From Asterias rubens (taxonomy: Eukaryota), in assembly GCF_902459465.1 (NCBI RefSeq), contig NC_047080.1:12462001-12526000 (forward strand): 64,000 bases of DNA, in the 5' to 3' direction. Of the stretch, positions 1-64,000 are shown in pieces. Below the pieces are notes generated by a model. It made no database searches and was not told the DNA's origin. It worked only from the letters and a program-made list of their open reading frames with translations. Numbering within the stretch: the first letter of the stretch is position 1; every line of letters starts with the position of its first letter. Both the position numbers and the translations under genes were made by a program.

Positions 1-1310
1 AGTATTTTGACAGTTTTTTGTTGTTTTCTCAGCAAGTAGACACTGTATTCAGATGCAACTTTCATAGGAGCCTTTACAGTATTTTTATTCATGGATTCAA
101 TCCTATAAATCAGATTGAGGTTGTCCAAACTATCTAATAACCCGCACCTTTAACTACATCTACAAGTACATTCATCATGGAGGTACGTTACTCCCTGATG
201 GATTCTACATTGCTTCAATGGTGATTCGGTTTATATTACAAACGCTATCCTAGTGTTTTATTGGTTTCCCTGTCATGACTTATTTTGACGGCACGGCATG
301 GATCACTTTTCTTCCTAGTAACGAGGTTTGGAGATAGAGGTGTCCGTTACAAATTATGTGAGGGATTTCTTTTATTTCAGGATTGATTTCTGGAATATTT
401 GACTTGTTACAAATCAGTAAACAGTGATGGCTATATTGGTCATATCTGGCAACAATGTAAGTTATTTTGAAAAGTTCATGGTCTGATATTTGTACAAAGT
501 TAGAGGAGGGAAGTAAGAAGCATAAAGTATGTCCTTTATGCAGGGCATAAATTTGGAGGAAAAATACAGAGGATTGTTGCTCAAACTTTTACTGGAGCAA
601 ATTTCTTTTTTTTCACAAGATCATAGAATTGAAATAAAATGTTATCGGACTCAAAAGTCAAGATTATAAACTGTAATGTCCTACAATTGGTCTTTCTTCA
701 AAAAAAGTGGTATTTGCTTAAACTGTTATTATCAGTGGAGCTCAATGCAATTACTTGATCTGGTCTGTCCACACAAATAGGGCCATATGGTGTTACAAAA
801 ATTTTCCAAAACGATGACATGCCAACCCCCCCCCCCCAAGCTAACGCTGCCTAGTAAAGACTGTGATTGTCAAAGTTGGTAATGCTTATCACAACATAAG
901 AGCTTTGTACATAGACCTTACTAACAGCTAAAAGCCAATTTTATCATGCTTCTTCTTGCAGCGTTGAAACCATTGCCATAGGGTATACGTACAACTCTGT
1001 ACCTTGCTTTACCCATACACTAATAATACAAGTTGTACCCACAAGGGGGGCTGTAATGTGTGCAGGGAAGGGGAATGGAACTCATTTAGAGACAGAGTGA
1101 GGAAATAAGGTAGAAATGGAAAATAAAATAAACTGGCATATATTTTCTTCAAGACATTTGACAAATACTTTGTCTCCTTCCTTAGTATCCCACAAGGTGC
1201 TCGTTTATTGACAATTGTAGGAGATCAATTCCCGTGATGATTATCACAGGTTTATTTAACAAGTCTACAAATTAAAGCTCATAGATTTATGAGAATTTGT
1301 GATGACTTAC

Positions 1311-4300
1311 CTGGGCCTTTTGCTCCACCCGGAAGGAGTCGTCCAAGGCGAAATATAACAGCACGCTCATACTCCTGGACAACCTACAATAGAGAACAGT
1401 TAAAATATTTAGGCCTGAAGATACCTGTGTATGTACATGTATAGTGCCCAGCACTGTGCCCTGTAAAGATGTCGATGTTTAGTTTAAGATGTGGAAAGGA
1501 AAACTCACACAATCAGGTAGGGACTGAAAACCCAATCAGCATGCAAGGCTCTGGTCTGAAGTGGGATTCGAACCGGAGTCCAAAGAAGTGGAAGTCATGG
1601 AAAGAATCAACTGAGCTCCAATAGATAAGAACATATTGGTCTTGTCATTTGGCAATCAGTATTGGTGTCTAAGCCCTCCTTTTAGACACCATATTGGTCT
1701 TGTCATTTGGCAATCAGTATTGGTGTCTAAGCCCTTCTTTTAGACACCATATTGGTCTTGTCATTTGGCAATCAGTATTGGTGTCTAAGCCCTCCTTTTA
1801 GACACCATAGTTCAAATTCACAGGAAACCAAATCACAGGATATTTCTGGGGAATTTAAAGCTAAACAGCCAGCTGGCCTTTGATTACATTTTGCAGTTTA
1901 CCATACATCCTGTTGGTTGGTAAGCAGCAGCTAATTCTATATCTCAAAATTACAGCCATTAATTTTCAACGGCTTAATTTTGTATTTAACAGCTCATTAA
2001 GCTTTAGATTTCCCTCAAGATAAATGCTCCCTCAGCATCCACCTCCCCCAGCGAGCTGTGAGAGCGGCATCTTCAGGTTATTGATCTAAAAGTTTAAGGG
2101 AGCAGACTAACTATACAAACCTTTGTATTTTATCATTCAATCTGGCCATCTCGCTCCCACCTATTATTATTACGTTCCAGCACAACACTATTTTGTCCCT
2201 TCGAAATGCTACATATCATTCCTCATTATTTTTCATTACCTCAAAACTTTATTAATGAGGGAACCAATATCTCGTATTTTAAATCACATCTCCTCTCCAG
2301 AAACCCCTGGGCTTTGAACAGTCTTCAAGAATCAATTCCTTTAGAGTGATTTTCAGACCACTGACCACCATAACTTACTTTCAAATAAAAAATGTTCTTC
2401 AGAAACCCAAGGTCAAAGAGCAGTCTTCAAGCATTAGTTCTTTAAGAGTTAATTGCAGACCACCATAACTGAACTTTAAATATTAAAGGTCCTTCATGAA
2501 CCCATCATCGACCTTTCTCAACACATAACTCTATCCATCCTCCCTTCCAATTTATCTTTATCTGATCCAATTGTGTCGTTTACTCATACCCCGTTCCGCA
2601 TCTTTTAACAGGACCTGATTTTCTGCTCCGTTGAACTTTGCTCAATTACGTTGCCCCAACTCCCCCCCCCCCCAACACCCTCCGGCTAAGGAGAAAATAT
2701 ATAAAAACTAATCTTCCGTTCTGAGTGTTCCATGGCCCATCATCTTATTCAATCAATACTGTTCTTGCTTTTCAGATCTAAACTATCCCCACCTGAAAGT
2801 GTTTTTACAGCACAGCTGCTAATATTAATAATATTATAGACTCCTTTGATGTTGTCTTTATGGTAAAGTAACATGAAGTTTGTCAATTCTAATTCAGTGT
2901 GTGTGTACAAAAAACTAAACCTTGAATAAATTGATACATATTTACGTTGACAGAGAGTTTTTTGTTTTTTGTTTGCCCATGATGGACTTCTTTTTTCTTC
3001 TAAATTTTAATTTATTACTAACAATGCTCCAAATAAATACTGTCGTTCAAGACAGTTTTGCTTCTTAATGTTATGTGGACAATAATGAAACAAGTATTGT
3101 GGGGTTAAACAAAGAAGAAAACAAATTTAAATAACAAAGTAATCACATTCTCATTTTATTTAAAAGTAAATGAGGGAACTTTCTTCAATAAAAAAATGTC
3201 CACAAATTTCATGCAATGTCTTGCAACCTACCATTTGAGTGAATGCACCCCTCCTCCAAATCAAATGAGATTTGCCTAATTTGTTTTCTAATTTGACCAC
3301 CGACTGTGGACTCTGCGTGTTTCACTTCCACAGAGTTTACTCAATAGAGGGATAAATAAATGAAATTTGAACCAACCGCATAAATTATTGACAAGGAAAT
3401 GGGAACCACACAAGTGTTGTGGCAGTAACCTAGAAATGTCAGATGTGCCTCGAGCTAACTTGAAAGACTCTGCCCGTCCAAAGTAAAATGTGAGATGTTT
3501 TTGTGAAATTGAGTGGAACTTAGTGGGTAGTAGATGGGGTAGACGATTGTGGGTTATTGTTAGATTCAGAAAGTGCCCCTAAACAAACAGGAACAGTAAT
3601 TATCACAAAATATTTTAACTTTCCATTTTCAATTTTAGACCTCACTTTTTTATAAAGATGGTCCTCCCGAAAAAAAAAATGCCATTTAAAATACTAGCAA
3701 AGTCTAGAAAAACTATTGACTTATTTGCAGGTTTATTAGGCTTGGGCAGCCTGACCAGTATTACAACTGTATTTGCCTGGTGGCTGTAAATCTAAAGAGG
3801 GCATGAATTCAGAAAAGATGTTTAAAAAAATATAAAACAGATCACCCATATGCTTGTTTTAGTTTCCGCAATCAGACCTATCCAAATACACCAAAATGTC
3901 TGCTTAAATACAAACAATTTTCATTCTTTTCTATAAAAAAAAAAGACCTCTGAGGTGCGATTTTGCCTGGGCATATTTTAAAAATGAAAACCTTAGAATG
4001 GAAATCAATCCATAAATTATCTGCATATTAATTTTAAAAATACATTCTCTTTAAATTAAGTGTAATTAGAGAAGCTGCTACAGTATAAAAACTGGGGTTT
4101 TCTTGAAAATTTTGGTTTTCACAGGCTGTTCCTAGACAAGAAATCCCAAACCAATTTGGTACACACTGGCAGGTATAAAGTTACATTTTATTGATGTTGT
4201 TTTCTGCTAATGTCGGCCGGATTGACATTTATTGGCATTGGCTTCTCCAGTTTAAATATACATTTCTGTTGCACACTGTCAAAACATTCTTCTGATTAAC

Positions 4301-7300
4301 TCAATTAGGTTAAAAATTATTCAGTACTTCATTATTTTTGTTACGGTGGATCCAAACGTAGGAACTCAACATGCGGATTATAATGCAGTTTATGCATATC
4401 AACCAGCAAACTGCTTCAAAATTATTAAAATGAGATTCAATTTCTCAATTTATATTTCGTTTCAGCGAAGGGAATTGAACATCAGTTGGATTCCTGATTA
4501 AACCTCGTCAACGATCCCATCAAATTATAACGGTGTAGAAAAAATTTAAAAACAGTAAAAGAATAAAGGGGGAAATTGCCCGAGGGACAGGGCTTGGTTA
4601 GAACTGTCCGGGGTAGAATGATGGAGTGATTCAGCATGGCTTTAGATACAACCAAAGCGTATTAAAAATCATCAATCAGTATTGAGGGATTTTATTTCCT
4701 CCCTTGAAAAAAGAAAATGGATGAAACTTGAACAGTGACGATTTCACATTTTGTCAGCTTAGAGCTAAATAGGAAATATAGTTTTTTTGTGGATTAAACA
4801 AAACATATAGTTACATAGCAACAAAATATTGTGGGTTATAATCAGTTTAGCATGCAGACTTAAAAGTTGCCAGTTGACTTTATGCTTGAGTAAAAGGGTC
4901 TGAATACGTTTGGTAATGACTCTGAAAATTTATGGCAATACAAACTAGTTTGGATAGAAGTATCAAATTGGGAATCTTGTTCACTTTGAAGTACTGCAAT
5001 TATGGAAAAAGTCACCACTTTTTATTAATAATGCATGATTTATGAATCGGTTCTCAAGTGTTTACGTCCTTGCATCATACTGTTCAAAAAAAGTGACTGT
5101 TTTATTTACATTATCTGAGTCTGCATAAATCCCTTTAAAGTTTAGTCTTGAAAATGGTCGGGAAGAGGAAGAAAAACATCTTAAAGGAAGTAGCGTTTCC
5201 CTCGACTAGAAATGAAAGGCAGGTAAAATTCAATTTAATAGACTAATAACGTTACCATGGTGATGTGAGTGACGTTATGGGTTGAGCAGCTAATTGCAGA
5301 ACGGGGAAGAATACAGAAAAGAGAAGAGTTGTTTGTAGAAGGAATACTAACAATACAGGGTAGACCTTACCTAAATGTATCAACACTTATTGCAGGTTGG
5401 CATAGGTTATAATATCATTCAAAACCACATTTGGATGGTATTGAATGGTCAGACAGTAGGAGGGTTGACTTTGTACTGTGTAGTATGCATTCACCACAAT
5501 TGCAGACTGACATGGTTTATTATTCATATTATGAATTATATTGAATGGTCAGACAGTAGGAGGGTTGACTTTGTACTGTGTAGTATGCATTCACCACAAT
5601 TGCAGACTGACATGGTTTATTATTCATATTATGAATTATATTGAATGGTCAGACAGTAGGAGGGTTGACTTTGTACTGTGTAGTATGCATTCACCACAAT
5701 TGCAGACTGGCATATTGTATTATTTATATTATGAATGGTATTGAATGGTCAGACAGTAGGAGGGTTGACTTTGTACTGTGTATATGCATTCAACACAATT
5801 GCAGACTGGCATGGTTTATTATTCATATTATGAATTATATTGAATGGTCAGACAGTAGGAGGGTTGACTTTGTACTGTGTAGTATGCATTCAACACAATT
5901 GCAGACTGGCATAGTTTATTATTTATATTATGAATGGTACTGAATGGTCAGACAGTAGGAGGGTTGACTTTGTACTGTGTAGTATGCATTCACCACAATT
6001 GCAGACTGGCATGGTTTATTATTCATATTTAATGAATGACAGTGAGTGGTCAGACAGTACAAGGATTAAATCAGAAATTGAATAAGCTCTATATATGAGA
6101 ACATTATCCCTGAGTTCATGTCAAGATATTTAAATGACCCCTGAATAAACTCTTTCATTTGAACTGGATGAATATTTACTTACCTTGATGCAAACACACA
6201 GGGAGAATGGACATGTAAACAAGACGATAAGCATTGACAGACCGGTGAGGATCCATCCACAAATACCAATGCCCCCTTCAGGTTCACCAGCTAGGAGAGG
6301 AACAAGAGAATAAATGCTTTACTAAATCATTCAATTTGATATGAACGCTCTCATTGTTATCTGCCAGTTGTGGTACAACCTGTGCATATAAAACTATATG
6401 TGTGCATTCAAAATATCACACCCTACCTATTACAGGTTGCAAATAGCCCAGGTTGGACTCCTCCATTAACACTGGAAAACATCCTACCTGGGCTAGCTGA
6501 CAGAGTGCATGGTTTTTAAATGATCGGACAGTAGGAGTGTTGGCTGTGTTATGCATAAACGTCATGATATTGCAGCCTGGCGTTGTGTATCTGATATCCA
6601 AAACCACAGTAGGTGATATTAAATGGTCCAATAGTAGGAGGGTTGAGTGAATGCTGAGGTGATAAGTTTAACACTTCGCAGGATGGTCTAGTGTAGCTTT
6701 CAATCAATAGAAGGGTTGACATAAGAACCAATAGCTGAAGTGCTATCTGCTGGGCCCAGTTTAATAAGCACTTTAGAGCAGAACAACAGCCAATATACTT
6801 CGAGTCCAACTATGAGGTTTGTTCTGCTATTCGTTCTGCTATCATCTCAACAACAGCGGAACAAAGTTCGGATAACTGTCCATATGCCAGATGGGGCCAC
6901 CACTTTTTCACTCATTTTTACAAAAAGGGATATCTCATTGAGGTAAATTAGATACTATATCATTTCATATCGAATGAAAAAGCGGTGGCGCCATACGGAA
7001 ACTTTTCCCAAAGTTCCCATAATTTTGCATTGTTTGTGACTGGTTCCCTGCTTCATTCCTGCTTTCAAACAGAATAATTCAAAACTTTACGAAACTGGAC
7101 GCTATTGTCAGCCAAGTCAAAATATAGGCCTAGTACTAGTACTAGTAGGCAGATTTCCCAAAGCACTACCACTACTAGACCCATGGAGGTAGAAATAGCT
7201 ACACCTCACAAAAAGGAGATGGTCGAACTTTGCTAATAAGAATTTAAATCTTAGCTCTCTTGAGAAACTGAGCTTGTTGAACTGTTTGTAAAATATAACA

Positions 7301-7705
7301 ACAGACTCTTATGAAGAACGACCAAGCTGGCACATTGTTACAATAGTAACCTTAATTTAATTGTCTATGACCCAGGCCGGGTAATGGCACCACAAAAACT
7401 AAAATCAGGACCCAAAGTTTCAGACGAGCCTACCGCGGTACCATTGAAATGAACGGCACCTCATCATTCTTGCCATGCTCGCCAACCAAAACAGTAGGCC
7501 TACAATACATTACACTGTACGTTGCTAATAATCTAGGCTCACTGTAGAAGAATCCCCCCCTCTCCATATACTCACCTCCGATCACATCTGCCCGATGGTC
7601 TGGGGCTGAAGAGTACCCAGTTGTATGCCCCGTTCGAGCTTTTCTATTATTAGAATCCATCAGCTCCACGTTCTCAGTGGGTTCTGGTGTAACGCGATTT
7701 GACAT
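1311..7705 (-). CDS. STOM: Stomatin / band-7 (SPFH) family gene, first three coding exons; remainder lies left of the window
   Basis: Exons 7705-7576 (MSNRVTPE...ADVIG, donor gtgagt, phase 1), 6290-6184 ([36 protein letters not shown]) and 1383-1311 ([25 protein letters not shown]). The last peptide is the stomatin signature. All junctions are GT-AG with matching phases. The exon 1 assignment is less certain than exons 2-3. Confidence 0.9.
1632..1809. repeat. Tandem repeat, 58-bp unit x3
   Basis: catattggtcttgtcatttggcaatcagtattggtgtctaagccctccttttagacac starts at 1632, 1690 and 1748, nearly identical. Confidence 0.95.
5385..6060. repeat. Minisatellite, ~100-bp unit x~6.5, in stomatin intron 2
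   Basis: ttgaatggtcagacagtaggagggttgactttgtactgtg recurs at 5441, 5541, 5641, 5741, ~5840, ~5940 and degenerate at ~6041. It explains the repetitive ORFs 5375-5943. Confidence 0.95.
6867..7012. mobile_element. MITE, copy 1 of a family also at 55586-55721
   Basis: Imperfect terminal inverted repeats ggataactgtccatatg..gccaccactttttca / tgaaaaagcggtggcgccatacggaaacttttccc. The internal sequence matches 55586-55721 in the opposite orientation. Confidence 0.75.
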
Positions 7706-8318
7706 GGGAAACAGATTTCCCCGATCCGACCACCGACTCGCACGCCGTGAAATGAAGCACACACTCCCCACGATTGTCTCTCTCCAACTCGCTCGCGCTC
7801 GCAATGCCCGGGTGAGAAAAACACCACAAATAATTACCAATGATAATTTATTACGATTTCATGTGCCCAGTGTGGAAGCACAGAGGTCAAACGTTCCCTT
7901 GGGATGGAAGCGGTGCGATGGCGCTCTAAACTACCCCGCAGCGATCCTCAACCGTCGATACCTCGCCTCGCCGCAACAATAATTCCCGCGCTGCTGCCTC
8001 AAATTTCGATTAAAGTCTATCAGTGAGCGCGCGCGTACGTGCAGAAAAAAATGAAAACCCCATCCCCCATTGAGTAAAAGTCGGTTCTGCAGTGTCCTTG
8101 ATAAGCCATACAATTCGCTTCAAAGACTCACTAGTAAAAGTATCTGTTACAGTCTACTTTCAGCTTCGTTTTACAACTGTTCTTTTACAAATTTGTAGAA
8201 TTGTGAGGTTTCGTGAATTGTTTTTAAAATAATATTGTTCAAGTCCTCATGCCGGCGCGCCGATCTTAGCAGAGGAGTTCAACAGCGCCATCTATTGACG
8301 AACATGTTTGAGAACAGG

Positions 8319-8479
8319 GATTTCACAAAGGTAGTCCTAACTTAGGACCAGTCCTAGACAATGCTAAGAGATAGGACCAGTCCTAAGTTAGGATGAGTTA
8401 CTGGTCCTAACTTAGGACCAGTCCTATCTCTTAGCATTGCCTAGGACTAGTCCTAAGTTAGGACTACCTTTGTGAAATC
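8319..8479. mobile_element. Near-perfect palindromic MITE (gatttcacaaag...ctttgtgaaatc)
   Basis: The whole 160 bp folds back, with internal agtcctaa/ttaggac subrepeats. A related copy lies at 61201-61345. Confidence 0.8.
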
Positions 8480-9082
8480 AACCAGGTACACTAACCTCTG
8501 AGACCTGTAAGCCCCTAATTGAAGAAAAGAAAAAACTCTCATGCATAATAAAAAGTTTGTTGTTTTTTTTTTCAAATTTATTTTGTCTAACCATCCCCAT
8601 GTCAAGAAACGGTCCTGGAGGTAAGTACATCAAAATAATATACTAACCTCTACTCTGAGACCTGGTATTTGAAAACAATATATTATCGGAGGGGGCCCAT
8701 ACAGGTTCTGTTTTCAAGTCTCTTATTAGGGTATAAAATAATACATCCCCATGTCACAAGAAACGGGTGTCACACATTTTTTTAGTAGGCCTACATCGAA
8801 TGGAATAACCTCTAAGCCGGTAGATGCAAATAATGTTTTTATCTCATAATGATTAAAAGACATTACCCCGAAGATACAATATCGATATCGTCCTATTGGA
8901 TGACACATTACTTGTTTTACCGCCATTTTTTTTTATAATGGAAAAGTGAACCGGTATACGTGCGTTTTACCAGCACATGACTCGCTAATGGTCACGACTG
9001 CACGTTTCATCAACCGATGGCGGTCATGCAAAAGTTTTGTAATACCTAGTGCTGACCCTTAGGAATCAACTTATAATTGTTG

Positions 9083-9545
9083 GTTTGTGAGTAAAGCGCT
9101 AGTCTTGGTGCAAGACGTTTCTCGTTTCCCTTTCACGCACACCGCGGTCAAATTCACCGACAGCGCGCGCGCCGACTCACCTGACTTTAGTCCACTCACC
9201 GCCCCCGGAGAAACGGGGCGCGGTGAGTGGACTACAAGTCAGGTGAGTCGTTGCGCGCGCTGTCGGTGAATAATTGGCCGCGGTGTGCGTGAAAAGGAAA
9301 CGTGAAACGTCTTGCACCAAGACTAGTAAAGCGCTCGCCTCTCACACCAAGGTGACCCCTGTTCGATTCCCGGCCAGGGCCATATTGAGTTGTTCTTTTG
9401 TTCCCTACTGTGCCACGAGGGTTTTCCAGACCATCCGGTTTTCCTCCCTCGGGAAAAATCAAACACTTTCGATCTTGGCTGTGCTCCGTGGTCATAATGG
9501 GTTGATGTGGCTGGCAGCCAGAGGCACCCTTGCATGCCTGCTTAT
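9083..9545 (+). mobile_element. tRNA-derived SINE interrupted by a foldback MITE
   Basis: tRNA-like head gtaaagcgctcgcctctcacaccaaggtgacccctgttcgattcccggcc (B-box gttcgattcc), followed by a typical SINE body (ggttttccagaccatccggttttcctccctc). The head is split at gtaaagcgc. Confidence 0.7.
9100..9325. mobile_element. Foldback MITE with TAG...CTA termini and 9-bp TSD
   Basis: tagtcttggtgcaagacgttt ... aaacgtcttgcaccaagacta, flanked by gtaaagcgc at 9091-9099 and 9326-9334. Confidence 0.9.
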
Positions 9546-10063
9546 CGAACACGTTGCAGCCGCGTCCTTCGCAATATCAGCTCTTAGCTGCTAGATAAGG
9601 ATAATATTATCATAGCTATTTCTTTTACACATTAACTGAAAGAAATGCATGCACTTTACAGGAAGAAAGGTAAAGAGCAACAAATTTACAAACAGTTCTA
9701 AGCAAACAAAAGGATAAAACTGAACAACAGGCAATAGAAAACAAAATAATGAGATTTGAGCTGAGTTTTGAAGTGCATGTTCTATGCTCTGTTGAAAGCG
9801 GATGTAGCTGGGCGGGCAGAGAGTTCCAAAGTTGGGGGCAGCACTCATGGAGAAAGTCCTTGAACTGAAAGATTTAGTTTGTACTGATGGTGAGGAGATG
9901 TTGATGAGGAACGGAGTGGACGGGCTGGTGGATACATGATGAGGTCAACCAGGTAAATCATTTACAGGCATTTTTTTAGGGCCTCCACAGTGAACTGTGT
10001 TTACTACTATTCTAGAAACTATTATCTCACTAGCTGTAAGCTTGATCGGCCTAGCTGCCTTAA

Positions 10064-10444
10064 AGACAGTGTACACTATTGGTAATTGTCAAAGATCAGT
10101 TTTCTCACCTGGTGTATCTCAACATATTATGCATAAAATAACAAACCTGTGAAAATTTGAGCTCGATCGGTCGTTGGAGTGGCAAGATAACTATGAAAGA
10201 AAAAAACGCCCTTGTCACACGAAGTTGTGTGCGTTTGATGGTTGATTTCGAGACCTCAAGTTCTAAACTTGAGGTCTCGAAATCAAATTCGTGGAAAATT
10301 ACTCCTTTCTCCAAAACTAGGTTACTTCAGAGGGAGCTGTTTCTCACAAAGTTTTATACCATCAACCTCTCCCCATTACTCGTTACAAAGTAAGGTTTTA
10401 TGCCAATAATTATTTTGAGTAATTACCAATAGTGTCCACTGCCT
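10064..10444. mobile_element. Kolobok-like non-autonomous DNA transposon
   Basis: TIRs agacagtgtacactattggtaatt / aattaccaatagtgtccactgcct. Left flank TTAA, right flank ttat (degenerate TTAA). Purine-purine termini with a TTAA target are Kolobok-like. Confidence 0.7.
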
Positions 10445-10540
10445 TTATTTAAAGCACGCGATAAAGTTATACCATGATTTAAAACGAGGACTCGAGGACT
10501 TCCCAAAATGTTGCCGCCTTATACAAATAAGCATCCAGCA

Positions 10541-10797
10541 AAAACCTGAACAAAACCTTGAACACAACCTGAATACAATCTGAACACAACATGAATAATA
10601 TGATCTGAATAAACCTGAATACAACCTGAATAATACCTGAATAATACCCGAATAAACCTGAATACAAGCTGAAACCTGAATAAATCTGAATACAACCTGA
10701 ATACAACCTGAATAATACCTGAATATACCTGAATAATACCTGAATAATACCTGAATAGGCATAATACCTGAACAAACCTGAATAAAACTCGAACAAA
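10541..10797. repeat. Degenerate ~10-11 bp tandem repeat (aataatacctg / aatacaacctg / aataaacctg)
   Basis: Directly visible array. It produces the spurious YSGIIQV-type ORFs at 10445-10868. Confidence 0.9.
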
Positions 10798-11206
10798 CTG
10801 ACCGTACTCGGTCGTTTTAATTTCATAAGAATGCATCGAACTGATGAAAGACTCGTATTTCTAAGCATAGAGGAAAGTCCTTCCTCTATGTTCTAAGTAT
10901 TGCTCTAATCGGTGGTTGCTTTTGCTCCTTAATATACAAACCTACTTCTGAAAGCCCACAGCCCGGCGGACCGATTTTCCTGGGACACCATCCACCCCCT
11001 CCAACACACCCCGCCCCTTTCCCCTTCCCCCCAGCGGTAATAATGTGATAGCGCCCTCATTCGCTAGAAGTGACACATCGACTGTCGAGTAGCAACAAAG
11101 GACGCCATTTTAACCGAATTGCGAAAAATGATTGACACAATGTTTTGAAAATAGAATTTGGACTCTGGAATACTTCTGTGTAAATACACAGAACGTCAGC
11201 CACAGT

Positions 11207-14200
11207 ATGGAATTCTTGCAGTATAGAACGGGGACAAGTTTTCAGGGAAGTTCATCGGTCGGACAGACTGGTGATAATGGAGGAATGAGTGTTGAAGATC
11301 TGGTGTTATCGATGAGAAAAGATCTTTTCGATGACGATTCGTCTGCCGTTCCAAACTCAGTTAGTCCGGCAGCAGAGTACGGCATCAACCCGGCCAGGTC
11401 GGTCACTGGAGTTCACGTTCAACCCGGTGCAGTTTCTGTACGAGTAAACGGTATAGGAAATAACGCTGACCCTCAAAGAATCAGACATTTTGCTGAAAGG
11501 AGTAACGAAGTTGAGCAGTTTTATCAACATGATCAACAGGTTGTTAATTTCAGGCAGAGTTCACAAGAAATGGTAAACAACAGCAATTTTGTTAACTTTT
11601 TATATATTTTTTATTTACTTCTTCTTACTTTTTTACTTGTTTAGTTTACACTACATAATTATCGTGATACTATGATCATGTTGATGTATTGTATTACAGT
11701 CTCTTATTATCAGATCATCAGATTCAGAATGGATTATAAAAAGTCGGTGACAAGTGAAGTGAAAGGATTTTATTTGTGGTAAATTCAATGTTAAGGCCTA
11801 ATTAATTTATTTCATACCACACGAAAAAGTGGTGGCATGATGCAGAAATTGTTTCACATAGTGGACAGTAGTCTAGTCGGACAGAGTAGAGGGATTAATG
11901 TGTGATTGATTGTAAAAGTGGAGTTCTGTCAATTCTATTGCCTTTTTCCTTCTCAACACAGGTTGAACACCAATCATACTCTGGAAATGGGAACCATGGT
12001 TTGCACGTCCAGCCAAGCCATAATGCAAGTGTAAGCAATAAACTGGTGAATGCCCCACAACAGAACTATGTCCCAAACGGAATCGTTAGACACGATCAAG
12101 CACAGCCTCAGCTAGCTTCGCAATTTTACCAGCAGTTGCGGATGAGTTGGGGCCCTTCTTCCCAACAAAGTGAAGAACGCCAGGTAGCAATGTCTCCAAG
12201 CGGTGAACATTACCATCAGTCATCAGAGTACCAGGGAATATCAATGGTACCCATAAGTAATGGAGCAGTGGATTTTGAACCGGACCTTAGTCCTCGTATG
12301 CTTCCCAAACCCCCTCAGGAACCACGCCGTGGGTCAAAGACTCGGAGCAGTTTACGTCGAGCTGCAAATCTCCTCCTTAATCGCAGTCGCCAGAGTCTTT
12401 CTGATGGCGAAACGACTCGCAAACCCACGCCACCAACCACCCCGAGGAGCGAAATGGAACAGCGAAAAGAGGCAAAAACACAAACAGTCCTAGAGCGACT
12501 TCAGAAAAACAAAAATAAAATGGGTGAACTGCTGCGTTCACCAAATTTATCTCGCATGCGCCGGTCAAGTCAGGGGAACATCAGCACGGATAGCTCTCTC
12601 TCCCCTACAGATAGGCCGAGAAGTAAACCCAGCAGCAGAAAATACGCAAGTGCAGAGAATCTTCAGGTTAATGGGCATCATAGAAGTGTAGAGAACCTTA
12701 GCAGCAGACAGGGACCTCAGAGTGGATCTGATAGGAACTATGTTAAGACGTATGAAAGCAATTCCAGCAGGTCAGAGGATAATGATTACGACGTCGTTCA
12801 TTCGAGGGGTCCATCATCGGGATATAAACTAAGAAGGCATGCCAGTGGTCCTGTGTATCAAGAATCCGATAAGATGACCAACAGCTATCATAGAGGTGAA
12901 CATAGTTATCCAAACTCACTTTGTGTACTTGTATTTGTAACGGTTATTTTAAAAATACACCTTATAAACATTGCTTATAATCTTTTTTTTTACTAACTAA
13001 TAATAGTAAAAAAAAAACCTTAGAAAACCCCCAATTATTAAAAAACAATCACAACAACGAAACAAAATCAAACACCCAATGAATTGATAAAAAGGTGGAA
13101 TATTTGCTCATAATACACCAACAGCTTCATCTTTTGGATTGGACGTAAAGCTGTACATGTAGGTCCAATGTGTTGTGTACTGCACATAAAACACAGTTAC
13201 ACTTATTGCTCTGAGAAGGGGTTTACCCTGGTGTTTCTGGCAGTGGCTGCTGAATGCACCACATCACCTTGTAAACCTTTGGAAGGTGCCACATAGTCCC
13301 ATTAGTCTAAACACAGAAGAAGTCTAAAATGTTTCTGTTTGTTAAAGTGCCTGAAGATACCTTATTGGTAGATGTGTTTGTTGTAATAAGACTCTTGTTA
13401 TTATTTTTGATTTGTAGGCTACCACACTGCAGACAGTGATACTGACTCGGGAGTTGGCAGAGTGAATGGCTACAGTACACAAACGCATCCCAGGTATGGT
13501 TGTGGCCCAATGGGGTAATATCTACACTGGCTAAGTACCGCCTGTCTTACAAATGCATCCCAGCTATGGTTGTAGCCCAGTTGAGTACATGTAGCATCGT
13601 CTCTGGCTACTGATTTAGTATAGCCTGTCTTACAAATGCATCCCAGCTATGGTTGTAGCCCAGTTGAGTACATGTAGCATCGTCTCTGGCTACTGATTTA
13701 GTATAGCCTGTCTTACAAATGCATCCCAGGTATGGTTGTAGCCCAGTTGAGTAACATCTACTCTGGCTACTCACTGTATAAAGCCAGTCTTTCTAAGTGC
13801 ATCTGTAAGACGTTTTGATGCTTTTCTTCTTCTGGCACAACCACTGCGCTTTTATCTTGAGACAAATCAAGCTCGTGGATGAATGAACTTACCACTATAG
13901 TCCCTTAATACAATAAAAACACTCCTTGATGAGGTTTATTTGGTTGTACAGGATTTGCTTGTATATAATCTGAGCATGACCAGATTGTCTGAGAACAAGG
14001 CAGTCTGCTGCCATCAAAAGTTTCCCATTCAATTTACTAACAATACACATTGATTCTCTTGCAGAAGTGATGGTCACAAAGGCATGCCATCAACACGAGA
14101 CACGCTTCGTGCGATACAGAAAAAGCGTGACGCTCCGGGTCCTTCGAGTAGACACATGAACAAGTCTGTGAGTGGACCCCTGAAAGCCGATCATAGTATC

Positions 14201-17200
14201 CAACCAGTACGCACAGCGGATGACAGGTAAGATACCAGACCTGTGTCATATCTCCATCATCATGGATTTCCACATTGTCCTAGCAGTACCAGAATGAGAC
14301 TGAGATTGTAAATGGTCTGGTGCCCTTTTTCAAGTTAACAATCTCAACCTTGTGTCTTATATTCTTATGGTGTTGTTAGGTGCTCAGCAATAAAGTTACA
14401 ACTTAAAACAACTAGTGTTTTTGGAAATTGTGATTTTGTATTTTCAATCAATTTTACTTCCAAAACAGCAGGTCGCCAATGGACAGGTCGGGTATGTGGA
14501 TAGAACAAGGAGCTCGACCCAAACGTTCCAGTTCAGTGGAATCCTTAGAGACAGAGGAAGTGAAGCATGAAATATTTCCAGACAGTCAGATTGGGGCGTG
14601 GTCACAACCATCTCACAACTCCAGACCAGAGAAGCAGCCACGAAAACCCAGGTCATCTTCGCTAACAAGGTCAGACCAAACTGACAGAAGACCCTCCAGT
14701 CGTGGCCCTAGGCCGGCTTCACCAGCTCGCTCGGTGCATTTTGAAGACAGTGACTCACCGAGAGAAGAGAAAAAGAGACCTCAGTCAAGATCACAGTCAA
14801 GGACTAAAGTATCTCCACCTGAGAGTGGTTCTGCCAGTACGAGAAACTCAGAGGATGGTTATATTTACGCAAAACCAGACAAGAGTAAGAAACGTAATAG
14901 CTTCTCAGACATGGAGGATCCATATGCCACCATACCGGATCATCATTCAAGGGTTGTGGTTGACGTCGACAATCCATATGAGGAGATCGAGATCCCAGAT
15001 CGACATGACATCAACAGGAATCAGATCACTACCTCATCTAAGAATGTTGTCAATCAATACAAGAGCTCTGATTGGGAGGACTCTATCGATGGACTCTCTG
15101 CAAAAGTTGAGAAGAAACGCCAAACAAGAAAACATGAGAAGAGGGGAGTAAACAGCACTACACAAAGACAGGAAGTTATCAATGATACAAAAGATGAGAA
15201 GAGGGGAGTAAATGGCACTACACAAAGACAGGAAGTTATCAACAATACAAAAGGTACGTTTGTCCAGAGAAAATTTCTAATCAAAGTTGGATCCAATTTC
15301 ATAAAGCTGTGCAAGTCTCGACACTCCTGTGGTGACAGGTCTTTTTCTTTAGCTGCGCCACGCTTCTGGAACTCTCTACCACTTAATCTTAGATCTTGTC
15401 TTTGTACCACATAATTCAAATCTCTTCTCCAAAAGGTATCTTATGTCACAGGTTTCAAGGATTAATTTGTTGTGTCTGTTTTCTTTTTTGGTTTTACTGC
15501 GCCTTGAACACCCAGCAGGGTGGAAATGTGCACATTACAAGTATTTATTATTATTAATATTTAGTAAATGGTTGTGCTTCCTGTGGTAGAACTTAATTTT
15601 TTCTTCTTCTCTGTTTAAATCACAGAAAATGACGAGCCGATTTATGCCAAGGTGGACAAGTCGAGTAAGAGACCACCATCAGGTGCAGCCCACAGGCCTA
15701 GCTCAAGACAACGCTCCAACTCGGACAGACCCAGTACTAGAAATCCCTGCATAGCTAGCGAGTTTGATGACAGTATATCACAGATGGGTTACAAGGCCAA
15801 TAATGACACACCATTCAAGAGGTATGTGTTTGTAGCGAACTCCTCTGCAAGACCTTTATAAAAAATGCTTCACACTTTTTATTAACTTTATAAAATCTAA
15901 GGTAACCAAGATAGACTGGTAGCTTGTTTGTATACACGGTAGCAAAAAAACTGTCTATCAATGATAACCCATGCCCGAATAGGTGGCTACAGCTATGGCT
16001 ATGGCTAGATTTCCGCATCATCCGCAGACATATAGTCTAGTACCCTGTTTGTATACACCAATCACCATAGCAACTTCCTGGTGGACCTCGATCAAACTCA
16101 TGATGCCGCAGTCGCAATGGCAGAGACCAGTTCACATTTTGTAATATTGTCTTTTGCTTTATTAAGGTTTTGTTCATTTTCATTTTCATTGCAACTCGAT
16201 CCAGAACTTTCAGGAACAATAAAGTGATAATTATTCTCTATTAACTATCCCATACAATTGAATCTTTATGCTTTTCTTAATAGCAACCTAGGGGATTATG
16301 CAGAGTTGAGCGGGTCTCGTACCTCCATCTCGTCTCGTGTCTCCATCTCAGACAAGATGCAGAGTATCGGCAAGGCAACAAAGAAGAAGCTAAGCTCCAT
16401 GAGGCGCGCACTTAGTGTAGATCGCATCAACACCGCTGGGAATGAAAACACCGATGAGGAGCAGCCAAAGGTAACTTTACGTTTAAAGTTAGAACAATTC
16501 TTGAGCCTGCATATTTTGTTTTAGCGCAAAAGCCCCCGAATAATCTTGAACCTTTCGTCGCTCTCATTTTTCACTTTTAGCTCAAACGCTCTCCATCGTT
16601 AAGGTCCCTCACTGGGCTTTTCAGCAAAAAGGATAAAAAGCAAGACGATTCCACTAAACCTGGAAAATTAAATAAAAGGTAAGAAATAGTATAAAAAAAA
16701 AACTTTTAATTTCAATTTAATCGTTGCTTAAGTTCCAAGTTTCTGTTTGTCTGAGGGAGAATGATAATTTTGAAAGTACAACTTGTGTTCATACTTGTAG
16801 GCGCTCTGCTAGTCTGAGTGGTCTGCCGATACGACTCCAGCGGTCATCTGAAGATACCGATGTCACGTCACCGAGTCACATGAGGAAAGTCGGCAAACTA
16901 CTCCATCTCAACTCTGATGGGTCTCAAGTTGTTGAGCTTGTCAAACCACCGAGTGGACCGTTTGGTTTCTACATCGCTCGTGGAACTTCAAACTTTGGCT
17001 CTGGTAAGTATTCTCAAACTTCTGTTTTTTTTGTAAAATAACTTTATTAAAAGAGTGTGTTGGAATCCTTTTATGATTTGTGTAAAAATTTTGGAACTGC
17101 ATTTCTACATCTTTTAGGAAGACGAAGAAATTTCAAATTCAATAGTTAACAATTTGTTTCACTCCATACTCTCATCTCCCTACTAAGCTTACTCACTACT

Positions 17201-17440
17201 CTATTCACCTAAATAGGTGTCTTTGTTACCCGGTTGGGCGATGGCCACCCAGCAAAGATCCTGGCAGGTCTCCTGGCAGTGGGTGATGAGATTCTTGAAA
17301 TCAACGGAGTAGATGTCCGGAACCGGCCTCTAGATGACATATATGACATGATGATGGATAATAACAAGCTGACCTTGAGGCTGGTACCGATCACTTCACG
17401 TGGCACATGGACGGATAGATCATATGGAGTGGATGTGTGA
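11207..17440 (+). CDS. KIAA1614: KIAA1614-like large disordered protein with a C-terminal Par6-like PDZ domain, ~1075 aa, 10 coding exons
   Basis: Exons 11207-11572, 11962-12895, 13418-13493, 14065-14226, 14472-15253, 15626-15821, 16284-16470, 16581-16678, 16801-17003, 17217-17440. All GT-AG with consistent phases, total 3228 nt. The C-terminus VGKLLHLNSDGSQVVELVKPPSGPFGFYIARG..GVFVTRL..LAGLLAVGDEILEINGVDV is a PDZ resembling KIAA1614/Par6. Orthology is from recalled similarity. Confidence 0.75.
13480..13790. repeat. ~80-bp tandem repeat x4 overlapping the exon 3 donor of the PDZ gene
   Basis: acaaa(c/t)gcatcccag(g/c)tatggttgt(g/a)gccca recurs four times. Confidence 0.9.
15315..15556 (+). 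mobile_element. 3' fragment of an L2/CR1-type LINE in an intron
   Basis: Encodes GDRSFSLAAPRFWNSLP (typical L2 ORF2 C-terminus), followed by a gcgccttgaacac...attacaagt tail and (att)n. Confidence 0.7.
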
Positions 17441-20400
17441 CCTTTCAACTTTGACATCTACTTTCAAGCAAGAAGACTCGTGGAAAGGTATGGGAAAATA
17501 AAAGATCTGCTTGGATCTGTTTTGTACAATTCAATGAAAATACACATCTGTAAAACAAGTCTTACCCAGAGCACGTGGAGTAACAGGTGAGGGTAAAGGT
17601 CACAACCATTTTGACCTTTCAGGTCATGACCTTTCGATTAGGGCAGTATAAAGTGTGGAAAACAGGTTTAAGGATTGTGCTGTTTAAGTTTTGCAATAGA
17701 GTTTTATCAGAGAGCAGCCATCTTGTTTTACTTGCCTCCAAATCAATTCATAACGAGGCTAGGGGTGTATTGATAAATAGTCAGATCCCCTTTTGATACC
17801 TTGAGAATCAGGACTCATCATTGCTATTGGTTACAGGGAACATGGTCCAATATGGTGGCAGTGTGTGAATGGTATTCAAACAACCACTTTCAAGATTTTT
17901 GTAGAAATGATTTGTGCCTCTTCTTTGCATAAGTAGTCGGATTATTTTTAAACCTTGTACATACCTCCCATTCGGTGAAATGTTATAAATATTGCTTTTG
18001 TAATTGAATGAAGTATGTTTTGATATGTTTTTGTAAACAGCATTGAGTATTGAAATCATAAAAGGGTAGATTATCAATTATCAATCAGCATTTGTTTAAA
18101 TTAAAATCAACGAATAAATCTTGTAAATTCATTACTGGAATCGTCTTTCACCAATCAATTGGCCAATTGATAAAAAGTTGCTGGCTGCAAATTACACTTT
18201 AAAAGGAGAACGGCCAAGACTTAATCAACCAAATATTTGTATGCAGTCAAATCATTGTGTGCCTTGCTAACTGCTGCAGTATTCCATACGAAACGGAAGT
18301 ATTTGTGCCTACTAAATGGTTTTATTTTTCATAGTTCACTGCGCTGACATTCCACTAGCTTTGCCTTGCTGTGCTTTTACAGAACTTTTCTATCGATAGA
18401 GATTTGTACTTTTTTTTTTTAAATACAAATATTATTATTGGAAGAAATGGTATAATATTCAAACTATTATTATAATCAGGTAATCCTATCTTTAAACTGA
18501 TTTAAGTTTAATAGTTTTTGTAGATCGAAAATAGAAATTTGTTTACGTTTGTAAACAATATTGTTTTTACCAGATTTGTGGCCTACATACACATGTACAT
18601 GTACAACATTTATATAGCTTCACCCATTCATGTACAAAGCTTTGAGATTCGTTAATAGCAATAACTTCAGATTTAATATCAAATATTACATAATATAGAG
18701 GCTGACATAACTTGTATATTTCTCTGTTAATTGACAGATATTGATAAAAATGTATAACTTTGTAAATAATTGTTTTATATAAAATAGATAGTTGTGTTTC
18801 GAAACACTCAGGTAGAACATTTAAGTTGATATGCTTCATGACCATGCATTGAATTCATAGTATGTACATGAAGTTCAGCTCATGTGGCCTAACATTATTG
18901 AAAACTATTTTACGAACAGCAATGGCAAATAAGCTAATGGCAGTGAGAGCTCACCTTTCTCTGTTTTAGTTCTTTTATACACTATATTTATTTGTGTAAA
19001 TTACTTGATTTTTTTACGATTTGTTTTTTATATTTTTTTTCCAGTTTGTTCATTTTTTTTTTTTTTTTTGGGGGGGGGGGGGGTGGAAGTTGTTAGAAAA
19101 TTTAATAATATGATATGGAATAGCACTAGCCTGCCAAGAAAGACGCTGTGTAAGTTTTGAGAAATGCATTAGTTTGCATAACACTGTGCGATTGTATCTA
19201 CTCTACTGTTTAGGTTACAAACTTGTCTTGATGTTATGCTACTACTGCTGAGTTAGTTTCAGATTTTCTGAGGTAATAATGTCTTGTACAGATTGTATAT
19301 ATACCTTTGCCATAACTAGTTAACGTACTCTTATTCAGAGATATGACCCTATTTCTGACTATTACCATGTCCCGTCAGCGACACAATGACTCAATATGTA
19401 GTGGTCACTTACATGGGCCCATGGTAATCATTTGAACCTACTGTTGTTAGCCGCTGAGATAGAAGAGGCTTTTATCAGCAGACGAGGGCAGAAGTCCAAT
19501 CTGTTAGTGACTTCAATTGCTAATTCGGCTTATCTGGTTTGAGGCTAAACTAAAAGATGAGTTTGTCAACGCCATTTTTACAATTTTTTAAAATAGTTTG
19601 TTTATGATTTCCTCTCTTTTAACTGGGGCAACTTACTGAGTTAATAATAATGATACACAGGTTAAATATCTTTTCTCCCCCCCCCCCCCCCCAATATGAA
19701 ATGTGCCAAGGGTAAAACAAACAAATCACAAGAGGCTCTTTAAGCTGGAGTAATGACACGCACCATTTTATATTTTTACGTGGCCTAATTTTAAGCCAAT
19801 GAAACGTTATTATAATAATCATGATCGGCATTCCAAGCTTATTTTTATAATGAATATTTATGAGATTTGACTAGGCAAAATGGCATGTGTTAGTTAATAT
19901 TCATTATTCAGTTATATGCCCTGTTGTGTCTTCCTGAACTTATAAATATTCATGAGAGCTTTCAATTGATTGATAATACCAAAGTTCAGTGACCTGTGTT
20001 CAGTTACACTTTAAAGCTTAATTAGAAACACACCTTGAAAAGTATGTTTTAACTTTGCATGCTTGATTTAATTATAATGGACACCATTTCTTTACCTAAT
20101 CAGATAAGCAGAAAATTTGTGTACAACTAAGCAACCCATGTGAACTAGTTACCCGTTTCTCCTCAGCAAAAGTGTTTATGAGCACTTGGACTTAAATTGT
20201 ATTTATTATTGTAGATCAATTGGTTTTGTATTTACAGCGAGGGCCAATTTCAAGCCACTATTTCTTACAAAAAGAAATTATTCTATGCCAGAATTTATTT
20301 TCACATTTCAACTGTGAAATGCGTGTCTGAAATTGTTCTCCGATAACTCCCCCAAACCAAGTACCTAGATATAACAGGACCAATGAAACAGTTTAAAGTA

Positions 20401-21640
20401 ACAAATTTACAGAAATGCCTAAAAAAGATTGCCACATTTTCTTGATATTAATTTATGAAAAAGAACAGTCTACAATTATTTATAACCCCGTCCAACTACA
20501 CAGTGCAATGATGGGATAGACGTAAACTGGAGTTCAAATTTGTTTATATCAAATTTTAAGATTTTTTTTTCACTTCCGTCCGAAGTAAGTTAAGTATTCA
20601 ATCAATCATGATTCAATTTTAATTGTAAGAAAATCATGATGTAATAATTTAAAAGTATTCAGATGTTATTGGTGTTAATAGTTGTATGAAATCATTTAAT
20701 TATGAGGGTTCCTAAGTGGTCCAGTAATTGTAGAATAAGAAAATTATGATACTATTCAGACTATGTAATTGTTGAAAGTTGTTAGAGTTTAACGTACTGT
20801 GTAACTCTAAACACAGATTGATAGAAGATTTAAGCAATAAGCAGTGTGTTAGTAGAGTAATGAATCATATAAATCATAAAGACCAATCATGGAACCTTGC
20901 GGAACCTCATCAAGTCACTTGTGCACATTCAAAACTTATGCACAGACCGTGATTTGTTCAATGTGTAAAAGTCAATTTCTGCATAAAATTTACAGGAAAA
21001 AGACGATAGAAAAATTGCCTAGCAGAAACGATTGGTTACCAGTCAAAGTACCTTGTGTGTTATTTGTGACTGGTTCCCTGCTTATTTTGGCTTAGCAAAG
21101 TGGACTCACTTTGTACTTGCTTGGTGTTGTCGAGACACCTCACAAATGACCCAACAAGTTTTTATTGTTTTGTATCATTCCTAGCTATGTGTTTACAATG
21201 TAAATAAATAATACATATCTTTTGTAAATACAATATTTGTTGCAATTGGTCTGAGACTTATGCCTTTGTACTTATTATGTAAGTACATTGTAAATACATT
21301 ATTTAGTCACATGATTTTTAGAAGCATAAATGGTTCAGTGGGATGTGGTTCTTAAAACCAACACCATAAAAGTATGGTGTTCAACAATCTAGGGCAAATC
21401 CTTTCTAAATGCCATAATTTAAATGTCTGGTGTTCACATTTACTTTGATGTTATTAAATTTGCTACACCTTGATACTCAACTTAATAGTTATTAAAGATT
21501 CTTTTCCAATGATTCAAGGTTTATTAGAATGTGGGATATTCCTAAGTCTGGGGTTATGTGAGTGGCACATGGCACAATGAGTGATAAATACTCCTGGAAA
21601 GTACTTTCATATTAAGTTTAGAAACCCTAATACTACCAAA

Positions 21641-21765
21641 AATGTGGCAAAAAGGACATTTTCTCATTATGGAAACAAATAATATATGGCAAAAAAGGAT
21701 ATTTTCTCATTATGGAAACAAATAATATATGGCAAAAAAGGACATTTTCTCATTATGGAAACAAA
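21641..21765. repeat. Tandem repeat, ~43-bp unit x3
   Basis: atggcaaaaaaggacattttctcattatggaaacaaat(aat) three times. Confidence 0.9.
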
Positions 21766-22632
21766 TTTTTGGGTTTTGTCATTTACAATTAAATTCCTTG
21801 TATTTATTGTATGTATATTTTTATTTGTTTGAACAATTTATTTTGCTTTGGTTATTATTGTTATTTTTAAAACTTCAGTTGTTACACTTTTCACCCATTA
21901 TTATGAGTGTATTAACAGATTCCTGTATATTACTACACTTATTTAGATCGTGAAATTAATGAAATATGCCATGTGTGTTGGCAGAATTATGATTAAAACA
22001 ATAATTTTTAGTTCTGTTTTCTTATTTTTATTTCTCATTTTTATTTTACATCAATTGTCTGTACCTTAATTGTTGTTATATTTGACAATATTTCAGTGAC
22101 AGTTGAAACTAAGGTAGCCTGACACTTTAGGCACCAATAACTTACTGTCAATCATTTTGTCATAGAAAAACCTAAGAATAAAATTGTATCTACATTGTAT
22201 ACAATTAAAAATGCACTGATTTGGCAGTTACGTTTTGTATTACCGGTTTGCAGCATGTTATGACATAAACAGATAAATCGTACTATATAGCCTTTTATTT
22301 GTGATTATGCTCAAGTTTTAATTAAAAAAGAATTACCAGACAAAGCGAAAAGTACATAAAGAAGGGTTGAAAGCTATTGAATATTAAAATATGCTAATGA
22401 AGTGGGCGGGACTTTACGCTATTTTGTGGTCACACCCTTTTTTCCCTTTGTTGAAAGTGCGAATGCGCGGTGACCCAAAGGTCATTGTATCACGTTCGAT
22501 CTGCTATCACACACTTCGAGGACGACAACGAGCCGGCAAAACGAGGGCGATATTTAATTGCTACAAAACTCCTTATTTTCCAGAAATTCTCCACATAATA
22601 TGACAGTGTGACACAAACATTTACTTTATACG

Positions 22633-34341
<11,709 letters not shown>

Positions 34342-34988
34342 CCACGATATCATTGTACAGTCTCTCCTCTATATTTCTTGCTGTATATTTTGGTACTCCT
34401 AGATTGGTCATAGGTGCGACTGATTGGGAGGGAAGACAATGTGTTCTGGATTAATCTCATTTTGCACCACGCTGATTTGGGGGCAAATTGGTTCTGTTTT
34501 TAAATTATTTTATTTGTTGAATAAACTGAACTGAAATGAATAATGTGTCGCCACCATGTTTGTCACGTACCCTGCTGTATGCAATAACAGTTATGCATTC
34601 TGATGAGCAAGCACCAGACTATGTTCTTCTTCCTGTTTCAATTTGATGAGATTAATTTGAATTGTTGACAAAACATTTGTCAGATCTTCACCTTATTTGC
34701 GGAGTCAACCTGAGTGTAATAACACTGCACTGTATAACACAATGACTTTCAAAATGGCACTACCGAGGTGATTGAGACGATGACAATAGATTGAATTGGG
34801 TAAGAAGACAACATACAAGAATTGAAATCTGCACAGGTGATGAAGAGCGCTTTGATTTGCCTCCGAGATGGTGCATTAATGGGCATGGATATTGTTTGCA
34901 AGAGCTCTTTTAAACTTATGATCTGTCAAAGGTTTGTGCATGAAATTACTGTAAAAGTAGGCGGAGCATGTAACCATCATTGGCGATG

Positions 34989-35138
34989 TGTGTACAACAG
35001 GCGCCCTCTGTGGTAAATATGTAGAGAGCTTTGAATTGGTTTTATATCTAAGATGTTTCTCTGTGTACAACAGGCGCCCTCTGTGGTAAATATGTAGAGA
35101 GCTTTGAATTGGTTTTATATCTAAGATGTTTCTCTGTG
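34989..35138. repeat. 73-bp tandem duplication downstream of the SLC25 stop (probable 3' UTR)
   Basis: tgtgtacaacaggcgccctctgtggtaaatatgtagagagctttgaattggttttatatctaagatgtttctc twice. Confidence 0.9.
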
Positions 35139-36412
35139 ACTTTTCCTGCTACTAGTTTTTCTTTCATTGTCTGAACTTTTTTGTGCCTTTGATCTTTTTC
35201 TTTTTGTACTCGAGATTAAAAAATTGTTGAGCTTAATGTAAGCTTGTCTGCCTTATGTAATAATAAAGAGATGTCGAAGGTGAGGATAGTTGTTTACTCT
35301 ACCAATAGCTACGCCCTGTACACTGACCACGCCCATTTCTGACCTGGCTCATAAGTTATGTTAAATAATCATATTTTGTGTTCGCTCACTATGTTTTCTG
35401 TTTCCAAAACTGCTACCATGCATTTAATACTAATAATTTTGGTGGACTATTCAAACCTTGATTGATAGTTAACTCTGTATTTCAAACTTGCATTTCCAAC
35501 GAGAACTCAAATTTTGTTCTCGCCAGTCCAGTAAATGTGCCAACAATCCCGATAAATCTGTCAAAAAAATTGTATCTTTACTGGTGTTAATATAACATCA
35601 ACCCGTGTCAAAGTTTAAATAAGTATTTATTTATTTAATTAGAAGTTTTTGGTGTTGGGGAATGTGATATAAAGTTGATAGATTTTTATTGTTGCTCGGT
35701 AGAACATGTTATGATAGGAGTTTAAGATTGTATATACAAGAGTTGAAGCATATCACTAATAATCGTCTGCAGCTCCTACTTTGGGCCTGAAATAGCAGAT
35801 GGATTTCTACAGTAGGGTTCTCTGCTTACATAGCTAGCGCTGAAATTCAGCGCCTGCACATGAGCGGAGAGTGGTTATCATTAGCGCATATTTCGGCAGT
35901 AAGCAGAGCCATTAAAATGGCTCTGCAGAGCAGGGACCCCTTGGTTGAACCATTGCCATGGAGCAGACCATTTATTGTCAGGCATTTGGGAATTATGGGA
36001 TGGTTGACTTGTGCCCAGTTTTATGGGTCTGCTTACTGCACAAGTCCGCACTCTGTAAGCGCAGAATTATTTGGTAAGCACAACTATTATTTGTTATCCT
36101 GTCATCCTTCATATAAAGTCATTTTAAAAATTTTCTTGAAAGTTAATCTTTTCATGTTTAAAACTCGAACTTTTTATAAAGTTTTTATAGTCACTTTAAC
36201 AAAGTCTCAATTTTGAGAAAGTCAAATGGCAAGAGTATCTCTTCTCTTCCTTGTTTATAATTATATTATGTATGTATTTAACCTTCTTATTTACCTTCAT
36301 AATTTGGTTTTCATAGGACTGTTACTCTAATCATCTCAAATCCCTTAAGCAGTTTAAAGGTGTTGTGTTCATGCAACTGTAAATAATTATAATTTATACC
36401 CATAACTAACTT

Positions 36413-36755
36413 ATACCCCCCCCCCCCCCCGATACGCTTACTTCTACTACCTAAAATCCTAACCCAGACTCTACCCAAAACCAACCCCTACCCCAAACTC
36501 AACTCCTACATGAAATACAAACCCCTACCCCAAAACCCCTACCCCAACGCAAACGGAACCCCCCTTCCTAAAGCCCAACCCTAAACTCGAACCCAGCCAT
36601 ACCCTTACCTCACACCCAGTCCCAGGAACCATAGGTATGCCTGACCCCTACCCCAAACCCTAACACCCACCCCTAACATCCACCCCTAACACCCACCCCT
36701 AACACCCACCCAAAACCCTAAGCCAATCCCCTCTTGACTCTCCAACCCAAACTTG
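36413..36755. repeat. C-rich low-complexity tract with degenerate CCCTAA/CCCTAC units
   Basis: Repeated acccctaccccaaa, ccctaacacccacc, aaccctaa. Confidence 0.75.
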
Positions 36756-37101
36756 CAAGTGCAATTATACAATTCAGACCTTTATCCATTGGAACAGAGC
36801 AAGAAGATTGGTGTTGTCTCTGTAATTGCTTTGAGGCATTGTGTGTGCACTCCCATTAAATAGCTGTATGGCAAAACGTTGGCTTCCCAATGGTTGATTT
36901 GGCTCAATTTGCACTGTTTTAGGCCTGTCACATGTAACAGTGTTGCAGGTCTCGCGACCGGTCTTGGTGGCGAGACAGAGACCGGTCTCGACACTCTGGT
37001 CTTGGTGGGGAGACTATTTTGGGTCTGGGACATGCTGGTCTGGGGTGTACTGGTCTTGACTTTAACACTGTCATGGTATTGATACACTATGTTCACAGCT
37101 G

Positions 37102-37206
37102 GGGTGCGTTTTGGCGGATGTAACCAACAATTGTTTCAGTTGTTTTGGCCTACGTTATACACTAGTAGCCAAACCAGTTATTGGTTGCGACCGCCAAAAT
37201 GCACCC
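37102..37206. mobile_element. Small MITE with GGGTGCGTT termini (PIF/Harbinger-like)
   Basis: gggtgcgttttggcgg ... ccgccaaaatgcaccc; no clear TSD. Confidence 0.55.
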
Positions 37207-38209
37207 ATTATGTTAAAGAGCAGTCACATCAGACACAGATGTGGATTGAGCGCAGTGTTCTTCATGTTGGTAGCCAAGGTGCAGCCATGTTGCGTTTCCA
37301 TTGTAACCAAATAGAGGCTGGGATAGCAAAATAGTCAGGTCCCCCTTGGTACAATAAAAAGCAGTATTGATTATTGCTATCACATAAAGGGAACACTACA
37401 AAGATGAATGCTACATGGCTTGGTTTCTAAATGTTTCACATTTTTTGACTTTTAACTTTGAGATTAATTATTAACAAATTCACTCATTCCTGTCGAGTTG
37501 TATGAAGACATTTTTTTTGTTGAAGTTTTAAATTTGTTAATTTTTATATATTTTTTTATATGTCAGTTACTGATGTATTTATGAATGAAATAATTCAATT
37601 CAGAGTAATAAATATTAACAGCCATTGAGCCAAAGTTTAGTTATTTGTTGTCTGTTCGTCGTTTGTCGACTCACTGGAAAATGTAGTTACATGTACAAAG
37701 ATTAAGAGGTTGTGAAGACAATGTTGGACTATAGGCCATAGCAGCGTTCTTGCCGAAGCCATCAATTCAGACTCTGCCTTCTTAATAGGGAAAGTTAACT
37801 CAATTTAAAAATTACAACAACCAAAAAAGGAGACGAGAGAAAAAACATGGCTTACAATAAATGTTATTTGTATCTTTTCCACATAAATAATTGAACAAAT
37901 CAGAACATTCAATAAAGAGCAGATTTACATTTTGTGCTAAATATGTAAACGTGAAACATAACTTATCGGACGTTTATAAAATGTAATGAACATTCATGTA
38001 CAATTAATGTAGCCACAGCGGAGTTGACACAAAGGACAACATTTTAACATGACATGACAAATTTACAAATAAATATAATTTGACTAGTGCTGTAGCATGG
38101 CCGTTTCTAGCACGGTTAGCTACAATAAACCATTGCATGGTGCTACATGTATATATACAGTTGACCCTCGTTATAAAGAGCACAGTTATAAAGAGGTTCT
38201 GCTTATAAA

Positions 38210-38361
38210 GGGTGCGTTCGTTTAGCTTCCCTGGGTCGACCCCGGTGTCTGGCGTTTTTTTTTTCCAGGACGAACGTGTGCAGATAATTACCCACGTTCG
38301 TCCTAGAAAAAAAAAACGCCACACACCAGGGTCGACCCAGGGGAGCTAAACGAACGCACCC
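38210..38361. mobile_element. Foldback MITE with GGGTGCGTT termini and 3-bp flanking repeat (PIF/Harbinger-like)
   Basis: gggtgcgttcgtttagcttccctgggtcgaccc ... gggtcgacccaggggagctaaacgaacgcaccc, with aaa on both sides. Confidence 0.75.
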
Positions 38362-39460
38362 AAAGAGTACATTCTGAAGTCATGAATCTCATTTCTGCTT
38401 TGTGTTTCTCTGTCTTTCTGTCGTCTTATAACAATGTTCCTGATATGAAGAGGTAATATGTCTGGTCCCAGTAATCTTGTTCTTACATGTACAATGGATA
38501 ATTCCAAACATAAAAATAGTTCTGCATGCCTTTAGACAAAGTAATGAACACTTTGTTATGTCCTTTGAGTGTGAAAAGTGCTATACTAGAACTTTGTATT
38601 TATTATTCTTGTATTATTCTTATATTATTCTTATTATTAATCTTATTAGCACACTTGTATTACAAACTCCGCTCCATTTTTCACTCTGAACCTAAATCAA
38701 CCTGGAGTTCTTGACACTTCTAGGCAGTATCCATAACATATGAGGGCGCTGTTTTATACTACCATACCAGGGAGGAAAACAAACAGACAATCATTTGGGC
38801 TTGAGTCATTGGTCACCCCACATTGTCATAAAATTGGTTGTGTTACGATGAGCAGATAAGCCCAACCAAACTGCCACAGAGACATGGCTCGGTTTCAAGT
38901 TGGTCAATCTTCCATGAAGTTTCTATGAAATTTGTCTTAATATTTCAATTTTGTAAAGAAACTAGTTCTTCAATTACAAACTATTTCAGAATGGGTGTAT
39001 ATTTTGTTTTGAGGTGATTCAGTTTCGGGGTTAGAGTTTCATTTTCACGTTACTCACTGAAGTTATTTTGATCGGTGAAACTTGTTTGGTTAGAAACCAT
39101 ATGAGCCATGGTGCTAAAACACCAGCTAGCAGGGTGCCTTGTGCCTTGACATAGCACTTATAGCTGTCATCTCTACCAATGAAATGCATTGACCCGGGTC
39201 TAATTTGCATATGACCCCTCTGTCGGGACTGGATGTTGGATGTTGGATGTTGTTTTTTGCCAATAGAGGGATCACTGAGCATATTACAAATGTCCGCTAC
39301 AAACAAGACTTCACAATTTGTGTACAGATACAATTTTGCAAACAACTAGAGCTGTTTTGGGTCGACTGGAAAGTTGGAGCATCTTTGGGTTTATTAAAGC
39401 CGAAATTCCAGGCAAAGTCTTTACTTGTTCGTGGTTGAAGCTAGGTCATTGCGTTGGTTC

Positions 39461-47168
<7,708 letters not shown>

Positions 47169-47229
47169 GTTGTCAGTCAGAGGATAATAATAACAAGAGA
47201 GGGCGCTTTCCAAAAAGAGCAAAAACTGG

Positions 47230-47491
47230 GCCATTATCAAATTTACCTAAACTTTACCTAGTTGTATTAATGTCTTTTTATGTGACGCAAGCTCGGTACA
47301 TACAGTAGTATGTACCTGTACTGTGCGTCCACTCTCTGTTTTTTTTCTGCGGAGGACTAGAAACAAGTTGAGTGCCCGCGAAATCTTCAGACCTATTCTT
47401 AGTAAGTGTGGTCTGAATTTGTTATGGTAAGAAATATAACCATAAATGACCTCGAAATACCGTTGAAAAGCCATTCAAAGAACAAGTAAGT
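47230..47491. promoter_or_regulatory. Putative bidirectional promoter between GPR107 and the transposase gene, ending in a candidate non-coding-exon donor
   Basis: CpG-containing stretch just upstream of the GPR107 ATG, CRE-like tgacgca, palindrome ggtacatac-agta-gtatgtacc, and + strand donor caa|gtaagt at 47486. Function is inferred. Confidence 0.4.
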
Positions 47492-47981
47492 TGTATTTTA
47501 AATTAAAGACTATCTCTGTGTTCGTTAAAACGGGTTGAATCTACAATCGTGCAATGTTGAAAATAAATAGTTGTTGGAATGTCATTTTTTTAAATAAAAA
47601 CAAAAAGTTCTAGCCCACTTGTCATGCTTGGGAGGGCGGGGGATAACTTTGTTGGGGGGGGGGACTCTGTCAGGGTGCGTCTTTGTGCAAGTTTTAGTGG
47701 GTGACTTAATTATTGTAATGGGCGACTTTGCTGAAAAGGGGGGGGGGGGGAGGGCGGGGCCTCATTGAACAGTGCTCCAGACCAGACCAGGGTATGGTGT
47801 GAGGTGAGGGTGGGCAGCTCGATGATGTCTTGTCTTGAGGAAGCTCATCAGAGTCGTTCATGTTCTTAGTCTTGTAAATTTCTTGTAATCTCTTCATTAA
47901 TTCCACTTTGAGAAAGACAGTTTTGTATAAAGCACTCTTTTTTTCAAATCACATTTTCTTTTGATCTGTTCCAGATTCAAG

Positions 47982-50900
47982 ATGGAAAAACACAGAGAAA
48001 TTCTCCAGCGGTTGTGTAGACTCTGCGGGGAGCGATCCATATCATCAGCCAACTCCAAGAAGGGAAAAGTTGCAAAGCTCTGCTCTAACTACATCGAGAA
48101 AATCGCTGACTCATTCCAAGTCGACATCTCCCATGACGATACAAACATTCACCCCCCACATATGTGCCACACATGTTATACTCGCCTTTATCTCCGTGGC
48201 AAGAAAACCGCCCCAACCTGGGGTTCCCATACGATAACAGGCGTCTGCCCTGTGTGCACTTATTCAATCCAACATCTAAGCTCTGGTCGTAAAAAGAGAA
48301 AGAAACATCCAGGGATTGGTCGACCTAGGATAACCCCTACAGAGTTCTTTAACAGTCTACCCCAGTCCCCAACAGTCTCAAGAGAGAAGATGCTTAACTT
48401 CGAACCACTGTCCTATACTTCCCCCATACTATGTAAAATTTGCAACAGGTCGCTTAACAACGCATTGGAAACAAGCTGCATGCATTTATTCTGTTGTGAA
48501 TGCTTGACAGAGCGCTATGAAACTTCTGGAGAGCGCATTCTCCCATGCCCAACATGTCGAAAACCAGTAGACTTCAAACACGTAGTGACCCCCCGTCTGT
48601 ATTTTGCCTCGTTATTTTTAAGTACAATAATGACATGTAAGGCATGCAAAGTGGGTGTCCCTTTGGGTGATATCTCTTCTCATGGTTGTGATCCAAAAGT
48701 CAGTAGTGGTCCTTCTGGTAATCCCAACTTGATGTTTTTCATCGTCAAACCACCCGAGAAACAAGTTAGTGAAGTTGTGGAGATGATGCATCGTCCATTG
48801 ACTGCACCTCTAACTCCCCAAATGGAAGAACTTGGCTCACATATTCTCAAATCCAAGCTGGCACAATCTTCAGATGGATTTAGCACTCGGTACAAGACAG
48901 CTGGCTTGGTAAGCTTTAGTCAACCTTCACTTCACTAAAGAAAAAAAGGTTTGAACAAGTGAAGAATACCTTGTTGAAAGATTTTATTTTCTTTTTCCCC
49001 TCCCCCTCTCCCTTCTACAAAGCCTCTGACAACAGTGTGCATTCCTAGTCCACGAAAAAGCAGTGAGGTTGCCTCTAGTAAAACTCTGCGACGACGCTCT
49101 GAGATTTTAAACAAGACACGCAATCTTCTTTCCATGGGTACTTCTAGGCGGCAGCACCTTGATGAGCTGAAGTTAAGCAGTTTGAGAGATGACCTTCAGG
49201 AGACGTTGAAGGAACTCAAGTTAGACTCTATCAGGCTTCCTAGCATGCAGCTTCTTGCAGCAAAGGCACGTTTTGGAATCTCCTGGAAACGCATCAGGGA
49301 AATGAAACGATGGCTGAAGAGTTACAACATACTAACAGAAGGTGAGAATGCAATGCGTCAACAACAGAAAGACATCGTTGCAAGTAACATCATTGCAGAG
49401 AACCTTCCGTTTTCATTCCCAGATGAAGTCAATGGAGGAGTCACCATCAAGCCCGCCGCTTGTGTAGGTGTGAAGTCACTCGTTGCTAAAGTCACCCAAC
49501 AGTTTGAGGAATACCATAAGTAAGTAAAACTTAATTTATCTTGTCTTTGAACCAGCGTTGAAATCTTCAAAGAAATAATCCACTCATTTGTCTTGTTCTT
49601 TTTTCTTCAGGGCTGGACAGCTCACATGGCACGAGGGCAACATTCCAGCTGATGAGGTCTGGATTAAAATAGGCGGTGACAAAGGAGGCGGAACCTTTAA
49701 ACAGATGTTCCAAATTGCCAATATCGATTGCCCCAACTGCCTTCGACATACTGTTGTCGCTTGTGCGTTTGCAGCGGGGGATAAGTACGACAATCTCAAG
49801 ACTGGTCTGTTACGCTTCCGTCAGCAAGTCGTTGATCTGCAGTCCTGTACTTTGAAGAGTCATAAAATCAGACTCTTTATGTTTGGAGATTACGAGTATC
49901 TCACCCGAGTGTATGGACTATCAGGTGCTTCAGGTAATTGATATGCTTCAGGCTTTGAAAATTATACATAAACTTTGGGCCTAACTGTCATCACTTTTAC
50001 ATGGAGCCACAACTGTCAAACGGCTTGATAAAGATTTACGCTATAACCTGTGCTTAGCTTAAAACTGCAAATCTGCTGTAATACTAAAGCCATGCTTTGC
50101 AGTATAGGACATCTCATATAGATGATTCTGTAAATTAACCTCCCCACTGACTTTTAGAATATTAGCAGAGTGTAATTGGTCAAAGATCTGTCTCTTTGTG
50201 AAACCTAAAGAGAGATGTTTGCTTTTTTTGTGTACACAGGACGACACTGCTGTCTCTACTGTGAGGTCTCTAAAGATGATATGAGCTTACCCCAGGAGGA
50301 AAGGCCAGCAACTAGGCAGAGAACTATGGACACCCTGAACAACGACCTGGCCAGATTTGTTGCTGATGGCAGTAAACTCTCCCATGCAAAACACTTCAAC
50401 AATGTGATTAGTCCGCCAATGTTCCGGCTTCCACTTACACAGGTCAGCATGTTTCCTCACTCGACATTTGTAACAGACCATGCTTAGCACCCACCATGCT
50501 TAGTACCCATCATGCCTAGCACCCACCATGCTTTCATAGCACCCACCATGCGTAGCACCCACCATGCTTAGATCCCATCATGCTTAGCACCCACCATGCT
50601 TAGCACCCAACATGCTTAGCACCCACCATGCTTATTAGCACGCACCATGCTTAGCACCCACCATGCTTATTAGCACGCACCATGCTTAGCACCCATCATG
50701 CCAAGCAAAAAGTTTGAGGCACCTGTCTCCAGATCATTCAACTCTGGGCATCAAATGTTTTATGGTAATAGTGGTTTCATGTAACGCTCATGAGGACACT
50801 CCAACACTATTACCATTAAGTCATTAAGTGTAGAAACAAATCAATTTGTTCTCTCTTTATAATCTTGTTGTTTCAAAAGGTCTGCCCACCCGGACTTCAC

Positions 50901-52501
50901 ATTAGTCTGGGGTTATATCTCAAACATTTCAACAGCTTCGAGAGGGCATGTCATGATCTTGACATGGAAGTGGCAGCTGTGTTAGCCGTGCAAAAAGAAC
51001 AGCAATCTGAGGCAGACAATCCAGCTCTTGGCTCCACGTTCAAGAATGTTGTCTCAGTATTGAAGAAGGCTAGGCAGTTAGAGTTGCAGGCAGAGGGCTT
51101 AGATGAGGAGATCCAGATCAAAGAAGAGGAACTCATGGACATCATTATGACATCTGAGGAAGAGGAGGAAAGTGCCGATATTGGGAATTACATCGCTGGG
51201 ACGACATTATTACGAGAGCAAAAAGAACGTCTGGTAAGGCATCTTCAATTTTAAATTAAAGAAGTGTGTCGTTAAGGAGGATTTGAATACTTTGCATTAT
51301 GTGAAGTTTGTGTAGACACCATATACTAAAATAACTGAATATCTTCAGGAGAATGCTGGATGCTGCTACTGGATGCTGCTTAAGAACTGCCCTAAAGGTT
51401 TTACTAACGGGTACGCTTAGCTCAATGGGATGTACTTGAGCAGCATACAGCAACAGCATTCTGAGCGAAATGTCTTTAAACCACTGGTTCTTTTTAGAAA
51501 TATCCAAACTCCGAGTTTTATGTACTTGGTGTCTCCACAAACTTTGCTAGAAATGTGTGTTTGTAACAGCGACAATTGGACTCACATGACTATTAAATTT
51601 ATCATTGTAACTTATTTATTTCCCCCGTCAGTTGGCAGAAGTGAAGGCCCTTCGTGATAAAGCAGCCCTGAAACCGGGTCAAGGTCCTCTAGCTGGTTTA
51701 CTCGACATTGTACTCCAGGAGTTCCGGGTTCAGCGACAAGCTTTTGGTTTTGTTGGCAACCATGTCCACAAATGCTGCAAGGTAAGCAGTGTCATAATTC
51801 TTATACAACTTCAAACTTTTAAAGAAAACTGCACAAGTAAATATTAAGTCGTATGGTTCCCGCTCTTCCAGAGGTTGTTAATAGACTGAAACACCAAATC
51901 AAAACCTGGGTGAACACATCTGTTTACTTTGTTCAACTGTTGATTTCCCCTTTACAGCACTTCGAAACCTCACAGTGATATGCGCTATAAAAAAATGATT
52001 TCTTTATTTATTTGAAAACATCTTCTTTTGTTGCAGGAAGAAAATATCAAGCGTCTGACTGATGCGGTGGTCAGTAAAACTCAAGAACTTTGTCCTTCAC
52101 TGGAGGGGGAAGCTAGAGAAATCTCTACGAAGTATTCCAAACTATTCAACCTGTTTGGAACTTGTCATAGGAAGTACAATGTAGCATTCGTCCTCAATGA
52201 CCAAGCCATAGATACATTAAACCAAGACATACGCAACTACCTGGCGTTTTTCCGTTCCTCTTTTCCAAGTGAGACCGTGACTCCGAAGATGCATCTCCTT
52301 GAGCAACATGTCATCCCGTGGTTGCGGCGGTGGCGCTTTGGTTTAGGTTTCCATGGGGAGCACGGTGGGGAGTCTGTCCATGCCCATTTCAACACCCTCC
52401 GGCGTGATGTCCGAGGAATGAGCACAGATGTGGACATACTACGGTCTGTAATGCAGACTCACTGGGTCGCTACAAGCCCTGCCTATACTATTTCTAGATA
52501 A
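47982..52501 (+). CDS. Intact spliced DDE transposase with RAG1-type N-terminus (Chapa zinc finger + RING + zinc finger); Chapaev / N-RAG-TP-like, RAG1/Transib-related fold; ~972 aa, 7 coding exons
   Basis: Exons 47982-48908, 49023-49519, 49611-49933, 50240-50442, 50880-51233, 51632-51781, 52037-52501 (2919 nt, GT-AG, phases consistent, no stops). Motifs: H-X7-CRLCG..D-X4-H-X4-C-X2-C..W-X2-H..CPVC; RING CKIC..CMHLFCCEC..CPTC; CKAC..H; basic PRKSSEVASSKTLRRRS; D1 KIGGDKGGG; D2 FMFGDYEYLTRVYGLSGASGRHCCLYC; PPGLHISLG; GNHVHK; TPKMHLLEQH; E in GEHGGESVH. Confidence 0.9.
50476..50702. repeat. ~16-bp unit minisatellite (accatgcttagcaccc) in intron 4 of the transposase gene
   Basis: About 13 variable copies directly visible. 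Confidence 0.9.
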
Positions 52502-54117
52502 TTGTTTAATATCTGTTAAAACACATCTCCGTCTTTTTATGCTAAATATCTTGCTAACTTCAATTTATACAATTTCACAGATGAGGTTTAAATATTTCTA
52601 TTTGACATGACAATGACTACTTGACATGTTTAAAACTCTTTGGGTCATGTCAGTCCAAGCATGCTTATGTACTAAATTAGTAGAGGGCAGTATATAAGAT
52701 GAGTGGGATACTCCCAACGTCTCTTTTCTTTTATAAGTCAAATAATTTAGAAGCTCCGTATGTTTTGGTAAGCTTTTTTTTGCCTAGAATGCTAAAATAT
52801 TGGACTGGGTGCAGAAGTCCAGTGAATATTTTTAGCCCTTGGCTCTATCTAATCCACAAAGCAATAGTGACTGGCACCTTAAACAAAGATATTGACTAAG
52901 GAGACTGGGGTATAGGGTTAGAGCTCAGTTGGTACATTAACCTGGACTCCAGGTTGCAGGTTCAAGTATTGCTCTAGTAACTAGACTAAGACTACTGATA
53001 TTGATTGATGTGTCACTGGAGTAAATTAGATTATTGACATCAAACTTGTGACTTAAACAGCAAACGATACACAAACTTCTGAAGTGAAAATACTTCTATG
53101 AAGATCTTTTGTAGCAGTGTGGATTTGACCTTGAGAGTCGGGTAATTCAATAAGTTGCGATTTGGTTATGAGCGACAAAATTTCATCTTAGGAGTTCTGT
53201 AAAATGATTGTTTATAATAATTTACAGAAAATCTTGCTACGCAGATACAGGTTACCAGCTGCCATGCCACAGAGGTTGAATTATTGCAACTGGTGGCTAC
53301 TGGCTAACTCATTTTCTGCTTAGCAAAGAAATTGGTTGAACTTATGTGTAAATTTGTTTTTGTTTTAATTCATGATAATTAACTATTTTGATTTTTAAAT
53401 ACTGTACTGTTGACTTTGTGCACAAGATCCAAATTTGGCTACTGGTTGCAATGTCACCATTTTGTGGGTGTCAGTTATCGCATGAAAAAAGTGTTGAGAC
53501 TCAGTATAAATGTAAATGCTGTGTCTCCTAAATTGAGCACTACACTCTCCAGGCATTGACTCCCAAAATGATGCAACAAAAATTATTGTGATGATGATGT
53601 CATATGAATTGGCTCTATAGATGTTTTTTGAACCACCAACACTAATAATTTATCTCAACATATTCAGTATTACTTCTTCTTATTAACAGTATTTACCAGT
53701 AGTTGTGGGGGTTTCCTCTGCTCTGGATGTAATTCCTACATTGTTTCTAAAGTATTTGTTTACCTTTTTTATGTAGTTTCTTTACTTATGAGTTTGTTTA
53801 CCTTTTTTAGTTCCTTTACTTATCATTCATTATTTGTATTAGAATCAAGTCCATATTTACTGTATAAATAAACTGCTAATAAAATTGTTCCAAACTTATT
53901 TTTTAAGTGCAACTCTCTATTTTCTCCCTACATCACAGCCTCAACTTTGCCTCTATAATTTTATTTATGCACTTCAATTAAATTTCAATTACATTTTAGT
54001 GGACTTTCCTCAACTTTATTTACCATAAAACTTTATGAACAACGTCACATTTTTGTGTTGAATATTCATAACCTAAATAACCAAGTATCAGCTGGTAGTC
54101 AGCTGTCCATTTAATAC

Positions 54118-54702
54118 AGGCATTCGCTCAATCTTCAAATTGCGCTGCTAATTTGAGGTTTTTAGCACATTGCGTTTATTTCGCAGGTTGCGCGCTGGAC
54201 AACTTGAAGGTACAACAAACCATAGAGGAAGGACAGAGACAAACAGATGGGGGCGGGGGGGGGGGGTTACAAGGGGGGAAGGCCAGGACACTTGATTATA
54301 TACAGAAAAAGTACAAAAGATGCTCAAGTTTGAATCACAGAAGCTGAGACAATGAACTTGAAGGCGGTGGTCAATTTATGCGGTTTGGGATGATGGGGTT
54401 TTCGTGGAGGAGGAATATAAATCCCCATGATCCATTGTAATTTTAGTGTACCCTTGTTTATTTTCCTGGGTGCTGCCTGCGCCCCCCGTGGGGAGCTTGG
54501 GGGGGGGGGGGGTGGGGTTTGACATTTCCTAGATAAATAAAATTATATTATATTTAGTTTCTGAATGTTATTTCCAAAAACTTTGAGTGAACTTTTAAAC
54601 TTGAGCAGCATCGTTTTCTGCTCAACTCAAATTTGCTGAATTGAGCGCTCAATATGCAGAATGATCAAAATCGCGCCCAATCTTCAGATTGAGCAAATTC
54701 CT
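54118..54702. mobile_element. Possible degenerate MITE upstream of ABCA2
   Basis: aggcattcgctcaatcttcaaattgcgc versus the reverse complement of gcgcccaatcttcagattgagcaaattcct; imperfect, no TSD. Confidence 0.35.
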
Positions 54703-55427
54703 AAAAGGCACATTGACTTGTGTGGTCCCCGCACGCACACACACACGCAACAATGCACAAACGACAAACGTCAGGTAGGGTATAGACGTGTGTTGTCAAA
54801 CAAGAAAATTATGTCAAAGTTTTAACTTTAAAATGGTTTAAGATCTGATCAATTGAAGCCAAGACGCTGGATTCTATGCAACACAAAGGTAGGTTACAAT
54901 CATATTATAATAAATTCAGGTAAATACTTTTGTAAATAGTGAAAATTTGATCGAGTTTTCTTCTTCTCAATCTCAATCTTGTCAAAAAAACAAAAAACCA
55001 GAGCAAACATTTCAACTGAGTACACACGACGTACCACAGCACAATCAGTCAGTCGTTGAGCTTTGAGGAGGCGGCTTTGATGAGACTAGACATTCACAAC
55101 CAACAAACACCTCCATAATAATAACATAGGATGATAACATCATGGATGATAACATCGACAAACCATGGAGGTAGACAAACGAAATAAATAATTGAATTGA
55201 ATTGAAGTCAGACAGAAGTGGGCTGTCCTGTGTGTGTCACTCACAGTGTGATTGTGAATGTGACAATTAAATAGAGCAGACAGTTGTCTACGACTTGATC
55301 ATGTTGACTTCTCCTTTATCAGTTCATGATATTGAGATTCAGCCTGCTTTTTCCATTGAGAGTTTCCGGGCACCCCAATTTGACAATCTACCCCACCCCC
55401 CCAGCCCGTAAAAAGTGCCCCCCAAAC

Positions 55428-55553
55428 TAGACCCAGTAACTGGGGCGCTGTACTCCTTTTTTCAAAATTTTGTGACATTCTCGGTCGTACAGTACGACCG
55501 AGAATGTCAAAATTTCGAAAAACAGGAGTACAGCGCCCCAGTTACTAGGTCTA
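55428..55553. mobile_element. Foldback MITE with TAG...CTA termini and 9-bp TSD
   Basis: tagacccagtaactggggcgctgtactcc ... ggagtacagcgccccagttactaggtcta, central palindrome around cggtcgtacagtacgaccg, flanked by cccccaaac at 55419-55427 and 55554-55562. Confidence 0.9.
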
Positions 55554-55585
55554 CCCCCAAACAAACATTTTATTAAACCCAAAAC

Positions 55586-55721
55586 CGGGAAAAGTTTCTG
55601 TATGGCGCCACCACTTTTTCATTCGATATAAAATAATATAGGAACTTATTTACCTGATTGATATATCCCTTTTTGTAAAAATGAGTGAAAAAGTGGTGGC
55701 GCCATATGGAAAGTTATCCCA
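55586..55721. mobile_element. MITE, copy 2 of the 6867-7012 family (opposite orientation)
   Basis: gggaaaagtttctgtatggcgccaccactttttca ... tgaaaaagtggtggcgccatatggaaagttatccc. Confidence 0.75.
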
Positions 55722-56157
55722 AAACTATTCTCATAATTCATAAAACATCATGGACAATTTGTCGTACTTGTCATCATGGTTGTAGACGTAGGTCTTCATA
55801 TATTAACCCTAAAGACAAGTGATGAGGGTATTCGCTTAATTTAGTGGAGTATAATTATCCAGATCCAGATAAATCTACGTGATGACATGAGTCGTGATTA
55901 TTGACATTAATTTTATATAATTTTAAACAAGCAAGACTACAATTGAATTATTCCACCTACAGCAATAGCAGCTACCATAGTCATTTGTCTATTTTTTACT
56001 TCCATTTTTGTCCTTCAGGTTGTCATCAGTGAAAGTAAAAGTGTGTGAATATGCAATCCCTCGTCTCGGACAGCGTCAAACAGTTATGTTGAGTAGTTTT
56101 AGGATACGCATATAAAGAGCTGGATTTCGGCAGCACTGCCTGAGGCAGATCAACATC

Positions 56158-59100
56158 ATGAAGTTCTTTCATCAGCTTCAAGTTCTTCTGTGGAAGAACT
56201 TCGTGTTGAAGAAGAGAAGTCCTGTAAGTTAACGCATTCTGTTTCCCCACGCTCTCGTTTGTTTGTGAAGTATTAAATTTGGCTGGATAGGCTTTCTCCG
56301 GCAAAGACCAAATATCCACTTCCTTAGGCCCCCTATGCCTTTTTATTTTTATTCACTGTAAGATTCTAAAACAAAGAACTTGGCTCGATTTATTTCACAA
56401 GCACTGTAACACAGTTCATTTTAAGATTAGTTGTGGTATTGCCATACTACGGGTAGTGATTTGTATTGTGACACGTCACACTTTGCTTTGCAGTTAAGAT
56501 TGATTCACACTTGACATGAAATAAGCCCTTTGTGAAATTGCCTTCTCTGGACCAAAATGCATAGCACTGATTATTGCCTGTTTTCATGGAATTTCCATTT
56601 CAATCATAGCGCTGCAAAATGTTAAGAAAAGGCACAAGAATTGTTCAAATTGGTGGTATGCAACTAGGGCTGGATGGCCTTGTAATCGGGCATTTGTAGC
56701 CATATAGGTGTAGTCCCCAATTCAGATAGGGCATAACTCATAGATTTTGCAACCATGTTGGCTTGAGTTTTACCCAAATAATCAAAATACCCATAACATG
56801 TACACTTCTGATATTTATTCCAGGTGACAACGATATTTGAAACCCTCATCCCGTTGGTGCTGTTTGTTATACTCCTCTTCATTCGAAGGAAGCAGCCATC
56901 AATACCTGTGGGTCAAAGTAAGTCATGATCTTTGACACCAAATCCCTGACCCACACTATAAATGGTTACAATGTCCAGGAACTACATGACTAGTGTTAAG
57001 GGGAGCCCTAGGTTATGTTTTAAATGTACGCATCCCCTTTAAAAGGTGATCTCTTTCCTGCTTCTTCCAAGGTTGTATTTTAAACTTGGGTGTGATCCCT
57101 GGCTACACGGGCCCGGGAGCTAACAGTCTGCCTGGCACCCCCTACCAAGATATTGGCAGAGTAGGGAAACCACCGACAGTAGGGTTAGATAGCTCAATTA
57201 CTGGTAGAGTGCCGGTTATTAAATTCAGAGGTTGTGGGCTTAAATCCTGCCAAGTTTTATTTGAGCTTTTCTGTGACATTTTCCCCTGTTGTTGTTGGTT
57301 TGTTGTTGTTGTTATTTTTCCCACTGCAATGAGACTATTGCTTTCCGATATCAGTCTGATTTTGTATTCTCTCCCCCCCTCCCTCCCCCCAGCCTACTTC
57401 TCAGCGATGCCACTACCATCCTCTGGAATCATTCCTGTTTTACAGACGTTCTGTCCGTCGTATGAAAGGGACCCGTTTGGATTCCCTAATCATCCAAACT
57501 CTGGGTAAGAACCTCCTCTTTCTATCCAAAAAAACAATGTCTACAAGTAGTGACCCCTAAATTTGCCTTTTATAAAGCAAAATGGAGGGTTAACAAAAAG
57601 TTAATGATGCATAACCTTGACTAGCGTTAATTCATCAGCATAATATTTTGGTTTGGGTTCATTCCACTCCTTAACTTGCAGATTCAAATTTGCCTGTTTA
57701 GTTTAGTTGTGACCAAATGGTCCAAGTAGTTCATTGACCCTTACAGTCACAATTTCTTCTATTCAATTGTCATGAAGTGAAGGATTTAGAAGGACTGGGG
57801 CTTGTAGGCCCATTAATCAAATCCACAGTGTCAGAATTCCATAGATTTGCTTCATGTATAAGCACACAAGTCAAATAGTAGTGGAGCACAGAACACTTTT
57901 GCTTTTTAATAAAGGTTAAGTTTGCATTGGTTTTTGCTCTGAAACTGATCTATATTAAGCAGACTCAGTACTTTTCTGAGGTTTGTGATCTTTTGTTAAA
58001 GTCAAACTAGCATCTGTGACTGTGTTTTTTGTTATTAAGCAGAACATGTTTCAGAATTTGTTTTCTGCCCATGATGTTTTCAACTTTAACCCACAAATGA
58101 GGGTTTATTGAGGCAAGAAAGATGTCTGACATAGCCCAGAACACTATTGTGTCTTATCTTATCATGTTGACCTTGTAGCTTCAATATTCAGAGGTCAAGT
58201 TTCATTGTTCTGTCAGAAATGTCCGCGATTACATTTCATGGTATGTGTTGTTTTTGGTCTGAAAGCCTAACAATCAGACAACAATGAATATCCTTCAAGA
58301 CCTTCTTGGTTTCATGTTTTCTACAACTATGAAGGGGACTGAAAATACAATGCATTCAAACTGTCAAAGTGTTCAAAAGTGGGGGAAGAAAATCTCAGAA
58401 ACTACATGTAGCTTATGAAATATTTAACTGCTCACTCTTTCAAGAAAATAGAATAAATATACATACATAAGTAAATTATTTTTTGTAAATAGAAATAAAT
58501 TAAAATCTATACTGTCAGACAACTCTGCGAAATCTAGAGCCAGCGAAACATGATGTTATACTCCCTCCCATACATATTGTGTTGGTTTTTAGAACTGTCT
58601 GGGGGGGGGGGGAGGTGGCTTCCTTCTCAATGCCCTAAAACAGGCTCTCAAGGTGAATGCCATAATAATAATGAGAAAAGAGGTTGGTAAGAGAAAGAAA
58701 ATATTTATAACAAAAGTTTCAGAGTGGAGCATAATTTAAATCAGGTCTTAGTTAAACTCATTTTCCTCAGACATTTTCTGCTTAGTAAAAACCTCACAGA
58801 TGATGTGTGTGGAATTGTTACATGTTTAATGTAGGCAGACTCTCTGTTATTTACCTCCTTGTTAAATTATGTTGGCAGCTCTGGTATAGCAAAAAGTACA
58901 ACGACAACGATAACTAATTGTTTCATCAGCCATGTTGAATTCCATTTGTGACAGTGTCCTTAAAAATAAATACATTCCACACTGCAATTAAACAATTCTG
59001 TTTCCATAATGATTCTTTCAACATCTCTTGGACAGCTGGAACCCCCCCCCCCCAACCCCAAACTGCAAAACATGTCCCATATGCCTATTTTAAATGTCAT

Positions 59101-62100
59101 GTGTCAATCCAGGACAATTTATTGTGCATATTGAGAGAGAGAGAGCTACAATTGTAGGTACATTGCATATTGATCGTACACAAGTCAGATGCATACACAC
59201 AAGGCCATTACCAATGTGTTGTTACTTAGGACCTACATGTACTGTGTCTGTGCAAATAATCTGTAGTGTAGGTCTCTGCTGAAAATGCCTGAAACTCTGC
59301 AATAATGTGCATTGTAGGCTGTAGTAGATGCATTACATTTGCCATTACATGCCTGAAACTCTGCAATAATGTGCATTGTAGGCTGTAGTAGATGCATTAC
59401 ATTTGCCATTACATGTTCTACAGTTCCTTCAGAGAAGATGCAACATTTGCTATCCATAGCATACATTGTACAATACAAGATGCTAACATGAATACATACT
59501 ATGCAGTCAGGGCTCAAAATTTACACTGGTCCCAAGCCTGAGGCCAGTGATTTTAGCATTGGACCAGTTTTAACTCATAGACTTTACAAGTCCAGCAGTT
59601 AAGTATTTTTGTTCAACTGCTGACTTTAAATCTGATAAATTCTATTCAATTCTGTTGGGTATTGAAGAATACTTACCCACAATACAACTAAGATAAATCT
59701 TGTTAGTGCTTGCATTCAAGTTCAAAAAGTTTAATTATTTTTAACTAAAACAATGTAGTCTAGACCTATGGATTAGGGGTATTCTCAGGGGACTAAGAAC
59801 AGTTTGTTTGTTGCTGAGTGTGTCCCTTCATACTTAGCTCTCCCACAGTTTCAACCAATCTGAGGGGTCAAAACCTCAACCTCCATGCATGAATAGGAAG
59901 AAATTCATCTCTGGGAAACAAACTGTTTCAACCAATCTAAGGGGTCAAAACCTCAAACTCCATGCATGAATAGGAAGAAATTCATCTCTGGGAAACAAAC
60001 TCTACAATCCATGTTAAAGGTAGCATCATAGAATGTTTTTTTTCTTCAGTTTATTATGCTGATTTATAGGCAAAATTCTCAAGAAAAGTACAGTCAAAGT
60101 CACCTCTAAAAAACCTCTAGTCAAGCTGAGAACAAAGTTATTGCAAATGAACTATTTTCATTTGTCATAAAGTGCACCTGGATTCTCAACAGAATATTAT
60201 CAGACTCAAAGACAACATGTTAACATAATTTTGTAAATTAATATAAAGATATTGAATTGAAGAACACAACATTGCTTCATGTCTGGTTGTGAGTTCACTT
60301 GCCTTGTGCTAAAATCACTGGCCTCACCCTCAAACCTACACTCCTGTCTAAATTTCAAGCCCTGTTTAAAAAAGTCTGCAAATTTTCAGCAAGCTTGTGA
60401 GTTGTGAATATTGCTGGCAATCACAGAACGATCCGACTGTCTAGCTTCATTGGAGTAGCCTTGAATATTAAGCATTGGAGCTTGAAATAGACATCAAGTG
60501 TAATGGTTGACCGAATACAGTGAATAAATAAACACATGTTGAAATGATGATGAAACCCTTATTTTGGCTTCTTTTCACTGTAGTGTCATTGTCATCATAC
60601 TAATATGTCTTTATTTGTCTGAATGTTTAATTTGGGCAAGATTCTTTGTTAATGACTATCCAGACAAGACATTTAATATAGTAATTTTGATTGAAAGCCT
60701 AAGGTATGGTACTAATGGTAGTAAGTATCCTACAGAGTTATTTTGTCTGATGTGCCCCTTTCAATTAGAAATCAGAAAAAATATGTCAATAAATTTGTCT
60801 CTCCATATATTGTTCCTCTAAGTCCTTAATGCACCTTTTTTAGGACTAGAAAAAAAAGAGAGGGAAAATTAGGGGATCGGAAAATACAGCAAGCTTCACA
60901 TAACAATACTGACAAAACTAAAATGAACTCATAAACTGTAGACAGATGAGTTAGTATGCGATACTTGAATCAATCAACCGTGACTGCCCCCTTAGCAACC
61001 TTAGATGCTTTTCCACATTTCAGCTGCAGCTACATGGAATGAACAAGCTCTCTGGGCTGTCAGAATATGTAATGTAGTGGAAATAATGAGAAGAGACTTT
61101 CATTTTGAATGTCATATTCTTGAAGGAATAACATGTAATCTTCCCCATGAAAACATTCTCTTGCAATACATGTAATGTCTGAAATAAAAAAACACCAGGG
61201 GTCGATTTCACAAAGAGTTAGGACTCGTCTTATCTCGAGTTAGGACAAGTAACTCGTCGTAACTTAATCTTAAGGTCTGCATGCTACAGTGCAGGGTTGG
61301 GACTCGTCCTAAGTCTTAAGTTAGGAAGAGTTTTGTGAAATCGACGGCAGATTAGTTTCTGTTGCACATTATTTCTCTCAGTCATTGTCAATTGCTAGTT
61401 TGCTACTGAAAAATTGTGACAAAAATCATCAAAATTAGCCTCATCTGGTTGTTTGGTAAACAGTCTTTATACATTTTGGTTTTGATTAACAGTGCAACAA
61501 CAGTTAGTCGTACAAATTTAAATTGGTGTCGAATTTACACTAAATGCGTATGTAACTACACCATGATTGCGTGCACACACAGAATGCATTTACCGGTAAA
61601 GAGAATTTAAAGAGAAACTATGTCATTATTTGTTTAGTCTGGAGTAAATTTACTGCCATCCTCTTGTTTGCTAGACACACACATGCAGGGTTTGAACTTT
61701 ACACTGGGATGCAGGCTTTAGGCCAGTCATTTCAGCGTTGGCCATAAGTATAGTCACAATGCGACAAGTCAAGCAGTCTTGTATTTTTCAATTGAATAAT
61801 ACATCCTCAACAATGCAATTGTTTCAATAATTAATACAAAATCATGTTGACTTTTAAAACAATCTGATAAAAATCTTGTTGTTGAGTGAAAACAATGCAG
61901 ATGGTCACATATTATTGATAAAAATATCAATAATATTAATAATAAGACACAGTTATTAATGTATAGCCCTTCTATCACACTTGAGGGTATATCAAAGTTC
62001 ATGCAGACCTGTCTGTTTATGTTGATACAATAGAATGATATTCTGTAAACAAAAATAACTATTAGTTATTAACCAATTTGGTAATATTTCTTTCTATAAG

Positions 62101-63548
62101 ATAGAAGGGCTGTTTGGTGTGCTGGGCATGAACTTTGGAATCAAGATTTAAGATTTCAATGTGTAATTTGACTTTTAAGAGGGTCTCCCCAAGGTCCAAT
62201 TCAGGTTTTGTGGCGCACTCATTTTCAGAATAGATAGAGTCCTTATTAAAGTGGGGAATAAGCTTTAAGTCTCTTACCTTATGTTCAAATGGTGCAAAAG
62301 ATCATTTTATTTAGTACTCTTTCAGTGGGACATTTGAAAACATGACATCGGCAAAAAGAAATGGGTCTGTACTGCAAAGAGGAATTCTGTGCCAGTCATT
62401 AGCTCAAACTCAATGCCATTTTGATTGAATATCATTCAAATTCTGGAATTAATTTAATATTCTCCAGTACAGCAATAAATGGCAATGAGTGATGTCAGAG
62501 GGATGTCTGGGTGTTTTTTGACACCCTGTTTTAAGTTTAAACACCCCAGGTTTTATCTGTCGTTGAGACATAAAATATATTGTAAGTGGAAAATTTTGAC
62601 ACCCAGTTTTTTATTTTAATAATAATCATAATAATAATAGCCACCATTTATAAAGCGCATAAGCATCGGCATCAATGCGCATGTAAAAAATATATATATA
62701 TATACTTAAGCTACATCAAAATAGACAATCTAAAAATACCTTAAATGCAACACACATTAAAATGTATACAAAAATGAAGGAATAATAAAAGTTAACAAAA
62801 AATAACTGTTGACACTGTCAAACATCAAACACCAAAATACTAAAATCACCGAATATTAAATCAAAAAGGGTAAAGACAATTTGAATACCGTTTTACCAAA
62901 TCTTTTTTTACCAAATCCTGGCTATAGTCTGTCTGTCACTCTACGTATTTATCCCTTGGCTTTCCAGTACAAATGTATATTTATTCAAATTTATCATGGG
63001 ATTCTAACAGTCAAATCCAGACCTTGTTATTTTGTCCAAGGACCAAATAACATGTCTGATAATAATATTGATAATAATAAAACAGCATCTGCTAGATCAC
63101 AAAGACCTATAAATGCAGTTTACAATTTAAATAAAGTTAAATTATACCAAGATACAAATTATTAAATACAATTTATAACAAGGTTAAAAAGTCGGCTTTA
63201 TCTGCCAATTTGTTCATTCTTCCTTCTGTGCCTTTATTTTCCCCACTGTTGTTTGATCATGTTCATAGTAATGTCAGTGTATTTGAGTGTTATGTCAACT
63301 TTACCAATCCAGTATATACCTTGAAATGGTTGTGAATTATTTTGAATGAAAAATGCAAAATAATGTTTTTATGTTTTTCTGTTTCGTCAGGGTTGAAAAT
63401 TTCCTAAACCAACTTGACAAAGTAGTGAAAGAGAATAACCTCTTCAATGATGAGTTCTCATTGGAGCACATAGCTGTAGAACTGGACGCCTTCCATCAAC
63501 TCATAGGAGATGATAGGTCCATAGAGCAACACTTTGTAGATGCCCAAG
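56158..63548 (+). CDS. ABCA2: ABCA2-like ABC transporter, first four coding exons; gene continues beyond the window
   Basis: Exons 56158-56223 (MKFFHQLQVLLWKNFVLKKRSP), 56824-56917 (VTTIFETLIPLVLFVILLFIRRKQPSIPVGQ), 57393-57504 (TYFSAMPLPSSGIIPVLQTFCPSYERDPFGFPNHPNS), 63391-63548 (VENFLNQLDKVVKENNLFND...). The LLWKN..KRR motif is ABCA-typical, and exons 3-4 match ABCA2 as recalled ([39 protein letters not shown]). Acceptor at 56018 gives a 5' UTR portion. Confidence 0.9.
57182..57251 (+). mobile_element. Degenerate tRNA-derived SINE head; similar remnants at ~52915-52975 (+) and ~26935-26960 (-)
   Basis: tagctcaattactggtagagtg A-box-like and gggcttaaatcc degenerate B-box; no complete cloverleaf. 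Confidence 0.5.
59285..59415. repeat. 64-bp tandem duplication in ABCA2 intron 3
   Basis: atgcctgaaactctgcaataatgtgcattgtaggctgtagtagatgcattacatttgccattac twice. Confidence 0.9.
59508..60364. mobile_element. hAT-derived non-autonomous element (~860 bp) with an internal 77-bp duplication
   Basis: Termini cagggctcaaaattta / taaatttcaagccctg and subterminal inverted tgaggccagtgattttagca; internal duplicate at ~59849-60001; TSD not preserved. Confidence 0.6.
61201..61345. mobile_element. MITE related to 8319-8479
   Basis: gtcgatttcacaaa ... tttgtgaaatcgac with ttaggac/gtcctaa subrepeats. Confidence 0.75.
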
Positions 63549-64000
63549 GTTTGTTCAATCTATTGGATTCTAGGCGTTGATTCTATTCTATATGCTAGAA
63601 CAAGAAGAACAGGTTACATAGTTGGCTAATAATTAATCCTACACAAACAAATGTAAATGTGATTCATTAACTTCTGCATCGGACTGGAGTACTAGGGTGT
63701 TGTTGTTTAGAGTGTAACTTCAGGTTTTGGTCATGGCGTTTGTATACTCAGCGAGACGTGATATTTTGGTTTGTGTTTCAATTGGGACTGTAAAGGTTGT
63801 ACGTCTCTTGTGTTGTGATATTGACCTACAAGGAACCAAGTTCTTGTTACAGATTTATATTTTTAAATATATGAATTGTTCAAATTAAATTCAAAGTTTT
63901 AAAAATCAACATGTATTTCCATATTGGTGAAAAAGGAGAATTCAGAACAATAATTTTAAGCCGAAGACAACCAATAACTGGTTGATATTTTTTTTTAATA

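Follow-up and report, generated by a model that had tools for sequence, protein, structure and literature searches.

Does an intact gene of Asterias rubens, encoding a transposase with a RAG1-like N-terminus, belong to a living transposon, to a decaying one, or to the host? The question is raised by a seven-exon open gene on the plus strand (47982–52501) of the window, that is, the whole 64,000-nucleotide stretch of DNA analyzed here, to which all coordinates refer. The gene contains 972 codons and a stop codon (2919 nt) with no internal stops, 6 of its 6 introns are canonical GT-AG introns, and the seven exons represent the sole consistent combination of consensus splice sites. The 972-aa splice product, whose numbering is used for D498, D568, E930, and the other residues below, was 100% identical to residues 24–995 of the RefSeq protein XP_033643095.1 (P0184; LOC117303111), annotated as "uncharacterized", and aligned along its entire length with a crinoid homolog of 951 aa (1–972 to 1–946, 39% identity), in agreement with the original prediction of an intact 972-aa, seven-exon reading frame. 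The protein was absent from the matches to the Antedon protein P0009 and to an alignment seeded with its exons, and surfaced only through a cluster listing; exon 7 matched 1246 cluster representatives at E ≤ 1e-3. Moreover, the junction between exons 1 and 2 (48908|49023) is exactly reproduced, without the intron, in a contig of another species (L002), and this precise loss of intron 1 implies a spliced mRNA intermediate.

LOC117303111 is flanked by a GPR107-like gene, to which it stands head to head, and by an ABCA-like gene. The RefSeq model includes an upstream coding exon (21 codons, counted as 20 whole codons and 2 nt from a split one), whose donor (CAA|GTAAGT, 47486/47487) and acceptor (...TTCCAG|A, 47974/47975) can be read in the sequence. 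The GPR107-like gene runs divergently on the minus strand, and its start codon (47168) is 255 bp from this exon. No counterpart of this exon was found in the active paralog (P0189) described below.

Table 1 Features of the LOC117303111 locus in window coordinates
Feature	Position	Strand	Content
Upstream coding exon (RefSeq model only)	47424–47486	+	P0184 N-terminus 23 aa longer than the 972-aa splice product
Exon 1	47982–48908	+	aa 1–309; Chapa/NZD finger (~1–110), basic stretch, C3HC4 RING and ZFA-like finger (~133–242)
Exon 2	49023–49519	+	aa 310–475; basic helical NBD-like linker, then start of core
Exon 3	49611–49933	+	D498 in KIGGD (49678–49680), D568 in FGD (49888–49890); DUF1280 match ends here
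Exon 4	50240–50442	+	C(2)C zinc motif: C587 (50251–50253), C590 (50260–50262)
Exon 5	50880–51233	+	LH motif L656 H657 (50895–50900), then long helical insertion
Exon 6	51632–51781	+	aa 769–818; colinear with Antedon P0009
Exon 7	52037–52501	+	H904 (52292–52294), H909 (52307–52309), E930 (52370–52372), H933, stop codon
5' flank and first intron	47169–47981		No transposon terminus; nothing similar to the 5' 1.45 kb of the active paralog
3' flank up to the ABCA-like gene	52502–56157		No transposon terminus, no second ORF of note

LOC117303111 is a complete transposase gene of the Chapaev superfamily. Residues 380–575 of P0184 matched the Pfam family DUF1280 (PF06918) with 61.8 bits (cutoff, 25), and exon 3 alone reached 6.6e-12 against the same family, the Pfam equivalent of the Chapaev transposases (PMC3985635). 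Both C(2)C and LH are hallmarks of Chapaev (PMC4079192), and the fuller set attributed to Yuan and Wessler (2011), as that article cites them, consists of the DDE triad with C(2)C, LH, and H(4)H; all of these are present in the protein. The three acidic positions foreseen in KIGGD, FGD, and GES (D498, D568, and E930), as well as C587/C590 and H904/H909, were invariant wherever covered (36–39 of 42 homologs), with C587/C590 conserved in 38/38 and L656 in 38/39 of the covering homologs. In the phylogenetic tree, the protein fell inside an echinoderm Chapaev clade with a support of 100/100. For the core, searching NCBIfam, or PDB sequences with single exons, was uninformative.

The RAG1-like nature of the N-terminus, also predicted, was confirmed by Pfam matches to RAG1_imp_bd (PF12560; 27.7 bits, cutoff 23.3) and zf-C3HC4 (PF00097; 23.1 bits, cutoff 21), by phmmer against mouse RAG1 residues 103–372 (E 8.5e-8), and by the family profile, which matched RAG1 residues 101–490 (E 5.8e-14) in an alignment taking in the GGRPR region, and the solved NZD structure 21WB (E 8.2e-13). 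The Chapa/NZD-like finger is followed by a RING, the arrangement that marks a subgroup of Chapaev (PMC4411706) for which lancelet and sea anemone members are described (Repbase; Kapitonov and Koonin 2015, same source). Compared with these, LOC117303111 has the same domain order (Chapa finger, RING, and DDE core) and motifs, but differs in its lack of detectable terminal inverted repeats (TIRs) or target-site duplication (TSD), its apparently single copy, its upstream exon, and its expanded introns. Chapaev transposases carrying a Chapa domain and a RING reportedly go back to Kapitonov and Jurka in 2007.

The similarity to RAG1 extends, in the predicted structure, to the whole core. The AlphaFold core superposed first on mouse RAG1 residues 460–1003 (Z 28.8, 458 residues, rmsd 3.8 Å, 15% identity), then on BbRAGL (Z 25.6) and HzTransib (PDB 6PQN/6PQX; Z 24.7, 397 residues, rmsd 3.5 Å, identity ~10%), whereas the next unrelated structural match was the P element transposase (Z 12.7); the top 49 Foldseek matches were all RAG1, RAGL, or Transib. 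The RING/ZFA region of the model likewise matched the RAG1 dimerization domain 1rmd (Z 9.8, 106 residues, 29% identity). Stretches of the family profile, weak but colinear, line up with RAG1 D708, C727/C730, H937/H942, and E962; those in the core are individually insignificant (i-E 240 and 570), and the residue equivalence, including the predicted parallel of CxxC and HxxxxH with the RAG1 zinc ligands, is supported by the fold match. D and C lie 19 residues apart in both proteins, and H and E 21 apart in LOC117303111 versus 20 in RAG1. Collectively, the protein is colinear with RAG1 and RAG1L/ProtoRAG (BbRAGL) throughout the NZD/Chapa, RING/ZFA, NBD-like linker, and core, the last containing the zinc sites ZnC2 and ZnH2. 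Transib shares the core fold but not the N-terminus with Chapa/NZD and RING (PMC4411706; bioRxiv 10.64898/2026.01.24.700457). The transposon-borne N-RAG-TP of Aplysia californica resembles the RAG1 N-terminal region, according to the account of Panchin and Moroz (2008) given in PMC8355894, and is likened to LOC117303111 here by description, not by sequence.

The N-terminal similarity and the whole-core fold match could also indicate an orthodox RAG1L of the Transib type that accompanies RAG2L in echinoderms, and GenBank indeed names related sea cucumber proteins 'V(D)J recombination activating protein 1'. This assignment is refuted by the placement in Chapaev and must be regarded as extremely improbable. 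At E ≤ 0.001 no RAG1 core Pfam family matched the protein, in contrast to the strong PF06918 match, the core identity to RAG1 is low, the first aspartate lies in KIGGD, and the tree places the protein inside the Chapaev clade. Moreover, no RAG2-like gene adjoins LOC117303111, the neighbors being GPR107-like and ABCA-like, and the sister element described below has TSDs of 4 bp, not 5 bp. The original view that the gene is of Chapaev type and not an orthodox RAG1L thus holds.

The A. rubens genome also carries a young Chapaev transposon of 7.94 kb, present in at least five copies that are 99.5–99.9% identical. Its termini are CACGTAG...CTACGTG, with perfect TIRs of only 7 bp, flanked by 4-bp target duplications (AAAA, GACA, and ACAT). 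Its transposase (XP_033627441.1, with identical proteins at LOC117299518, LOC117290256, and other loci) is 68% identical in amino acids to the LOC117303111 protein over the full length, and its clade is sister to that of LOC117303111 in the tree. Within the 3' 2.7 kb of the element there is no ORF of 70 aa or longer, and hence neither a second ORF nor a RAG2-like gene of that size. The two genes share the same seven-exon structure, exons 2, 3, and 4 being exactly equal in length, but differ in that the transposon has multiple copies, defined termini with TSDs, and compact introns: introns 3–6 measure 306/437/398/255 bp in LOC117303111 versus 82/109/315/111 bp in the transposon, and one of the expanded introns contains a minisatellite. 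Since an active relative has the same seven exons, the six introns were inherited from the transposon and are uninformative on domestication, contrary to the original argument, which had taken them as a sign of it. The dS between the two transposases is ~1.2, and DNA similarity between the loci is confined to exons, with no leftover non-coding similarity to the active element.

Chapaev elements terminate in 5'-CAC...GTG-3' with a 3–4-bp TSD (PMC4079192). No such pair with a TSD was found around LOC117303111, in accordance with the original scan. An exhaustive search for TIRs with TSDs gave 33 candidates, compared with 23–35 in five control region pairs, and none of them begins with CAC; an inverted-repeat search over 44000–57000 detected weak or AT-rich pairs only. 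When the TSD requirement was removed, two CAC...GTG pairs matching at 9/10 positions appeared, both without TSD and both no more than chance would give. One of them, CACTTGTC at 47616/55821, has 8 consecutive matches, with ~0.3 such pairs expected by chance; it was rejected as a pair of ends, as it does not extend past 10 bp, its flanks differ (AGCC vs ATGA), and a TSD is absent. An exact, isolated CTACGTG at 55875 in the 3' flank is within chance expectation, and the same flank contains an unrelated MITE-like repeat at ~55587–55722. The protein belongs to the family; its locus is no recognizable transposon.

It is nevertheless conceivable that LOC117303111 is still a transposon, namely a low- or single-copy autonomous Chapaev of an older sub-lineage, selected for mobility, with short ends that went unrecognized. 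Chapaev TIRs can be only 7 bp long, which makes single-copy ends hard to recognize, and without a second copy to mark the boundaries they could escape recognition; the sister lineage is alive in this genome with just such ends, both lineages occur in the other species sampled by the JACSEG contigs, taken to be a metagenome assembly because one of them (L013) belongs to a collection of metagenome contigs, both show the same dN/dS ratio (see below), and the 47616/55821 pair would delimit an element of 8.2 kb, near the 7.94 kb of the sister. Against this stand the defects of that pair, the lack of a TSD at every CAC...GTG pair, and candidate counts equal to those of the controls. Furthermore, the sister has 1.45 kb of 5' transposon sequence, whereas only 255–813 bp separate LOC117303111 from the GPR107-like start codon, and no further copy of the lineage came to light in the protein data described next. 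We consider this explanation unlikely.

LOC117303111 looks single-copy in protein-cluster data. Its 90% cluster consists of the protein itself and environmental fragments of 98.5–99.8% identity, without diverged paralogs and with at most one contig shown per sample, while the cluster of the paralog has 22 members from many contigs. Among the members of the 90% cluster and the exon 1 matches (58–99% identity), no other copy of the lineage was found except L002 of another species. Codon comparison with L002, a possible ortholog on a contig of only 1170 bp, gave an omega of 0.19 over 321 codons. This value points to real purifying selection on the LOC117303111 lineage; it does not discriminate between host and transposon selection, since omega was 0.16 in the active transposon lineage used as a control, and dN/dS was dropped for that purpose. 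The terminal branches were symmetric (0.066 vs 0.070), which, together with the omega of 0.19, allows by our own arithmetic at most ~1–4% of neutral divergence in the LOC117303111 copy. At such an age, the 7-bp TIRs and 4-bp TSDs should mostly persist, and so should a visible source copy.

Most of the apparent protein differences among the cluster members turned out to be alternative start codons or TGA read as W. The genuine variants comprise 4 missense and 1 nonsense versus 2 synonymous changes, the latter countable only where contig DNA existed, a ratio that fits constraint or neutrality. The nonsense variant introduces an early TGA stop at codon 236, before the core, in an environmental contig (L001) 99.5% identical to the window; having been seen once, in metagenome data, it could be erroneous.

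These variants bear on a further explanation, in which LOC117303111 is a recently immobilized relic whose ends were removed by deletion or rearrangement and which, intact through youth, is drifting toward a pseudogene. The TGA allele, a missense change (I639N) at a conserved position, and a nonsynonymous/synonymous ratio indistinguishable from neutral would all fit such a relic. However, both ends and every source copy would have to be lost within the ~1–4% of neutral divergence, and introns 3–6 have grown by 83–328 bp each while the ORF and 12/12 splice sites stayed intact, which suggests long residence. The relic also leaves the upstream coding exon unexplained, and its nonsense allele was seen once. 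We rate it as quite unlikely, below the still-mobile element.

The reading that we prefer, at roughly equal chances of being right or wrong, is that LOC117303111 is host-retained, an immobilized and possibly domesticated copy kept open by selection. It is favored by the apparent single copy, the missing ends, the upstream exon, and the symmetric constrained branches; the upstream exon, which lies beside the GPR107-like start codon and is absent from the transposon, is a host-side feature, and the enlarged introns 3–6 are counted on the same side. Of the original proposal of a host-retained, RAG2-independent gene, the intact core, the absence of ends, the apparent single copy, and the lack of a RAG2-like neighbor stand, whereas the introns, the non-diagnostic omega, and the codon-236 TGA allele do not speak for it. 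Domestication is accordingly a candidate with evenly balanced prospects, and the parallel to RAG is not demonstrated.

In the scenario of host retention, the gene would have lost its transposon ends and become a single-copy gene between the GPR107-like and ABCA-like genes, presumably transcribed from the short region that it has in common with the former. Even with no RAG2-like partner, the protein may still cleave DNA as RAG1 and Transib do, by nicking followed by hairpin formation, its RING may act as an E3 ligase as in RAG1, and it may still recognize the CACGTAG ends of its active sister. More tentatively, and on balance doubtfully, asteriids might keep an end-less, single-copy, intact Chapaev recombinase of full RAG1-like layout under a host promoter shared with the GPR107-like gene, beside a mobile sister with CACGTAG ends that it might cut or regulate, as an independent recruitment free of RAG2.

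To our knowledge, Chapaev proteins are the only transposon proteins with the N-terminal zinc finger and RING of RAG1; the present analysis shows that, in the predicted model, the whole core of a Chapaev protein of the Chapa and RING type also superposes on RAG1. The genome of A. rubens moreover offers a natural pair, an active 7.94-kb element with defined ends and an end-less gene related to it. Without host retention, LOC117303111 would be an orphaned transposase of the ordinary kind, and the active element would keep its use as a Chapaev reference with well-defined limits. With host retention, the gene would offer a tractable system in which to study the beginnings of RAG-like domestication, and would permit biochemical tests of RAG1-fold enzymes without a RAG2-like partner. 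Should the recruitment reading prove true, the domestication of a RAG1 fold would have been caught while its parental transposon is still alive.

Only a single joining of the open blocks on the + strand from 47982 to 52501 fits consensus splice sites, giving the seven exons listed in the table, six introns that are all GT-AG with good polypyrimidine tracts, and a coding sequence of 2919 nt (972 codons and a stop). The window is matched at 100% identity by Asterias rubens LR699110.1 (assembly GCA_902459465.3; locus L010 corresponds to window 37424-62501), and the splice product matches XP_033643095.1 ("uncharacterized protein LOC117303111", hereafter P0184) over residues 24-995 at 100% identity. 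Upstream, the RefSeq model has an extra coding exon, joined to 47975, 7 bases 5' of the ATG chosen in the original prediction. The window product aligns end to end with a 951-aa crinoid protein from Antedon mediterranea (1-972 versus 1-946, 39% identity), and the exon junctions sit in sequence colinear with it. Thus, the RefSeq identity and the crinoid homolog show the predicted 7-exon, 972-codon gene to be correct in detail; it is already annotated, as uncharacterized only. Intron 4 contains a 16-bp minisatellite, ACCATGCTTAGCACCC (~13 copies, 50477-50701), which is length-polymorphic, 35 bp (50611-50645) being missing from contig L011.

Exons and introns of the window gene and the active element, and core motifs paired with RAG1
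Feature	Window position	Strand	Exon/following intron, window gene (nt)	Exon/following intron, active element (nt)	RAG1 position	Basis
RefSeq upstream exon	47424-47486					RefSeq model
Exon 1	47982-48908	+	927/114	918/160		consensus splice-site joining
Exon 2	49023-49519	+	497/91	497/92		consensus splice-site joining
Exon 3	49611-49933	+	323/306	323/82		consensus splice-site joining
Exon 4	50240-50442	+	203/437	203/109		consensus splice-site joining
Exon 5	50880-51233	+	354/398	348/315		consensus splice-site joining
Exon 6	51632-51781	+	150/255	159/111		consensus splice-site joining
Exon 7	52037-52501	+	465	477		consensus splice-site joining
FGD					D708	weak profile stretch
CxxC					C727/C730	weak profile stretch
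HxxxxH					H937/H942	weak profile stretch
GES					E962	weak profile stretch

Three Pfam families exceeded their own cutoffs in the full protein, namely, DUF1280 (PF06918; 61.8 bits, cutoff 25), RAG1_imp_bd (PF12560; 27.7 bits, cutoff 23.3) and zf-C3HC4 (PF00097; 23.1 bits, cutoff 21). DUF1280 comprises the Chapaev transposases (PMC3985635), which are marked by a DDE triad, by C(2)C, LH and H(4)H motifs, and by CAC...GTG termini with 3-4-bp target-site duplications (TSDs) (PMC4079192). In a 42-sequence family alignment, D498, D568, C587, C590, H657, H904, H909, E930 and H933 (numbered by the 972-aa product) are invariant wherever covered, and L656 is kept in 38 of the 39 covering sequences. Two Chapaev subgroups have a Chapa zinc finger with a RING after it, an architecture otherwise confined to RAG1 (PMC4411706; bioRxiv 10.64898/2026.01.24.700457). 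Exon 7 as the sole query retrieved 1246 cluster representatives at E<=1e-3; the named homologs include crinoid, sea urchin, sea cucumber, lancelet and sponge proteins, and a maximum-likelihood tree places the window gene within an echinoderm clade (support 100/100). The gene is certainly an intact Chapaev-family transposase gene of RAG1 fold, the type originally assigned to it. Two Holothuria leucospilota proteins that GenBank labels 'V(D)J recombination activating protein 1' also appear to be Chapaev-type: P0207 (KAJ8018665.1) has DUF1280 at 70 bits and falls in the echinoderm Chapaev clade, and P0005 (KAJ8018657.1; 33% identity to window exon 1, Pfam giving RING only) belongs to the 90% cluster of P0207. 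A 16,081-bp contig (ENA ERZ26222911) carries three head-to-tail copies, at ~4.09-kb spacing, of a related Chapaev gene, P0004 (51% identity to window exon 1), whose split-ORF pattern resembles that of the window gene; the triplet may be a tandem array, or else an artefact of long reads.

Exon 1 matched mouse RAG1 103-372 (E 8.5e-8), and the family profile matched RAG1 101-490 (E 5.8e-14) and the solved NZD structure 21WB (E 8.2e-13), which, together with the RAG1_imp_bd and zf-C3HC4 domains, bear out the predicted RAG1-like N-terminus. In the core, the family profile gave no significant sequence similarity to RAG1; two weak, colinear stretches align its motifs with RAG1 positions, including the proposed CxxC and HxxxxH zinc ligands. 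An AlphaFold2 model of P0184, built on the 42-sequence alignment, had a mean pLDDT of 84.3 (>90 over most of the core), and its first 49 Foldseek matches in the PDB were exclusively RAG1, BbRAGL and HzTransib (best E 2.7e-15). By VIA-align, mouse RAG1 460-1003 superposed on model residues 402-995 with Z 28.8 (458 residues, rmsd 3.8 A), followed by BbRAGL (Z 25.6), HzTransib (Z 24.7) and, as the next fold, P element transposase (Z 12.7); the RING region superposed on the RAG1 RING/ZFA dimerisation domain 1rmd (Z 9.8, 29% identity). Because the N-terminus matches in sequence and the core superposes without significant sequence similarity, P0184 is, as modelled, colinear with full-length RAG1 in fold and outside the RAG1 sequence family, in agreement with Kapitonov and Koonin (PMC4411706), who place Chapaev in the Transib superfamily as a distant clade, and with the clustering of DUF1280 with RAG1 (PMC3985635).

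The 90% cluster of an exon 1 match at 58% identity contained a sister transposase, P0189 (XP_033627441.1 and identical proteins, 974 aa), which shares 68% identity with the window protein from end to end. It is coded at at least five A. rubens loci (L005-L009, on LR699096.1, LR699101.1 and LR699105.1), which have in common a 7.94-kb block (e.g., L005 8549-16489) at 99.5-99.9% identity, with similarity ending sharply at 5'-CACGTAG... and ...CTACGTG-3' and with 4-bp duplications (AAAA, GACA, ACAT) bordering it at three independent sites. This is a textbook young, autonomous Chapaev transposon with a single transposase gene of seven exons; a further ORF of >=70 aa is absent. It shares all six intron positions with the window gene; the window introns thus derive from the transposon, and the earlier argument from six introns to domestication fails. 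The element also contains a 174-bp tandem repeat (L005 13852-14335). At ~6.576-6.613 Mb of LR699101.1 (L006/L009), two copies in the same orientation lie 13.2 kb apart, separated by a tandem array of ~110-bp period; the alignment of one begins 260 bp inside the 5' end, and an inverted 260-bp piece adjoins the other, an arrangement that may reflect local rearrangement or nested insertion.

The window and the active element resemble each other in DNA sequence only within the seven exons, although at a dS of ~1.2 non-coding similarity is not expected anyway. A blind scan for terminal inverted repeats (TIRs) with TSDs (all positions 45000-47982 against 52502-57000; 4-bp TSD, >=8/12 TIR matches) gave 33 candidates, none starting with CAC, versus 23-35 in five control region pairs. 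Among the 270 CAC...GTG pairs from the GPR107-like start codon to the ABCA-like gene, none combined a strong TIR match with a TSD, the single pair with a 4-bp TSD matching at just 5/10 positions. As in the original check, no transposon ends were found. The best pair, 47616/55821 (CACTTGTC, 9/10), did not extend and was within chance. The RefSeq start codon (47424) and the main ATG lie 255 bp and 813 bp, respectively, from the start of the GPR107-like coding sequence (47168, minus strand); in the active element, 1.45 kb separate the 5' end from the ATG. The flanks also hold a 29-bp tandem repeat (43765-44054; 10 copies, 99% matches), apparently intronic in the minus-strand GPR107-like gene, and two adjacent hairpin-forming inverted repeats (55428-55722; arms 44 nt and 38 nt), the second of which, being part of a ~140-bp repeat with copies at window 6867-7009 and L005 16982-17128, is MITE-like and unrelated to the Chapaev gene.

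At the 90% level, the protein cluster to which the window gene belongs comprises only the RefSeq protein and ORF fragments of environmental contigs; these contigs map to the window locus with 98.5-99.8% identity, no more than one being shown for any sample. The cluster of the sister has 22 members from many contigs, and the two clusters point to a single-copy window gene. No near-identical extra copies of the window lineage appeared in its cluster; the 68%-identical sister is multicopy. That the window gene is itself an unrecognised low-copy transposon seems doubtful without being far-fetched. As for selection, contig L002 (JACSEG010037927.1, GCA_014845345.1), from another species, belongs to the window lineage (86.5-88.4% nucleotide identity; grouped at 100/100). 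Over 321 codons, dS was 0.395, dN 0.074 and omega 0.19, and the pair's terminal branches in the protein tree are symmetric, at 0.066 and 0.070. Purifying selection is real; however, contig L013 of the same assembly, which falls in the active lineage (88-90% nucleotide identity), gave against the active element an omega of 0.16 (479 codons, dS 0.217), so that omega by itself cannot indicate host function, a vertically persisting active Chapaev showing the same. Intron 1 is missing from L002 at precisely the predicted 48908|49023 junction, a loss that independently confirms that junction and implies recombination with a spliced transcript; intron 2 is kept (~81% identity). Beyond the intron-loss site (L002:534), L002 folds back at 971-1170 as an inverted copy of window 49475-49676, probably an assembly artefact.

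Environmental contig L001 (SOLA22-1 scaffold_359516; 99.5% identity over 1217 bp) reads TGA for TGT at codon 236, which precedes the catalytic core (L001:911, window 48689); the metagenome gene caller took that codon for Trp under another genetic code. This stop speaks against constraint and would fit a recently orphaned, decaying copy. However, since dN on the window branch is ~0.037, only ~1-4% neutral divergence is possible, so that most short TIRs and TSDs would be expected to persist and a source copy to remain visible; that all are unseen favours selection at the window locus over a drifting relic, and we consider decay unlikely. The real coding variants in all environmental contigs (N24D, G73A, C236*, I639N at a conserved position, and E835D, versus two synonymous) are too few to tell an omega of 0.2 from neutrality. 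Collectively, the single copy, the lack of ends, the upstream exon beside a host gene, and the constrained, symmetric branches with expanded introns are the grounds on which the window gene may have been retained by the host, a reading that we hold with belief and doubt in equal measure.
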